From contig DATJQI010000078.1 in the NCBI GenBank assembly GCA_035505915.1, forward strand, positions 3,158-67,157: a stretch of DNA of 64,000 nt, written 5' to 3'. The notes under the pieces were generated by a model that was not told the origin of the DNA, made no database searches, and worked only from the letters and a program-made list of their open reading frames with translations. How positions within the stretch are numbered: position 1 is the stretch's first letter; the number at the start of each line of letters is the position of its first letter. Positions 1 to 64,000 of this stretch are shown in pieces. The translations under genes and the position numbers were made by a program. Source of the DNA: Gemmatimonadales bacterium. Lineage in GTDB: Bacteria > Gemmatimonadota > Gemmatimonadetes > Gemmatimonadales > GWC2-71-9.

Positions 1-1
1 G

Positions 2-259
2 GTGACCGGCCGGTCGATCGCGGCGCTCGCGTACTGCGGTGTGGCGGCCACCGCGGTCGCCCTGCTGCTCCAGATGCGGGCCCAGCGCGACATGTCGTCG
101 GGACGGGCCGCCCTCCTGTTCTGCACCGAGCCCGTGTTCGCGAGTCTGGCCAGCTGGCTCTGGCTCGGGGAACGCCTGTCCTTCACACAATGGCTCGGCG
201 GGGCGATGATCGTGGTGGGGATGCTCATCGCGGAGCCGCGAGAGACGTCCGACCTCTGA
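2..259 (+). CDS. EamA/DMT-family transporter, C-terminal fragment (5' end lies outside the window)
   Basis: ORF open to the window edge. Hydrophobic helices and an EamA-like stretch FCTEPVFASLASWLWLGERLS...GGAMIVVGML. Confidence 0.55.
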   Translation: MTGRSIAALAYCGVAATAVALLLQMRAQRDMSSGRAALLFCTEPVFASLASWLWLGERLSFTQWLGGAMIVVGMLIAEPRETSDL

Positions 260-272
260 TCGCCGTGGCCCG

Positions 273-301
273 TTGAACTCCCCCGGGTCCCCAGGCATAT
301 T
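273..301 (+). promoter_or_regulatory. sigma70-like promoter for tRNA-Asn
   Basis: TTGAAC (273-278), 17-bp spacer, CATATT (296-301). The mature tRNA 5' end lies 12 nt downstream. Confidence 0.45.
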
Positions 302-312
302 TCGCCTCCCAT

Positions 313-385
313 TCCCGAGTAGCTCAGTCGGTAGAGCAGCCGGCTGTTAACCGGCGGGTCGGGGGTTCGAGTCCCTCCTCGGGAG
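313..385 (+). tRNA. tRNA-Asn (anticodon GTT), CCA not encoded
   Basis: Cloverleaf folded by hand. Acceptor TCCCGAG/CTCGGGA, D-arm GCTC-AGTCGGTA-GAGC, anticodon stem GCCGG/CCGGC with loop CTGTTAA, T-arm GGGGG-TTCGAGT-CCCTC, discriminator G. 73 nt. Confidence 0.9.
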
Positions 386-403
386 TTGTAGACGGTCTTG
401 CGA

Positions 404-441
404 CGGCCTCCGTGCCCCGAAATGGGCCCGGAGGCCGTTTG
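404..441 (+). terminator. Intrinsic terminator-like hairpin after tRNA-Asn
   Basis: 9-bp stem CGGCCTCCG (404-412) / CGGAGGCCG (429-437), followed by TTT. Confidence 0.5.
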
Positions 442-498
442 GTGCTGGACGGGGCTCTCCCCCCTCCCTAGGTTCGATTCAATGACGGCGACCACGCC

Positions 499-3459
499 AT
501 GACCGCGCGCGGGAAGCGCCCGAAATCCAAGGCCGCCAAGAAGGCCAAGACGGCCAGGACGGCCAGGACGGCCAAGACGCCCCGTAGCCGCGCGTCCGGG
601 GCACGCCCGCCGGCGCCGATTGCCGAAGGGGGCGCGGCGGTCTCCCTCCTCACCGCCACCCTCGAGTCGACCGCCGACGGCATTCTGGTGGTGAACCGCA
701 CCGGCGCGGTGTCCACGTACAACCGGCGCTTCCTCGAGATGTGGCGCATCCCGCCGGAAGTGGCGTCCTCCCGGAACGACGACCAGCTGATCGCGTTCGT
801 GCTGGATCAGATCGCCGATCCGAACGCCTTCCTCTCGAAGGTGATGGAGCTGTACGCGCGGCCCGAGGCGGAGAGCCAGGACGCCATCCGCTTCAAGGAT
901 GGCCGGGTCTTCGATCGCTTCTCCCGCCCGCAGCGCATCGGCGACCAGGTCGTGGGCCGGGTGTGGAGTTTCCGGGATGTCTCGGATGTGCGCCGGGCCG
1001 AGGAGGAGCTGCGGCGGAACGAAGAGCGGTTCCGCGCGCTGGTGGAGAACAGCTCGGATGTGATCCTGCTGCTGCGGCGGGACGGGACCATCCAGTACTC
1101 CACCGCCGCGGCCTTCCCCATCCTGGGCTACGCGCCCAACGAGAACCTGGACCGGTCCATCTTCGAGCTGATCCACCCGGTCGATCAGGAGGGCGTCCGG
1201 CGCAAGTTCGGCGAGCTGATCCAGCGCCCCGGACACACCATTCATCTCGAATGCCGGGCCCGCCGGAAAGACGGCGAGTACGGGTATCTCGAGGCGGTGG
1301 GGGTCAACCGGCTGGACGATCCCTCCGTCGAGGCGATCATCGTCACCACCCGCGACATCTCCGACCGGAAGCGGGCCGAGCGGGTGCAGCAGGCGACCTA
1401 CCGGATCGCCGAGGCGGCCTCGGTCGAGCGGTCGCTCGAGGACCTCCTGCGGGCCATTCACAGCATCGTCGGTGAGCTGATGCCCGCCGACAACTTTTAC
1501 GTCGCGCTCCTCGAGCCCGACGGGGAGCGGGTGAGCTTCCCCTACTTCGTCGACCGCTTCGACGAAGCGTTCGAGCCGCTCCCCCTCGGCCGCAACCTGA
1601 CCTCGTACGTGATCCGGACGGGGCAGTCCCTCCTCGCGACCCCTGAGGTGTTCGAGGACATGGTGCGGCGCGGGGACGTGGACGAGGTCGGCGCGCCGTC
1701 CATCGACTGGCTCGGCGTCCCCCTCACGCTCGAGCACCGGACCATCGGTGTCGTCACGGTGCAGACCTACTCGGAGGGGGTCCGCCTCTCGGAGTCCGAC
1801 AAGGACATCCTGACCTTCGTGTCGGCCCAGATCGCGCGGGCGGTGGAACGGCGCGGGGCGCAGGACGCGCTGCGGCAGGCGGAGGAGCGCTACCGCGCCT
1901 TCGTGACGCAGTCGACGGAGGCGATCTGGCGGGTGGAGCTCGACCACCCGATTCCGGTCGACCTCCCCGAGGAGGCCCAGGTGGACCGCCTCTACCGGGA
2001 CGCCTATCTGGCCGAATGCAACGACGCCATGGTGCACATGTACGGGTTCGACTCGGTGGGCCAGGCCATCGGCGCCCGGCTGGGCGACTTCATCATCCAG
2101 GAACACGCGTGGAATCGCGAGACCTGGGGCACGTTCGTCCGGAACGGGTACCGCCTGTCCGACGTGGAGTCCTTCGAGCGGGACCGCTCGGGAGCCCACA
2201 AGACGTTCCTCAATAACCGGGTCGGCATCGTCGACGGGCGCCACCTGCGCCGGATCTGGGGCACCCAGCGCGACGTCACCGCGCAGCGGCACCTGGAAGA
2301 CCAGCTGCGGCAGGCCCAGAAGATGGAAGCGGTCGGCCGCCTCGCCGGCGGGATCGCCCACGACTTCAACAACATTCTGACCGCCATCCTGGGCACCTGC
2401 TCCCTGATGCAGCGCGAGCTGTCGCCGGGCTCCCGGGCCCGGGAAGACGTGGACGAAATCCAGCGGGCCGCCACGCGCGCGGCGGGCCTGACCCGGCAAC
2501 TGCTGGCCTACTCGCGGCGCCAGGTGCTTCAACCCGAAGTGCTCGATCTCAACGTCGTGGTGGGCGAAATGGACCGGATGCTGCGGCGCCTGATCGGTGA
2601 GGACGTCGAGCTGGTGACGGTGCTCGGGAAAGACCTGGGCCGGGTGCTGGCGGACCCGGGACAGATCGAGCAGGTGGTGCTGAACCTGGCGGTGAACGCC
2701 CGGGACGCGATGCCCCGGGGTGGCCGGCTGACCATCGAGACAGCCGACGCCCCCGGCGACCCCGCCGGAACCCCGCAAGGCAGCTCCTCTCCCCGGGTGA
2801 TGCTCGCGATCTCCGATACGGGCGTCGGCATGGACGACCGCGTGCGGTCGCACCTCTTCGAGCCGTTCTTCACCACCAAGGAAGTCGGCAAGGGCACGGG
2901 GCTCGGCCTCGCCACGGTGTACGGCATCGTCCGCCAGAGCGGCGGCGCCATCACGGTGGACTCCGCGCCCGGTCGGGGCAGCACGTTCCGGGTCTACCTC
3001 CCCCGCGTGGAGGAAGCGAGCTTCCGACGCCCGTCCCAGGGGGCCCCGGAGGGCGGGGCCCGCGAAGGAGGGTCCCCTCAGCCCCCGGCGGCGCACATCC
3101 TGCTCGCCGAGGACGAGCCGCGGGTGCGGGCGTTGACCCAACGCGTGCTGGAGGCCCGGGGCTACCGCGTGCTCGCCGCCACCGACGGCGCGAAGGCGTT
3201 GGAGCTCGCGTCGGACCAGTCCGTGAAGGTGGACCTGCTCGTGACCGACGTCGTCATGCCGGGGATGAGCGGTCCGGATCTCGCGCGCCGCCTGCGCGAG
3301 TCCCGCCCCGGTCTCCCCGTGGTATACATGTCGGGGTACGCCGACCAGGGGCTGGCGCACGAGGCGGCCGCCACCGGAGGCGCGTTCCTCTCCAAACCGT
3401 TCGAGACCGAGGCGCTCGAGCGCCTGGTGCAGCAGGCGCTCGAACGCCGTCCGCACTGA
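499..3459 (+). CDS. Soluble multi-PAS/GAF hybrid sensor histidine kinase with C-terminal receiver
   Basis: 986 aa. PAS-like and GAF-like blocks, H-box [13 protein letters not shown], ATPase motifs DTGVGM and [15 protein letters not shown], receiver LLAEDEP...[14 protein letters not shown]...SKPF. No TM helix seen. Basic Lys/Ala/Arg N-terminal tail. Confidence 0.85.
544..579 (+). repeat. 4 x 9-bp in-frame tandem repeat (GCCAAGACG / GCCAGGACG)
   Basis: Read directly: gccaagacg gccaggacg gccaggacg gccaagacg. Encodes [12 protein letters not shown] in the kinase N-terminus. Confidence 0.9.
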
Positions 3460-3468
3460 GGGCCAGGC

Positions 3469-4026
3469 ATGAACGTGCTGATCGCCGAAGACGACGCCGT
3501 CACCCGGATGCTCCTGAAGCAGCTGCTGATGAGCGGGGGCTACGAAGTCACCGAGTCGGAGGACGGGGCGTCCGCGTGGAAGGTGCTCCAGTCGATCCGG
3601 GTTCCGGTGGTGATCTCGGACTGGCAGATGCCCGACCTGCAGGGCCCCGACCTCTGCCGGAAGATCCGTTCCCGGGGCGGCGACTACATCTACTTCATCA
3701 TGCTGACGTCGAACACCGGGCGGTCGTCCTACTTGGCCGCGATGGACGCCGGCGTGGACGACTTCCTCACCAAACCGCTGGACGCGATCGAGCTCCAATG
3801 CCGCCTCCGGGTGGCGGAGCGAATCCTCGGCCTCCGTCACGAAGTGCAGCGCCTGGAAGGACTGCTCCCGATCTGCAGCTATTGCAAGCGCATCCGGGAC
3901 GAGAACCAGAATTGGAGCTCACTCGAGGGGTACATCGAGAAGCGCTCGAAGGCGGAGTTCAGCCACGGCATCTGTCCCGATTGCTACAAGAAGCACATCG
4001 AGCCGGTGGTCGGCGGTCCATCCTGA
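3469..4026 (+). CDS. Response regulator (receiver domain) with C-terminal CxxC...CxxC module
   Basis: Receiver motifs VLIAEDD, VVISDWQMPDL, LTKP. C-terminal LPICSYCKRIRDENQNWSSLEGYIEKRSKAEFSHGICPDCYKKH. Starts 9 nt after the kinase stop. Confidence 0.85.
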   Translation: MNVLIAEDDAVTRMLLKQLLMSGGYEVTESEDGASAWKVLQSIRVPVVISDWQMPDLQGPDLCRKIRSRGGDYIYFIMLTSNTGRSSYLAAMDAGVDDFLTKPLDAIELQCRLRVAERILGLRHEVQRLEGLLPICSYCKRIRDENQNWSSLEGYIEKRSKAEFSHGICPDCYKKHIEPVVGGPS

Positions 4027-4030
4027 CTCC

Positions 4031-4190
4031 GAAGAAATCACGAAGAAACAAGCAAATATCTGACGAAATCGGCGATTGATCGCTCACTTTTTGTGTTAAA
4101 TTATTATTACTCAACATGTTATATATGCGCAAGTCCTAATTTAAGCTAGTAAGATGTTTATTAGTAATGATTTGACTGAAAAATCTCACG
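4031..4190. other. AT-rich intergenic island (about 32% GC by hand count) in a high-GC context
   Basis: Hand count gives 51 G+C in 160 nt. No credible ORF on either strand. Contains many -10/-35-like hexamers (TTGACT 4172-4177, TATATA, TAAATT) and short direct repeats (CGAAGAAA x2). Confidence 0.8.
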
Positions 4191-4201
4191 TTCCCATCCC
4201 C

Positions 4202-4220
4202 CGCCGCCGGTAGATTCCCC
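4202..4220 (+). promoter_or_regulatory. Promoter-like element GCCGCCGGTAGATTCCCCC; the holB ATG lies 6 nt after TAGATT (possible leaderless start)
   Basis: Identical 19-mer recurs at 23020-23038. Related TAGACTCTCCC at 63443, TAGGTTCACCC (minus) at 60943-60933, TACCTTCCCGC at 39785. Confidence 0.4.
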
Positions 4221-4222
4221 CT

Positions 4223-5275
4223 ATGCAGATGCCCCCCATCGCTGGGCACGAAGCCCTTCGTGCGCGGTTTCTGGAGGCGATCACCGCCGCCAAGCTCCCC
4301 CAGACGCTCCTGTTTGAGGGCCCCAGGGGAGTTGGGAAGCAGCGCCTGGCACTCTGGCTTGGGCAGGCCCTGCTCTGTGAAGGGTCCCCCGCCCCGGCCC
4401 CGTGCGGGCGGTGCGAAGGGTGCCGGATGGTCGGGGCCCTCTCGCATCCCGACCTGCATTGGTTCGTGCCGGTGGAGCTGTCGAAGAAGGGGGCCGACGC
4501 CGACAAGCAGATCGAGCTGGTGGAGGAGGCCCTCGGTGAGGTGATGGCCGCCCGTCGCGAAGATCCGTTCTATGAGGCTCCGGCGGGGCTGGCGGCGCAC
4601 GGTATGGCGTCGGCCCGGTTGCTCCTGCGACAGCTCTCGCTGAGGCCGGCGCGCGGGTCCCGGGCGGTCTTCATCCTGGGTGACGCCGAGCGCCTGGCGG
4701 CGCAGAAGGGGCAGGAGGGGGCCGCCAACGCGGTTCTCAAGGCGCTCGAGGAGCCGCCGCCGACTGCGGTCATCATTCTCACGACCAGTGAGCCGGACGC
4801 GCTCTTGCCCACGATTCTGTCCCGCACGGTACGGGTCCGTGTGGGAAGGGTGCCGGATAGTGTCGTGACATCATTCGTACAGCAACATCTGGCGTCCAGA
4901 GTCGGGGGTACAGCCGAAATCACCCGCAAGGTCCAGGCGGCCGACGGCGCGATCGGGGCGATCATCGCCGACAGCGGAGCCGGCAGCTCCGGCGCCGCGG
5001 CGGCGGATCGGCTCCTGCAGGCGGCGCGGCGCGGCCCGGCGGCCCGTTACGGAGCCGCACTGGCGCAACCGCCGTACCAGGCGCGGGGGGCGTTCACGGC
5101 GATGCTCGACGCCCTGCTCGAACGGCTCCGGGATGAGGCGCGCGACGGCGGGGACACCCGCGCGGTGATGGCGGCGATGACGCGGGTCCTGGAGGCGCGG
5201 GAGCTCGCGCAGGGGAACGTGAATCCCCAGCTGCTGACCGCCGTCTTGTCAGAAGATCTGGCGGGCCGGCCGTGA
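4223..5275 (+). CDS. holB: DNA polymerase III subunit delta-prime
   Basis: [25 protein letters not shown], Zn-module-like [34 protein letters not shown]. Confidence 0.85.
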
Positions 5276-5760
5276 AGCTCTCGCATCTGGATCAGGACGG
5301 GCGGGCCCGGATGGTGGACGTGGGCGACAAGCCGGCCACGGTGCGCGCCGCCGTGGCTGAAGGCGCCATCCGGATGTCGGAGGAGGCGTTCCGGCTGGTG
5401 GCGGAGCAGGCGGTGGCGAAGGGGGACGTGCTGGCGGTGGCGCAGGTGGCGGGGACGATGGCGGCGAAGCGGACCGCCGAGCTCATCCCGCTCTGCCATC
5501 CCCTCTCGCTCGACCATATCGCCGTGGAGACGGCGCTGGACGAAGGGCTGCCGGGGGTGCGGGTCCGCGCGTCGGCGCGGTTCCTGGGACGGACCGGCGT
5601 GGAAATGGAAGTCCTGACCGCGGTGAGCGTCGCGCTGCTGACGGTCTACGACATGGTGAAAGCGGCGGACCGCGGGATGGAGATCGGACCGGTCCGGCTG
5701 GTGGAAAAGACGGGCGGGACGCGGGGAGACTGGCGCCGCAACGCGCCGGCCGGTCATTGA
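5272..5760 (+). CDS. moaC: Cyclic pyranopterin monophosphate synthase MoaC
   Basis: GTGA overlap with hol[11 protein letters not shown]...[10 protein letters not shown]...[23 protein letters not shown]. Confidence 0.9.
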
Positions 5761-5820
5761 CCGGCGTTTGACTCGGCGAGTGGAGATTCTCCCCGAGACG
5801 GAACATCACAAGAGGGGACT

Positions 5821-6462
5821 ATGCGCACCAAGACCCAGCGATTGATGCTGCGGGGCCTGCTGATCGTGGTGGTGGCGTTGGTCGTGAGCGCCGTCGGCGG
5901 ATGGGTCCGCCGGGCCACGGCCGACGACGCGCCGCCTCCGCCCGCGACGGTGCCCGCCGCGGACGTCCGGGGCCTCGAGCAGGCGTTGGATCAGGTCCAG
6001 GGCGAGCTCGCGGTGGCCCGGCTCCAGCTGGACCGGGCCTCCGCGATCATCGGGTATTCCGGTAAGTACGGGATCCCCGCGGACCTGGCGAGCACCGTGT
6101 ATGACCTGGCGGGCTCGGAAGGCGTGGACCCCGGCCTGGCGTTTCGCCTGGTCCGGGTGGAATCGGGCTTCGACACGCGGGCGCGGAGCCGCGCCGGCGC
6201 CATCGGGCTCACCCAGGTGCTCCCCAGCACGGCCCGGCTCTATGAGCCCGGTCTGTCGGTGGAGCAGCTCTACGAACCGGCCACCAACCTGCGTCTCGGT
6301 TTCCGGTACCTGCACGACCTGATGGTCCGGTACGGCACGCTCAACCACGCCCTGGTCGCCTACAACCGCGGACCCGGCAAGCTGCAGGAGCTGCTCGACG
6401 CCGGGATCGATCCCAAGACCGCGTACTCGCGGAGAGTGGCGGCGGGGTACAAGCGGAAATAG
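5821..6462 (+). CDS. Membrane-anchored SLT-domain lytic transglycosylase
   Basis: N-terminal TM helix. SLT catalytic region LVRVESGFDTRARSRAGAIGLTQVLPSTA. RBS AGAGGGGA upstream. Confidence 0.8.
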   Translation: MRTKTQRLMLRGLLIVVVALVVSAVGGWVRRATADDAPPPPATVPAADVRGLEQALDQVQGELAVARLQLDRASAIIGYSGKYGIPADLASTVYDLAGSEGVDPGLAFRLVRVESGFDTRARSRAGAIGLTQVLPSTARLYEPGLSVEQLYEPATNLRLGFRYLHDLMVRYGTLNHALVAYNRGPGKLQELLDAGIDPKTAYSRRVAAGYKRK

Positions 6463-6463
6463 A

Positions 6464-6486
6464 GGGATCGGGGATCGGGGATCGGG
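6464..6486 (+). repeat. G-quadruplex-type motif GGG-ATC-GGGG-ATC-GGGG-ATC-GGG (7-bp tandem repeat)
   Basis: Read directly. Begins 2 nt after the stop codon of the 5821-6462 gene. Confidence 0.85.
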
Positions 6487-6500
6487 ACCCGAAGACGACA

Positions 6501-6529
6501 AAGGGGGCTCCACGCGGAGTCCCCTTTTT
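6501..6529. terminator. Bidirectional intrinsic terminator between convergent transglycosylase genes
   Basis: Stem AAGGGGGCTCC / GGAGTCCCCTT with loop ACGC. T5 on the plus strand, TTTG on the minus strand. Confidence 0.7.
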
Positions 6530-6540
6530 CAACGACTGCG

Positions 6541-6563
6541 CCCTGGCCCCTGACCCCTGACCC
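6541..6563 (-). repeat. Mirror G-quadruplex-type motif on the minus strand (GGG-TCA-GGGG-TCA-GGGG-CCA-GGG)
   Basis: Plus strand reads CCC TGG CCCC TGA CCCC TGA CCC. Lies 4 nt beyond the stop of the minus-strand gene ending at 6567. Confidence 0.85.
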
Positions 6564-6566
6564 GAC

Positions 6567-8123
6567 CTACCGGAATTGCTTCGGCGGAATCCGGATCACG
6601 TCGCCGGGGTGGATCACCGAGCGTACTCCGAGATCGTTGTAATCGAGCAGCGCGGCGATGGTCACGCCGTAATGCCGCGCGATCTGGCTGACCGTCTCGC
6701 CCGGCGCCACCCGGTGGGAGCCGCGGGCCACCGGCGCGCGGGACCGGTGCTCCGGCGGCACGCTCCAGGCCGTGGCGGGCACGATGCGGCCGCTCATGGG
6801 AATGATGAGCCGCTGGCCGATGCGCAGCGCCGATGCCTTCAAGTGGGGATTCGCGGCGGTGATCATCGCCACGGTCACATGATAGCGCTGGGCGATCGAC
6901 CCCAGCGTCTGCCCCCGGGCGACGTAATGATCCACGAAGGTGACGCGCTCGTTGGCCGGCAGTGAGTCGTACCGCGCCGCCGCCACCTGACCGCGGCCCC
7001 GCGGGACCCGCACCGTGACCTCGCGGCCCGGCGGCGTGATCCCCCGGACGTACTGCGGATTCAGCTCGAGGATCGCGGCCACCGTCGTGTCCGACAGGCG
7101 GGCGATGACGTCGAGGCCGGTGGCGTCCGGCACGGTGATCTCGTCGAACACCAGCGGTGACATCGGCTCGATGCCGGTGAACCCGTACCGCGCGGGCTGC
7201 TTCGCGATGAGGGACGCGGCGATCAGCTTGGGCACGTAGTCGCGGGTCTCCCGGCGGAGGTACCGGCGGCTCGCGATTTCGAAAAACGTCTGGTCGGTGA
7301 GCGAGTCGATTTCGCCCGGCAGGCGCGCGACCGAGCGCTCGATCTTCCCGGCGCCGGCGTCGTACGCGGCGGCGGCCAGGTACACGCTGCCCAGGCGCTG
7401 CATCAGGTCGGACAGATAGCTGGCCGCCGCGTCGGTCGCCTTGTACGGGTCGCGCCGCTCGTCCACCCAGGGGTCGACCGTCAGCCCGTACGTCCGCGCC
7501 GTGCCCGCCATGAACTGCCACATGCCCACCGCGCGGGTCCGGGATACGGCGGTATTGGACAGCCCGCTCTCGATCACCGTCAGGTAGACCAGATCCTCGG
7601 GCAGGCCCTTGGCCCGCAGCCGCTCGCGGATCATGCCCTCGTAGCGGCCCAGCCGCTGCAGCCAGATTTCAAAGCGGTCGTGGGCGTCGGTCTGAAAAAA
7701 GTCGAGGTACTGAAGCACCCGGGTGTTTCCCGAGAAGCTCGAAACGTCGATGTCGAAGGTGGCGTCGCCGCCTTTGGGGCCCGCGCTGGGAACGGTCGGC
7801 TTGTCGGGACCGAAGAGCCGCTCCGCTTCGTGGCGGACGTCCTCACCCCGCACGGCCCCGGACGCGCCGGGGAGGGCCCGGGCCGAGTCGGGAAGGCCCT
7901 GCTCGAGGGTGTCGAGTACCCGCTGGTCCGCCGCCTCGTCGCGGGCGGCGGCGGCCTGGACGGCGGCGACGGAATCGGCGCCGGCGAGAGGTCGAGCGTC
8001 ATCGGGGGCGGCGGCGACCGGTGCGGGGAGACCGGCAACCGGCGCGGCCTGGCCCCCGCAGCCCCAGAAGAGCGCGGTGACCGCCGTGACCGTCCAGAAT
8101 GCCCTCGTTCGCCCCACGCTCAT
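6567..8123 (-). CDS. MltD-like lytic murein transglycosylase with LysM repeats
   Basis: Signal peptide. SLT domain ESGLSNTAVSRTRAVGMWQFMAGTARTYGL. Three LysM-like repeats (e.g. YVARGQTLGSIAQRYHVTVAMITAANP and HRVAPGETVSQIARHYGVTIAALLDYN). Confidence 0.85.
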   Translation of the reverse strand: MSVGRTRAFWTVTAVTALFWGCGGQAAPVAGLPAPVAAAPDDARPLAGADSVAAVQAAAARDEAADQRVLDTLEQGLPDSARALPGASGAVRGEDVRHEAERLFGPDKPTVPSAGPKGGDATFDIDVSSFSGNTRVLQYLDFFQTDAHDRFEIWLQRLGRYEGMIRERLRAKGLPEDLVYLTVIESGLSNTAVSRTRAVGMWQFMAGTARTYGLTVDPWVDERRDPYKATDAAASYLSDLMQRLGSVYLAAAAYDAGAGKIERSVARLPGEIDSLTDQTFFEIASRRYLRRETRDYVPKLIAASLIAKQPARYGFTGIEPMSPLVFDEITVPDATGLDVIARLSDTTVAAILELNPQYVRGITPPGREVTVRVPRGRGQVAAARYDSLPANERVTFVDHYVARGQTLGSIAQRYHVTVAMITAANPHLKASALRIGQRLIIPMSGRIVPATAWSVPPEHRSRAPVARGSHRVAPGETVSQIARHYGVTIAALLDYNDLGVRSVIHPGDVIRIPPKQFR

Positions 8124-8563
8124 CTCGTCGAAAAGTGGTTGCCCAGAATTCGGTTCGTCGCGTTCAGTACTGCAAGCGCCGCGCCACGGGGTGGGTCGGT
8201 TTCGGTGAGATACGTCCCCACCAACCGTGTCGCCTTGGACGCCTGCCGGGACGACAACGACACGATCACCACCGTCGCATCGAAAGCACGCACCGCCTTG
8301 ACGCCCAGCAGCTCGAAGTCGATTTCCGCCTCGACCGCCTCACCCAGCGCCTGCACCGCCGCCTCGGCGGAGCACCGCAATTCGCCGGCCGGGGAGGTCA
8401 CGCCGTCCGCCTGACCGGTGAAGCTGTCCGTCCCGATCCGTCCCAGCACCACCTTGGCCCGGCAGCGCCCGTTGGGAAGCCGCTGGAACGTGAAGTCCAG
8501 AAACCGCAGCCGCTCGGCCGTCGCGGAGGGCGCCCCCCCCGAGGGAGGCAGGTCGGCGCTCAC
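8120..8563 (-). CDS. Hypothetical protein (147 aa), translationally coupled to the mltD-like gene
   Basis: ATGA overlap with the downstream gene. GTG start directly abuts the upstream stop. Non-biased composition. No family recognised by eye. Confidence 0.55.
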   Translation of the reverse strand: MSADLPPSGGAPSATAERLRFLDFTFQRLPNGRCRAKVVLGRIGTDSFTGQADGVTSPAGELRCSAEAAVQALGEAVEAEIDFELLGVKAVRAFDATVVIVSLSSRQASKATRLVGTYLTETDPPRGAALAVLNATNRILGNHFSTR

Positions 8564-8812
8564 CTAGTCGAACCGCACTTCGATCTGCTGCCGCGCGGTC
8601 GCCGGCGGCGGCGCCTCCACCACGTCGACCTCGAGGTGCGGCCGGTTCTGCTCGTCCTTCTCCGCCGATACCACCAGGATCAACCCCGATTCCAGCTCGA
8701 CCTTGAGCTGCCGCAGGTCCGACCGCGCCGTCACGTCACGCACCGTCTCCCCCCGCAGGCGGGCCACCGCGGCCGCGATCCGCCGCAGGTCCTGCAGGTC
8801 CACCGCGTTCAC
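8564..8812 (-). CDS. Hypothetical protein (82 aa)
   Basis: I place the start at the GTG that forms a GTGA overlap with the upstream 81-aa ORF (VNAVDLQDLRR...). The longer ATG start in the track overlaps that ORF by about 100 nt. Confidence 0.5.
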   Translation of the reverse strand: MNAVDLQDLRRIAAAVARLRGETVRDVTARSDLRQLKVELESGLILVVSAEKDEQNRPHLEVDVVEAPPPATARQQIEVRFD

Positions 8813-9054
8813 GAAAGCCGCTCCTCCAGGAACCGGGACAGATCCCGGTCCTTGATCCGCTCCGCCTGGAGGAACAGCGACGACTTGGAGGTCGCTTCCA
8901 GGGGGAAAGGCGCCCAAAATGACGAGGCCCGAAGGCGCTCGGAGGCGGCACGGAAGGTCAGCACCAGCTGCCAGGCCTCCGTGTGAGCCCTACGCTCGGC
9001 CAGGGCGTCCACGTGCCAAACCTCGTCACCGTGGGCAATTACGCGCCAGGCCAA
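8809..9054 (-). CDS. Hypothetical protein (81 aa)
   Basis: TTG start preceded by GGAGGTG 5 nt upstream. Balanced composition (MAWRVIAHGDEVWHVDALAERR...). Confidence 0.5.
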   Translation of the reverse strand: MAWRVIAHGDEVWHVDALAERRAHTEAWQLVLTFRAASERLRASSFWAPFPLEATSKSSLFLQAERIKDRDLSRFLEERLS

Positions 9055-9073
9055 GGCTCACCTCCGGGCGCCG

Positions 9074-9102
9074 AATATTTGTATAACATCAAGTCATGTC
9101 AA
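9074..9102 (-). promoter_or_regulatory. sigma70-like promoter for the three small ORFs plus mltD-like operon
   Basis: Minus strand reads TTGACA (9102-9097), 17-bp spacer, AATATT (9079-9074). Lies in a locally AT-rich gap. Confidence 0.45.
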
Positions 9103-9174
9103 TAGTTGAGATCACAGCGTGCTCAGAATCAGGCCCGAATCGGCCTGCTTTCGGGGGATCTTCGGTACCTGAAG

Positions 9175-10038
9175 TCAGTCCCCTCGGGTGACGAGCGCCC
9201 GGAACCGGCGGGACAGGTCGGCCACAATGGGACCCGACACACCCGACCCGATGACCCGTCCGTCGAGCTTGGTCACGGCCGCGATCTCCGCGGCGGTGCC
9301 GCTCAGGAAGACCTCATCGGCCGAGTACAGGTCGTAGCGGTTGAGGGGCTCCTCGACCACCCCGTAGTTGGCGTCGCGCGCCAGCTCGATCAGGGCGTCC
9401 CGGGTGACGCCGCGGAGGATGCCGGAGTACGGCGGCGGGGTCTTGATCACGCCTCGGCGGGCACAGAAGAGGTTCATCCCGCTGGCTTCGGCCACGTACC
9501 CCGCGCTGTCCAGCATGATGGCCTCGTCCACGTTCGCCGCGACGCTCTCGATCTTGGCCAGGATGTGGGACAGGTAGTTCAGCGACTTGACTCGCGGGGA
9601 GAGGTTTTCCTTGTGGCTGATGGGGGTGGCGGCGGTGATGCAGGTCAGGCCCCGCTCGTACCGGTCCCGGGGCCACAGGGCGATGGTGTCAACGATGCAG
9701 AAAACCGTGGGTTTCTCGCACTTCCGGGGATCCATGCCGAGGTCGCCGACACCCCGGGTGATCACCAGGCGGATGTAGCTGTCCTTGATGCCGCTCTTGG
9801 TCTGGGCCTCTTCCACCATCCGCGCCATCTCGGCGGGCGACATCCCGGGGTCGAGCCAGATGGATTTGGCCGAGGCGAACAGCCGGTCGACGTGCTCGCC
9901 CAGCCGGAAGATCCGGCCGCCGTAGGCCCGGATTCCCTCGAAGACGCCGTCTCCATAGAGGAGGCCGTGGTCGAAGACGGAGACGGAGGCGTCGTCTCGG
10001 GATTTGAACTGCCCGTTGATCCAGATCGTGGTGGTCAT
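9175..10038 (-). CDS. ilvE: Branched-chain amino acid aminotransferase (class IV)
   Basis: MTTTIWINGQFKSRDDASVSVFDHGLLYGDGVFEGIRAY...; 287 aa. Confidence 0.9.
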   Translation of the reverse strand: MTTTIWINGQFKSRDDASVSVFDHGLLYGDGVFEGIRAYGGRIFRLGEHVDRLFASAKSIWLDPGMSPAEMARMVEEAQTKSGIKDSYIRLVITRGVGDLGMDPRKCEKPTVFCIVDTIALWPRDRYERGLTCITAATPISHKENLSPRVKSLNYLSHILAKIESVAANVDEAIMLDSAGYVAEASGMNLFCARRGVIKTPPPYSGILRGVTRDALIELARDANYGVVEEPLNRYDLYSADEVFLSGTAAEIAAVTKLDGRVIGSGVSGPIVADLSRRFRALVTRGD

Positions 10039-10039
10039 A

Positions 10040-10112
<73 letters not shown>

Positions 10113-10165
10113 ACGACTTTTGTCGCGAAAGAACTTAGTCAATGCCGGGAGCCTTCGCACCCCGG

Positions 10166-11497
10166 TTACCGCGCCGCCGCTCGCGCCTCGGCCGTGAGGT
10201 CCCGGGTGCCGATGTCCACGCCCGCCTGCTCCAGAATCTCGGTGGCGGCGATGCTCCCCGCGAACACCCAGACGTACTCCGCCGGCACCTCGCGGCTCGT
10301 CCCCTGAACTTCGAGCACCACCCGGGTCTGCTCTATCCGCCGGGGAGTGGAATTGAAGACCACGTCGATCTGCCCTGCCCGCATCGCCTTGGTGATCCGC
10401 TGGTCGTTCCGCCCCTTGAGCCGGCTGAACGCCTCCTTGCGGTAGGACAGGGTCACGCGGTTTCCCGGCTGATAGGCCAGCCCCAGGGCCGCTTCCACGG
10501 CGCTGTCGCCCCCACCCACGACCAGGATCCGGGCCTCCCGATAGGCCTCGGCATCCAGCAGGCTGTACATGACGTGGGGAAGGTTCTCCCCCGGAATGCC
10601 GAGCTTCCGGGGGGTGCCGCGGCGTCCGAGGGCGAGCACCACGGACCGCGAGCGGCAGGACCGTTTGGCGGTGCGCACGGTGAAGTGCCCGTCGGCGTCC
10701 CGCGTGACCGCCTCCACGCGCTCCCCGGCATACACGGTGAGGCCCGTCTCCCGGTGGAGCTTCTCCCAGAACCGCAGGAGCTCTTCCTTGGAGATGGCGA
10801 GCTTCTTGAAGCTTCCGTACATCGGGAATTCGACCGGGCTGGTCAGCACCAGCTTCTGGCGGGGGTACTTGGCGACGGTGCCGCCCAGCTCCTCCTGCTC
10901 GAAGGTCGCGTAGGTCAGCTTACGCTCGACGGCCCGGAGCGAGGCGCTGATGCCGCCGGGGCCCGCCCCGACGACGCACACGTCGCGCACGGCGGGATCG
11001 CGGGTCGGGCCGGCCCGGCGGAGGCGCTCGAAGATCACGTCCACCGCGTCCCGGCCCTGGTTGACGGCGTTCTTGATGAGCGCCAGGCCCCCCAGTTCCC
11101 CGACCACGAAGAGCATCGGCACGCTGGTCTCATACTCCGCCGTCAGACGGGGCAGCCCCGCCGTGATGCCCGGCGGCGCCGTCACGATCTCGATGGCGCC
11201 CACCGGGCAGGCATCCGCGCACAGCCCGTGGCCGATGCACTTCGCCGCGTTGATGATGGCGGCCTTGCCACCGACGAGGCCCAGCACTTCCCCCTCCGGA
11301 CAGACGGTCACGCACGCGCCGCACCCGATGCACCGCGACACGTCGATGTGGGGATGCTGGCCGGGACCCACGTCGGTGGCCCCGGATTCCGCGGCGGCGA
11401 GCGCCCGCCGCTCACCCCGCTTCATTTTCCGGTACTGACGGACGACGGAAATGAGCACGAGCGCGATGAAGAGCGCGTACACCAGGGTCGAATCCAT
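10166..11497 (-). CDS. Membrane-anchored 2x[4Fe-4S] ferredoxin-domain / FAD-NAD(P) (TrxB-like) oxidoreductase
   Basis: N-terminal TM helix. CIGCGACVTVCP and CIGHGLCADACP clusters. Dinucleotide fold VCVVGAGPGGISASL and ILVVGGGDSAVEAA. Start taken at ATG 11497 (GAAGGA upstream); the longest ORF would start at 11584. Confidence 0.8.
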   Translation of the reverse strand: MDSTLVYALFIALVLISVVRQYRKMKRGERRALAAAESGATDVGPGQHPHIDVSRCIGCGACVTVCPEGEVLGLVGGKAAIINAAKCIGHGLCADACPVGAIEIVTAPPGITAGLPRLTAEYETSVPMLFVVGELGGLALIKNAVNQGRDAVDVIFERLRRAGPTRDPAVRDVCVVGAGPGGISASLRAVERKLTYATFEQEELGGTVAKYPRQKLVLTSPVEFPMYGSFKKLAISKEELLRFWEKLHRETGLTVYAGERVEAVTRDADGHFTVRTAKRSCRSRSVVLALGRRGTPRKLGIPGENLPHVMYSLLDAEAYREARILVVGGGDSAVEAALGLAYQPGNRVTLSYRKEAFSRLKGRNDQRITKAMRAGQIDVVFNSTPRRIEQTRVVLEVQGTSREVPAEYVWVFAGSIAATEILEQAGVDIGTRDLTAEARAAAR

Positions 11498-11631
11498 CAG
11501 CCCGGGCCGTCCTTCACGATTGCCTCCAGGATTTTTCGCCCGACCCGACCCGTCGTGAGGCAGGTCACGGCGGGTCGCACGCACGGGCGGCTTCGTTACC
11601 CCTTGCTACGCGCTCACCGTTTTCGGACAAT

Positions 11632-11652
11632 TCCAGACAATAGCAAACTGGA
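11632..11652. promoter_or_regulatory. Perfect dyad TCCAG-N11-CTGGA in the divergent control region (candidate regulator operator)
   Basis: Read directly. Overlaps a direct repeat GACAAT-N4-GACAAT (11626-11641). Confidence 0.35.
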
Positions 11653-11698
11653 TTGGATCCTGCCCGAATCGGATGAGCCGAAGTCACGCGAGGGTGCT

Positions 11699-12664
11699 AT
11701 GCCGCAGACCGCCACCCCCGCCCCGGTCCGACCGTCTCCGCCTCTGTCTCCGCCGCGCGCCCCGGCGGCGCGCGGCCGGGCCAGCGGAATCAAGCCCCAG
11801 CGCTCGTCCCGCGGGCGCGGACTCCTCTTGACCCTCGTGGTCATCCTGGGAGCCGTCGCCGTGTGGGGGGCGCCGTACTACGCCCTCCCCCTCGAGGAGC
11901 GGGTGCGGAGTCCCATGCACCCGTGGCTCCGGCCCTCCGGGTACGTCGGACAGAGTGCGGGCATCGCCTCGCTCCTGGTCATGCTGTTCCTCTGGGTGTA
12001 TCCGCTCCGCAAGCGGTGGCGCTGGCTCGGCTTCACCGGGTCGCTCGCCGCGTGGCTCGATGTCCACGTCGTCGTGGCCCTCGTGCTACCCCTCTTGGTC
12101 GCGATTCACTCGGCGTGGCGCTTCGACGGACTCATCGGCCTGGGCGTCCTCTCGATGATGATCGTCTGGGCGAGCGGCGTCGTGGGTCGCTATCTGTACG
12201 TGCGGATCCCGCGCGGGAAGGCCGGGATCGAGCTCTCCCGCGAGGAGATCGCGACGCAGCGGAAGGAGCTGATCGGCGAGATCGCGGCGCGCGTCCGTCT
12301 CGATGCGGAGGCGACGGCCGCGACGCTGTCCCAGGCCAGCGCCTCACCGCGCGCGGTGGGGCTCGTAGCGGCGGTCCGGCAGATGTTCCGGGATCGGCGC
12401 GCCCGCCGGGACGCCCTGCGGCACCTCGAGCGTCTGCTCACCAAGGAGACCTCGCCGCGCCCCACGCGATCGGAGGTCCGGGAGGTCCTGTCGCTGGCGG
12501 AAGCCGAGATGCGGCTGGCGCAGCAGGCCAGTCTCCTCGACGCGACTCAGCAGCTGTTCCGCCTGTGGCATGTGCTCCACCGGCCCGTCGCGCTGGCCGC
12601 GCTCCTCGCGGTCACCATTCACGTCGCGGTGGTCGTCGCCCTGGGCGCCACCTGGTTCCGGTGA
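11699..12664 (+). CDS. Integral membrane protein with conserved intramembrane histidines (cytochrome-b-like candidate)
   Basis: Only the last 321 codons of track ORF 10142-12664 are used (ATG 11699). About 5 TM helices. His pairs in helices (LDVHVVVALVLPLLVAIH; LWHVLHRPVALAALLAVTIHV). About 130-aa charged cytoplasmic insert. Confidence 0.6.
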   Translation: MPQTATPAPVRPSPPLSPPRAPAARGRASGIKPQRSSRGRGLLLTLVVILGAVAVWGAPYYALPLEERVRSPMHPWLRPSGYVGQSAGIASLLVMLFLWVYPLRKRWRWLGFTGSLAAWLDVHVVVALVLPLLVAIHSAWRFDGLIGLGVLSMMIVWASGVVGRYLYVRIPRGKAGIELSREEIATQRKELIGEIAARVRLDAEATAATLSQASASPRAVGLVAAVRQMFRDRRARRDALRHLERLLTKETSPRPTRSEVREVLSLAEAEMRLAQQASLLDATQQLFRLWHVLHRPVALAALLAVTIHVAVVVALGATWFR

Positions 12665-14376
12665 CCCGTGCTCCCGCCGGACTGGTCGCGCTCCTTCTCG
12701 GGATCGCCGTGATGCCCGCGCCCGCACGCCGCCTGACGGCTCAGATCTCCCCGGGCCCCCTGGCCCAGCCACACGCCGCTCTGGAGGGCGTGCGGAACTG
12801 CGTCGGGTGCCACGGCACCAAGAAGGAAGAAATGCCGGCGCGCTGTCTCCAATGCCACCGGGACGTCGCCTGGCTCGTGGACCGCGGCCGGGGTTACCAC
12901 GCGTCGGTGACAGGCCAGCGCTGCGCGGCCTGCCACCCCGACCACGCGGGGAGCGATTTCCAGTTGATCAGCTGGCCGGGACGAGATTCCTCGGCGTTCG
13001 ACCACTCGCGGACCGGGTGGCCGCTGGCGGGGAAGCACGCCGGCGTGTCCTGCGACGCGTGTCACCGGATGACCTTCCGGGTTTCCCCGGCCGCCGCGCT
13101 CTCGCAGCGGAAGACCACGCCGGGATGGATGGGGCTCGAGCGCGACTGCGCCGGATGCCACGGTGATCCGCACCGCGGCACGCTGGGGGCGGGGTGCGCT
13201 GACTGCCACGACGTCGACGGCTGGCGCCCGGCCGCGGGCTTCGATCACGACAGCACCGGCTATCCCCTCACCGGGAAGCACCGGACCGTCGCGTGCGCCG
13301 ATTGCCATGCCGGGGCGCCCGTGTCCGCGGGCAGAGCCGGCGCGCCCGTCGTCCCCGCGGTGTTCAGCCCCCTGCCTCACGCCGACTGCGCGGCCTGCCA
13401 CCGCGACCCGCACGGCGGACGCCTGGGCAGTACGTGCTCCCGCTGTCACACGACGGCGGGGTTCTCGTCGTTCGCGACGGCCACCTTCGATCACGAGCAC
13501 ACCCGGTACCCGCTCCGGGGCGCTCACCTGTCGGTCCGCTGCGACCAGTGCCACGACTTCCGTCCGGCCGCGGCGCACCGGGACCGTCCCTTCGCCACCT
13601 GCGGGGCCTGTCACACCGACCCGCACGCGGGCCGCGCCACGCTCGCCGGGCAGGCCGCCGACTGCGCGGACTGCCACACCGTGGCGGGCTTCACGCCGGC
13701 GACCTATACCGTCGCCCGGCACGCGACGACCCGGTTCCCGCTCCTGGGGCGCCACCAGACCGTGTCCTGCGGCTCCTGTCACGTGCGCGATCACGACCCG
13801 GCCAAGCGCGCGGCGCTCGGGACCGCGGCGGTGCAGATGCGGCCGTCCACGGCGTGCGTCGACTGCCACCAGGATCCCCATCAAGGACGAGTGGCCGCGC
13901 TGGGCGACTGCGCGTCCTGCCACGCCCTGACCGGGTTCCGACCGTCGACTGTCGACGTCGCCGCCCACGCCCGGTACCGCTTCATTCTCACCGGCGCCCA
14001 CCGCGCCACGCCCTGCGCGGCCTGCCACCGAGACCTGACGCGGCCGGGTGTCCGGCCCCTGCTGTTCGGCGCGGCCGGCACGAGCTGCCGGGACTGTCAC
14101 CAGGATCCGCACGGCGGCCAGTTCGCCGATTCGACCGGAGGCCGCGCGGCCGCCACCTGCGACCACTGCCACGTCACGGACGGATTCCGACCGGCCCCGC
14201 TCTTCGACCACGACCGCGACACGCGATTTCCCCTCACCGGAGGGCACACCGGCGTGTCGTGCGAGCGCTGTCATCGCGTCGCCCCGGGTACGGCGGGCCG
14301 CGGCGTGACGCGGTATCGCGGGACGGCCACTGCGTGCGAGGCCTGTCACACCGGGACGCCCCGGAGGGGTCGGTGA
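12661..14376 (+). CDS. Multihaem cytochrome c, 20 CxxCH motifs
   Basis: GTG start in a GTGA overlap. Signal peptide. I count 20 CxxCH. Repeating unit CxxCH-DPH-G-x-LG-x-C-x-x-CH...FDH..T.YPLTGKH...C..CH (doubled-CXXCH / c3-type). Confidence 0.85.
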   Translation: MTRAPAGLVALLLGIAVMPAPARRLTAQISPGPLAQPHAALEGVRNCVGCHGTKKEEMPARCLQCHRDVAWLVDRGRGYHASVTGQRCAACHPDHAGSDFQLISWPGRDSSAFDHSRTGWPLAGKHAGVSCDACHRMTFRVSPAAALSQRKTTPGWMGLERDCAGCHGDPHRGTLGAGCADCHDVDGWRPAAGFDHDSTGYPLTGKHRTVACADCHAGAPVSAGRAGAPVVPAVFSPLPHADCAACHRDPHGGRLGSTCSRCHTTAGFSSFATATFDHEHTRYPLRGAHLSVRCDQCHDFRPAAAHRDRPFATCGACHTDPHAGRATLAGQAADCADCHTVAGFTPATYTVARHATTRFPLLGRHQTVSCGSCHVRDHDPAKRAALGTAAVQMRPSTACVDCHQDPHQGRVAALGDCASCHALTGFRPSTVDVAAHARYRFILTGAHRATPCAACHRDLTRPGVRPLLFGAAGTSCRDCHQDPHGGQFADSTGGRAAATCDHCHVTDGFRPAPLFDHDRDTRFPLTGGHTGVSCERCHRVAPGTAGRGVTRYRGTATACEACHTGTPRRGR

Positions 14377-15623
14377 GGCGCTCGTGGTTCGCCGTCTTGG
14401 TGGTCCTGGTGACCCGGGCCGCCGTGGCGCAGGATTCGACCGCCAACCCGCACGGGCCGCTCCGCATTCCCTGCGCGGAGTGCCACAGCTCCGCCAGCTG
14501 GCGCCCCGCGAAGATCTCCGCCGACTTCAACCACGCGAAGCTGGGGTTCCCGCTGGTCGGCGCCCACGTCCAGGCATCGTGCCGCTCCTGCCACGCCCAG
14601 CTGAGCTTCCAGGGGACTCCCCGTCAGTGCGCGGCCTGCCATACGGACCCGCACCGGGGCGAGCTGGGAACGGGATGTGAGCGCTGTCATACGTCGCGCT
14701 CGTTCATCGACCGGTCGCTCCTGGTGTCGGCGCACCAGCTCACGGCGTTTCCGCTGACCGGCGCGCACCTGGCGGCCGATTGTGAGAGCTGCCACCTGCC
14801 GGGGGTCCAAGGGAAGATGACATTCGTGGGCGTCCCGGCCGATTGCTACAACTGTCACCGGCAGAACTTCGCGACGGCCACGAACCCCGACCACGGCGGC
14901 TTCCCGACCAACTGCGTGGAGTGCCACAGCACCGCCACCTGGCTGGGCGCCAACTTCAATCACCAGGCCACCCGGTTCCCGCTGACCGGAGCCCACCTCG
15001 CCGTGGCCTGCAACGTGTGTCACGCGGACAAGGTGTACGCCGGCAAGAGCACGGCCTGCGCCAGCTGTCACCAGACCGACTACAACACCACCACCGATCC
15101 GGCCCACGTTCCGGCGCAGCTCGCGTCGGACTGCAGCCAGTGCCACACGACGGTGAGCTGGGCCGGGGCGACGTTCAATCATTCGACGACGAAGTTCCCG
15201 CTCACCGGGGCCCACATTCCGCTCGACTGCAACCAGTGCCACGGCGACAACGTGTACGCGGGCAAGGGCACGACCTGCGTCACCTGCCACCTCACCGACT
15301 ACAACACCACGACGAATCCCCAGCATCAGGCGGCCCAGTTCCCCACCGACTGTGTCGCCTGCCACACCACGGTCACGTGGAGCGGGGCCACCTTCAATCA
15401 CGACGGTCCGTACTTCCCCATCTATTCGGGGACCCACCAGGGTAAATGGACGGCGTGCACCGACTGCCACACGAACCCGGCGGATTTCAGCACCTTCACC
15501 TGCATCGCGTGCCACGCGCATTCGAACCAGACCCAGGTGGATTCGGACCACAAGAGCGTCAAGAACTACGTGTACGACAGCAACGCGTGCTATCAGTGCC
15601 ACCGGAACGGGAGCGCCGGCTGA
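14373..15623 (+). CDS. Multihaem cytochrome c, 16 CxxCH motifs
   Basis: GTG start in a GTGA overlap. Signal peptide VRRSWFAVLVVLVTRAAVAQ. I count 16 CxxCH. Three tandem tri-haem modules of about 73 aa. Confidence 0.85.
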   Translation: MRRSWFAVLVVLVTRAAVAQDSTANPHGPLRIPCAECHSSASWRPAKISADFNHAKLGFPLVGAHVQASCRSCHAQLSFQGTPRQCAACHTDPHRGELGTGCERCHTSRSFIDRSLLVSAHQLTAFPLTGAHLAADCESCHLPGVQGKMTFVGVPADCYNCHRQNFATATNPDHGGFPTNCVECHSTATWLGANFNHQATRFPLTGAHLAVACNVCHADKVYAGKSTACASCHQTDYNTTTDPAHVPAQLASDCSQCHTTVSWAGATFNHSTTKFPLTGAHIPLDCNQCHGDNVYAGKGTTCVTCHLTDYNTTTNPQHQAAQFPTDCVACHTTVTWSGATFNHDGPYFPIYSGTHQGKWTACTDCHTNPADFSTFTCIACHAHSNQTQVDSDHKSVKNYVYDSNACYQCHRNGSAG

Positions 15624-17173
15624 GCTGGCGCGCCTGCCGGGCCGCGGGCCTGGGGCTCGTCCTGCCCGGACTGCTGGCCGCGCAAACCCGGGACTCGGCC
15701 TTCCGGTACGCACGCATCACCTACCTCACCATCACCACCGCATATGTGAACGCGGGCCGCGACGACGGCCTGCGGGATTCCACCCGCCTCGACGTGATCC
15801 GGTCCGGGAAGCGCGTGGGGACGATCCGCATTTCGTTCCTGGCCTCTCACCAGGCCGCGGGTGACATCGTCGACACCGTCTCGGCCCTGGTCGTCGGCGA
15901 TTCCGCCCGATACTTACCGGTCGCGGCTCCCCCCACCCGCGTCGCCACGGGCCCGGGGCGCACGTACTCCCGGAGTCGGGGCTCGTCGCTCTACGGAACC
16001 GTGGGAGTCGAGTATTTCTCGGTAACGGGGGACGGCGTCCGTCTGTCCCAGCCGGGGCTGGACGTGCGGGCGTTCGGTGGGCCGGCCGGGTCGCCGCTGT
16101 CCATCGGGCTCGATCTCCGGGAGCGCCGAGTGACCACCGCCGCGGCGGGATCCCCGACCGCCGTGGCGGACGAATCGCGCGTGTACCAGGCGGTGGCGCG
16201 GTGGCAGACGCCCGGCTCTCCGGTGCGCGTCGGAATCGGACGGCAGTTCGTGGACGGGATGCCCGCCGTGGGGCTCATCGACGGGCTGCAGATCGAGCGC
16301 GCGGGGCCCGAGTGGAGCACCGGCGCGTTCGCGGGCACCCAGCCCGGCCTGGCCGACCTCGAGGTGTCCGGCGACATCCGCGAGCTGGGTGCCTACGTCC
16401 GCCGTCAAGGGCGGCCGGCCGCGGGCGGCTTCTGGTCGGTCACCGCCGGGGCCAGCGGGTCGTACCAGGGGTGGCGGACAAATCGCGAGTTCTTCTACTT
16501 CGAGGCGAGGTACTTCGGGCCGCGGCTGTCCGGATTTCTCTCCCAGGAAGTCGACTACTACCGCCCGTGGAAGCGGATCGCCGGCCAGTCGGCGTTCTCC
16601 CCCACGGCGACATTCGGCGACGTGCGATACCAGGTCTCACGGGCCTGGAGCCTCGAGGGAGGGGTCGACGAGCGCCGGAATGTCGTGCTCTTCCAGGATG
16701 CCGTGAGTCCGGAAAGCACCTTCGACGCGGCGTTCCGGCGGGGCGCCTGGCTGGGCACCACCATCCGGCCCGGCCCCCACCTTCTGGTGGACCTCGACGC
16801 GCGCGCGTCGGACGGCGGGTCGATCGGGCGCACCGACTCCTATACGGGCGCCCTCGCCCTCGAGCGTCTCGGCGCACTGGGCGGGGCGTTCCGGTTCCGG
16901 GGCACCCGGTACCTGAGCCCGGGCCGGACCGGCTGGCTCGGCGCCGTGAATGTCGGCATCGCCCCGGCCGACCGCTGGCGATTGGCGGTGGACGCCGGTC
17001 AGCGTCAGGAATCGGTGACGATTCTTCCGGGAACGCAGGTGACGCGATGGGCGGGCGTGGACTTCGATCTCAGCCTCGCCCGGGAGTGGTTCGGCACGGT
17101 ATCATTCACCAGACAGCGGGGCGCACTGCAGGACACCGACCAGCTGTTCCTGCTCTTCACGTATCGGTTCTGA
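15587..17173 (+). CDS. Predicted outer-membrane beta-barrel protein
   Basis: Signal-like RRLSWRACRAAGLGLVLPGLLAAQ. Gly/Tyr/Arg-rich alternating pattern. C-terminal LFLLFTYRF (aromatic terminal residue). Start uncertain: GTG 15587, GTG 15596, or CTG 15620 in a CTGA overlap with the upstream stop. Confidence 0.6.
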   Translation: MLSVPPERERRLSWRACRAAGLGLVLPGLLAAQTRDSAFRYARITYLTITTAYVNAGRDDGLRDSTRLDVIRSGKRVGTIRISFLASHQAAGDIVDTVSALVVGDSARYLPVAAPPTRVATGPGRTYSRSRGSSLYGTVGVEYFSVTGDGVRLSQPGLDVRAFGGPAGSPLSIGLDLRERRVTTAAAGSPTAVADESRVYQAVARWQTPGSPVRVGIGRQFVDGMPAVGLIDGLQIERAGPEWSTGAFAGTQPGLADLEVSGDIRELGAYVRRQGRPAAGGFWSVTAGASGSYQGWRTNREFFYFEARYFGPRLSGFLSQEVDYYRPWKRIAGQSAFSPTATFGDVRYQVSRAWSLEGGVDERRNVVLFQDAVSPESTFDAAFRRGAWLGTTIRPGPHLLVDLDARASDGGSIGRTDSYTGALALERLGALGGAFRFRGTRYLSPGRTGWLGAVNVGIAPADRWRLAVDAGQRQESVTILPGTQVTRWAGVDFDLSLAREWFGTVSFTRQRGALQDTDQLFLLFTYRF

Positions 17174-19094
17174 TCCGCGATCCGCGGACGCCCTGCCGGC
17201 GCGCGCTCCCTCCCGCGCCCCGCGCCATCCGCCGGAACGACTCCAACACCGACCGCACCGTCAGGCTCGGCTCCGCGCGCCGCCGCAGGAGGTTGAGTCC
17301 CCAGGGGAGATCGAAGCCGACCAGCGGCATCGCGACGGTGCCGGCGGGAGGACGGCGGCGGTGCGACCGGAAGCCCAGGCACCACCCCTTGCCGTGCGCC
17401 ACCATCGCCCAGACCGCCTGCAAACCGTCATAGGTCCCCTCGATGCGCGGGGTCAGCCCGAGCTCCTGCAGCCGATCCAGCACCCGGTCGTAGAAGGCGG
17501 GATGGAAGGACCGTGCCATGAACAGGAACGGCTCGTGGGCGAGCTCCGCGGGCTTCACCCGACGCCGCCGGGCCAAGGGGTGGCCCGGCGCCAGGAGAAC
17601 CGTCTGCAATCGATCGTGGTGAACGGGCTCGGCGATCAAGTCGGCGTACACGGCTCCGGGATAGGCGTGCGCCAGGCCCAGATCGATGTCCCCGCGGACG
17701 ATGGCCCGCGCCTGCAGGGGCGTGGCGACCTCCTCGATCGCGATGTGGACGTGCGGGTGGCGTGCCGCGCAATCGGCCAGGACGGCGGTGAGGAGCTCGC
17801 CGGTGGCGGCGGTGGCGACCGCCCCGATGGCGCAATGCCCTTCCATGCCGCGCCGCGCCCGGGTGGTATCGAGGACGATCTGCTCCAGCGCGGTCAAGAG
17901 GCCGGGGCATTCTCCGGCCAGGGAGCTCCCCGCAGGCGTCAGGAGCACGCCGCGGGCCGAGCGCTCGAGGAGCGGCACACCGACGGCGACCTCCAACTCG
18001 CGCAACTGTCGGGACAAGGCCGGCTGGGTGACGCCGAGGCGCTCGGCGGCCCGGCCGATGGTCTGGGACGCGGCGACTTCGAGCAAGGCCCGGAGGTGGC
18101 GAATCTCGATCACCGGCGGCACCCCCCCTGGGAGGGCTTGGCCCGGCGCGGATGGGTGCGGGGCCGGCGGGAGCCGGGGCTCGCGCCCCACCAGGGAGTC
18201 GGGACGCGCACGGACGACGTCGAAGATCCGTTGCAATACCCGTCGGACCACGGGCCGCCGTTCCTCCCGCCGCCAGAGGGCGGCCGCGCGCACCACGGGA
18301 GCGCCGTCCGCGAGGGGCACCACCGCGGTTCCCTGCGGCGGCGAGACGGAACGGGCCCGGCCGATGAGCGACCACCCGCGCCCGGCCGACACGGCCAGGT
18401 GGCCGTCCCGCAATCCGGCGTCGATCACCAGAAGGGGTGACCGCAGGCCGCCGCGCCGCAACGCGACCATGATCTGGTCGAGTGAGGCGGCGGAGAGCGC
18501 CCGCTGTGGAATGACCAGGGGATACTCCCCGAGATCCGCGATGCGCAGGCGCCGGTGGGACGCCAGCGGGTGGCCGAGCGACAGGATCACGTGATCGAGA
18601 TGCTCGTCCCAGAGGGGCTCGGCGACCAGGCCGACCACCTCCGGCGTGGCCATGGCCAGCGCGACGTCGATGGTGCCCACCTGCAGCTGCTCCAACACGT
18701 CGGGGGGATCGAGATCCTGCACCACCAGCGTGATCTCGGGATCCTCGCGACGGAGCACGTCTTCGACGGCCGCGGGCACGCCCGCGGCGATCACCGTCAA
18801 CATGGCGCCGAGGATCACACGTCCCCGCTGTCCCTGCGCGGTGGCCCGCGACCGCTCGAGCGCGAACCCCAGCGCGGCCAGCACGCCGGCGGCGCCGCGG
18901 GCGAACGCCTCCCCCGCCAGGGTGGGGACCACGCCCTTGGAATGTCGGTCGAGGAGGGGGACGCCAAGGTCGCGTTCCAGCTCGCGGATCTGGCGGGAGA
19001 GGGCGGGCTGGGCCACGCGCAAACGGGCGGCGGCGCGGGAGAGACTCCGCGCTTCGGCAATGCCGACGAAGGTCCGCAGATCTCGCAGGTACAT
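17157..19094 (-). CDS. Tandem-fused LysR-type transcriptional regulator (two complete HTH plus effector-domain units in one ORF)
   Basis: Unit 1: MYLRDLRTFVGIAEARSLSRAAARLRVAQPALSRQIRELE... Unit 2: IEIRHLRALLEVAASQTIGRAAERLGVTQPALSRQLRELE... The units are joined by a Pro-rich linker of about 33 aa with no stop. An internal GTG at 18113 could also start unit 2 alone. Confidence 0.75.
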   Translation of the reverse strand: MYLRDLRTFVGIAEARSLSRAAARLRVAQPALSRQIRELERDLGVPLLDRHSKGVVPTLAGEAFARGAAGVLAALGFALERSRATAQGQRGRVILGAMLTVIAAGVPAAVEDVLRREDPEITLVVQDLDPPDVLEQLQVGTIDVALAMATPEVVGLVAEPLWDEHLDHVILSLGHPLASHRRLRIADLGEYPLVIPQRALSAASLDQIMVALRRGGLRSPLLVIDAGLRDGHLAVSAGRGWSLIGRARSVSPPQGTAVVPLADGAPVVRAAALWRREERRPVVRRVLQRIFDVVRARPDSLVGREPRLPPAPHPSAPGQALPGGVPPVIEIRHLRALLEVAASQTIGRAAERLGVTQPALSRQLRELEVAVGVPLLERSARGVLLTPAGSSLAGECPGLLTALEQIVLDTTRARRGMEGHCAIGAVATAATGELLTAVLADCAARHPHVHIAIEEVATPLQARAIVRGDIDLGLAHAYPGAVYADLIAEPVHHDRLQTVLLAPGHPLARRRRVKPAELAHEPFLFMARSFHPAFYDRVLDRLQELGLTPRIEGTYDGLQAVWAMVAHGKGWCLGFRSHRRRPPAGTVAMPLVGFDLPWGLNLLRRRAEPSLTVRSVLESFRRMARGAGGSARRQGVRGSRIRTDT

Positions 19095-19225
19095 CCCCGT
19101 CCCCCGCCATGCGTCTACGGCATCGAACTCCAAGCGGATCGGCATTTCAGTCCCGGCATCCGCCCGACTACGATCCGATGCGATCGCTGGCTGTGAACCC
19201 GAAGGCGTGGAGTGACCATACGGTG

Positions 19226-19858
19226 ATGGAATCCGAACCGCTAGAGGCCGCGCAGCCGAAGCTGCACCTCGAGGCGCTGCGGGCGGTGGCCCAGACCGCC
19301 AGCCGGGCCGCGGCCGGCGGCATGACCCGGGCCCTCCGCCGCCGGGTCACCGTGGCCGTTCCCGAGTTCGCGCTCGCGCGGGCGGACCAGCTTCCCGCCG
19401 TCTTGGGCCATGGAGATCAGCCGGTCGTAGCCGTGTCGGTGCAGTTCCTGGGCGATCTGTCCGGTTCCCTCCTCTGGATCATGGCCTCGGCCGATGCCCG
19501 ACGGATGGGCGGGGCCCTTCTCGACCAGCCAGACACATCGGCGCCACCGGGGGACGAGGAGATACGGGCCGTCTTGATGAAGGGCGTTCACATCATGGCC
19601 GCCGCGTACGCCGAGGTCCTCTCTTCGCTCACGACCGGCGTCGTGTTCCTGTCCGTGCCTGAGCTGACGGTCGGGTCCGCGAGCGTCGTCCTGTCTCATA
19701 CGCCCGGCCCCGGGCTCCCCGGCCACCGACCACGGCCGAGCATTTGTGTGGGATCCCGCCTGAGCTTCGACGATCGGGGGGTCGTCGCGATGGGGCACGT
19801 CGTGCTGATGCCGCATCACCCGGCCTTCGACCGCATTCTCCGCGCCCTGCCCGCGTGA
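19226..19858 (+). CDS. CheC/CheX-like domain protein (degenerate motifs)
   Basis: Two internally similar halves: LEALRAVAQTASRAAAGGMTRAL...VPE and EEIRAVLMKGVHIMAAAYAEVLSSL...VPE. They resemble the E-x2-N...P repeats of CheC, with Asn replaced. Start at ATG 19226 (GGAG upstream). Confidence 0.35.
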   Translation: MESEPLEAAQPKLHLEALRAVAQTASRAAAGGMTRALRRRVTVAVPEFALARADQLPAVLGHGDQPVVAVSVQFLGDLSGSLLWIMASADARRMGGALLDQPDTSAPPGDEEIRAVLMKGVHIMAAAYAEVLSSLTTGVVFLSVPELTVGSASVVLSHTPGPGLPGHRPRPSICVGSRLSFDDRGVVAMGHVVLMPHHPAFDRILRALPA

Positions 19859-21516
19859 TGGGCGATCTCACCGCCTCCTCCCGCCCCGCGGGGGTCCGCG
19901 CGCGCGCACAGATGGCCATCGCCGCCGTGCGCCGGTGGCTGGCTCCGCGTGGCGGGTCGGGGTCGGCCGCGAACGGGGTCTCGGAAGTGCGGTACGGGGC
20001 GGCGTTCGAGCAGGTGGCGATCGGGCTCGCCGAGGTCGCCCTGGACGGCCGCATGCTGCGGGTCAACCGGTATCTGTGCGAGCGCCTGGGATACACCGCC
20101 GACGAGCTGCGCTCCCGCAACGTGCTGGATCTCACCCACCCCGACGACCTGGAGGAGACCCGGAGTTATCTCCGGGAGGCGCCGACCTGGGAGAAGGCCT
20201 ACCGCCGGGAGAAGCGCTATCTCCGGAAGGACGGGACGTGCCTCTGGACGCAGCTCACCGCCTGCGTCGTGCAGCCCCCCGACGCCGGGCCGAAATTCTT
20301 CATCGCCGTCATCGAAGATCTGTCGGAGCGGAAGCGGCTCGAGGCCCAGCTGCTGCACGCCCAGAAGCTCGAGGCGGTGGGTCAGCTCGCGGGGGGTGTG
20401 GCGCACGATTTCTCAAATCTCATCGGGGCGATCATGGGGTACGCGCAGCTCGTCGAGCGCTCCCTGGCGATCGAGGATCCGCGCCGCGCGGATGTCGCCG
20501 AGATACGGCGGGCCGGGCAGCGCGCGGCCTCCCTCATTCACCAGCTACTCACGTTCGCCCGGCGGCAGGAGACTCAACCGCAGCTCGCCGACCCCAACCT
20601 GCTGCTCCGGAACGTGGAACGGCTGGTGACGCGCGTACTGGGGAGCGACGTCCGGCTCGACTGGAACCTGGCCGCCGGGCTTCCCGCCATCCGGGTCGAC
20701 GCCGGGCAGTTCGAGCAAGTGATCCTGAACCTCGCCATCAACGCCCGGGACGCGATGCCGGAAGGCGGGACGCTCACCGTCGAGACCTCGGTGGTGGACG
20801 TGGATCGTGGCCACATCAGCCGCCACCAGGGTGCCCGACTGGGACCGCACGTCGTGGTCACCGTGAGCGACACCGGGACCGGCATGGCGCCGGACGTACT
20901 GGCGCGCGTATTCGAGCCGTTCTTCACCACCAAGGGTCCGGACAAAGGCACCGGTCTCGGCCTCGCGATCTGCTACGGCATCGTCAAGCAAGCCGGCGGC
21001 AATGTCTGGGTCTACTCGGAGCCGGGCCGCGGAACCACGTTCCGGCTGTACTTTCCCGCGATCCGTGAGCCGGTGGGCGACGCGCCGCCGGTCGAGGCCG
21101 ACGAAGAGCTCCCCCGGGGGGACGAGACCATCCTCGTGGTCGAAGACGATCCGCAGATGCGGGAGCTGGCGGCCCGGGTCCTCGTGGATTGCGGATACGC
21201 CGTGCGTGCCGTTTCCAGCGCGGAGGCGGCCCTGCGGGACTGGGAAACCCCGCGGCGGCCTGATCTCCTGCTCACGGACCTGGTGATGCCTGGAATGAAT
21301 GGATTCCGCCTGGCGCGGGACCTGCGGGCCCGCTGCCCGGAGCTTCCGGTCCTCTGTATGACCGGCCAGTCGGACCGGGTCGCCAGACGGCGCCGGGAGG
21401 AGGGGCTCTTTCCCCTGCTTCCCAAGCCGTTCACCGCGCTGGCCCTGGCCCGCGCGGTTCGCGCGTGTCTGGACCGGCAGGCGCTCCCTGATCCGTTGAT
21501 CGGCGATGGCTTATGA
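19858..21516 (+). CDS. PAS-domain hybrid histidine kinase with receiver
   Basis: TGATG overlap with the upstream gene. PAS block, H-box [34 protein letters not shown], receiver ILVVEDDP...DLLLTDLVMPGMNG...PKPF. Confidence 0.85.
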   Translation: MGDLTASSRPAGVRARAQMAIAAVRRWLAPRGGSGSAANGVSEVRYGAAFEQVAIGLAEVALDGRMLRVNRYLCERLGYTADELRSRNVLDLTHPDDLEETRSYLREAPTWEKAYRREKRYLRKDGTCLWTQLTACVVQPPDAGPKFFIAVIEDLSERKRLEAQLLHAQKLEAVGQLAGGVAHDFSNLIGAIMGYAQLVERSLAIEDPRRADVAEIRRAGQRAASLIHQLLTFARRQETQPQLADPNLLLRNVERLVTRVLGSDVRLDWNLAAGLPAIRVDAGQFEQVILNLAINARDAMPEGGTLTVETSVVDVDRGHISRHQGARLGPHVVVTVSDTGTGMAPDVLARVFEPFFTTKGPDKGTGLGLAICYGIVKQAGGNVWVYSEPGRGTTFRLYFPAIREPVGDAPPVEADEELPRGDETILVVEDDPQMRELAARVLVDCGYAVRAVSSAEAALRDWETPRRPDLLLTDLVMPGMNGFRLARDLRARCPELPVLCMTGQSDRVARRRREEGLFPLLPKPFTALALARAVRACLDRQALPDPLIGDGL

Positions 21517-21546
21517 TTCCTCCACCAACACCTGCGGGAGGACGCT

Positions 21547-22128
21547 GTGCAGAGGCCGGTCACGTTACTCGCGCTGATGGCGCTCGTGGCGCAGCCCCTG
21601 ACCCGGGCGGCGGCCCAGCACGACTCGACGAGTGAGTCGGAGGAACACGTCTTTCACGGGCGGACGTTCTTCCCCGGCAAGGGCGCCGGCTGGACCTTCG
21701 GCTACCCCTCCGTCGACGTCAACGTCGGGCTGTACTCCACCAGGACGCCGGCGGACTCGACCTACAACAAGGCGTTCCTCCGCGCCCACGTGGCGATGAA
21801 CACCGGCATTCCCCACGTCGCCGTCTCCGCGGATGTGAACTGGATTCCCGCCGTCGGCACCACACCGGTGGTGTCGTTCGTGGGGCAGATCGACCCGCTC
21901 AGCCGGGAGAGTGACTTCTACGCCAGCGTCGGCGCCGGTCTGATCACCGGGCACGCCGCCACCGACAAGTTCGTGGGCTGGGCCCAGGCCGTGGTGGCCT
22001 ACCGGACCTCGATCCACGAGCTGACGCCCTTCGTGCAGGCCGGGCACGCGCTCAACAGCGGGCGGAAGTTCGAGCTCCTCTTCGGTATCGCGCATCCGAT
22101 CGCGCCGTATCTGTTCCACGTTCCCTGA
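21547..22128 (+). CDS. Secreted hypothetical protein
   Basis: Signal peptide MQRPVTLLALMALVAQPLTRAAAQ. RBS GGGAGGA. No family recognised. Confidence 0.5.
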   Translation: MQRPVTLLALMALVAQPLTRAAAQHDSTSESEEHVFHGRTFFPGKGAGWTFGYPSVDVNVGLYSTRTPADSTYNKAFLRAHVAMNTGIPHVAVSADVNWIPAVGTTPVVSFVGQIDPLSRESDFYASVGAGLITGHAATDKFVGWAQAVVAYRTSIHELTPFVQAGHALNSGRKFELLFGIAHPIAPYLFHVP

Positions 22129-22131
22129 GTC

Positions 22132-22992
22132 ATGCCCGAATCTCCCATTGTGACCCACGTCTCCGACACCGCCCGCTGGGTGGCGATGTATCGCGCGTAC
22201 GAAACCGAGCGCCCGGACGCGATCTTCAAGGATCCGTACGCCCGGCGGCTCGCGGGGCCGGTGGGAGAGCGGATCGTGGCGGCGCTGGGCGGCACCAAGG
22301 CGGCCTGGCCGATGATCGTCCGCACCGCCGTGTTGGACGAGATCATTCTCCGCATGGTGCGGGACGGCGCGGACACGGTGCTGAATCTCGCGGCGGGCCT
22401 CGATACGCGGCCCTGGCGGCTCGACCTGCCCGCGTCCCTGACGTGGGTGGATGTGGACTACCCGGCGATGCAGGAGTACAAGCGGGACGGGATGCGGGGC
22501 GAGACCCCGCGCTGCCGCGTCGAATGGGCCGCCGTCGACCTGGCCGACCGCGCGGCCCGGCAGGCGCTCTTCGCGCGCGTCGGCGCGGGGGCGCGCCGGG
22601 CCCTGGTCGTGTCCGAGGGGCTCCTGGTCTACCTCGATGCCGACACGGTCCGGGGGCTCGCCGCGGATCTCCACGCGCCGCCCTCCTTCCGGCACTGGCT
22701 GATCGACCTCGCGTCTCCTCAGCTCCTCCAGTGGCTCAACCGGCGGAACCTGGGCCGCGCCACCGCGGCGGGAGGCGCGCCGATGAAGTTCGGCCCGCCG
22801 GAGGGGACGGCGTTCTTCCGTCCCACGGGCTGGCGGGAGATCGAATGGCGCTCGACCGGCGAGGAGGGGCACCGCCTGGGACGGGAGATGGCGATGGCGT
22901 GGCTGTGGCGGATGTTCTGGCTCGTCTCCACGGAGGCCCGGCGCGAGCGGTGGCGGCGGTTCTCGGGGTACGCCCTGCTCGAGCGCACGTAG
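22132..22992 (+). CDS. Class I SAM-dependent methyltransferase (leucine carboxyl / O-methyltransferase-like)
   Basis: SDTARWVAMYRAYETERPDAIFKDPYARRLAG...VLNLAAGLDTRPWRL...VVSEGLLVYL. Confidence 0.75.
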   Translation: MPESPIVTHVSDTARWVAMYRAYETERPDAIFKDPYARRLAGPVGERIVAALGGTKAAWPMIVRTAVLDEIILRMVRDGADTVLNLAAGLDTRPWRLDLPASLTWVDVDYPAMQEYKRDGMRGETPRCRVEWAAVDLADRAARQALFARVGAGARRALVVSEGLLVYLDADTVRGLAADLHAPPSFRHWLIDLASPQLLQWLNRRNLGRATAAGGAPMKFGPPEGTAFFRPTGWREIEWRSTGEEGHRLGREMAMAWLWRMFWLVSTEARRERWRRFSGYALLERT

Positions 22993-23019
22993 CGACCGTC
23001 GTGGATTGCCCCCCCCGGC

Positions 23020-23038
23020 GCCGCCGGTAGATTCCCCC
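23020..23038 (+). promoter_or_regulatory. Second copy of promoter-like 19-mer GCCGCCGGTAGATTCCCCC
   Basis: Identical to 4202-4220. TTGCCC lies 16 bp upstream of TAGATT. GAGG RBS and ATG 23067 lie downstream. Confidence 0.4.
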
Positions 23039-23066
23039 GGTCCCCTTTCCCGCAACCGAGGTCTCC

Positions 23067-23897
23067 ATGCATTCAGCTCGTGTCGCACCCCTGTTCGTCG
23101 CCGCGCTGCTGGTCGTCTCGTGTGAGCGGAAGCCGGCCGCGCCCGCCGCGCAGACCTCGGCGAATCCGCTGCGCATCATCACCACCGATTTCGCGTTCTC
23201 GAGCCCCGACACCGTGCCGGCCGGGCTGACCAACATCGTGATGGTGAATCAGGGGAAGGACCCGCATCAGGCGGTGGTCTTCCGCATCGACTCGAACAAG
23301 ACCCTGGCCGAGGTGCAGGCGGGCCTGATGGGCGCCACGATCCCCACGTGGATCACGGTGTTCGGCGGACCCAACGGCGCGATGCCCGGGGACAGCGCGA
23401 TGACGACGACGCCGCTCACCCCCGGCAACTATATGCTGGTGTGCTTCCTGAACGGCGCGGACGGCAAGCCCCACATCGCGAAGGGGATGATCAAGTCCTT
23501 CGTCGTGACGCCGGCGGGCACGGCGATGGCCATGCCGGCCGCGGACATCACCATTTCCACCAAGGACTTCGCCTTCGAGGTGTCCCCGGCCATCACCGCC
23601 GGCACCCATACCATCCGGATGGTGAACAACGGTCCCCAGCTCCACGAAATCGCCGTGATGAAGCTCGTTCCGGGCGCGACGATGGCGAAGGTGCAGGCCT
23701 GGATGCAGAGCAACATGGCGGGTCCGCCGCCCCTCATCCCGGTGGGAGGCATCGCGGGGTTGTCGGTGGGGCAGACGGCCAACTTCACCGCCACGTTCGG
23801 CGCGGGCGATTATCTCCTGCTGTGCTTCGTGCCGGACGCGAAGGACGGGAAGCCGCACGTGGCCCACGGCATGATGATGCCGTTCAAGATCAGCTGA
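23067..23897 (+). CDS. Lipoprotein with two tandem cupredoxin-like (type-1 copper-like) domains
   Basis: Lipobox LLVVSC. Two repeats each carry His...Cys-x8-His-x4-Met: PHQ...VCFLNGADGKPHIAKGM and LHE...LCFVPDAKDGKPHVAHGM. Confidence 0.6.
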   Translation: MHSARVAPLFVAALLVVSCERKPAAPAAQTSANPLRIITTDFAFSSPDTVPAGLTNIVMVNQGKDPHQAVVFRIDSNKTLAEVQAGLMGATIPTWITVFGGPNGAMPGDSAMTTTPLTPGNYMLVCFLNGADGKPHIAKGMIKSFVVTPAGTAMAMPAADITISTKDFAFEVSPAITAGTHTIRMVNNGPQLHEIAVMKLVPGATMAKVQAWMQSNMAGPPPLIPVGGIAGLSVGQTANFTATFGAGDYLLLCFVPDAKDGKPHVAHGMMMPFKIS

Positions 23898-23898
23898 G

Positions 23899-24522
23899 CT
23901 AGAACAAGGCGAGCTGGCACACCGGCTGGAAGCTCTGCCGGTGGTGCCGGGTGGGACCAAGGGCCGCGACGGCCGCGAGATGATCCGCGGTCGCGTAGCC
24001 CTTGTTGTTTTCCCAGGCATACCCCGGATGCCGCGTGGCGAGGCGCGCCATCAGGAGGTCCCGGACCGTCTTGGCGACGATCGACGCGGCCGCGATGGAA
24101 GAGCAGCGGGCGTCCCCGTCCACGATGGCCCGGTGGGGCCGGCCCAGCTCGGGACAGGGCAGGCCGTCGATCAGGATGTCGGTGGGGTCGACGCCCAGCC
24201 GGGCGAGCGCCCGACGCATGGCGATGATGGTGGCCCGGCGGATGTTCCACCGGTCGATTTCGAAGACGCTGGCGGCCCCCACGCCGACGGCGCGGGCCCG
24301 GGCGCGGATCTCCACGGCCAGACGGGCGCGGGCCTTCGCGGTGAGCACCTTGGAGTCGTTCAGCCCGCGGATGGGTTTCTGGTCCGGATAAAAGACGACG
24401 GCCGCGGCCACCACCGGTCCGGCCAGGGGGCCACGGCCGACTTCGTCGATGCCGGCGACGATCAACCGCCCCTCACGCCAGAGCGCGCGTTCGCGCTCGA
24501 GCGAGGGGCGGCGGCCGCTCAC
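23899..24522 (-). CDS. rnhB: Ribonuclease HII
   Basis: [20 protein letters not shown]...[12 protein letters not shown]...[13 protein letters not shown] start in a GTGA overlap with the rplS stop. Confidence 0.85.
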
Positions 24523-24893
24523 GCTTGCGGCTGCTCCGCGGCGGTCTGGTCGCCGCGCTTCTCGCGGATCCGGGCCGCTTTGCCGGCGAGCCGGCGCAGG
24601 AAGTACAGCTTGGCCCGCCGCACCCGGCCCTGGCGCACCATCTCGATCTGGGAAATGGACGGCGAGTGGAGCGGGAAGATCCGCTCGACGCCGACGCCGG
24701 CCGAAATCTTCCGGACCGTGAAGGTCTCGTTGATCCCGCCGCCGCGGCGCGCGATGCACACGCCCTCGAAGGCCTGCAGCCGCTCCTTTTCCCCTTCCCG
24801 CACGCGGACCATCACGCGGACGGTATCACCCGGGTCGAAGGCCGGGATGTCGGTCTTCAGGCCTTCTCGTTCGATCGCTCTGAGTCTCTCCAT
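24519..24893 (-). CDS. rplS: 50S ribosomal protein L19
   Basis: [53 protein letters not shown]... Confidence 0.9.
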
Positions 24894-24921
24894 ACCTGCT
24901 CCCGTTTTTCTGAAGGGCAAC

Positions 24922-25611
24922 CTACGCGTCTCGATGTCTCCGCCACAAGTCGGGCCGTCGCGCGCGCGTCAGCCGTTCGGCCTCCGCGGCGCGCCAGTCC
25001 GCGATCTTCTTATGATCCCCGCCGAGCAACACCGGCGGGACCGCCATTCCCCGATATTCCGGAGGCCGCGTATACGAGGGCGGCGCCAGCAGGCCGTCGT
25101 AGTGCGAATCCCCCGCGGCCGACTCGTGATCCCCCAGCGCCCCCGGCAGGAGCCGGACCACCGCGTCCACCAGGCAGAGCGCCGCCGGCTCGCCCCCGGT
25201 CAGCACGGCATCGCCGACCGATACTTCCTCGGTGGCCAGTCCCTCGGCCACGCGCTGATCCACGTCCTTGTAGTGCCCGCACAGCACCGTGATCTCGGAC
25301 CCCAGGGACCACCGGACCGCGTCGTCGTGGGCCAAGGGCTTGCCCCGGGCCGACATCAGGATCACCGGCGTCCCGGCCGGGGAGGCGAGGTCGTCGACCG
25401 CCTCGAAGAACGGCTCCGGCTTGAGCACCATGCCGGCCCCGCCCCCGTAGGGCGTGTCGTCCACGGTGCGATGCCGGTCATGGGTGTAGTCCCGGAGCTG
25501 CACCACCCGGAACGTCACGAGCCCCGCACCCGCCGCGCGCCCCAGGATGCTCGCGCCGAGGGCTCCACGGAACATCTCGGGAAAGAGGGTGACGATGTTG
25601 ACCGTCAGCAT
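24922..25611 (-). CDS. trmD: tRNA (guanine37-N1)-methyltransferase
   Basis: [26 protein letters not shown]...[14 protein letters not shown]... Confidence 0.9.
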
Positions 25612-25614
25612 CCC

Positions 25615-25959
25615 TTACCCCTCATCCTCCAGCGCCAGGTACTGGCCCCGCCACTCCGCCACCGCCGCCCGGGAGCTCACCCCTTCGAATCCCAGGAGCC
25701 ATTCCCGGTGATAGGCCCGGCGCCGCCCGAGAATCAGCGGTCCCGCCAGGACCTTCCGCGTTTCATCGACGACGAACGCCCTCGCCTTCGGCACCAGCAG
25801 GGTTCCCGGATCCGCCACCAGCGGGAAGATCGCCACTTCCCCCTTCTCCCCGTGCGGTTTGCGGATCCGCGCGATTACGCGGGGCGTGCGCCGAACACTC
25901 CCGCCCGCTTGAGCAGAGAGCGCACCGTGTCGGTCGGCGTCGCGCCCTTGGCGATCCAC
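25615..25959 (-). CDS. rimM: RimM-like 16S rRNA processing protein, N-terminal domain only; start uncertain
   Basis: VIARIRKPHGEKGEVAIFPL...LLGFEGVSSRAAVAEWRGQYLAL matches the RimM N-domain pattern. No PRC-barrel-like C-terminal half. The only canonical start (GTG 25959) overlaps rpsP by 85 nt. Confidence 0.55.
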   Translation of the reverse strand: MDRQGRDADRHGALSAQAGGSVRRTPRVIARIRKPHGEKGEVAIFPLVADPGTLLVPKARAFVVDETRKVLAGPLILGRRRAYHREWLLGFEGVSSRAAVAEWRGQYLALEDEG

Positions 25960-26132
25960 GCCTGCGCCTGCTCGGTGTTCACCTGCAGGGTGGCGGGCTT
26001 GGTCTTGGGATTGTAGTGCCCCAGGGTGGCCACGAACCGACCGTCCCGCGGGGACTCCTGGTCGGCCACCACGATCCGGAAGTGCGCCTCGCCCTTCCGC
26101 CCCATCCGCCGCAATCTGATTCGAGTCGCCAT
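25875..26132 (-). CDS. rpsP: 30S ribosomal protein S16
   Basis: MATRIRLRRMGRKGEAHFRIVVADQESPRDGRFVATLGHYNP... Confidence 0.9.
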   Translation of the reverse strand: MATRIRLRRMGRKGEAHFRIVVADQESPRDGRFVATLGHYNPKTKPATLQVNTEQAQAWIAKGATPTDTVRSLLKRAGVFGARPA

Positions 26133-26139
26133 ACGATCC

Positions 26140-27441
<1,302 letters not shown>

Positions 27442-27500
27442 AAGCCTTACAAATTACTTAGCGAGTTGCCCGAAACCAAGTGGGGGGTTATCTCGGGGCC

Positions 27501-28388
27501 ATGTCGGAATCCCTGTGGCTGCAAGGGCTGATGACCGTCGGCGTGGGCGCCCTGGCCGGAGGCATCACCAACTCCGTCGGCGTCTGGCTCCTGTTCCATC
27601 CCAAGGAGCCCCGACGCCTGGGCCCGTTCACCCTGCAGGGCGCGATTCCCCGCCGGCAGACCCGCATCGCCGATTCGGTGGGGCGCTGGGTGGCCGGAGG
27701 CCTCGCGTCCGCCGAGCTCGAAACGGCGGCCCGGCGGTTCATCGCCGGGCAGCGCGACGCCCTGCTCCACGACGAGCGCCCGCTCCTCGAGCGCCTGCCG
27801 CAAGGCCTGCTCGCCGCGGTCGAGCAGGCGATCACGGACTACCTGCCGGTGGCCGTCGAGCAATTCGGCACCACGCTCGCCGACCCCGCCGCGCGCGCCC
27901 GGGTCGGCACGGCCCTGAAGACGGTAGTCGACCACGCCTTGGCGAACCTCAAGGCTCACGAACGCGTGATGGCCAAGCTCGTGATCACACCCGACCGGCT
28001 GGACCGGATGCTGGAGGGTCTCGAGGGGGGCGGCGTGGCGGAGCTGTCGGCCGCGTTCGAGTCACCCGAATTCAAGGCCCGGCTCTCGGACGCCGTGAAC
28101 GAGGCGGTGGTGCGCTTTCTCCGGAGGCCCATCGCCGAGCGGTTGTGGGCGCTCGGCCCCGACCGGCTGGACGGGCTGGAGCGTGCCGCCGCGGACTACA
28201 TCGTGGCCGCGCTGCGGGCGCCGGAGACCGCGGAGTGGGCGGCCACGCGGGCGCGCGAAGCGGTCGGCTCGCTCCGTGACCTGCCCATCGGACGGCCCCG
28301 GGAGCTCAAGATGATCGTGTGGATGGGGGTGGGACTGGGCGCCCTGGTGGGCGCCGCGGCCTGGGGACTGAGTCTGCTGCTCGGCTAG
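27501..28388 (+). CDS. DUF445-family membrane protein
   Basis: MSESLWLQGLMTVGVGALAGGITNSVGVWLLFHP... C-terminal TM helix. A -10-like TTATCT ends 7 nt before the ATG (possible leaderless start). Confidence 0.6.
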   Translation: MSESLWLQGLMTVGVGALAGGITNSVGVWLLFHPKEPRRLGPFTLQGAIPRRQTRIADSVGRWVAGGLASAELETAARRFIAGQRDALLHDERPLLERLPQGLLAAVEQAITDYLPVAVEQFGTTLADPAARARVGTALKTVVDHALANLKAHERVMAKLVITPDRLDRMLEGLEGGGVAELSAAFESPEFKARLSDAVNEAVVRFLRRPIAERLWALGPDRLDGLERAAADYIVAALRAPETAEWAATRAREAVGSLRDLPIGRPRELKMIVWMGVGLGALVGAAAWGLSLLLG

Positions 28389-29593
28389 CGCACCCGGGCG
28401 GGCGGGAGGTTCTTCCACCCGGCCCAGTCCTTGGGAGCATCGACGACGACGCTTCCGAAGCGCCCGTCGATCGAGACGGTTTCGGCGCGCCAGCGCCGTC
28501 CGGGCTCCACGCGTTTAGCCCAGCCCCGGCGGAGCCCCGACACGAACGCCGCGGCGGCGGGCTTGTCCCGCCACACGACGTACCACACCAGCGCGTCGGC
28601 GTGGGGGCCGTACACGGCGTACCGGTCTCCCATCCAGCCTGAGGACAAGGCCTCGGCCTGGCCCTCGGAGCCCAGGGCCTGCTGCAGCACCAGCCGGGTT
28701 TCGAACTCCCCCAGGTCGTCCTGGTAGCCGGCCGCGCCCGCCGGCGTCGGGCCGATGGTGATGGCGACGGGCATCTCGCGCGCGGCGTACCGCTCCGGAT
28801 GCAGGATCTGGGACGTCGAGACCGGCATCAGCGCGCCGTAGGGCTGCTCGCCGGGATGGTTGATGATGAACCACCGCACGAAGTCGCCGCCCGCGAGGTA
28901 CGGGAAGATCAGGGTCTCGCGCACCCAGAGCGGGGCGCTGGCGAACACCGGCATCTGGTCCTGCTGCTGCCCGACCGCGCTCCGCATGTCCCACATCGAC
29001 GGGATGCGGGTGACGTCCTGCTCGGGCATGATCACCAGGATGGACCCCAGCACGGCCTGGCCCTCGAACACCGCCTGGCCGGCGGACAGCCGGTCATTGT
29101 CCCCCTTCTGATGCATGACCGAATCGATGGAGGAGTATTGATCCTGGAGCGCGTGCACCATCTCGTGCGAGATCACTTTGAGCTCCAGCGTCGCGGTGTC
29201 CACGTCACTCGGGATGAACAACGCGCCCGAATCGGGATCGTAGAAGCCCGCGATCTGCTCGCTCAGCACGCTGACCAGCAGCCCGTGCAGGTCCAGGGTG
29301 TCCGGGATGAGACCGAAATGCTTGTACGCCGCTTCCCGCGCCCGGAACTCGGCGGGAGGCATGTCCTCGTCGATCTTGTGCAGGGCGTAGTCGTGCACCT
29401 CCTGCCGGCTGCGGATCCTCACGCCCGGCACGCGCTTGAACTTGAGCCCCACCGCCCGCTCGACCGCCGGCATGGTCCGGCGCACCATGCCCTCGATGGC
29501 CGACTGCGTCTGCACCGCCTCCGCGCGCTGCCGGCACGACACCAGGGCCACGAGGGCCGCCGCCAGCGGCAGCAACCGCATCAACCGGCCCAT
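28385..29593 (-). CDS. Secreted/lipoprotein zinc metallopeptidase-like protein (HExxH)
   Basis: Signal plus lipobox-like ALVALVSC. HEMVHALQDQY motif. No specific family recognised. Confidence 0.55.
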   Translation of the reverse strand: MGRLMRLLPLAAALVALVSCRQRAEAVQTQSAIEGMVRRTMPAVERAVGLKFKRVPGVRIRSRQEVHDYALHKIDEDMPPAEFRAREAAYKHFGLIPDTLDLHGLLVSVLSEQIAGFYDPDSGALFIPSDVDTATLELKVISHEMVHALQDQYSSIDSVMHQKGDNDRLSAGQAVFEGQAVLGSILVIMPEQDVTRIPSMWDMRSAVGQQQDQMPVFASAPLWVRETLIFPYLAGGDFVRWFIINHPGEQPYGALMPVSTSQILHPERYAAREMPVAITIGPTPAGAAGYQDDLGEFETRLVLQQALGSEGQAEALSSGWMGDRYAVYGPHADALVWYVVWRDKPAAAAFVSGLRRGWAKRVEPGRRWRAETVSIDGRFGSVVVDAPKDWAGWKNLPPARVR

Positions 29594-30708
29594 TCGAGGC
29601 TCTGGCCCGTCGCCGCCGACACCACGCGCGCCACCTCACGCCCGGTGACCACCAGCCCCTGGGATTCAAGCTCGGCCCGCAGCAGCCGGTCCAGCTCGGC
29701 CCGCCGCTCCCCGAGGGTCGGAGCGCCGCGGGCCGGCTCGGCGGCGGGCGCGGCCTCTCCCCGGCCGGAGAGCATCCGGTCCAGTTCGGCGCCGATGCGC
29801 TCGAGCATCGGCACGATCTCCGCGGCGAGGTCGGGAGCCTGCTCCGCGGCGGGATCGTCGGCGCTGCCCCGGCGGATCGCCTTCTCCACCCGGCGGCGCT
29901 CCCGGATCAGGCGGTCGAGCTCGGGCGAGACGCGGGCGGTCGCCTGCGCGTGCGCGCACGCTTCGTCCAGCGCGTCGATCGCCTTGTCGGGGCGCGCCCG
30001 GTCGGGCACGAAGCGATCGGTCAGCACGATCGCGGCCTGCAGGGCGTCGTCGGAGATCGCGACGGCGTGATGACGCTCGAGCCGGGGACGCCGGGCCAGC
30101 AGCACTTCGCGGGTCTGCGCCACGTCCAGCTCCTCCACCGGGACCGGATGGAAGCGCCGTTCCAGCGCCGGATCCCCGCGCACCCAGCGGTCGTACTCCG
30201 CCCCGGTGGTCGCGCCGATGATCCGGATGTCCCCGCGGACCAGGGCGGGCTTGAGCATGTTCGCGGCGTCCATCGCCGCGCCCACCGCCGTCCCCTGTCC
30301 CACGAGGTTGTGCAGCTCGTCCACGAACAGGATGGCGTCGGGATTGGCGGCCAGCGCGGCCACCACGGTGCGGAGCCGCTCTTCGTACTGCCCCCGGTAC
30401 GCGGTGCCCGCCAGGAGCGCCATGTGGTCCAGGGAGAGGATCTGGGCGTCCTTCAGGGCGGGCGGTACGTCCCCCGCGGCGATCCGCTGCGCCAGGCCTT
30501 CGACGATCGCCGTCTTGCCCACGCCCGCCCGCCCCACCAGCGCGGGGTTGTTCTTCCCCTGGCGGAGCAGGATGTCCACCACCCGCGCGACTTCCGCGTC
30601 GCGGCAGCGGACCGGCTCCAGCTCGCCGCGCCGGGCCTGCTGCGTGAGATCCAGCGTGACGCGCTCGAGCACGTCACCCTCACCGAAAAGGCCGAACGGA
30701 TCGCTCAC
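29581..30708 (-). CDS. Stand-alone Clp/Hsp100-type AAA+ D1 module with short coiled-coil tail
   Basis: ELEPVRCRDAEVARVVDILLRQGKNNPALVGRAGVGKTAIVEGLAQRIAAGDVP...ILFVDELHNLVGQG...RIIGATT...LERRFHPV. Lacks the Clp N-domain and the second ATPase domain. Confidence 0.7.
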   Translation of the reverse strand: MSDPFGLFGEGDVLERVTLDLTQQARRGELEPVRCRDAEVARVVDILLRQGKNNPALVGRAGVGKTAIVEGLAQRIAAGDVPPALKDAQILSLDHMALLAGTAYRGQYEERLRTVVAALAANPDAILFVDELHNLVGQGTAVGAAMDAANMLKPALVRGDIRIIGATTGAEYDRWVRGDPALERRFHPVPVEELDVAQTREVLLARRPRLERHHAVAISDDALQAAIVLTDRFVPDRARPDKAIDALDEACAHAQATARVSPELDRLIRERRRVEKAIRRGSADDPAAEQAPDLAAEIVPMLERIGAELDRMLSGRGEAAPAAEPARGAPTLGERRAELDRLLRAELESQGLVVTGREVARVVSAATGQSLEWAG

Positions 30709-30712
30709 GCCG

Positions 30713-31498
30713 TCACGCGCCGCGCAGGAACTGGACGTACCAGGAGAGAATCGGGTCCTCGAAGAGGAAGGTCACCGCCGCGCCCACGGCCAGGAATACC
30801 CCGAAGGGCACAAGACGCTTCCCCCAGATCAGCTGCACGGGGATGAAGATCAGGGAGCCCAGGAGCGCGCCCAGGAACACGGTGAGCAGCACGCCGCGCC
30901 AGCCGACGAACGCTCCGATCATCGCCAGCATCTTCACGTCGCCCCACCCCATCGCCTCCTGCTTGAGCACGGCGCCGCCGGCGATCCGCACCACCCACAG
31001 GAGTCCCCATCCTACGGCGGCGCCGGTGAGCGCCGCGAGGAGCCCCTGCACCCCCCCGAACAAGCCGAGGGCCAGACCCAGCACCAATCCCCCGTACGAG
31101 AGTTCGTCGGGAATGATGTAGTGGCGGGCGTCGATCACGCCGATGCCGAGCAGGATGGTGGAAAGCAGCGCCGCCTCGAGCATCCGGGGCGTGGGGCCGA
31201 AGAGCAGCGCCGCGGAGAGCCAGAGCGCCCCCACCAGCAGCTCGATCAGGATGTACTGCGGCGAGATGGGCTCCCCGCACCACCGGCAGCGCCCCCGCAG
31301 GACCAGCCAGGACACGACCGGAACGTTGTCGTACCACGCGATCTCGCGGTGGCACTTCGGGCACGACGACGGGGGCCGCACCAGAGAGCGGGCTTTGGGG
31401 TCCTCGTTGGGAAGCCGCACGATGCAGACGTTCAGAAAGCTTCCGAAGACCAGTCCCAGGATCGTGGAGAAGGTGAGGAAGAACGCCTCAGCGCCCAC
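30713..31498 (-). CDS. pilD: Prepilin peptidase (A24 family)
   Basis: CPKCHREIAWYDNVPVVSWLVLRGRCRWCGEPI and GWGDVKMLAMIG motifs. GTG start 31498 overlaps the upstream gene by 11 nt. Confidence 0.8.
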   Translation of the reverse strand: MGAEAFFLTFSTILGLVFGSFLNVCIVRLPNEDPKARSLVRPPSSCPKCHREIAWYDNVPVVSWLVLRGRCRWCGEPISPQYILIELLVGALWLSAALLFGPTPRMLEAALLSTILLGIGVIDARHYIIPDELSYGGLVLGLALGLFGGVQGLLAALTGAAVGWGLLWVVRIAGGAVLKQEAMGWGDVKMLAMIGAFVGWRGVLLTVFLGALLGSLIFIPVQLIWGKRLVPFGVFLAVGAAVTFLFEDPILSWYVQFLRGA

Positions 31499-32186
31499 GC
31501 AGCACCTCGTAGAGGAGAATGCCCGCCGCCACCGCGACGTTGAGCGACTCGGCGCCCCCGGGGAGCGGGATCGCCACGCGCTGGGCCGCCACCGCGTTGA
31601 GCGCGGGGCGGATCCCGGCCCCTTCATTGCCGACGATGACGCCGACCGGTCCGGCGCCCCGCTTGACCCGGGTGATGGGCACGCCGTCCGCCGCCGTGGC
31701 CCACAGCGTCACCTCGTGCTCCCGGGTCCACGTGATGAACGCCGGATCGTCGAGGGAGACCACCGGGTGGCGGAAGTTCGCGCCCATCGCCGCCCGCAGG
31801 GTCTTGGGGCCGAGGATGTCGGCGGTTCCGCGGAGGACGATGGTGCCCCGGACGCCGAGGCCATGCGCGGTCCGCAACAAGGTCCCGACGTTGCCGGGAT
31901 CCTGAACCCCGTCGATGACGAGCACCACGCCGCCCTTCGAGAGATCGAGATCCTCGAGGGTCCAGCGCCGAGGCTCGATCACCGCGACGATGCCCTGGGG
32001 CGTTTCGGTATCCGCGAGCGGCGCGAAAACGCGCGCGGAGACGGTCTCGAGCGGCACCGCCCGGCGCTCCAGGTCCTCCCGCAGCGCGGCGCCGCGGGCG
32101 GTGCGCTCCAGGTCGGCGGCGATCACCGCCCCCCGGATCGGAAGATCCGCGGCGATCGCCTCCTCCACGAGGCGGACCCCCTCCAC
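31488..32186 (-). CDS. TrmH/SpoU-family RNA 2'-O-methyltransferase
   Basis: VLVIDGVQDPGNVGTLLRTAHGLG...VIVGNEGAGIR...IPLPGGAESLNVAVAAGILLYE. Confidence 0.8.
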   Translation of the reverse strand: MEGVRLVEEAIAADLPIRGAVIAADLERTARGAALREDLERRAVPLETVSARVFAPLADTETPQGIVAVIEPRRWTLEDLDLSKGGVVLVIDGVQDPGNVGTLLRTAHGLGVRGTIVLRGTADILGPKTLRAAMGANFRHPVVSLDDPAFITWTREHEVTLWATAADGVPITRVKRGAGPVGVIVGNEGAGIRPALNAVAAQRVAIPLPGGAESLNVAVAAGILLYEVLRGR

Positions 32187-32318
32187 CAGCGCGAGGCCGC
32201 GGCGGCCCCGCGCTTTGCGCCGTTGGAGATCGCGGATGAGAGACTGCAGATTAGTGGCTATGGTGTTCCCCGTGCTTCATAACATCGCCCGCGGCGTCCC
32301 TTTCGCCAAGCGTGGACC

Positions 32319-33134
32319 GTGCGGATCGTCCTGACGGTCGCGGGATCCGACTCAGGGGGCGGCGCCGGCATCCAGGCCGACCTCAAGACCTTCCACCAGT
32401 TCGGCGTCTTCGGCACGAGCGTCCTCGCGGCGGTCACCGCGCAGAACACGCGGGGCGTTTCGGCCTGGGAGCCGGTGAGCCCGGCGCTCATCACGGCCCA
32501 GCTCGACGCGCTCCTCGCCGATCTCCCGCCGGACGCCGTGAAGAGCGGCATGCTCGGCTCCACGGACGCGGTGCGGGCGCTCGCGGGCGCCCTCCGCGGG
32601 CTCGGCGGGAGGCCCTACGTGCTGGACCCCGTGTTGGTGGCGACCTCCGGGGATATGCTGGCGCAGGACGGCGTCCCGGCGGCGCTCGCGGCGCACCTCG
32701 TCCCCCTCGCGGCGCTGGTCACCCCCAACCTCGCCGAGGCGGAGACCCTGACCGGCGCGGCGGTCCGCACGCCGGACGACATGGAGCGCGCCGCGGCGGT
32801 TCTGGTGCGGATGGGAGCGGGCGCCGCGCTGGTGAAGGGCGGGCACCTGCCCGGCGATCAGGTCGTCGACGTCCTGGCGCGGCGCGGCGGGGTTCGCCGG
32901 TTCACCCATCCGCGGGTCGACACGACCTCCACGCATGGAACGGGCTGCACGCTTTCGGCGGCGATTACGGCAGGCCTGGCGCTGGGGCGGCCGCTCGAGC
33001 CGGCGGTGGAAGATGCCATCGACTTCGTGCGCCGGGCACTGGCGTCGGCGCCGGGCCTCGGCGGCGGACAGGGGCCGCTGAATCACTTCGTGCCGGCTCC
33101 CCGGGGAGGACCTTCTACACTGTCAGGCGGTTAG
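32319..33134 (+). CDS. thiD: Hydroxymethylpyrimidine/phosphomethylpyrimidine kinase
   Basis: [41 protein letters not shown]...[18 protein letters not shown] start. Confidence 0.9.
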
Positions 33135-33178
33135 TTCCTAGTCGGTTAGTCGTCAGCGCCTAACCGCCTAACCGACTA
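33124..33178. terminator. Imperfect palindrome / bidirectional terminator that includes the 3' ends of both convergent genes
   Basis: TAGTCGGTTAG (33139-33149) pairs with CTAACCGACTA (33168-33178). GGTTAG occurs twice on each strand. Both genes end with GGCGGTTAG. Confidence 0.5.
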
Positions 33179-33978
33179 ACAACTTCAGTGATCAAGTCCC
33201 CGAGCTTCGCCCCCGCTCGCGCTCCCACATCGAGCACTTCCTGATGTGAAAGATTCGCGCCGGACAACCCCGCGGCGGGGTTGGTGACGATCGAGAACCC
33301 GAGGCACTTGAGCCCGCGCGCGCGCGCGACGATCACCTCGGGCACCGTGGACATCCCCACCGCGTCGGCGCCCATCTTCCCCAGCATCCGCACCTCCGCC
33401 GGCGTTTCGTACGACGGGCCGAGGAGCGCCGCGTACACCCCCTCTTCGAGCGGAATGCGGAGCCGGGCCGCCGTTTCGCGCGCCAGCGTCCGCAGGCCGG
33501 CATCGTAGGCCTCCGTCATGTCGGGGAAGCGCTCTTCCGCCTCGACGGCCGGGCCGATCAGCGGATTCCGGAACATGAGGTTCAGATGATCGGAGATGAG
33601 CATCAGCGTGCCGGCGCCGAACCCCGGGCGGATCCCGCCGGACGCGTTGGTAGTGATCAGCGTGCGGATTCCGAGCCGGGCGAACACGCGCACCGGCAGC
33701 CCCGCCGTGACGGCGTCGTGGCCCTCATAGAGATGAAAGCGTCCCGCCTGCACCAGCACGGGGACGCCGCCGAGCGTGCCCGCCACCAGCTCGCCCTTGT
33801 GGCCGGCCACGCCGGGCTCGGGGAATCCGGGGACCTCGGCGTAGGGGATCCGGACGGCGCCTTCGACCCGGTCGGCCAGAAACCCCAGCCCGGAGCCGAG
33901 GACGACGGCGATCGCGGGCTTGCGGGGCGCGATCCGGCGGGCGACGACGTCGGCCGCCGCCTTGGGCGACGCCGTCAC
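33160..33978 (-). CDS. Purine nucleoside phosphorylase (PNP/MTAP trimeric family)
   Basis: AIAVVLGSGLG...GHKGELVAGTLGGVPVLVQAGRFHLYEGH...TNASGG...GMSTVPEVIVA. GTG start in a GTGA overlap with the nupC-like stop. Confidence 0.85.
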   Translation of the reverse strand: MTASPKAAADVVARRIAPRKPAIAVVLGSGLGFLADRVEGAVRIPYAEVPGFPEPGVAGHKGELVAGTLGGVPVLVQAGRFHLYEGHDAVTAGLPVRVFARLGIRTLITTNASGGIRPGFGAGTLMLISDHLNLMFRNPLIGPAVEAEERFPDMTEAYDAGLRTLARETAARLRIPLEEGVYAALLGPSYETPAEVRMLGKMGADAVGMSTVPEVIVARARGLKCLGFSIVTNPAAGLSGANLSHQEVLDVGARAGAKLGDLITEVVSRLGG

Positions 33979-35387
33979 AGGAGCATGCCGGCGAGCGTGG
34001 CCGAGAGGAAGTTGGCGAGCGTGCCGGCGAGCATCGCCCGGAACCCGAGGCGGGCCAGGTCGTGCTTCCGGTCCGGCGCCAGCGCGCCGATGCCGCCGAT
34101 CTGGATCCCCACCGACGACAGGTTCGCGAATCCGCACAGGGCGAACGTCGCGATCGTGAAGGAAACGGGGTCGAGGGCGCCCCGCAGGGGACCAAGCTGG
34201 GAGTAGGCGACGAACTCGTTCAGCACCATCCGGGTGCCCAGGAGCGCGCCGACGGTTCCCGAATCGTGCCAGGGCACGCCCATTACATACGCGATGGGCC
34301 GGAAGATCCAGGCGAGGACGGTCTGGAGATCGGCGGGGAACCAGGGCAGCCACCCGTGCACGGCGCCCATGATGCCGTTCGTCAAGGCGATCAGTGCGAT
34401 GAACGAGATCAGCATCGCCATCACGTTCAGCATCAGATGGAGGCCTTCACTGGTTCCCCGGGACGCGGCGTCCACCAGATTGACGTCGGTGCGCGGGATG
34501 TCGACCTTCACGCCGCCCCGGGTCTCCGGCACCTGCGTCTCCGGCTCGAAGATCTTGGCCATCATGATGGTGCCGGGCGCCGTCATGATGACGGCGGTGA
34601 GGAGATGTCGGGCCTCGATCCCGAAGGCGATGTACGCCGCCATGATCGACCCCGACACGTGCGCCATCCCCGACGTCATCACCGTCATCAGCTCGGACTG
34701 CGTCATCTTGGGCAGAAAGGGACGGATGGTGAGCGGCGCCTCGGTCTGCCCCATGAAGATGGAGGCCGCGACATTCAGGCTTTCGGCGCCGCTCGCGCCC
34801 ATCACCTTGTTCATCGCGACGGCGAACGCCTTCACGACGATCTGCATGATGCCGAGGTAGTACATGATCGCGAACAGCGCGGAGACGAAGATGATCGTCG
34901 GGAGGATCTGGAACGCGAACACGACTCCGATGCTCGAGTGCTGTTTTCCGATCTCGCCGAAGACGAACTCGGATCCGGCGTACGAGAATCCCAGGAGCTT
35001 GGTCGCCATCCGGCCCAGCCACGCGAACGCGTCCCGTCCCCAGGGCACGCGCAGGACGAAGACCGCGAACGCGAATTGCAGTCCCAGCCCCCACCCGACG
35101 ACCCGCCAGCTGATCGCCCGCCGGTTCCTGGAGAGCAGGATGCCGATGCCGAGGATCACCGCCATGCCGATCAGGCCGGTGAGACGCTGGGGCAGGCTCC
35201 GGGGTGCCGGGGCGACCCGCGCCGCCGCCGTGTCGGGGGGCGCCGGGGTCCGCGCGGCGGCGGACGCGGGCTGTTGGGGGACCACCGACGCATGGAGGGT
35301 GTTCCACACCGCCCGCGGCAGGGTGAACACGGCGAGCGAGCAGACGAAGGTCACTGCGAACGCCACCAGGACACGACGCAGGCTCAC
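33975..35387 (-). CDS. nupC: NupC/CNT-family concentrative nucleoside transporter
   Basis: 470 aa, polytopic. ...SIFMGQTEAPLTIRPFL...MTSGMAHVSGSIMAAY...GFANLSSVGIQIGG. Confidence 0.85.
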   Translation of the reverse strand: MSLRRVLVAFAVTFVCSLAVFTLPRAVWNTLHASVVPQQPASAAARTPAPPDTAAARVAPAPRSLPQRLTGLIGMAVILGIGILLSRNRRAISWRVVGWGLGLQFAFAVFVLRVPWGRDAFAWLGRMATKLLGFSYAGSEFVFGEIGKQHSSIGVVFAFQILPTIIFVSALFAIMYYLGIMQIVVKAFAVAMNKVMGASGAESLNVAASIFMGQTEAPLTIRPFLPKMTQSELMTVMTSGMAHVSGSIMAAYIAFGIEARHLLTAVIMTAPGTIMMAKIFEPETQVPETRGGVKVDIPRTDVNLVDAASRGTSEGLHLMLNVMAMLISFIALIALTNGIMGAVHGWLPWFPADLQTVLAWIFRPIAYVMGVPWHDSGTVGALLGTRMVLNEFVAYSQLGPLRGALDPVSFTIATFALCGFANLSSVGIQIGGIGALAPDRKHDLARLGFRAMLAGTLANFLSATLAGMLL

Positions 35388-36619
35388 AGGGCCTCCAGAT
35401 CGCTTTGGATGCGCGCCAGCAGCGCGACGCGCTCGTAGTCAGGGAGAAACGCGCTCTCACAGCCGTTCAGCACCACCCGCTCCAGCTCGGCCTTGGTGAA
35501 CCCCAGGGCCGTGTGCGCCGTGTGATACTCGTCGGTCAGCGTCACGCCGTCCATCAAGCGCCCGTCGGTGTTGAGCGTGACCCGCACGCCCTGGGCCAGG
35601 TACTTCCGCGCCGGGTGCGCCGCCAGCGTCTCGACCGTATGCGTGTGCAGGTTCGAGGTCAGGCACATCTCGAGCGGGATCTGCTTCTCCACCACCTCCG
35701 CGAGGAGCTGCGCGTCTTCGGCCAGCCGGGTGCCGTGGCCGATCCGCGTCGCCCCGCAGACGTGGATCGCCTCGCCGATCGACTCGGCCCCCGCCCCCTC
35801 CCCGGCATGACAGGTGCACGCCATCCCGTGTCCCGCCGCGTACTCGAACGCCGCGCGGTGATCGCCCGCCGGATGCCCCCGCTCCGCCCCGGCCAGATCG
35901 AACGCGACGATCCCGGCGCTCCGGTACTCCGCCGCCGCCCGCGCCAGCTCGAGGGACTCGGCCGGCGTCCGCGTGCGGATCCCGCACACGATGACGCCGA
36001 CCTTGGTCCCGGTCTCCGCGCTCGCGCGGGTGAAACCGGCCAGGGGCGCCTCGATCGCCTGGGCCAGCGTCAGCGCGGGCCGGTGCAGCAGCGGCGAGTA
36101 CCGCACTTCGACATAGCGGACGTTTTCGGCGGCGACGTCCTGGACGAACTCGTACGCGATCCGTTCGAGGGCGGCGGACGTCTGCATCACCGACAGCGTC
36201 GTCTGATAGGAGACGAGGTACTCCTCGAGATTGCGGGCTCCCTTCACCGACAGCCGGCGCGCCAGCTCGTCGGGCGTGTCCGCGGGAAGCCGCACGCCCT
36301 GGGCCCGGGCCAGCTCGATCATCGTCTGGGGCCGGAGGCATCCGTCGAGGTGAACGTGAAGCTCCACTTTGGGCCAGCGGCGGAGCGCGTCCTTCGAGAG
36401 CGCCGGACCCCCGGGCCGGGCGGAGATCACCACCCGGAAGACGGCGCCGGCCTCGCCCACGGGGCCGTCGGCCGCCACCGGGACGCCGCGGGCGTCGGTG
36501 ACGTACGCCTGCCCGGCCTCGACTTGATCGGCGAGACCCGCGTCGAGCGCACGGACGGCGTCGCGCACGCGGGCCCCCCGGGCCACCGTGACGGGCCGTT
36601 CGTTGACGAACGCTCTCAG
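35384..36619 (-). CDS. add: Adenosine deaminase with an N-terminal extension of about 80 aa
   Basis: Core KVELHVHLDGCLRP...CHAGE...NTDG. Start uncertain: CTG 36619 (CTGA overlap with the upstream stop; gives RAFVNERPVTV...) or GTG 36586. Confidence 0.8.
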   Translation of the reverse strand: MRAFVNERPVTVARGARVRDAVRALDAGLADQVEAGQAYVTDARGVPVAADGPVGEAGAVFRVVISARPGGPALSKDALRRWPKVELHVHLDGCLRPQTMIELARAQGVRLPADTPDELARRLSVKGARNLEEYLVSYQTTLSVMQTSAALERIAYEFVQDVAAENVRYVEVRYSPLLHRPALTLAQAIEAPLAGFTRASAETGTKVGVIVCGIRTRTPAESLELARAAAEYRSAGIVAFDLAGAERGHPAGDHRAAFEYAAGHGMACTCHAGEGAGAESIGEAIHVCGATRIGHGTRLAEDAQLLAEVVEKQIPLEMCLTSNLHTHTVETLAAHPARKYLAQGVRVTLNTDGRLMDGVTLTDEYHTAHTALGFTKAELERVVLNGCESAFLPDYERVALLARIQSDLEAL

Positions 36620-39600
36620 TTCAGGTGGAATCGAGGCTCCGCGGGCGCGTCCACCGGCTGGGGAAGCACCTTGAGATAGGCGATCAGCGCGTCGAGGTCG
36701 GTCAGGCCGACGCTCGCGGACGGAAGCCCCTTCAGCATCGCGTACCCCGACCCGCCGGCCGCCAGGAAGTCGCTCACGACGAGCGTGTAGCTCGCCTTGG
36801 GGTCGATCTTCCGCCCGTTGGTGAGCTTGGTGCGCGTGATCCGGCGGCCGGCCGGGCGACGGGCGTCGTACCACACCTCGACGCCGCCCACCTGCGCGCG
36901 CGCCTCTCCCCCACCGAGCGACCACTCCAGCGCGTCGAGAAGCGTGGTGCCCGGGACGGTGAGCCGGACCAGCTTGTTGCCGAACGGCTGGCACTGGAAC
37001 AGGTCCCCGTACGTGACCGCCCCGGCGGGCAGGTCGGCCCGGATGCCGCCGTTGTTCATGATGGAGACGTCGCCGCGGCCCATGTTGAGCTGGGCGTCCG
37101 CGATCAGGTGGCCGAGCGGGTACTCGTCGCCCTGGCGGGCGAGGGCGAAGCGGAGGGTCGCCACCGGTTGCCGGGTGACGGTGTCCACCTTGGCCTGCGC
37201 CCGGGCCACGAGCACCGCCAGTCCGGTGTCAGGCCGGACCTGGTCCGCGTAGTCGTCGATCACCTGCGTGCGGACGTTGCAGCACCGCCCCCCGGACCGG
37301 ATGAAGTCCACGACGGCGATGTCGCGTCCCGACGACGCGGCCTCGACGATCGGGATGCCGTTGACCCGGGTGTTGATCCGGACGTGCGTGTGACCCGCCA
37401 CGATCAGGTCCACCGACCCGGAGTCGAGCGCGCGCGCCAGGTCCACGATGTCCCCGTGACAGGCCCCGGAATCGCAGAACGCGCCTTCGTGGGCCAGCAC
37501 GATCACGAAGTTGCCGGCGGCGCGGGCGGCGGGCAGCTCGCGCTTCACCGCCGCCGCCAGAGGCCCGAAGGTCAGGCCCGCGACGTTCCGCGGCTCGGTG
37601 GTGGTCGGCGTGGACGTCGTCGTGAGTCCCAGGACGACGACCTTGAGCCCGCCGCGCGAGATGATGGTCCAGGGATCGAGCCACGCGGGCCGCGCCCCGC
37701 TCGCGTCGGTGATGTTGGCCGACAGGAAGGGATAGTTGGCCTCCGCCATCCGGGCCCGGAGCGTGTCGATCGACCAATCGAACTCGTGATTGCCGATGGC
37801 GGCGGCATCGATCCCCAGCCGGTTGAAGGCCGCGATGACGGGACGGCCGAACGCGAAGTTCGAGATCGGCGTGCCCTGCATCTCGTCCCCGCCGTCCAGC
37901 CGCACCGTGGTGCAGCCGCAGTCGGCGGCGAGGGAATCGAACCAGGTCTTGAGGGCGGCCACGCCTCCCACCGGACGCCCCTTGGACCAGTCCCAGGTCC
38001 GCGCGGCGAGAGCGCCGTGGAGGTCGGTGATGGCGAGGACGCGGAGCATCGTGCTGTCGGCGTCGCTCACCGATCCCGCCGCCGGCGCGAACACGGCGCG
38101 CACCGCGGCGGCGGCCGGAGGAAGAATCGACCAGTTCCGGACGAAATACGCGGCCGGGGTGAGGTTCCCCACGCGCCTGATCTCGGCGCCCAGGAGCCCC
38201 CGGATGTCCTCGTTGCGGTCGTAGACCACGCGGGCGCCCTTCAGCATGTCGTACCCGCCGCCCCCCGCGGCCCGGTAGCTGGACAGGGCGATGGTGAAGG
38301 AATCGACTCCCGTGACCGGCCTTCCCTTATAGAGGAGGCCGCGGATCCGCTGCCCCTCCGGCTGCGTCAAGTCGATCTGATAGTCCACGCCCGAGACCGC
38401 ATCGAACGAGCCGCCCGGCACCGCCGCGTTGATCACCGACTGCCCGGGCGCATAGGTCCGGTAGTAACGCGTGCTGCGCTCCAGGTACTCCTTGAGCTGC
38501 CGGCCGCTGATGCGCACGGCGACGAGCGTGTTGTCGTACGGGTAGACGGCCGCGAGGTCCCGCTCGTGCACTTCCCCGGAGAGCGAGACCCCCGGGTCCT
38601 CGAGGGAGGCGGCCGAGAGATCCGCGCCGGCGCGCCGGCGCTGCACCTCGTTGATGAAGTCGAGGAGCGGGGTGTCCTCGGCCCGGGCGTAGCGGCCGTC
38701 GAAGCCCGCGTCACCGGTCCCGATGGTCCCCGAAGCCCAGCTGCGGACCCGGTCGTGCGCCGGCGTCTCGCGCCGAACGAATGAGGGGAGCTCGGAAACC
38801 CCGGTCAGCGGGATGAGGTCGGCGCGGAGATGGTCCAGCGCCCATTTCCCGTTCACCCGCCGGAACCACACGTGGACCACGGATACGCTGCGCGCCCAGG
38901 GTCCGGGCTGGACGAAATGCACGCCGCCGATGACGGTGTCGCGCACCTCGCGATGGGTGTGGCCGAAGACCACGAGATCGGGCTTCGACGGGAGACCGGC
39001 GAGCACGGCCGCGTCGTTCTCGGGGCCGACCCCGGTGGTGTCGTAGTTCGACGGGTCGCCCAGCCCCGCGTGCACCAGCACCAGCTTGAAATCGACGCCC
39101 TGGCGGTCGAGAGCGGCGAGCGCGCCCGGCGCCGCCTGCGCGATGGGCACCACCTTGATCTTCCCCGTGACGTTCGCGCGTTCCCACACCATCACCCCCG
39201 GCGTCGTGAACCCGGTGATGCCCACCCGGACGCCGCCCCGGCTCACCACCGTGGTGGGCGGGAAGAGGGGAACGTCCGAGCGCTCCACCTGGGTCGCCGG
39301 GACGAGCACGTTGGCCGAGACGTACTGGAAGGTGGCGTCGGCGATGTCGGTCTTGAGGGCGTCGACCCCGAACGTGAATTCGTGATTCCCGGGAGTGGCG
39401 GCGTCGTAGTTGAGGGCGTTGAGCGCATCCACGATCGGGTTGGGGCGGGCCGGGGCCACGCGCCCGAAGTACGTGGCGAAGGGATTGCCTTCGATCAGGT
39501 CGCCGGCGTCCACGACGATCACCTGCCCCGGATACTGGGTCCGGAGGGTCGACAGAATGGTGGCAACCCGGGACAGGCCGCCCGGCGCTTCGACGTCGCG

Positions 39601-39747
39601 GGCGTCATCCCAGCCCAGCACCCGGCCGTGCACGTCCGTGGTCGCGACGATCACCAGGTGCGCGCTGTCGGGTCCGGCGGGAGCGGGCGTCGCGGGCTTG
39701 GCGGGGGTGGCCTGCAGCAGAAGGAACAGCGCACCGATTGGGGTCAT
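36616..39747 (-). CDS. Secreted tandem (duplicated) metallophosphoesterase / 5'-nucleotidase
   Basis: 1043 aa. Signal peptide. Two complete units, each with TTDVHG/ITDLHG, GNHEF and GHTH metallophosphatase motifs plus a 5'-nucleotidase C-terminal domain. Confidence 0.85.
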   Translation of the reverse strand: MTPIGALFLLLQATPAKPATPAPAGPDSAHLVIVATTDVHGRVLGWDDARDVEAPGGLSRVATILSTLRTQYPGQVIVVDAGDLIEGNPFATYFGRVAPARPNPIVDALNALNYDAATPGNHEFTFGVDALKTDIADATFQYVSANVLVPATQVERSDVPLFPPTTVVSRGGVRVGITGFTTPGVMVWERANVTGKIKVVPIAQAAPGALAALDRQGVDFKLVLVHAGLGDPSNYDTTGVGPENDAAVLAGLPSKPDLVVFGHTHREVRDTVIGGVHFVQPGPWARSVSVVHVWFRRVNGKWALDHLRADLIPLTGVSELPSFVRRETPAHDRVRSWASGTIGTGDAGFDGRYARAEDTPLLDFINEVQRRRAGADLSAASLEDPGVSLSGEVHERDLAAVYPYDNTLVAVRISGRQLKEYLERSTRYYRTYAPGQSVINAAVPGGSFDAVSGVDYQIDLTQPEGQRIRGLLYKGRPVTGVDSFTIALSSYRAAGGGGYDMLKGARVVYDRNEDIRGLLGAEIRRVGNLTPAAYFVRNWSILPPAAAAVRAVFAPAAGSVSDADSTMLRVLAITDLHGALAARTWDWSKGRPVGGVAALKTWFDSLAADCGCTTVRLDGGDEMQGTPISNFAFGRPVIAAFNRLGIDAAAIGNHEFDWSIDTLRARMAEANYPFLSANITDASGARPAWLDPWTIISRGGLKVVVLGLTTTSTPTTTEPRNVAGLTFGPLAAAVKRELPAARAAGNFVIVLAHEGAFCDSGACHGDIVDLARALDSGSVDLIVAGHTHVRINTRVNGIPIVEAASSGRDIAVVDFIRSGGRCCNVRTQVIDDYADQVRPDTGLAVLVARAQAKVDTVTRQPVATLRFALARQGDEYPLGHLIADAQLNMGRGDVSIMNNGGIRADLPAGAVTYGDLFQCQPFGNKLVRLTVPGTTLLDALEWSLGGGEARAQVGGVEVWYDARRPAGRRITRTKLTNGRKIDPKASYTLVVSDFLAAGGSGYAMLKGLPSASVGLTDLDALIAYLKVLPQPVDAPAEPRFHLN

Positions 39748-39801
39748 AGTGCGCTCAAAATTGCCAAGCGTGCGCGCTTCGCGCTACCTTCCCGCTTCCA
39801 C

Positions 39802-40692
39802 ATGTGGGCCGCCCTGCTGCTCGCCCTGCGCCTCGCCCTCCCGCAGGACAGCGCCGTGCTCCTGATCCGGGTGCTCGACGTGTCCGACGCGCGCATCGGC
39901 GGCGACGCGATCCTCATCACCGATTCCGCCGGCGGCGCGGCGCGGCACATCCTGATCGACGCGAGCGACCGGCCGGGACGCGTGGTCCGGGCGCTGGCCC
40001 GCTACCACGTGGACACGCTCGCCGCGCTCGTGCTCTCGCACCCGCACGCGGATCATTACGGCGGCATGCCCGGCGTGCTCGCCGCGGTCCCCGTGCGATC
40101 GTTCATCTACGGGGGGACCCCGCACACGGCGGTCACCTACCGGCGGCTCCTCGACGCCGTCGCCCGACGTCACATTCCGGTAACGACCGTCGACACGGGC
40201 GTCCGGACGGTGCGACTTTTGACGGGCGGCGACACGGTCACCCTGACGGTGCTGGCCCCGCCTCCCGCCTGCCGGGCCCTCGCATCGGACGCCGGCACCG
40301 CGATCAACGACTGCTCCATCGGCGTGCGGATCGCGCGCGGCGGGTTCTGCATGCTCTTGCCGGGAGACGCGGAAGCGGACGAAGAGCGGTGGTGGACCGG
40401 AACCCGCCGCGATCTCCTGCGGGCCGATATCTTGAAGGCCGGGCATCACGGGTCCGACAACGCCACCGACGGCGCGTGGCTCGACGTGGTGCGGCCGCGG
40501 ACCGTGATCATCAGCGCGAACGGGCGGCAGCACCCGTTCGCGGACGTGCTGCAGCTCCTGCGGGCGCGGTCGCTCGCCACCTACTGCACCGCGGATGACG
40601 GGACCGTCACCGTCCGGGTTCCGCGCGGCGCGGCGGGGACGGTCACGGCGGAGCGGCAGCGGCCCTGCCACGCACGCACCGAGTCCCACTGA
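39802..40692 (+). CDS. MBL-fold metallo-hydrolase (ComEC C-terminal-like), secreted
   Basis: Uses only the last 296 codons of track ORF 38830-40692. ILIDAS...LVLSHPHADHYGG...KAGHHGS. Confidence 0.75.
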   Translation: MWAALLLALRLALPQDSAVLLIRVLDVSDARIGGDAILITDSAGGAARHILIDASDRPGRVVRALARYHVDTLAALVLSHPHADHYGGMPGVLAAVPVRSFIYGGTPHTAVTYRRLLDAVARRHIPVTTVDTGVRTVRLLTGGDTVTLTVLAPPPACRALASDAGTAINDCSIGVRIARGGFCMLLPGDAEADEERWWTGTRRDLLRADILKAGHHGSDNATDGAWLDVVRPRTVIISANGRQHPFADVLQLLRARSLATYCTADDGTVTVRVPRGAAGTVTAERQRPCHARTESH

Positions 40693-40699
40693 GGAGAGG

Positions 40700-40981
40700 A
40701 TGTCGATGACCGAGCGTCATCGCTGGATCGTCGACCGGTACGAGGGAGCCCTCGCCGTGGTGGAGTCTGACGGGTCCGGCACCCTGGACCTGCCCCGCTG
40801 GCTGCTCCCGTCCGGCACCCGGAGCGACGACGTCCTGGCCGTCACGGTCGAGGCCGGACCGGAGCACACGGTGATCACGGTGACCCGTGACCCGGCGGCG
40901 ACCGGCGCCGCCCGCGACGCCGCCCGCGCCGCCATCGAACGCCTGCGGGGCTCGGACCCCGGAGGAGACGTGACCCTGTGA
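40700..40981 (+). CDS. DUF3006-like small protein
   Basis: RBS GAGGAGAGG. ...WIVDRYEGALAVVESDGSGTLDLPRWLLPSGTRSDDVL... Typical partner of ComEC-like MBL genes. Confidence 0.6.
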   Translation: MSMTERHRWIVDRYEGALAVVESDGSGTLDLPRWLLPSGTRSDDVLAVTVEAGPEHTVITVTRDPAATGAARDAARAAIERLRGSDPGGDVTL

Positions 40982-41700
40982 ACCTGTCCGCGCGTGTCCT
41001 GGTGGTGGACGACGAGCCCGACATCACCGCGCTCGTGGCGTATCACCTCGCCAAGGCCGGGTACCGGGTGAGTACCGCCGCCTCCGGCATCGAGGCCCTC
41101 AACGCCGTCCGCGAGGAGCGCCCGGACCTCGTGGTGCTCGATCTCATGCTTCCGGGCCGGTCGGGATTCGACGTCCTGTCGGACCTCCGCACCCGCCCCG
41201 AGACCAAGGATGTGGGCGTGGTGCTGCTCACCGCGAAGAAGGACGAGCCCGACCGCATCAAGGGCCTGTCGCTCGGCGCCGACGACTATCTCGCCAAGCC
41301 GTTCTCACCGCAGGAGCTCGTGCTGCGCGTGGGCGCCGTGCTGCGCCGCCTGACCGCGCCCGCCGTGAGCGCGGGCGGCGTGCTGGCGGCCGGGCCGGTC
41401 CGCCTCGACGTCGCGGCGCACAAGGCCGAAGTCGACGGCCACCCCGTGGATCTGACCGCCACCGAGTTCCGTCTCTTGCGACTCCTCATCGAGCGGGAAG
41501 GGCGGGTGCAGGACCGCACGCAGCTGCTCGAAACGGTGTGGCGGGCGCAGCCCGACATCCAGACGCGCACCGTCGACATGCACGTCCAGCGGCTCCGCAC
41601 CAAGCTCGGCCACGCCGGCCCGTGCATCGAGACGGTCCGGGGGGTCGGGTACCGCTTCCGGACCCCCACGCCCCACCCCGCCCGCGGCAAGAAGCGCTGA
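40978..41700 (+). CDS. phoB: OmpR/PhoB-family response regulator
   Basis: VLVVDDEPDI...DLVVLDLMLPGRSG...ADDYLAKPF. Winged helix LTATEFRLLRLL...TVDMHVQRLRTKL...VRGVGYRF. GTGA overlap upstream. Confidence 0.75.
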   Translation: MNLSARVLVVDDEPDITALVAYHLAKAGYRVSTAASGIEALNAVREERPDLVVLDLMLPGRSGFDVLSDLRTRPETKDVGVVLLTAKKDEPDRIKGLSLGADDYLAKPFSPQELVLRVGAVLRRLTAPAVSAGGVLAAGPVRLDVAAHKAEVDGHPVDLTATEFRLLRLLIEREGRVQDRTQLLETVWRAQPDIQTRTVDMHVQRLRTKLGHAGPCIETVRGVGYRFRTPTPHPARGKKR

Positions 41701-43430
41701 TGCGGCTGGCCACGCGCTTCTTCCTCGCCACCGGGGTGCTGGTCACGATCACGGTGGCGATTCTCGTCATCGCGGCCGACGGCGTCGTCCATCGCCAGCT
41801 CCTGGCGGAAGCCGAAGCGGCCCTGGAGCGCGAGGCGCGGCTCGTGGCCAACGAGGTGCCGCCCGATTCGACGCAGTGGTCGCAGGCGGCCCACCGCCTG
41901 GGCGGGCTCATCGGCCGGCGCGTCACGCTCATCGATCCGACCGGGCGGGTCCGAGGCGACGCCGAGTTCCCCCCGGAAGCGCTGCCGCACCTGGAGAACC
42001 ACCTCTCGCGCCCTGAAGTGCAGCAGGCCCTGGCCGAGGGACGCGGGAGCTACGAGCGGCTGTCGGCGTCCACCAACGAACGGCAGCTCTACGTGGCGGT
42101 CCGCGGCGGCCCCCGGGGACTCGCGGTCGTCCGCGTGTCCGCGCCGCTCGCCACGCTGGACGCGGCGGCCTCGGAAACCGACCAGGTCTTCGTGGTGTGG
42201 GGACTCGTGGCGCTGCTCGGCGCCACGCTCGCCGCCTGGCTGCTGGGACGCCGGACGGCCGCTCCGATCGTCGCCCTGGCCGCCGCCACCCGCGCGATCG
42301 CGGCCGACGGGGAGCCGGCGTTCCCCGAAAGCCGGGTGCGCGAGGTGGCCGACCACATCCGCTCCCTGCGCGGCATGCAGGAAGACCTGCGGAGCCGATT
42401 CGCGGAGCTCCGCCGCGAGCGCGAGGAGTCCCGGACCCTGGTCGAGTCGATGACCGACGGCGTCATCGCCGCCGACGCGTCGGGACGGGTGGGGACCTGC
42501 AACGCGGCGGCGCGGCGGATGCTCGGCCGCGCGGGCGACGAGCCCATCCCCGAGCTGGCCCTGCTGTTCCACGAGAAGGTGTCGCGGGACTTCGTGCGCG
42601 ACGTGCTGGCGGGCCGTGAGGTGGACGAGCGGGAGCTCGTGGTCGGAGCCCGCGTGCTGCTGGGAACCGGCCGGACCCTGCCGGACGGCGGCACGCTCTT
42701 CGTGCTCCGGGACGTGACGGCGCTGCGCCGGCTCGAGACGGTGCGGCGGGATTTCGTCGCCAACGTGTCGCACGAGCTGAAGACCCCGCTGACCTCGATC
42801 GCGGGCTACGCGGAGACCATCGCGGCCGAGGCCGAGCCGGGATCTCCGGCGCGGAACTTCGCGGACACCATCCTCGCCAACGCCCGCCGGATGCACCGGC
42901 TGGTGGAAGACCTGCTCGACCTGTCGCGCATCGAGTCGGGGGGCTGGCGCCCGGCGCCGCGGGTCGTGGACCTGGCCGCGGCGGCGCGGGACGCCTGGAC
43001 CCCGTTCGCCGAGTCGGCCGCCGCGCGCGGAGTCCGTTTCGAGCCGGTCGTGCCGCCGGGAACCTCCGTGGCGGTGGATCCCGAGGCGCTGCGCCAGGTG
43101 TTCTCCAACCTCTTCGACAATTCCCTCCGGCACACGCCGCGGGGCGGCGCCATCGGCGTCTCGGCGGGCCCGGTCGGGGACGGCGTGGCGGTGGAGGTGA
43201 GGGACTCGGGCTCCGGCATTCCCCCGGAGCATCTGCCCCGCATCTTCGAGCGCTTCTACCGGGCGGATCCGGCCCGCTCCCGCGACCAGGGCGGGACCGG
43301 TCTGGGGTTGTCGATCGTGAAGCACCTCGTGGAAGCCCACGGCGGCCGCGTCGACGCCGAAAGCACGCCGGGCCAGGGCACCACCATTCGTTTCGTCCTT
43401 CCGCCGCCCCCCGCCGTTACACAGCCGTAG
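41700..43430 (+). CDS. phoR: PhoR-like sensor histidine kinase
   Basis: TGATG overlap with phoB. Two TM helices, PAS, SHELKTPLTSIAGYAE, FERFYRADPARSRDQGGTGLGLSIVKHLVEAHGG. Confidence 0.75.
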   Translation: MRLATRFFLATGVLVTITVAILVIAADGVVHRQLLAEAEAALEREARLVANEVPPDSTQWSQAAHRLGGLIGRRVTLIDPTGRVRGDAEFPPEALPHLENHLSRPEVQQALAEGRGSYERLSASTNERQLYVAVRGGPRGLAVVRVSAPLATLDAAASETDQVFVVWGLVALLGATLAAWLLGRRTAAPIVALAAATRAIAADGEPAFPESRVREVADHIRSLRGMQEDLRSRFAELRREREESRTLVESMTDGVIAADASGRVGTCNAAARRMLGRAGDEPIPELALLFHEKVSRDFVRDVLAGREVDERELVVGARVLLGTGRTLPDGGTLFVLRDVTALRRLETVRRDFVANVSHELKTPLTSIAGYAETIAAEAEPGSPARNFADTILANARRMHRLVEDLLDLSRIESGGWRPAPRVVDLAAAARDAWTPFAESAAARGVRFEPVVPPGTSVAVDPEALRQVFSNLFDNSLRHTPRGGAIGVSAGPVGDGVAVEVRDSGSGIPPEHLPRIFERFYRADPARSRDQGGTGLGLSIVKHLVEAHGGRVDAESTPGQGTTIRFVLPPPPAVTQP

Positions 43431-43444
43431 CACGGCGGTCACCC
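43416..43444 (+). promoter_or_regulatory. Candidate Pho box: GTTACAC / GTAGCAC / GTCACCC phased at 11 bp
   Basis: Heptamers start at 43416, 43427 and 43438. They span the phoR stop and lie upstream of the GT4 operon (start 43477). Confidence 0.5.
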
Positions 43445-43476
43445 CCGCTTGACGGCCGGCGCCGATCGTCATCGGC

Positions 43477-44625
43477 GTGCGAATCGCGCTGGTTTCGGAT
43501 ACGTATGCGCCGCAGGTGAACGGCGTCACGACGGTGCTTCGCCGGATTGTGCGAGCCGTCGGCGATGCCGGACACCTGGCGGCCATGGTGGCGCCCGCGT
43601 ATCCCGGAGGGCACCCCCCGGACCCACTTGAATTGCGGATTCCGTCGGTTCCGTTCCCGCCCTACCCCAGCATTCGCCTGTCGCTTCCGCTCTCACGCCG
43701 CATCAACCGGTTCCTCAACGACGTCCGTCCCGACGTGGTGCACGTCGCCACCGAGGGCCCCCTGGGCGTCGTGGGCCGCGCGTGGGCGCTGGCGAACGAC
43801 GTGCCCCTGGTCACGTCCTTTCACACCGACTTCCCGCGCTACGCCCGCGACTATCACGCCGGCGTGCTCGAGCCGGCGGTCTGGAAGTGGCTGGCGTGGT
43901 TTCACCGGCCCGCCCGGTTGACCCACACCCCCGGGGACGGGACCCGCGCCGAGCTCCTGGCGCACGGCATCGGGCACGCGGTGGTCTGGGGACGCGGCGT
44001 CGACACGACGCACTTCAATCCCGGTCGGCGGGCCGCGTCCTGCCGCCGGTGGCTGGCCGGCGGCGACGACACCGTGATCGTGGTGCACGTCGGACGCCTC
44101 GCTCCCGAGAAGAACCTGGACGTCCTCGCCGAGGCCTGGCGGATGGCCCGGGCGGCCCTCGGCCAGCGGGTGTCCTTCGCCCTCGCGGGCGACGGCCCCT
44201 TGTCCCGCCGGCTGCACGCGCGGCTGCCGTGGGCGCGGCAGATCGGCTTCGTGGACCGCGACACCCTGGCGATGCTCTACGCGAGCGCCGACTTGTGCGT
44301 CCTGCCGTCCCGCACCGAGACCTGCGGGCTCGTGGCCCTCGAAGCCATGGCGTCCGGCATCCCGGTGGTCGCCGCCGACGCGGGCGGGCTGAAGGAGAGC
44401 GTGCGGCACGGCCAGACCGGTCTGCTGGTGCCTCCCGACGATCCGCACGCGTACGTCGACGCGATCGTCGACCTGGTGGTCCACCCCTTCGAGCGGCGGG
44501 AGTACGGCGCCGCCGCCCGGCGCGCCGCGCTCGAGCGCGATGTGCGTCCCGAAGACGTCGAGCTCCTGGCCCAATACGCCGCGGTGAGCGGCCAACCGGG
44601 GAGTTCCGAATCGTGCGCCGCGTAA
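43477..44625 (+). CDS. GT4-family (GT-B) glycosyltransferase
   Basis: MRIALVSDTYAPQVNGVTTVLRRIV...GRLAPEKN...PSRTETCGLVALEAMASGIPVVA. Confidence 0.8.
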   Translation: MRIALVSDTYAPQVNGVTTVLRRIVRAVGDAGHLAAMVAPAYPGGHPPDPLELRIPSVPFPPYPSIRLSLPLSRRINRFLNDVRPDVVHVATEGPLGVVGRAWALANDVPLVTSFHTDFPRYARDYHAGVLEPAVWKWLAWFHRPARLTHTPGDGTRAELLAHGIGHAVVWGRGVDTTHFNPGRRAASCRRWLAGGDDTVIVVHVGRLAPEKNLDVLAEAWRMARAALGQRVSFALAGDGPLSRRLHARLPWARQIGFVDRDTLAMLYASADLCVLPSRTETCGLVALEAMASGIPVVAADAGGLKESVRHGQTGLLVPPDDPHAYVDAIVDLVVHPFERREYGAAARRAALERDVRPEDVELLAQYAAVSGQPGSSESCAA

Positions 44626-45440
44626 TCCTGGTTCTGATCGACGGGCTCCGGCCCGATGCCATCACGCCGAGCGTGATGCCTTCGCTCGACGCGTTCGCCC
44701 ACACCTACACGCTCGCGCTGCGGGCCACCACGGTCCGGCCCAGCACGACGGTCGCGGCCCTCGCCTCCCTCGCCACCGGCGTCGGACCGGCCAACCACCG
44801 GCTGGTGGAGCCGGGACTCGGATTTCTCGGCAAGCTCGGCGCCCTGCGCCCCGTGGCCCGCGAGCTGGCGAAAGGCGGAGTCCCGACGGACGTCGTGAGC
44901 GGCGAGCTCGCGCGCGGCGCCTGGCCGGTGGCGCAGGCCCTGGCCGCGGCGGCGGGCGTGCGGCGCGTGATACCGGGAGGCCGGACTCCTCTCGACGCCG
45001 CGGCGGCGGCGAGCCAGATCCTGCTCGCGGGCGAGGAGCAGGCGGTGTTCGTCTATCTGCCCGACTGCGACCGGGCCGGCCACGCCTACGGATGGATGTC
45101 TCCCGAGTACCTGAAAGCCGCGGCGGCGATCGACGTCGCGGTGGGCCGCCTCAGCGGCTGGGTGGACGAGGCCCTCATCCTGTTCCTCGCCGATCACGGG
45201 GGTGGCGGCGTCCGTCCCGAGGATCACGACGAGCCCCACCCGGTCAACGACCATATCCCGATCATCATCGGGGGCGTCGGCGCGACGCGCCGGCACCAGC
45301 TCACCCGCCCGGTCTCCATTCTCGACGTGCCGGCCACGCTCCTCTGGTGGTACAGCCGCCCCATTCCGCCCTCGTACGAAGGCCGGCCGCTGGCCGAGGC
45401 CTTGAGCCAGCCGGCCCGGCCCGTGGAGGTCCTCGCCTGA
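44613..45440 (+). CDS. Alkaline-phosphatase-superfamily type I phosphodiesterase / nucleotide pyrophosphatase-like enzyme
   Basis: VILVLIDGLRPDA...RPSTTVAALASLATG...DCDRAGHAYG...LADHGG. GTG 44613 overlaps the GT4 gene by 13 nt. Confidence 0.7.
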   Translation: MRRVILVLIDGLRPDAITPSVMPSLDAFAHTYTLALRATTVRPSTTVAALASLATGVGPANHRLVEPGLGFLGKLGALRPVARELAKGGVPTDVVSGELARGAWPVAQALAAAAGVRRVIPGGRTPLDAAAAASQILLAGEEQAVFVYLPDCDRAGHAYGWMSPEYLKAAAAIDVAVGRLSGWVDEALILFLADHGGGGVRPEDHDEPHPVNDHIPIIIGGVGATRRHQLTRPVSILDVPATLLWWYSRPIPPSYEGRPLAEALSQPARPVEVLA

Positions 45441-45865
45441 GCCGTTGGCTCACGCACCTGGGCGGCGCCCGGGTCACCCTGGGCGTGGGGCTCGTGCTGA
45501 TCGCCTTCACCCGGGAACGGCACCTCGGCGTCGTCGTGCTCGTGGCCAACGCGGCCTCTCATCTCGCGGTGCAGGTGCTGAAACGGACGGTGGCGCGGCG
45601 GCGTCCCTGCGACGTCCACGGTGTCCCCCTCGCACTCGTCGACCTCCCCGATCCTTACTCCTTCCCTTCGGGCCACGCGGCCGCCGTCACCGCGGTCGCG
45701 ACCTCCATTTCCCTCGCCCACCCGGCGCTGTCTCCCCCACTCCTCGCGCTGGCGGCCCTCGTCGCCCACTCGCGCGTGTCCCTGCGGGTGCACCACCCCG
45801 GAGACGTCGTGGCCGGAGCGGTGCTCGGTGCAACGGGAGCGATCACCGCGGCGGCGCTCCTGTAG
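45437..45865 (+). CDS. PAP2-family membrane phosphatase
   Basis: KRTVARRRP...PSGHAAAVTA...SRVSLRVHHPGDVVAG. The only start adjacent to the upstream stop is CTG 45437 (CTGA overlap). The next GTG would cut the first TM helix. Confidence 0.7.
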   Translation: MSRWLTHLGGARVTLGVGLVLIAFTRERHLGVVVLVANAASHLAVQVLKRTVARRRPCDVHGVPLALVDLPDPYSFPSGHAAAVTAVATSISLAHPALSPPLLALAALVAHSRVSLRVHHPGDVVAGAVLGATGAITAAALL

Positions 45866-45906
45866 ATCCGGTTTCGCCAAGTGTCTGCGGGACAGGCTGT
45901 TGCCAC

Positions 45907-45924
45907 GTTGCACGCCCGTGACGT
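45907..45924 (+). promoter_or_regulatory. Candidate Pho box: GTTGCAC-N4-GTGACGT upstream of ppx
   Basis: 11-bp phasing. A -10-like TAATTT at 45933-45938. ppx ATG at 45955. Confidence 0.4.
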
Positions 45925-45954
45925 ATTCGGGCTAATTTCCGTCACGAGCGAGCG

Positions 45955-47577
45955 ATGACGACCATCCCCCTCCCCACCGCCCCGCAGGCGGAAGCGACCC
46001 CCCGGAGCCCGGCGAAGACCGGCGCACCCCGGATCGCGGCCATCGACATCGGGACCAACTCGATCCGACTGGCCGTGGCGGAGGTGCAGCCGGACGGGAC
46101 CTACCGGATTCTCGACGAAGACCGCGAGATGACGCGCCTCGGGCATGGCCTCTTCGAGACCGGCCGCCTGGCCGAGGAGCCGATGGCGCATTCGCTGCGG
46201 GTGCTGGGCCGGATGAAGGCCATCGTCGAGGGGTTCGGCGTCGGCGAGCTGCGCACCATCGCCACCAGCGCCGTCCGCGAGGCGACCAACGGGCGCGAAT
46301 TCGTGCGCGAGGCGTGGAAGCGCTGCCGCGTCCGGGTGGACGTGGTGCCGCCCGAGGAGGAGGCGCGCCTGGCGCTGCGCAGCGTGCGCCGCCACTACGA
46401 CCTGGGTGACCGCCGGACCGCGATCGTCGACATCGGAGGCGGCAGCACCGAGGTGGTGCTCGCCGTCGGCGGCCTCGTGGAGCTGGTAGTCTCCCTGCCG
46501 CTGGGCGCGGTGCGGCTCACGGAGCGCTACCTCCCGTCGGACCCCGTCAAGCCCAAGCACTGGAACGCGCTGCAGCGGGCCATCGACGCCGCCATCAAGG
46601 AAGGCATGGGGAAGGTCCCCTTCGCCGCCGACGTGATGATCGGCTCGGGCGGCACCTTCACCAACCTGGTGGAAATGGTCCAGTGCGAGCGCGAGGGGAA
46701 GGCCGGAAACCCGCGGAACTACCCGCTGGCCCGCGCCGAAGTCACCCGGCTTCTCGACCGGCTCCGGGAGACGCCGCTGGCCGCGCGGCGCGAGATCCCC
46801 GGCCTCAACCCCCAGCGCGCCGACATCATCGTCGCCGGCGTCGCGGTGGTGGACCGGCTGGCCAAGCGCGTCGCCGCGCAGCGCGTGCTGGTGAACGACC
46901 GAGGGATCCGGGACGGCGTCCTCCTCGCGATGATCGAGGACCTGCCCGGGATGGCCCGTCCCCGGCGCGTCGCGCCCCCGGACCGGATGGACTCCGCGCG
47001 CCGGCTGGCCCGGCAGTGCCGGTCCAACGAACGGCATTGCGAGCGGGTGGCCCTGTTGGCGGTGCAGCTGTTCGACGCCCTGCGCCGGCCGTTCGACCTT
47101 CCCCCCGAAGGCCGGGAGGTCCTGATGGCCGGCGCCCTGCTGCACGACATCGGCTACCTGATCAATCACGAGCGACACCACAAGCACGCCTACCACCTGA
47201 TCATGCACGGGGACCTTCCCGGCTTCTCGGCCCGCGAGGTGGAGCTGATCGCGAACGTGGCGCGCTACCACCGCCGCGCCGCGCCCAAGAAGGACCACCC
47301 GAACTTCGGGCGGCTCACCAAGGACGAACGGCGGCTGGTCCGCCGCCTCTCCGGGATTCTCCGGATCGCCGACGGCCTGGACCGCACCCACGGCGGCATC
47401 GTGAAGGCGGTGCGGGCCCGCGCCGGACGCAAGGCCGTGCGGATCTCCGTCTCCGCCTCGCGCAATCCCTCCATCGAGCTCGACGACGCCCGGCGCAAGA
47501 GCGGCCTCTTCGAGAAGGCGTTCGACCGCGCGCTGGTCTTCTCGCCGTACCGCGCCCGCGCCCGGAGACGCGCATGA
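45955..47577 (+). CDS. ppx: Exopolyphosphatase (Ppx/GppA) with C-terminal HD domain
   Basis: IAAIDIGTNSIRLAVAE...VDIGGGSTEVV...; HD region LLHDIGYLINHERHHKHAYHLI. Confidence 0.88.
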   Translation: MTTIPLPTAPQAEATPRSPAKTGAPRIAAIDIGTNSIRLAVAEVQPDGTYRILDEDREMTRLGHGLFETGRLAEEPMAHSLRVLGRMKAIVEGFGVGELRTIATSAVREATNGREFVREAWKRCRVRVDVVPPEEEARLALRSVRRHYDLGDRRTAIVDIGGGSTEVVLAVGGLVELVVSLPLGAVRLTERYLPSDPVKPKHWNALQRAIDAAIKEGMGKVPFAADVMIGSGGTFTNLVEMVQCEREGKAGNPRNYPLARAEVTRLLDRLRETPLAARREIPGLNPQRADIIVAGVAVVDRLAKRVAAQRVLVNDRGIRDGVLLAMIEDLPGMARPRRVAPPDRMDSARRLARQCRSNERHCERVALLAVQLFDALRRPFDLPPEGREVLMAGALLHDIGYLINHERHHKHAYHLIMHGDLPGFSAREVELIANVARYHRRAAPKKDHPNFGRLTKDERRLVRRLSGILRIADGLDRTHGGIVKAVRARAGRKAVRISVSASRNPSIELDDARRKSGLFEKAFDRALVFSPYRARARRRA

Positions 47578-49760
47578 CCGACCGCGCCCCCGCCGCCTAT
47601 CCGGCCGATCACTACCTGAACCGCGAGCTCTCGTGGCTCGAGTTCAACGCGCGCGTGCTCGAGGAAGCGGCCGATGCCACCAACCCCTGGCTCGAGCGGC
47701 TCAAGTTCCTCTCGATCTTCAGCTCCAACCTGGACGAGTTCTTCGAGATCCGCGTCTCGGGACTGCAGCAGCAGGTTTACGCCGGCGTGGAGCCGCAGGA
47801 TTTCGGCGCCGACGGCATGGCGCCGGCGGAGCAGCTCGCCGCCATCGAGCGCCGGACGCACGATCTCGTCGCCGCCCAGTACCGCGTGCTCACCTCGGAA
47901 GTCTTCCCCGGTCTCAAGGACGCCGGCATCGAGCGGGTCCGCTGGACGGATCTGACCGCGGCGGAGCGGAAGCAGGCGGTGGGATACTTCCGGGCCAGTG
48001 TGTTCCCGGTGCTCACGCCGCTCGCCATCGACCCCGGTCATCCCTTCCCGCATGTCCACAACAAGAGCCTCAACATCGCGCTCCTGGTGGAGCGCAAGAA
48101 CGGCGGGCTCCCACGGCGCCACTTCGCCGTGGTGCAGGTGCCCGGTGTGCTGGACCGCGTGATGGTGGTCTCCCGCGGGGAGCGGAACGTCCGCTTCATC
48201 CTGCTCGAGGACGTCATCGCGGAGCACCTGGGCGAGCTGTTCGGACACCTCAAGGTCGTGAGCCACACCGTCTTCCGGGTGACCCGCAACACGGACCTCA
48301 CCATCCAGGAGGACGACGCCGAGGACCTGCTCGAGACCATCGAAGAGAGCCTGCGGCAGCGCATGCGCTCGGACCCGGTGCGGCTCGAGATCTCGACGGA
48401 CGCGAGCGACCTGTTCGTCGACATGCTCACCGAGGCGCACGACCTGGAGCCCCGGGACGTGTACCGGGTGAGCGGGCCGGTGGACCTCACCGCGCTGATG
48501 GCCCTGCACCGCCTCGAGGGCTTCGCCGTCGCCAAGGACGAGCCGCTGGTGCCGCGGGTCCCGCCGCAGTTCGCCGCGCAGGACGACGTCTTCCAGGTGA
48601 TCCGCGCGCACGACGTGCTGGTGCACATGCCGTACGAGTCGTTCAGCTGCGTGGTGGACTTCATCGACCAGGCCGCCGACGACCCGCAGGTCCTGGCGAT
48701 CAAGCAGACCCTGTACCGCACCTCGGGCGGCTCGCCGATCATCGCGGCCCTGGCCCGGGCGGCCCAGAACGGGAAGCAGGTGACCGCGCTGGTCGAGTTG
48801 AAGGCGCGGGCCGACGAACAGGCGAACATCGCCTGGGCCCGGATGCTCGAGCAGGCCGGCGTGCACGTCGTGTACGGCATCGTGGGGCTCAAGACCCACT
48901 GCAAGGCGGCCCTCGTGGTCCGGCGTGAAGCCGAGGGCATCCGGCGCTACGTCCACCTCTCCACCGGCAACTACAATCCGGCGACCGCCCGTCTCTACAC
49001 CGACCTGGGGCTGTTCACGGCCGACCCCGACTTCGGCGAGGACACGAGCGCGCTCTTCAACCTCCTCACCGGGTACGCCGAGGGATACGAGTGGAAGAAA
49101 CTGCTCGTGGCGCCCCTCGATCTCCGGGAGCGCATCATCGCCCTGATCGAGCGCGAGGAGCAGCACGCGCGGGAGGGTCTGCCGGCCCGGATCATCGTGA
49201 AGATGAACGCGCTGGTCGAGCCGTCGGTGATCGACGCGCTCTACCGCGCTTCGAGCGCCGGCGTCTCCATCGACCTGGTGATCCGGGGCATCTGCTGCCT
49301 CAAACCCGGACTCCCCGGCGTTTCCGAGCGCATCCGCGTGACCAGCATCGTGGACAAGTTCCTGGAGCACAGCCGGATCTTCTACTTCGAGAACGGCGGC
49401 GCTCCGGACGTCTGGCTCGCGAGCGCGGACTGGATGCCGCGGAACTTCTGGCGCCGGATCGAGACCGCCTTCCCGGTGGAAGACGCCGCGCTGAAGACGC
49501 GCATCGTCAACGACATCCTCCGGCTGGTCCTGGCGGACACCGTGAAGGCCCGCGAGCTCCAGGCCGACGGCACCTACCGCCGGCGCGCCCCCGCCGAGGG
49601 CGAAGCGCCGATCCGGTCCCAGGTGGCCCTGCAGCTGCTGGCCCGGGAGGCCGCCCGGGAAAAGAAGTCCGACGTGCGGCCGCCGCTCGTGCCGGTGGTC
49701 CGCCGCCGCCCGGATTCCGAACCCGCCCCGGGCCCGGGCCGCGCGCACTCGCGCGCCTGA
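47574..49760 (+). CDS. ppk: Polyphosphate kinase 1
   Basis: ATGA overlap with ppx. YLNRELSWLEFNARVLEEA...FLSIFSSNLDEFFEIRV...KTHCKAALVVRRE...GTGNYN-like STGNYNPATARLYTDLG. Confidence 0.92.
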   Translation: MTDRAPAAYPADHYLNRELSWLEFNARVLEEAADATNPWLERLKFLSIFSSNLDEFFEIRVSGLQQQVYAGVEPQDFGADGMAPAEQLAAIERRTHDLVAAQYRVLTSEVFPGLKDAGIERVRWTDLTAAERKQAVGYFRASVFPVLTPLAIDPGHPFPHVHNKSLNIALLVERKNGGLPRRHFAVVQVPGVLDRVMVVSRGERNVRFILLEDVIAEHLGELFGHLKVVSHTVFRVTRNTDLTIQEDDAEDLLETIEESLRQRMRSDPVRLEISTDASDLFVDMLTEAHDLEPRDVYRVSGPVDLTALMALHRLEGFAVAKDEPLVPRVPPQFAAQDDVFQVIRAHDVLVHMPYESFSCVVDFIDQAADDPQVLAIKQTLYRTSGGSPIIAALARAAQNGKQVTALVELKARADEQANIAWARMLEQAGVHVVYGIVGLKTHCKAALVVRREAEGIRRYVHLSTGNYNPATARLYTDLGLFTADPDFGEDTSALFNLLTGYAEGYEWKKLLVAPLDLRERIIALIEREEQHAREGLPARIIVKMNALVEPSVIDALYRASSAGVSIDLVIRGICCLKPGLPGVSERIRVTSIVDKFLEHSRIFYFENGGAPDVWLASADWMPRNFWRRIETAFPVEDAALKTRIVNDILRLVLADTVKARELQADGTYRRRAPAEGEAPIRSQVALQLLAREAAREKKSDVRPPLVPVVRRRPDSEPAPGPGRAHSRA

Positions 49761-49797
49761 GCCTAGCCGACCTCCCGCCCGGCAGGCAGATTTCGTC

Positions 49798-50022
49798 ATG
49801 ATCAACGAAACGACTGAAGATCGCCGCCACTGGCTGGTGGATCGCCGCCGCCGCAAAGAACGCCGGGCCAGGGCCGAGCGCCGCGACGGTGAGCGGCGCC
49901 GCGAGAACCGAGACGTGATCATCGACCGGCGCCACGGCACCTCGGGCGAGCGCCGGATGAGCGCGGATCGCCGCGATCGGAGCGAGCGCCGGACCCGCTC
50001 CGAACGGCGCGACCGGCCCTAA
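49798..50022 (+). CDS. Small Arg/Asp/Glu-rich hypothetical protein (74 aa, about 28 Arg)
   Basis: MINETTEDRRHWLVDRRRRKERRARAERRDGERRRENRDVIIDRRHGTSGERRMSADRRDRSERRTRSERRDRP. Fills the ppk-CHAD gap. Stop lies 6 nt before the CHAD GTG. Third-codon positions mostly G/C. -10-like CAGATT ends 5 nt before the ATG. Confidence 0.45.
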   Translation: MINETTEDRRHWLVDRRRRKERRARAERRDGERRRENRDVIIDRRHGTSGERRMSADRRDRSERRTRSERRDRP

Positions 50023-50028
50023 CCCCCC

Positions 50029-51087
50029 GTGCCCGCGTTCCCTCGCGACCTCCCGGGCCTGCCCACCTGGGACGGCGTCGCGGAGCTCGCCCGCTGCTAT
50101 CTCGATGACGCCCGCCGGGCCGCGCCCGGCCTCGGCGCCCATCCCGACCCCGACGCGCTCCACGATTTCCGGGTCGCCCTCCGCCGGCTCCGCGGTCTCC
50201 TGCGCGCCTACCGGGCGCCGATCGGCCCCCGGGTCCCCAAACGCCTGCGCCGCCGGCTGACCGCCCTGGCCGATTCGACCGGCGCCGGCCGGGACGCGGA
50301 CGTGATGCTGGCCTGGATCGAGGACCAGCGGCCCCACCTGTCGCGGTCCGAGCGCGTCGGCGCCCGCTGGCTGGCGGAGCGGCTGACGGCGCGGCGGGAC
50401 GCGGACCCCGAGTTCCGGAAGCTTCCGGCCCGCTTCGAGCGTCTCGATCGCCGGCTGCGGAAACGGCTGTCCGCGGACGCGCGCGCCCCGGACGCGCATC
50501 CCGGTCCGTCGTTCGCGAGCAGCACCGCGCGGCTGGTCACCGACGCCGTCGTCTCCCTCACCGAGGCGCTCCGCGAGATCCACACGCCGGACGACGCCCG
50601 CGCGGCGCACCGCGCCCGGATCGCCTGCAAGCGGCTCCGCTATCTCCTCGAGCCCGTCGCCGACGCGGCCGCCGGCGCCCCCGCCCTGATCGAGCGCCTG
50701 CGGTCCCTGCAGGAGGTCCTCGGCGAGTTCAACGAGTGTCAGGTGCTCCTGAACGAGATCGGGAGCGCCGTGGAGGCGTCGGGAGCCGCGCGGGCCCGGA
50801 GTGCGCACGACCTCCAGGTGGAGGGAAAGCCGCGCCCCCGGCAACGGCGCGGGCGCGAGGATGCGGGGTTGCTCGCTCTGGCGCGCCGCGCCCGGGCGCG
50901 GCGCGACGACCTCTTCTTCACCCTGCAGCCGCAGTGGCTCGGTGAGCACGCGGCGGAGGTCATCCCGCTGGTCCGGGAAGGCGTCGCGACGCTCGCGGCC
51001 CGGCGTTCGGTGCCCTACCGCGCCGTCCGCCGTCCGCCCCGGTATCGGGCCAAGGCTCCGGCGCCGGTGCCCGCCGCGGAGACTTAG
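50029..51087 (+). CDS. CHAD-domain protein
   Basis: ALHDFRVALRRLRGLLRAYR...AHRARIACKRLRYLLE; helical, Arg/His-rich. GTG start. Confidence 0.8.
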   Translation: MPAFPRDLPGLPTWDGVAELARCYLDDARRAAPGLGAHPDPDALHDFRVALRRLRGLLRAYRAPIGPRVPKRLRRRLTALADSTGAGRDADVMLAWIEDQRPHLSRSERVGARWLAERLTARRDADPEFRKLPARFERLDRRLRKRLSADARAPDAHPGPSFASSTARLVTDAVVSLTEALREIHTPDDARAAHRARIACKRLRYLLEPVADAAAGAPALIERLRSLQEVLGEFNECQVLLNEIGSAVEASGAARARSAHDLQVEGKPRPRQRRGREDAGLLALARRARARRDDLFFTLQPQWLGEHAAEVIPLVREGVATLAARRSVPYRAVRRPPRYRAKAPAPVPAAET

Positions 51088-51965
51088 GCCGGCGGGGAGT
51101 CCGCGGCGGCCCGGCGGGCGCGGGCGCCGTCCAGCAGTCCGCCCGGCAGGCTTTCCCGCAGGAGCAGCACCGCGCCGACCAGCGCTCCCACCACCAGCGA
51201 ATAGGCCCGCCACGCCACGAGGAGAATCGCGAGGGCACCGGGGGGCACCCGTCCGTCGAACCCCACCACGAAGCCCAGGTCCACCGCGCCGGCGCCCGCC
51301 GGAATCGGGGCCAGAAGCAGCCCGGAGGTAAGGGCGAACGATGCGACCGCCAGGTCGCCGAAGCCCAACCCCGGGACGCGCGCCAGGAGCACCGGCAGGA
51401 TGGCGCCCCGGGCGACGAGACTCAGCACCGACAGCGAGACCACACCGGCCATGACCCGGGGAGGCTGCGAGCGCATCCGGCGCCAGCTCTCGCGGAGGCA
51501 GGCCGCGACCCGCACAGCGGTCCGCGGCCACAGGCGCCGCACGAGCAGGATGCTCACCGCCACGAGGAGCAGCGTGACGCCGAGCCCGCCCCACGCGGCC
51601 GGCGAGCGGGAGAGGCGGGTCACCGCGGGGATGAGGCCGGGCGCGCGGGCCGCGAGACTCACCGAGATCGCGATGGCCCCCACCACGAACACGAGCGCGT
51701 CGCTCACCAGCTCCGAGCCGAAAGCCGCGATGGTCGCCGCGGGACTCGAGCCCGCGCGCGTGAATCCGAAGTAGCGGAGCGGCTCGCCGCCGACGCGGGC
51801 CGGCGTCACGGCCGCCATCGCGTCCCCGCACGTATTGATGATCACGGCCCGCCGGAACGAGACGGGCAGGAGCAGGCGGCTGCGGAGCGCGCGCGCGGCG
51901 ACGTCCACCCCGCAGAGGAGCAGCGCCGCGACGTGCTGGTCCAACCCCAGCGGGAGGGCGTCCAT
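51084..51965 (-). CDS. UPF0104 / LPG-synthase-TM (flippase-like) membrane protein
   Basis: RALRSRLLLPVSFRRAVIINTCGDAMAAVTPARVGGEPLRYF. Multiple TM helices. TGATG overlap with the upstream gene. Confidence 0.65.
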   Translation of the reverse strand: MDALPLGLDQHVAALLLCGVDVAARALRSRLLLPVSFRRAVIINTCGDAMAAVTPARVGGEPLRYFGFTRAGSSPAATIAAFGSELVSDALVFVVGAIAISVSLAARAPGLIPAVTRLSRSPAAWGGLGVTLLLVAVSILLVRRLWPRTAVRVAACLRESWRRMRSQPPRVMAGVVSLSVLSLVARGAILPVLLARVPGLGFGDLAVASFALTSGLLLAPIPAGAGAVDLGFVVGFDGRVPPGALAILLVAWRAYSLVVGALVGAVLLLRESLPGGLLDGARARRAAADSPPA

Positions 51966-52903
51966 CAGGCCGCCCGCGCCCGCGGCACGGGAGTCCGGCG
52001 CGTCACCGGCCACGGCACCACGGCGCCGCCCGCCGCGGGCAGGACCAGCGGCACCACCCATCCCTGGAGGCCGACCGCCAGGAGCAGGCCCGCGAGCGAG
52101 TCGACGGCGAAATGGTTCTGTGTGTACACGGTCGCCCCCAGGACGCCGAGTGTGATCGTCGTGGCCGCCAGGCCGAGGCGGCGGTGGCCCGTCCGCCACA
52201 GGATCCACGTCAGGGTCACCGATCCCGCGACGTGCGAGCTCGGGAAGGCCGTGCCGAGCGAGTCCCCGGAGTCCTGGATCAGGTGATTGAGATGGAACAC
52301 CAGGCCGCGGCGCACGCTCTCGGGGAATACCACGTGCAGCACGTCCGGGCCCGTGGTGGGACAGAGCGCGTAGACCGCGAAGCAGGCCAGGTAGGCCACG
52401 GCGATCCGGAGCGTCCCCTCCCGCCGCACCCGCCCCGGCCCGAAGGCGACCAGGATGGGCACGAGCAGCAGCAGCGGGTAGTACGAGAAATAGAAGAGGT
52501 GCATCATCTCGCTGAAGACCCGCCCCGGCATCGCGGCCAGCCAGAGGGCGTTCAGGTGCACGCCGAACAGGTGCTGGTCGAGCCACACCAGCGCGCGGTC
52601 ATAGGGCGCGTTGCTCAGGAAACGGCCGTGAACGTCCAGCTCCCGCCAGAACGCGCAGATCCAGGCCAGCGGGTACAGGTCGTACACCCGCCGCAGCCAG
52701 CGCTGATCGGGCGCCGGAGCCCGGGCGAGCAGCCAAGGAACGCCGAGGGCGATGCCGTGCACCACCACCAGCCAGCGCGCCGTCTCGTATTGGGGAACGA
52801 GAGGCGCCCAGCGCCCGATCAGCAGGAGGTTGTACGCCGCCAGAATCCAGTCGACCGCCCGAGGATGCAGGGAGCGCGGCCGGATCCGGGCGGCGGTCGT
52901 CAT
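51965..52903 (-). CDS. PAP2_3 (AUR1/IPC-synthase-like) membrane phosphatase/phosphotransferase
   Basis: ...FPSSHVAGSVTLTW...TVYTQNHFAVDSLAG. Polytopic. ATGA overlap upstream. Confidence 0.6.
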   Translation of the reverse strand: MTTAARIRPRSLHPRAVDWILAAYNLLLIGRWAPLVPQYETARWLVVVHGIALGVPWLLARAPAPDQRWLRRVYDLYPLAWICAFWRELDVHGRFLSNAPYDRALVWLDQHLFGVHLNALWLAAMPGRVFSEMMHLFYFSYYPLLLLVPILVAFGPGRVRREGTLRIAVAYLACFAVYALCPTTGPDVLHVVFPESVRRGLVFHLNHLIQDSGDSLGTAFPSSHVAGSVTLTWILWRTGHRRLGLAATTITLGVLGATVYTQNHFAVDSLAGLLLAVGLQGWVVPLVLPAAGGAVVPWPVTRRTPVPRARAA

Positions 52904-53685
52904 CGGGAAGACGTGAACGGGTACGTGTGCTGGACGAAGTACGCGGCCGGAAAATCCTCGGGATACTCGCGATCGGACAGGCCGAACGCGGCCGCCTTCT
53001 TCCGGGCCGGGTCCGGAAAGTAGGCCGTGCCGAAGAGCCAATCCCAGAACGCGAACTTGGTCGAGAAGTTCTTGTCGTAGGCCTCGGGGTCCACCGCGTG
53101 GTGCCAGCGGTGCATCTCGGGTCCGTTGACGACGTACTGCAGACGGCCGAGACGGACGTCCAGGTTCGAGTGGATGAACATTCCCCAGACGGCGCCGATG
53201 GCCCCCTTCAGCACCGCCACCGCGGGGGCCGCGCCCAGCAGGACGATCGGCGCGAACTCCACCGTCTGATTGATCAGGATCTCGAGCGAGTGCGACCGGA
53301 CGCCCGACAGCCAGTCCACGTCCCGCACCGAGTGGTGCGCCTCGTGCAGGCGCCACAGCCAGGGCGTGCGGTGCTGCAGCCGGTGGAAGAGATAGATGTA
53401 CAGGTCGTGAGTGACGACGAAGAAGGCGAGCTGCGCCAGGAGGGGCCACCCCGACACCAGGTGGAGCCGCGACAGCCCGGTCCGCCCGTCGAGGAACGTG
53501 ATGAGCCGGCCGATCACGAGCCCCAGGACATAGCTCTGGACGAAGCCGTAGAGCAGAAGATCGTTCCAGAATCCGGCGCGGACGAGGTGCTGGCCGGCGT
53601 TGTACGGGAAACGCCGCTCGAGCACCGAGAAGGCGATCCCCGCCCCCACCACCGCCGCCAGGGTCCAGAGCTCGATCGCGTGCAT
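52900..53685 (-). CDS. Fatty-acid hydroxylase / sterol-desaturase superfamily di-iron membrane enzyme
   Basis: His boxes HDLYIYLFHRLQH, HEAHHS, HRWHH. TGATG overlap upstream. Confidence 0.75.
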   Translation of the reverse strand: MHAIELWTLAAVVGAGIAFSVLERRFPYNAGQHLVRAGFWNDLLLYGFVQSYVLGLVIGRLITFLDGRTGLSRLHLVSGWPLLAQLAFFVVTHDLYIYLFHRLQHRTPWLWRLHEAHHSVRDVDWLSGVRSHSLEILINQTVEFAPIVLLGAAPAVAVLKGAIGAVWGMFIHSNLDVRLGRLQYVVNGPEMHRWHHAVDPEAYDKNFSTKFAFWDWLFGTAYFPDPARKKAAAFGLSDREYPEDFPAAYFVQHTYPFTSSR

Positions 53686-55157
53686 CACCCCACCCGGACG
53701 TCCGCCGCGGGCCGGACCGGCGTACCGCGCAGCCGGCGCAGCGCGCCCATCTCGCTCTCGTACACCCGCTTCACGCCGTCCCCCACGGACTCCTCGATGG
53801 CGCGGATGTCCCGCACCAGGCGCATGAACCCGCCGATTTCCACCGACGCCGCCTGATCGGATCCCCACAGCGAGCGGTCGAGCGTGATGTGCCGCTCCAC
53901 GAAGCACGCCCCCATCGCCACGGCGGCGTAGGTCGTGGCGAGGCCGGTTTCGTGTCCCGAGTACCCGATGGGCACACCCGGGAACCGGGCCGCGAGCGTG
54001 TCGATCATCCGGAGATTGAGCTCCCGGGGCTGGCACGGATACGTCGACGTCGCGTGGGCCAGGAGCAGCCGGTCCCGCCCCACCACGTCGACCGCGGCGT
54101 CGATCTCATCCAGCGTCGACATCCCGGTGGACAGCATCAGCGGCTTGCCCGTGCTCTTCAGGCGCCGGAGCAGCTCGTGGTTGGTGAGCGTGGCGGAGGC
54201 GACCTTGAAGAACGGCGGGTCGAACGCGGCGATGAACTCGACCGCCTGCTCGTCCCAGCAGGACGCGGTCCAGGCGATCCCCCGGTCCCGGCAGTGGCGG
54301 TCCAGCTCCGCGTACTGCGAGAAGTTGAACTCCACTTTCTTCCGGTACTCGAGATAGGTGATCCGGCCCCAAGGCGTGTCTCGCTGCATGTCCCGCTGCT
54401 CGGGCGGCACGCACAGCTCGGGGGTGCGCTTCTGGAACTTGACCGCGTCGCACCCGGCGGCGACGGCCCCGTCGATGAGCTTCTTGGCGAGCTCCAGCGA
54501 CCCGTTGTGGTTGATCCCGATTTCGGCGAGCACGTAGACCGGCTCTCCGTCGCCGATGGCGCGGTGTCCCACGGTCACCCAGCGCCGAGGCGGGGCCGGA
54601 ACCAGCCGGATCGACGGCGGATCGGCCGGAACCGACCCGTCCGCGCCCGCGCTCCGCGCGGCGAGGACCGCCTCGGCGACGTCGCGGAAGGCGCCGCGCC
54701 CGCCCCCCCGCCGGGTCACGTAGTGCACCGCCTGCCGCACCGACGGCTCGGCGTTCGCCGGCGCGGCGGAGAACCCCACCGCCTGCAGGACGTCCAGGTC
54801 GTTGACGTCGTCCCCGATGAACCCGATTTCGTCGAGCGTCAGGCCGCGGCGGGCCGCGATCTCCTCGACCACCGACCGCTTGTCGACCGCGCCCTGATGC
54901 AGCTCGGTGAGGCCCAGCTTCCGGGCCCGCTGGGCCACGATGGGCGAGCTCTCCCGGGTGACGATGCCGGTCTCGATCCCGGCATCGCGGAGACGGGCCA
55001 CGCCCATCCCGTCGCGGCGGGAGAACCGGAGCAGGCCCTCGCCGTCCGGCGTGCAATAGACGGAGCCGTCGGTCAGGACGCCGTCGCAGTCGGTGAGCAG
55101 GAGGCGCACCGCGGCGGCGCGCGCCGTGAGTGTCACATCGAGCGGCAGAGCGGTCAT
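53685..55157 (-). CDS. Fusion: KdsC-type HAD phosphatase plus NeuB-type (sialic/ulosonic acid) synthase
   Basis: N-terminal LLLTDCDGVLTDG...IGDDVNDLDVL. C-terminal YVLAEIGINHNGSLELAKKLIDGAVAAGCDAVKFQKR...GYSGHETG. RBS GAGGGA. No SAF-like tail obvious. Confidence 0.75.
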   Translation of the reverse strand: MTALPLDVTLTARAAAVRLLLTDCDGVLTDGSVYCTPDGEGLLRFSRRDGMGVARLRDAGIETGIVTRESSPIVAQRARKLGLTELHQGAVDKRSVVEEIAARRGLTLDEIGFIGDDVNDLDVLQAVGFSAAPANAEPSVRQAVHYVTRRGGGRGAFRDVAEAVLAARSAGADGSVPADPPSIRLVPAPPRRWVTVGHRAIGDGEPVYVLAEIGINHNGSLELAKKLIDGAVAAGCDAVKFQKRTPELCVPPEQRDMQRDTPWGRITYLEYRKKVEFNFSQYAELDRHCRDRGIAWTASCWDEQAVEFIAAFDPPFFKVASATLTNHELLRRLKSTGKPLMLSTGMSTLDEIDAAVDVVGRDRLLLAHATSTYPCQPRELNLRMIDTLAARFPGVPIGYSGHETGLATTYAAVAMGACFVERHITLDRSLWGSDQAASVEIGGFMRLVRDIRAIEESVGDGVKRVYESEMGALRRLRGTPVRPAADVRVG

Positions 55158-55168
55158 CGTCCGGTCCC

Positions 55169-57332
<2,164 letters not shown>

Positions 57333-57340
<8 letters not shown>

Positions 57341-58268
57341 GAGCGGGGACCAGGTGGCGTCGAGTGAGTGCCGAAGCGACGCGCGTGGCGATCGCCTCGG
57401 CGGTGAATCCGGCGTCGGCGAGGACGTCGGGGAGCAGCGCGGGCGTGAACCAGCGGTCTCCGCAATTGACGGCCAGGACGCGCGCGGGCGCGCCGGCGCG
57501 GACGAGCGTGTCGGCCACGGCGGTGTAGAGCCCGCCGGTCTCGAAGTGGTCTTCGATGGTGACGAGGAGCGCCGCCCGGCGGGCGGCGTCCAGCACCGCC
57601 TGCTGGTCGAGCGGTTTCACGGTCCGGATGTTCACCACCCGGACGCCGCAGCCGTCGGCGCGCAGGAGCGCGGCCGCTTCCCAGGCCTCGCGGAAGAGCG
57701 CGCCGGACACGAGCAACGCGACGTCGTCGCGCGGGCCGGCCCGGAAGACTTCGGCCCGCCCGATCTCGAAGGGCCGGTGCTCGGTCACCGCCGGACGGTC
57801 GCAGTAGCGGACGTACCAGGGATTGGGGTCGGCCAGCACCGCCGGGAGTCCGGCCACCAGGTCCGGCAAATCGGCGGGGCAGAAGACCCGCATCGGGGGA
57901 ATGCCCCGCATCAGGGCCACATCCTCGAGGGCCTGGTGCGTGGGGCCGTTGGCCTCGGACAGGACGCCGGGGACCGCCCCCACCAGCTTCACGGGAAGGC
58001 CCGGGATCCCGACGTCGGTCCGGATGAACTCGAACGCCCGCATGGTGAGGAACGTGGCCAGCGCGTGCACCACGGGGATCCGCCCGCGCAAGGCGAGTCC
58101 CGCCGCCATCCCGATCATGGTCTGCTCGGTGATGCCGGTGTCGAGAAAGCGGGGACCCAGCTGGGCCGGGAGGCCCCGGATGGCGGCCCGGTTCTCCGCC
58201 GTCAGCACCAGGACGCGGGAGTCGCGGCGGGCCAGGTCGAGGAGGGCGTGCTCGTAGGTCTGGGTCAT
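57333..58268 (-). CDS. Transketolase family, C-terminal (pyrimidine-binding) subunit
   Basis: FLDTGITEQTMIGMAAGLALRGRIPVVHALATFLTMRAFEFIR...GPTHQALEDVALMRGIP. ATGA overlap upstream. Confidence 0.8.
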
Positions 58269-59122
58269 CGGACCATCAGGGGCTCGCTCTCGAGCTCGGC
58301 GGCGGCGACGCCCTCGAGCTCGCGCAGGAGCGCCGTGACCTCCGCGGGGGACAGGCGGCAGAACCACCGGTCGGCGCGCGCTTCGATGCTGGGGAGCCCG
58401 CAGCCGCGGACGGTGCGCGCGATGATCACGCTGGGACCGCCGCCGGCGAACGGGAGGTCGGAGAACGCGCGGTCGATCTCGTCGAAGTCGTGTCCGTCCA
58501 CGGTGCGCACCGCGCAGCCGAACGCGGCGAACTTGTCGGTGAGCGGCTCGAGCGGGATCAGCTCTTCGGTCCGCACGTTGGCCTGAAAGCCGTTCCGGTC
58601 CACCAGCAGCGTGAGGTTGGTCAGCCCCTGCGCCCGGGCTACGAGAAGCCCTTCCCAGATGGATCCCTCGTCCAGCTCGCCGTCCCCCAGGAGCACCACC
58701 ACCCGGCTGCGGCCGTGCGAGAGCCGGACGTCGTAGGCGATGCCCATCCCCACTGAGAGCAGATGCCCCAGCGACCCCGAGTGGAACTCGACGCCCGGGA
58801 TGGCCCGGTTGGGGTGCCAGTAGAGGTGATCGCGCGGCGACAGGTGATTGGCGAGGCGCTGACGGGAGATGAAATCCAGCTCGGCCAGCGTGCCGTACAG
58901 GGCGGGCACGTCGTGACCCTTGGAGAGCAGGAGGTAGTCGCGCTCGCGGTCATCGAGCCGACGCGGGTCCACCCGCAGGAAGTGACGGTAGAGATAGACC
59001 ACCAGGTCCGCGCAGGAGAGGGACGCGCCGAGGAAGCAGCCCCCGCCCCCGGCCATCCGGACGGCGTGGCGCCGGACCTCCCGGGCGATGGCCTGAAGCT
59101 CCCGGCGCTGGGCGTCGTTCAC
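58265..59122 (-). CDS. Transketolase family, N-terminal (TPP-binding) subunit
   Basis: GGCFLGASLSCADLVVYLY...LLSKGHDVPALY...GSLGHLLSVGMGIA...LLGDGELDEGSIWE. GTGA overlap upstream. Confidence 0.8.
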   Translation of the reverse strand: MNDAQRRELQAIAREVRRHAVRMAGGGGCFLGASLSCADLVVYLYRHFLRVDPRRLDDRERDYLLLSKGHDVPALYGTLAELDFISRQRLANHLSPRDHLYWHPNRAIPGVEFHSGSLGHLLSVGMGIAYDVRLSHGRSRVVVLLGDGELDEGSIWEGLLVARAQGLTNLTLLVDRNGFQANVRTEELIPLEPLTDKFAAFGCAVRTVDGHDFDEIDRAFSDLPFAGGGPSVIIARTVRGCGLPSIEARADRWFCRLSPAEVTALLRELEGVAAAELESEPLMVR

Positions 59123-59931
59123 AGGGCCACCGCCAGCGCGCCGGCCGGGCCGTACAGGCCGGGCAGCTCTTCCAGGTGGTGCTGGTACCAGGATACGCCG
59201 CGGTGCCGGTCGTTCAGGGCCATCACGTCCGGGTTGAGGTCGAGGAACCGCCGGATGTCCCGGACCGTGTACCGGGGCCGGACATCGGCCAGCGCCGCGT
59301 CGACCCGCCGGATCACCTCGTAGTCCTCGACGAAGTCGAGGACCACCCGGTGACTCCGCGCGCAGTGCTCCCCGGTCTCCCAGGTCACGTTGCCGATCCG
59401 GAAGCGGTCGGGCTGGGTCCAGAGGAACGGCGTGGTGTGCTCGCGCTCGAACGGGCGCCGGGCCTCTTCCCACGCCGTGGCGAGGGCATCGATGCCCATC
59501 ACCTCGACGTCGAACCCGTCCGGGTAGGTGGCCGGGTGGAGATTCGACACGTAGTCGAGCGCGTGCGCGTGGGCCAGGTAGTAGGAGAGCACGCGGTCGA
59601 TCACCGCCGGGTCGATCAGGGGACAGTCGGACGGAATCTTCACGACGTGGCGCGCGCCCAGCGCCCGGGCCACCGCGTAGTGGCGGTCGAGCAGGTCGGT
59701 CGGGTGGCCCTGAAAGCAGGGCACGCCGGCCCGGCCGGCCAGCGCGACGATCTCTTCGTCCGCGGGCTCGGTCGTGGTGGCCACCACCACGGTTCCGGCC
59801 AGGCGGGCGGCGGTCACGCGCTCGAGCATCCGCTCCAGCACCGTGCTCCGCCCCAGCGGGAGCAGCACCTTCCCGGGCAGCCGGGTGGAGCCGGTGCGCG
59901 CCTGGATGACGGTGACGACGTCGCCGCTCAC
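59119..59931 (-). CDS. SpsF / CMP-sugar-synthetase-like cytidylyltransferase
   Basis: VVTVIQARTGSTRLPGKVLLPLG...VVVATT...KIPSDCPLIDP. GTGA overlap upstream. Confidence 0.7.
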   Translation of the reverse strand: MSGDVVTVIQARTGSTRLPGKVLLPLGRSTVLERMLERVTAARLAGTVVVATTTEPADEEIVALAGRAGVPCFQGHPTDLLDRHYAVARALGARHVVKIPSDCPLIDPAVIDRVLSYYLAHAHALDYVSNLHPATYPDGFDVEVMGIDALATAWEEARRPFEREHTTPFLWTQPDRFRIGNVTWETGEHCARSHRVVLDFVEDYEVIRRVDAALADVRPRYTVRDIRRFLDLNPDVMALNDRHRGVSWYQHHLEELPGLYGPAGALAVAL

Positions 59932-60926
59932 GATGCCGCCCGCCACCGGGCCTCCGCCCGGGCCTCTTCCATCACGTCCCGGCAGACGTCGGCGATCCGC
60001 CGCGCCGACGTCCCGCCGTTCTGCAGGGGGAGCAGCCGGGCGAGCTCCTGGAGGTCGAAGTACGAGTGGCATTCCTTGCCCAGGGCGAGACCGACGTAGG
60101 TGACCGACGACCACTGGGTGATGAGGACGTCGCAGTTCGCGATCATGTGGTGGACGTTGCCGTCGGCGTACACGCGGGCGTCCGGCAGGGCCCGGTGGAT
60201 CTCGCGCGTGGAGCGGCGCGCGTTCTCGTTGGGGTGGAGCTTCACGATGATCGGGCGCCCGGCGGCGATTTCGGCCACCCGGGTCCAGAAGGCGCGGCGG
60301 TGGTCGAGCTTGAACGTCTCCCGCGTGTCCGAGGTCGCCACCAGGACGTAGCCCCGGTGGGGGAAGTCGTTGTCCCGGTACGCGCGGCAGTCGTCGAAGT
60401 TCGGGATGCCGGTCACTACCAGGCGGTCGGCGGGAACGCCCTTGGAGATGAAGAGATCACGGTACCCCTCGGACGCGACGCAGAACTTCGAGTAGGCCAG
60501 GGACAGGCCGGTGGCGGCGGTGCTCGCGACCCAGCGCGGGAACCCCAGCGTCTTCACCAGCTGATAGCCGAGGTTTTCCGGGTCGGTCATGCCCTCCTGC
60601 ACGAGGACGAGCGGGCGGCCGCGGACGTTCCGCTGCACGATGAGGTCGGTGCAGGTGACGACGAGGTCATAAGGCCCCTGGTCTCCGCGCTCGTCGAGGG
60701 GGAGCCGGTGCCGGGCCAGGTACTCGTCGGTGTGCCGGCGCATCTGGCCGCCCAGGATGGTGAAGTCGAGCCATCCGTGGCGCGTGAGCCAGTGGAGGAA
60801 GCCGTCACAGTAGAAGGGGGTGAAGGAGGCGTCGACCCCTTCGAGGTTGCCGGCGATTTCGTGCATCATCGTGGTCTGGTTCAGCGACCCACAGATGAAG
60901 AGCACGCGCGGGGGGGAAGATCTCAT
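59928..60926 (-). CDS. Putative GT-B-fold glycosyl/sugar-acid transferase (family not recognised)
   Basis: Two Rossmann-like halves (VLFICGS...; YVLVATSD...IIVKLHPNEN...DVLITQWSSV). Start taken at ATG 60926 rather than the longer 60986. Confidence 0.4.
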   Translation of the reverse strand: MRSSPPRVLFICGSLNQTTMMHEIAGNLEGVDASFTPFYCDGFLHWLTRHGWLDFTILGGQMRRHTDEYLARHRLPLDERGDQGPYDLVVTCTDLIVQRNVRGRPLVLVQEGMTDPENLGYQLVKTLGFPRWVASTAATGLSLAYSKFCVASEGYRDLFISKGVPADRLVVTGIPNFDDCRAYRDNDFPHRGYVLVATSDTRETFKLDHRRAFWTRVAEIAAGRPIIVKLHPNENARRSTREIHRALPDARVYADGNVHHMIANCDVLITQWSSVTYVGLALGKECHSYFDLQELARLLPLQNGGTSARRIADVCRDVMEEARAEARWRAAS

Positions 60927-60963
60927 GCGCACGGGTGAACCTACGCCCTGGAACGCTTCGGGC

Positions 60964-60981
60964 CGTCTACGGGCGTGTAAC
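60964..60981 (-). promoter_or_regulatory. Candidate Pho box on the minus strand: GTTACAC-N4-GTAGACG upstream of the nine-gene operon
   Basis: Minus-strand heptamers start at 60981 and 60970 (11-bp phase). -10-like TAGGTT at 60943-60938. ATG at 60926. Confidence 0.45.
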
Positions 60982-61033
60982 CGCAAGGCAACGGAGACCG
61001 CCCGGTTTCGACCGGTGTTCCGCGCCCCCCTCC

Positions 61034-61051
61034 GTTACACAACCGTTACGG
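61034..61051 (+). promoter_or_regulatory. Candidate Pho box: GTTACAC-N4-GTTACGG upstream of the porin-pstS unit
   Basis: Heptamers at 61034 and 61045. -10-like TGATAT at 61068-61073. Confidence 0.5.
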
Positions 61052-61157
61052 CAATCGTCTCACTCTGTGATATGCCGGGGCGTTCATCATCCCGGCAATG
61101 ACGACCCGACCCCGTTCGCTGTTCCGCACCGTTCCATTCACCTCCTGGGAGGGAATC

Positions 61158-62240
61158 TTGAACGCCACACGTCGCCGCCTCTCGCTCGCCGCCGGCCTGC
61201 TCGCCGTGCTGGGGTGGACCGCCCCCGCGGCCGCGCAAACGCCGGCCCCCGCGCCATCACCGGTCACGGTGGGCGGCGTGGTGTACGCCCAGTATGCGTA
61301 CCAGATGACAGCGCTGAATGGCGCCACGGACACGTTCCACACGAACGCGTTCGACATCACGCGGGCGTACGTCAACGTGATCGGCCGGTTCTCGGGCGGG
61401 ATCTACACCCGCGTGACGCTGGACATCGCCCACGCGGCGGCCGCCTCGCAGACCTACCGGCTGAAGTACGCGTACGCCGGCTACACCCCGGAAGGCAGCT
61501 CGCTGACCTACAAGCTCGGCTTGATGCAGACCCCGTGGATCGACTGGGAAGAGGCCCTCTGGGACTACCGGATGCAGGGCACGACCGTGCTCGACGGCGC
61601 CGGGTACCTGTCGTCGTCGAACTTCGGCGCCGACGTCGACGGGAACATCAACAAGGAGCAGGTCGACTTCCAGGCCGGCATCTTCGACAACGCCAGCTAC
61701 AGCACGGGCCTCGGAGACGAGCGCAAGGACTTCCAGGCGCGCCTATCGGTCCGCGTCCTGAACACGGACGATCCCAGCCGGGTCGGTGGTCTCCGCGTCA
61801 CCGGCTTCGCCCAGATCGGGAAGCCCCCCACGGGCGGCACCCGCTCCCGCTTCGTCGGCATGGTGTCGTACAAGTCGAAGATGTTCACGCTCGGCGGGCT
61901 CTACGCGATGACCACCGATTCGATCACGGGCGCCGCGGCCGAGACGAAGGGTCAGGTGCTCAGCGCGTACGGCGTCTACCACTTCAGCGGGTCGCCGGTC
62001 GCCGTGATCGCACGCTTCGACCACTTCAAGCCGAACAAGGACGCGGCTTCAACGACCGTGGGCTTCACCTCCAACCACATCATCCTGGGCGCCTCGTATC
62101 AGCTGAGCCCGAATGTCCGGCTCCTCCTGGACGCCAACCTGCTGTCCGAGGCGAATGAGAGCACCCTGACGGCGGCCCAGCAGAACGCGTTCGATGCGAC
62201 GAAGTCGAACCTCATGTTCCAGACCCAGTTCACGTTCTAA
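61158..62240 (+). CDS. Phosphate-selective porin O/P-like outer-membrane protein
   Basis: TTG 61158 preceded by GGGAGGG gives the signal peptide MNATRRRLSLAAGLLAVLGWTAPAAAQ (the track ATG 61098 is the alternative). Beta-rich. C-terminal MFQTQFTF. Immediately upstream of pstS. Confidence 0.65.
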   Translation: MNATRRRLSLAAGLLAVLGWTAPAAAQTPAPAPSPVTVGGVVYAQYAYQMTALNGATDTFHTNAFDITRAYVNVIGRFSGGIYTRVTLDIAHAAAASQTYRLKYAYAGYTPEGSSLTYKLGLMQTPWIDWEEALWDYRMQGTTVLDGAGYLSSSNFGADVDGNINKEQVDFQAGIFDNASYSTGLGDERKDFQARLSVRVLNTDDPSRVGGLRVTGFAQIGKPPTGGTRSRFVGMVSYKSKMFTLGGLYAMTTDSITGAAAETKGQVLSAYGVYHFSGSPVAVIARFDHFKPNKDAASTTVGFTSNHIILGASYQLSPNVRLLLDANLLSEANESTLTAAQQNAFDATKSNLMFQTQFTF

Positions 62241-62264
62241 AAAAAACACGACCGAGGACACGAC

Positions 62265-63323
62265 ATGAAATCGAAGCTGGCCGCCGTGCTGCTCGCCGTG
62301 GGAGCGCTGTCCGCTCCCGCGGCCGCGCAGACCAAGATCACGGGTGCGGGATCGTCGTTCTCCAACATCCTGTACACCGACTGGATGCAGACGTACAACA
62401 AGGACCACGCGGACGTGCAGTTCAACTATCAGTCCATCGGGTCCGGCGCGGGCATCCGGCAGTTCTCCGACAAGACCGTGGACTTCGGCGCCTCCGACGC
62501 CCCGATGAGCGATTCGGCCATCGCGGCGATCAACGGCAACGTGCTGCACATCCCCACCGAGATGGGCGGCGTGCCGCCGACCTACAACCTGCCGGGCGTG
62601 ACCGAGCAGCTGAAGTTCACCGGTCCCGTCCTGGCGGCCATCTATCTCGGCACCATCACCAAGTGGAACGACGCCCGGATCGCCGCGGACAACCCCGGCG
62701 TGAAGCTCCCGGACATGGACATCGTCGTCGTCCATCGCTCCGACGGGTCGGGCACCAGCTTCATCTTCACCGACTATCTCTCCAAGGTCAGCCCCGACTG
62801 GGCCGCCAAGGTCGGCAAGGGCACCGCGGTGAACTGGCCGGTGGGGCTGGGCGCCAAAGGCAGTGAAGGCGTGTCGGCCACGGTCAAGCAGACGCCCGGC
62901 GCCATCGGGTACGTCGAGCTCGGCTACGCCCTGGTGAATCACCTGCCGGTGGGCGCGGTCAAGAACAAGGCGGGCAAGTTCGTCGCCGCCAGCATCGCCA
63001 GCGTCACCGCGGCCGCCGCGGGGGCGATGAAGACGATGGGCGCGAACACCGACTTCCGGGTTTCGATCACCGACCCGGACGGCGCGGACGCCTATCCGAT
63101 TTCCAGCTTCACCTGGATGCTGATCCACAAGGACTACGACGACGCCGCGAAGGCGAAGGCGATCGTCCAGTACACCTGGTGGGCGCTGACCACCGGCCAG
63201 GGCCGGTGCGGCGAGCTGGGCTACGCGCCGATTCCGAAGGCGCTGCAGGGCTGGCTCGAGGCGCGGCTCAAGACGGTAACGGCCGGCGGTCAGGCCGTGT
63301 GGAGCGGCCCGGCAGGCCGGTAA
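62265..63323 (+). CDS. pstS: Phosphate ABC transporter substrate-binding protein PstS
   Basis: Signal peptide. GAGSSFSNILYTDWMQTYN...YQSIGSGAGIRQF...VDFGASDAPMS...VVHRSDGSGTSFIFTDYL. Confidence 0.9.
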   Translation: MKSKLAAVLLAVGALSAPAAAQTKITGAGSSFSNILYTDWMQTYNKDHADVQFNYQSIGSGAGIRQFSDKTVDFGASDAPMSDSAIAAINGNVLHIPTEMGGVPPTYNLPGVTEQLKFTGPVLAAIYLGTITKWNDARIAADNPGVKLPDMDIVVVHRSDGSGTSFIFTDYLSKVSPDWAAKVGKGTAVNWPVGLGAKGSEGVSATVKQTPGAIGYVELGYALVNHLPVGAVKNKAGKFVAASIASVTAAAAGAMKTMGANTDFRVSITDPDGADAYPISSFTWMLIHKDYDDAAKAKAIVQYTWWALTTGQGRCGELGYAPIPKALQGWLEARLKTVTAGGQAVWSGPAGR

Positions 63324-63349
63324 CTCCCTCCAACCGACTGTCGGCGCTA

Positions 63350-63379
63350 CCCCCGAAGGTTGGCTTACTTCGGGGGTTT
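63350..63379 (+). terminator. Intrinsic terminator/attenuator after pstS
   Basis: CCCCCGAAG (63350-63358) / CTTCGGGGG (63368-63376), then TTT. Confidence 0.6.
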
Positions 63380-63383
63380 CGCC

Positions 63384-63423
63384 GTCACGGGGGGGTGACG
63401 CAATCGTTACACAGTCGTGATGG
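63384..63423 (+). promoter_or_regulatory. Candidate Pho-box array: GTCACGG / GTGACGC / GTTACAC / GTGATGG at exact 11-bp phase
   Basis: Heptamers start at 63384, 63395, 63406 and 63417. -10-like TAGACT at 63443-63448. pstC ATG at 63459. Confidence 0.55.
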
Positions 63424-63458
63424 TCCGGGGGACCGCTGCCGGTAGACTCTCCCGCGCG

Positions 63459-64000
63459 ATGTCCACCTCGATTCCCCAGACTCTTCCCTCCGCGAGCGCC
63501 GAGCCGATCGCCCCCATCGCCACCACCAGCACCGCTCCCCGCCCCACCCGCCGCCACTACGGGGACCGGGTGTTCAAGGGCGTCCTGACCGCGCTCGCGC
63601 TCACGCTGCCGCTGCTCCTGCTCGCGATCGTGACGGAGCTCGTGGTCAGCGCCTGGCCAGCGATCCACAAGTTCGGCCTCTCGTTCCTGTGGCGGTCCAC
63701 CTGGGACCCGGTCAACGAGGTCTACGGCGCGGCACCGATGATCTTCGGCACCGTCGTCTCCTCCCTGCTGGCGCTTGTGATCGCGGTCCCCCTGTCCCTG
63801 GGGGTCGCGATCTTCCTCACGGAGTTCGCCCCGCGCTGGATCCGGCAGCCGGTGGCGTTCCTGGTGGAGCTCCTGGCGGCCATCCCGTCCGTGGTGTACG
63901 GCCTCTGGGGGATCTACGTCCTGATTCCGCTCCTCCGGACCTACGGCGGGCCGCCGCTGCGCGCGCTGTTCGGCTGGACCCCCTTCTTCAGCGGCGTCTT
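63459..64000 (+). CDS. pstC: Phosphate ABC transporter permease PstC, N-terminal part (runs off the window)
   Basis: Not in the ORF track because no stop falls in the window. My translation: MSTSIPQTLPS...VFKGVLTALALTLPLLLLAIV...FLVELLAAIPSVVYGLWGIYVLIPLL. Confidence 0.85.
   Translation, partial: MSTSIPQTLPSASAEPIAPIATTSTAPRPTRRHYGDRVFKGVLTALALTLPLLLLAIVTELVVSAWPAIHKFGLSFLWRSTWDPVNEVYGAAPMIFGTVVSSLLALVIAVPLSLGVAIFLTEFAPRWIRQPVAFLVELLAAIPSVVYGLWGIYVLIPLLRTYGGPPLRALFGWTPFFSGV

Follow-up and report, generated by a model that had tools for sequence, protein, structure and literature searches.

Does a cluster of five genes in an uncultured soil bacterium of the Gemmatimonadales encode a route for electrons across the whole cell envelope and, if so, where do the electrons enter it? 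The genes, called A to E here (Table 1), lie in a window of 64 kb, the whole stretch of DNA that was analysed, and all coordinates are positions within this window. A preliminary description had read them as a trans-envelope conduit of the porin-cytochrome kind, and every detail it had noted for the five-gene module was confirmed on the sequence. The B/C and C/D junctions are GTGA overlaps, and the longer third overlap (D/E) measures 28 nt with the E start at GTG 15596, which is most likely the right one and agrees with the 525-aa public gene call P0001. The ORF of A extends upstream to GTG 11584, but ATG 11497 is the likelier start because homologues measure 440–460 aa. No sigma-70-like site was found in the A-B intergenic region; a sigma-54-like TGG-N9-TGC is present at 11649–11663 and is not conserved (6 of 61 related loci, against a background of 16%).

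Table 1. Features of the five-gene module (positions in the 64-kb window)
Feature	Position	Strand	Remarks
A: membrane-anchored FeS-flavoprotein	10166..11497	-	443 aa from ATG 11497
A-B divergent intergenic region, ~200 bp	11498..11698	.	promoters presumed in both directions
B: inner-membrane protein, 321 aa, predicted dihaem cytochrome b	11699..12664	+	motifs, AF2 helices
C: secreted 20-haem cytochrome c, 571 aa	12661..14376	+	CxxCH count, Pfam Cytochrome_C7
D: secreted 16-haem cytochrome c, 416 aa	14373..15623	+	CxxCH count, Pfam Cytochrome_C7
E: outer-membrane protein, 525 aa	15596..17173	+	AF2 22-strand barrel, ...FTYRF end

The CxxCH counts of the preliminary description are exact (20 in C and 16 in D), all cysteines of both proteins (40/40 and 32/32) lie inside these motifs, and there is one haem per 28.6 aa in C and per 26 aa in D. 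Out of 38 CxxCH motifs in all six frames of the window, 36 fall in the two ORFs, a clustering far beyond chance. With 25 (C) and 17 (D) histidines outside the motifs, bis-His ligation is possible for every haem. Both proteins carry signal peptides (that of D ends …AVAQ, before an Asp), and both are without a lipobox Cys. Pfam Cytochrome_C7 matches C at 4.5e-29 over five stretches and D at 4e-19, with c7-type repeats of ~81 aa (trihaem) in C and ~73 aa in D. Orthologues of C have 20 or 23 haems in nearly all related loci, and C shares 33% identity (E=1e-108) with the 23-haem protein of Emticicia. D occupies the variable-haem slot of the module (12–43 haems across genome loci, 40 in Emticicia and 37 in Aquirufa), and its alignment with the 40-haem protein of Emticicia, over the C-terminal 378 aa of the latter, shows 41.5% identity. 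Every NCBIfam match of C and D is far under its cut-off, and as far as sequence analysis can tell they are not orthologues of a named respiratory complex.

For E, the preliminary description had given about 520 aa, a signal peptide, a beta-barrel-like composition and the terminus ...FTYRF. The 525-aa protein has a signal-peptide-like N-terminus and a small periplasmic beta domain (~37–106), and its AF2 model (mean pLDDT 79) predicts an outer-membrane barrel at 132–524 with 22 strands by DSSP. The terminus is a beta-signal whose R524 and F525 are nearly invariant in 30 homologues. Foldseek returned solely generic outer-membrane barrels (PapC/FimD ushers, OprD/Occ, AlgE; probability 1.0, TM-score 0.3–0.4), and MtrB was not among the best 50 matches. 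E has no Pfam match and no sequence relative in the PDB, and its family comprises 2640 clusters (50% identity, E<=1e-3). As far as sequence analysis can tell, it is a barrel and not a member of an unrelated export family. In related loci the E gene sits directly downstream of a multihaem cytochrome gene, and 12 loci contain extra pairs of a cytochrome (13-haem) and an E paralogue, which fits a cytochrome-in-barrel unit.

B, noted earlier as a polytopic protein with paired intramembrane histidines, has five predicted TM helices, with a cytoplasmic helical insert of ~115 residues separating TM4 from TM5 (AF2; pLDDT 56–72 in the membrane part, i.e. moderate confidence). The motif search located W119-x3-H123-x13-H137 on TM3, S159GVVG on TM4 and W290-x3-H294-x13-H308 on TM5. 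The pairs H123/H137 and H294/H308 (spacing i, i+14) are invariant in 38 homologues and B is predicted to be a dihaem cytochrome b; a periplasmic loop is also conserved (R68, R70, H74, W76, Y82, Q85). B has no match in Pfam or NCBIfam and neither a sequence relative nor a fold match in the PDB; none of the known cytochromes b or FRD proteins could be recognised as related to it by sequence or by fold. Its signature is that of the inner-membrane protein of the PCC3 and PCC4 clusters, as the two agree in the number of TM helices (five) and in their motifs, WX3HX13H on both TM3 and TM5, SGXXG on TM4 (PMC5566968).

A consists of an N-terminal TM helix, a cluster of positive residues, CIGCGACVTVCP, CIGHGLCADACP and a TrxR-like FAD/NAD(P)H domain, which agrees with the membrane anchor, two FeS motifs and TrxB-like fold ascribed to it before. 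Because the positive residues cluster after the helix, the bulk of A is predicted to be cytoplasmic. Pfam matches Fer4 families, Pyr_redox_3 (3.4e-38) and Pyr_redox_2; the redox CxxC is absent from the TrxR-like domain, and the closest PDB relatives are YpdA/Bdr 7a7b (5.7e-20) and the TrxR-type ferredoxin-NADP reductases 3ab1, 2zbw and 3lzw. The second of the two ferredoxin-type motifs, CxxHxxCxxxCP, departs from the canonical four-Cys form, and its His is found in 56/56 homologues and is the same in Emticicia and Aquirufa (38% identity between A and its Emticicia counterpart, E=1e-108).

A survey of co-occurrence across genomes found the module strongly conserved: B is kept in 56 and A in 52 of the 57 informative species-level loci. 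A and B diverge in 44 loci, and eight have them on one strand in the order B-A; B is retained in four of the five loci that miss A, and some of these five may be cut by contig ends. Judged by this conservation, A is a member of the module and more than a divergent neighbour. The hosts are Gemmatimonadota, Acidobacteriota, one Binatia MAG and Bacteroidota, where the order is B-A-cyt23-cytN-E with B and A abutting. Cultured isolates with the Bacteroidota version are Emticicia oligotrophica (plasmid-borne, EMTOL_RS21090-21110) and Aquirufa, and each of the five window proteins has a counterpart in Emticicia. Genes for cytochrome c maturation adjoin the module in several cases (ccsBA in Emticicia and Aquirufa, ccmEFH in loci L005 and L006). 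The parts list, the predicted 22-strand barrel and the joint occurrence of the five genes, in two arrangements, in three phyla or more support the trans-envelope reading.

One statement of the preliminary description has to be withdrawn, namely that the module differs from described systems: the predicted PCC3 and PCC4 clusters share its parts list and the signature of B (He et al. 2017, PMC5566968). PCC3 is a bioinformatically predicted porin-cytochrome c complex 3, with examples in Sideroxydans lithotrophicus ES-1 and Leptothrix cholodnii SP-6 (He et al. 2017, PMC5566968; Hoover et al. 2023, PMC10734462). The likeness, which rests on described parts and motifs and not on direct sequence homology to the proteobacterial proteins, covers an inner-membrane protein of ~300 aa with five TM helices, WX3HX13H on TM3/TM5 and SGXXG on TM4; a conserved, repeat-built periplasmic cytochrome of about 20 haems or more (21/24/27 in PCC3, 20/23 in the module) at ~26–29 aa per haem; a second cytochrome of very variable haem number (10–85 and 12–43, respectively); and a barrel for which 22 strands are predicted, in L. 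cholodnii as in E. Published descriptions of PCC3, in contrast to the module, include no flavoprotein partner, and they model a link to quinones. In the module the barrel comes last, but the listing for Sideroxydans runs from the extracellular cytochrome through the porin and the periplasmic cytochrome to the membrane protein; the haem counts are 3n in PCC3 and 3n+2 in the module; the trihaem repeat is ~69 aa in Leptothrix PCC3 versus ~81 aa in C; and the hosts are Proteobacteria as opposed to Gemmatimonadota, Acidobacteriota and Bacteroidota. PCC4 (predicted; He et al. 2017) also has an inner-membrane protein with B's motifs, other redox genes in the cluster and no extracellular lipoprotein cytochrome, and in its subgroup II a gene for an Fe-S protein lies directly upstream of the inner-membrane protein gene (once annotated as fused). 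Its periplasmic cytochromes, however, are three in number and small (4, 5 and 10 haems), its FeS protein is of the Fer4_11 type, and it has neither giant haem wires nor a ferredoxin-flavoprotein fusion. A 2026 metagenome paper places a ferredoxin-NADP reductase gene near some PCC3/PCC4-type clusters.

Other systems are more distant. MtrCAB, MtoAB and PioAB share a multihaem cytochrome insulated in an outer-membrane barrel (MtrAB structure, PMC7198977), an arrangement that is proposed for the module; however, E does not match the MtrB/PioB Pfam family, the DmsE/MtrA decahaem model (cut-off 192) gives C 39.5 and D 20.3 bits, there is no MtrC-like lipoprotein, and no quinol dehydrogenase of the CymA type serves as inner-membrane entry. 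The Geobacter Pcc/Ext systems (OmaB-OmbB-OmcB, ExtABCD, etc.) also combine a barrel with a periplasmic multihaem cytochrome, and C and D, like the GSU1996 "nanowire" cytochrome, are chains of trihaem units of the c7 type (Pfam Cytochrome_C7; weak TIGR04257 match), but the module lacks a lipoprotein outer cytochrome, its entry differs from ImcH and CbcL, and its proteins reach 22 bits with the ExtN/ExtO models (cut-off 200). Hmc/Qrc of sulfate reducers use a cytochrome b in the membrane to connect a 16-haem periplasmic cytochrome with an FeS protein in the cytoplasm; they are without an outer-membrane barrel, the module is without an NrfD-type subunit, and the HmcA and QrcA models give 16 (cut-off 400) and 30.5 bits (cut-off 180).

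At the entry side, the authors of PCC3/PCC4 likened the inner-membrane protein to the ferric reductase domain (PMC5566968). B has the His pairs on TM3 and TM5 with the 13-residue spacing of such systems, but PF01794 is unmatched and there are five TM helices instead of six. The proposed A-B pair resembles NOX, FRE/FRO and MsrQ-Fre (PF01794) in passing electrons from NAD(P)H via flavin and a stacked pair of bis-His haems b across one membrane to an outside acceptor; in the module, the TrxR-like flavoprotein forms a subunit of its own and carries two FeS clusters, whereas ferric reductases use an FNR-fold dehydrogenase domain, and the output goes to cytochrome c wires.

We lean towards the reading that A to E make up one trans-envelope conduit, of predicted PCC3 type, plus a cytoplasmic NAD(P)H-side entry module, and they appear to form a 36-haem protein wire linking cytoplasmic NAD(P)H to the cell surface. 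From the gene content, motifs, barrel prediction and conservation we infer the following cofactor loading and protein contacts. NAD(P)H would reduce the FAD of A, which one TM helix would hold at the cytoplasmic face, and electrons would then cross its two FeS clusters; the His that invariably replaces the second Cys in the second motif may mark the exit cluster, and [NiFe]-hydrogenases, with their His-ligated distal cluster, offer a parallel. From A, electrons would enter B at the haem b on the cytoplasmic side (H123 + H294), cross to its periplasmic counterpart (H137 + H308) and continue to C as the wire spanning the periplasm. C would hand them to D, possibly threaded into or through E as MtrA is in MtrB; this placement of D, inside the barrel or past it, is guesswork, because its signal peptide is ordinary and a lipobox is absent. 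At the end would stand an extracellular acceptor, with Fe(III) and Mn(IV) oxides or humic quinones as candidates and O2 as a possible one. Together, A and B would act as a split ferric reductase/NOX in which NAD(P)H feeds a flavin and then a stacked pair of haems b; the haem wires would be the extension that a second membrane calls for. We prefer export as the direction because it is downhill from NAD(P)H (~ -320 mV) and aided by the membrane potential, while import to NAD(P)+ would be uphill both in redox terms and against that potential. New are the obligate A-B pairing with the invariant CxxHxxCxxxCP, the split NOX/FRE-like entry that would result from the pairing and would probably be quinone-independent, and the breadth of the family. 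It counts against the conduit reading that many hosts (Aquirufa, Emticicia, Gemmatimonadales) are aerobic heterotrophs not known for metal respiration, that B lacks recognisable relatives among known haem b proteins, that the fold matches of E are generic, and that five loci miss A.

Characterised extracellular-electron-transfer pathways mostly enter via quinol dehydrogenases (CymA, ImcH, CbcL), a precedent that speaks for a quinone-coupled B. In a quinone-coupled PCC3 (He et al. 2017), B would be a cytochrome b-type quinol oxidase/quinone reductase joining the quinone pool to the haem wires, and A would be accessory or unrelated, e.g. repairing or poising the system; this is the published model for inner-membrane proteins bearing WX3HX13H/SGXXG (PMC5566968), and the conserved periplasmic loop of B could be a quinone or docking site. 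We consider it unlikely, though the strongest of the alternatives: A stays beside B across two gene orders and several phyla and is therefore hard to explain as anything but a direct partner, the cytoplasmic insert of B suits the docking of a cytoplasmic protein, and no quinone-binding family was matched in the Pfam search.

Inward flow, in which Fe(II), Mn(II), minerals or reduced humics outside the cell supply electrons that A hands to a cytoplasmic acceptor, seems improbable. It has been hypothesised for PCC3 in iron oxidisers, PCC3 is found in Fe(II) oxidisers (PMC5566968), its inner-membrane component is up-regulated during iron oxidation by Sideroxydans CL21, and Mtr-type conduits can be reversible. 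Yet inward flow through a simple dihaem b would oppose the membrane potential, the step from Fe(II) to NAD(P)+ would be strongly uphill with no pmf-coupling subunit in the module, and in the 2026 survey most MAGs with porin-cytochrome clusters in general are without carbon fixation and are probably electron-exporting heterotrophs. Very improbable is a periplasm-only system, in which C and D store electrons or reduce a soluble substrate entering via E as an ordinary channel, with no outer-membrane electron crossing: it accords with the plain signal peptides, the fold matches of E to substrate channels (OprD/Occ, AlgE) and the porin-less cytochrome-plus-membrane-protein clusters noted by He et al. 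(PMC5566968), but the 28-nt overlap couples translation of E to that of D, the last cytochrome gene, E is duplicated with a cytochrome elsewhere, its 22 strands exceed the 16–18 typical of substrate porins, and 36 haems would exceed the needs of a periplasmic reductase.

The NAD(P)H-fed conduit that we favour would bypass the quinone pool, dissipating reducing power and conserving no energy by itself. If this is true, the route could serve redox balancing or reductive iron mobilisation.

The region at 10166–17173, read in the preliminary description as a trans-envelope electron conduit, encodes a membrane-anchored FeS-flavoprotein (A), a five-helix membrane protein (B), two multihaem cytochromes (C and D) and a barrel protein (E). 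Its gene content, coordinates, GTGA overlaps and the 20 and 16 CxxCH motifs of the cytochromes proved correct in every particular when checked against the sequence; the GTGA overlaps are found at both the B/C and the C/D junctions. The start of A was chosen because the resulting protein length agrees with that of its homologues (440–460 aa). E most plausibly starts at GTG 15596, which gives a 28-nt overlap with D, and the public gene call for E (525 aa) agrees with this start.

Coordinates of the five genes, of neighbouring LysR and hybrid kinase genes, and of the Emticicia counterpart (window positions, except in the last row)
Feature	Position	Strand	Remarks
A, FeS-flavoprotein	ORF 10166–11584	-	likely start ATG 11497, 443 aa
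B, membrane protein	11699–12664	+	321 aa
C, cytochrome	12661–14376	+	20 CxxCH
D, cytochrome	14373–15623	+	16 CxxCH
E, barrel protein	15596–17173	+	525 aa; GTG start
Tandem LysR ORF	17157–19145	-	662 aa; two HTH_1 and two LysR_substrate domains
Hybrid PAS histidine kinase-receiver	19744–21516	+	just downstream of E; PAS(/GAF)-histidine kinase-receiver
Second hybrid kinase-receiver	499–3459	+	PAS(/GAF)-histidine kinase-receiver
Emticicia module (L085)	NC_018749.1 78197–90781	one strand	plasmid pEMTOL02, about 100 kb

The window has a G+C content of about 70%, and its close relatives carry the label Gemmatimonadales. A sequence with the -24/-12 spacing of sigma-54 promoters (TGGATTGGATCCTGC, 11649–11663) lies about 36 nt 5' of the B start; we rejected it as a promoter, since such a site is found upstream of B in 6 of 61 related loci as compared to a background of 16%. 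No sigma-70 promoter-like sites were found and terminator-like sites were not above shuffled expectation, both searches being uninformative for the host phylum. The tandem LysR gene is convergent with E, overlaps its 3' end by 17 nt, and may be a regulator of the cluster or unrelated to it. The other flanking genes (a class IV aminotransferase, LysM/SLT transglycosylases, a DNA polymerase III delta-prime-like gene, SRP54, prepilin peptidase, a nucleoside transporter, 5'-nucleotidase and Ppx) are ordinary and without relation to the module. In related loci, sigma-54 activators are close to the cluster in L001 and L003, and activators or two-component genes are near it in L001, L002 and L003. 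At L001 (1–2694), a single distant locus, the T2SS E, F and G genes lie just beyond the sigma-54 activator by the cluster, and these could be relevant to surface export of a cytochrome.

Out of 38 CxxCH motifs in the six frames of the 64-kb window, 36 fall within the ORFs of C and D. C contains exactly 20 motifs, which hold all of its 40 Cys, and D exactly 16, which hold all of its 32; since there are 25 and 17 further His in C and D, respectively, bis-His ligation is possible for every haem. Both proteins consist of repeated c7-type trihaem units (Pfam Cytochrome_C7, 4.5e-29 for C and 4e-19 for D), with a repeat period of about 81 aa in C (28.6 aa per haem) and about 73 aa in D. They have ordinary signal peptides, with no lipobox and no Cys ahead of the first haem motif. 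No PDB sequence relatives were found for either cytochrome.

E has no Pfam match (E<=0.1) and no PDB sequence relative. Its AlphaFold2 model (pLDDT 79) contains an N-terminal beta domain at residues ~37–106, which has no Pfam match of its own, and 22 strands between residues 132 and 524. Foldseek matched the model to generic outer-membrane barrels (PapC/FimD ushers, OprD/Occ and AlgE) with probability 1.0, at TM-scores of only 0.3–0.4, and the C-terminal YRF is nearly invariant. The modelled 22-strand barrel supports the barrel nature proposed earlier for this protein of about 520 aa. Some homologues of E reach 650–800 aa (including P0014, P0015, P0019, P0021, P0028 and P0162). Their extension consists of a duplicated small N-terminal beta domain and a long Pro/Ala-rich linker. 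We considered a fused cytochrome-porin of the Cyc2 kind and rejected it, as no CxxCH occurs in these longer homologues.

For B, profile searches found neither a Pfam or NCBIfam family nor a sequence relative in the PDB, and Foldseek returned nothing from the PDB at E<0.6. In its AlphaFold2 model (pLDDT 76), the membrane part consists of five long helices, the last two of which are separated by a helical insert of ~115 residues. Across 38 homologues, H74, H123, H137, H291, H294 and H308 are invariant; H123/H137 (helix 3) and H294/H308 (helix 5) form pairs with i, i+14 spacing, and according to the topology the first His of each pair is on the cytoplasmic side and the second on the periplasmic side. 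Such paired helix His are the classic layout for two stacked bis-His haems b, and B is predicted from its motifs and topology to be a cytochrome b. The motifs W119..H123..H137, S159GVVG and W290..H294..H308 are also found in the Emticicia homologue. Three B homologues of ~330 aa (P0083, P0102 and P0134) bear the JGI name 'dihydropyrimidine dehydrogenase (NAD+) subunit PreT', a name probably carried over from the neighbouring A-type gene.

A starts with one hydrophobic helix followed by an Arg/Lys cluster, so by the positive-inside rule the bulk of the protein should be cytoplasmic. The helix is followed by two FeS motifs (CIGCGACVTVCP and CIGHGLCADACP) and a two-Rossmann flavoprotein domain (Pfam Pyr_redox_3, 3.4e-38). 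We rejected Tat export: the RR lies in the upstream ORF extension, ~25 residues away from the helix at which homologues begin, and A was therefore taken as cytoplasmic. Among solved structures, A is closest to YpdA/Bdr and to ferredoxin-NADP+ reductases of the thioredoxin-reductase-like type (7a7b, 5.7e-20; 3ab1, 1.5e-14), and A resembles this group in having two Rossmann-type dinucleotide motifs (GAGPGG and GGGDSA) and no CxxC outside the FeS motifs. Because of these features, A looks like an NAD(P)H:ferredoxin-type oxidoreductase with a fused ferredoxin. Its score against the YpdA equivalog (149) is below the cut-off of 339.9, and A is therefore a member of the superfamily and not a YpdA equivalog. 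The second FeS motif (residues 87–98 of the 443-aa protein) reads CxxHxxCxxxCP, with His replacing the usual second Cys. This His is invariant in all 56 A homologues compared and is kept in Emticicia and Aquirufa too, which suggests a His-ligated [4Fe-4S] or [3Fe-4S] cluster; in the first FeS motif of the Emticicia and Aquirufa proteins, Ser or Gly takes the place of the second Cys.

The family of this locus is very large, and neither Pfam nor NCBIfam has a model for it. Among 1.84 billion representatives, the E profile recovered 2640 clusters at 50% identity (777 with E<=1e-30). The B family is larger still: a search with the window protein gave 1020 matches, one with the Emticicia homologue gave 7331 out of 8000 scored candidates, and the matches comprise over 7000 database entries, each a cluster at 90% identity. 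We collected 78 species-level genome loci, all from MAGs, and scanned their six-frame ORFs with the B and E profiles, with A and for haem-motif counts. Most hosts are Gemmatimonadales; several are Acidobacteriota, and one MAG carries the label Candidatus Binatia. Among the 57 loci with enough upstream sequence, B is present in 56 and A in 52; in 44 loci A and B are transcribed divergently, and in eight A comes after B on the same strand. Nearly all loci encode a first cytochrome of 20 or 23 haems, and the second has 12–43 (16 in D, 37–40 in Bacteroidota). Twelve loci contain extra pairs, typically a 13-haem cytochrome and an E paralogue. Given this conservation, the module is a five-gene unit of which A is a true member and not a chance neighbour; the feature is real, well conserved and not due to chance.

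Some loci have further genes. A second module, typically the 13-haem cytochrome with the E paralogue and sometimes another B, lies directly downstream in L009, L013, L016, L018, L019, L023, L024, L026, L054, L066 and L079 (and in L002 and L004); it is absent from the window. About ten Gemmatimonadales loci (L028, L048, L055, L057–L059, L062, L065, L071 and L083) have an extra 16-haem cytochrome gene upstream of A on the plus strand; the window has no such gene there, and an aminotransferase gene is found on that side. The second cytochrome can be giant: an Acidobacteriota MAG (L043, 4029–10046) has at this place a stop-free stretch with 62 CxxCH, possibly at least two genes read together.

Using tblastn against plasmids, we found the whole module in a cultured organism, Emticicia oligotrophica DSM 17448, on plasmid pEMTOL02 under the locus tags EMTOL_RS21090–21110; Emticicia gave the only match, apart from Spirosoma for the cytochrome. 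The order there is ccsA (fused ccsBA type), B (281 aa), A (440 aa), a 23-haem and a 40-haem cytochrome, and E (538 aa). The window proteins share 38% (A; 1e-108), 32% (B) and 33% (C, with the 23-haem protein) identity with their counterparts, D reaches 41.5% identity over the last 378 residues of the 40-haem protein, and E gives a profile match of 8e-37. A gene for a GW-domain protein follows the Emticicia module, and upstream, on the opposite strand, are genes for an ECF sigma factor, a beta-barrel protein, a Rieske protein, a DUF5777 barrel and YceI. The arrangement recurs in Aquirufa sp. TARAVU-A1A, where the cytochromes have 23 and 37 haems and the genes again run from ccsBA to the GW-domain gene (L086, on a 238-kb contig). 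A Saprospiraceae MAG has the order B-A-cytochrome-E with one 1724-aa cytochrome (L087, 14044–19218), a third cytochrome gene and no adjacent maturation gene. Genes for cytochrome c maturation do lie beside the module in several loci.

As for known systems, the best NCBIfam matches of C and D (DmsE-type decahaem, QrcA, HmcA and ExtN) are far under the family cut-offs. For TIGR03508 (DmsE/MtrA) the scores are 39.5 bits for C and 20.3 bits for D (cut-off 192.2), for ExtN and ExtO 22.8 and 21.6 bits (cut-off 200), for HmcA (NF045713) 16 (cut-off 400) and for QrcA (NF041781) 30.5 (cut-off 180). We therefore rejected orthology of the cytochromes to Hmc, Qrc, DmsE/MtrA or Ext, or to any other named respiratory complex. 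E differs from the MtrAB/MtoAB/PioAB barrels in lacking a Pfam match, and, unlike Geobacter Pcc/Ext, neither C nor D is a lipoprotein. The His pairs of B recall the ferric reductase domain (PF01794; NOX/FRE/MsrQ), but B has five helices instead of six and no Pfam or Foldseek match to that domain; it may work like the ferric reductase family, though it is not a detectable member. By the tests run here, the locus is outside the MtrAB/PioAB, Geobacter Pcc/Ext, Hmc/Qrc and Pfam ferric-reductase families. Likewise, nothing indicated that E is other than a barrel, or that the cytochromes are orthologues of a known respiratory complex (by NCBIfam cut-offs), two of the findings that would have spoken against the earlier proposal. 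The Verrucomicrobial porin-cytochrome clusters were set aside as a different system, built on an 8-haem cytochrome (PMC5615132).

The closest likeness is to PCC3, a porin-cytochrome cluster of putative function predicted in iron oxidisers and other Proteobacteria (He et al. 2017, PMC5566968). PCC3 comprises a porin, for which 22 strands are predicted in Leptothrix cholodnii; a periplasmic cytochrome whose median haem number is 21; an 'extracellular' cytochrome in which that number varies widely; and an inner-membrane protein of ~300 aa with five TM helices, WX3HX13H in helices 3 and 5 and SGXXG in helix 4 (PMC5566968). Gallionellaceae encode a periplasmic cytochrome of 21, 24 or 27 haems and a second one of 10–35. 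Compared by published description, B carries exactly this membrane-protein signature (shared by PCC3 and PCC4), and the other parts match the PCC3 list: C, with orthologues of 20 or 23 haems, a low aa:haem ratio and repeats, corresponds to the periplasmic cytochrome (~21–27 haems), and E, with its 22 modelled strands, to a barrel encoded beside a multihaem cytochrome. The second cytochrome varies strongly in haem number across the related loci, like the second PCC3 cytochrome, which is predicted to be extracellular; D has a plain signal peptide and no lipobox, and may or may not be extracellular. In PCC4, an Fe-S protein gene is directly 5' of the membrane-protein gene (He et al. [quoted passage not shown] Our literature search found no report of PCC3 in Gemmatimonadota or of multihaem cytochromes in Emticicia or Saprospiraceae, and the best 120 matches of the Emticicia B search were all from Bacteroidota, with no bridge to proteobacterial PCC3. 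Judged by its parts list and motifs, the locus is best filed as a variant of the predicted PCC3-like kind. The preliminary description had the kind of feature right and overstated how unprecedented it is. It is new that A and B together form a conserved core, that one FeS motif carries an invariant His and that haem counts are of the 3n+2 kind; the gene order and the host range are also new, as are the cultured, even plasmid-borne, examples.

We favour an outward, quinone-independent route, in which electrons from cytoplasmic NAD(P)H would pass to the FAD and two FeS clusters of A, then to the two haems b of B and so across the inner membrane, and from B through the 20-haem periplasmic wire C to the 16-haem wire D associated with the 22-strand barrel E. 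Such a route would conserve no energy by itself. A and B would resemble a split ferric reductase/NOX, with the wires extending it across the second membrane, and the cell could use extracellular Fe(III)/Mn(IV) minerals or humics to dispose of reducing power by this route, or could mobilise iron from them. MtrA has 10 haems over ~8 nm, and the c7-type dodecahaem GSU1996 has 12 haems over ~12 nm; on this scale, 36 haems could reach ~30 nm, i.e., across the periplasm and the outer membrane. The recurring pairs of cytochrome and barrel genes fit a cytochrome-in-barrel unit like MtrAB, as does the C-terminal 16-haem part being the conserved core of the second cytochrome.

The published model for the membrane protein, in which B is coupled to quinones, is possible; it does not account for A being kept beside B in several phyla and in two gene orders. 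Inward electron uptake is disfavoured with the A-B entry module on energetic grounds: export from NAD(P)H should be downhill and aided by the membrane potential, import to NAD(P)+ through a plain dihaem b should be uphill on both counts, and the module has no pmf-coupled subunit. It is unlikely that the module acts in the periplasm alone, with E serving as a substrate channel, as the cytochrome-barrel pairing is tight and duplicated as a unit. We tentatively put forward, as a real possibility, that A and B are a previously unrecognised quinone-independent entry (NAD(P)H, FAD, two FeS clusters of which one is His-bearing, and dihaem b; a split NOX/ferric-reductase analogue) to giant haem wires running through a new barrel family, widespread in mostly aerobic heterotrophs among soil and fresh-water Gemmatimonadota, Acidobacteriota and Bacteroidota (Aquirufa, Emticicia and Saprospiraceae).

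To our knowledge, porin-cytochrome conduits are known experimentally only from a few model metal reducers and oxidisers, and electroactivity is not attributed to several of the host phyla, which are common inhabitants of soil, fresh water and activated sludge. The Emticicia oligotrophica plasmid module, with its five genes and its own maturation gene, makes the hypothesis testable in a cultured organism. If A and B link NAD(P)H directly to the wires, they would be a new exit for electrons from the cytoplasm that bypasses the quinone pool, with consequences for redox balancing, the acquisition of iron, the cycling of humics and manganese, and bioelectrochemical engineering. If the A-B entry reading is true, these bacteria would be able to reduce iron, manganese, humics or oxygen at the cell surface, a capacity that would be large and so far unrecognised.
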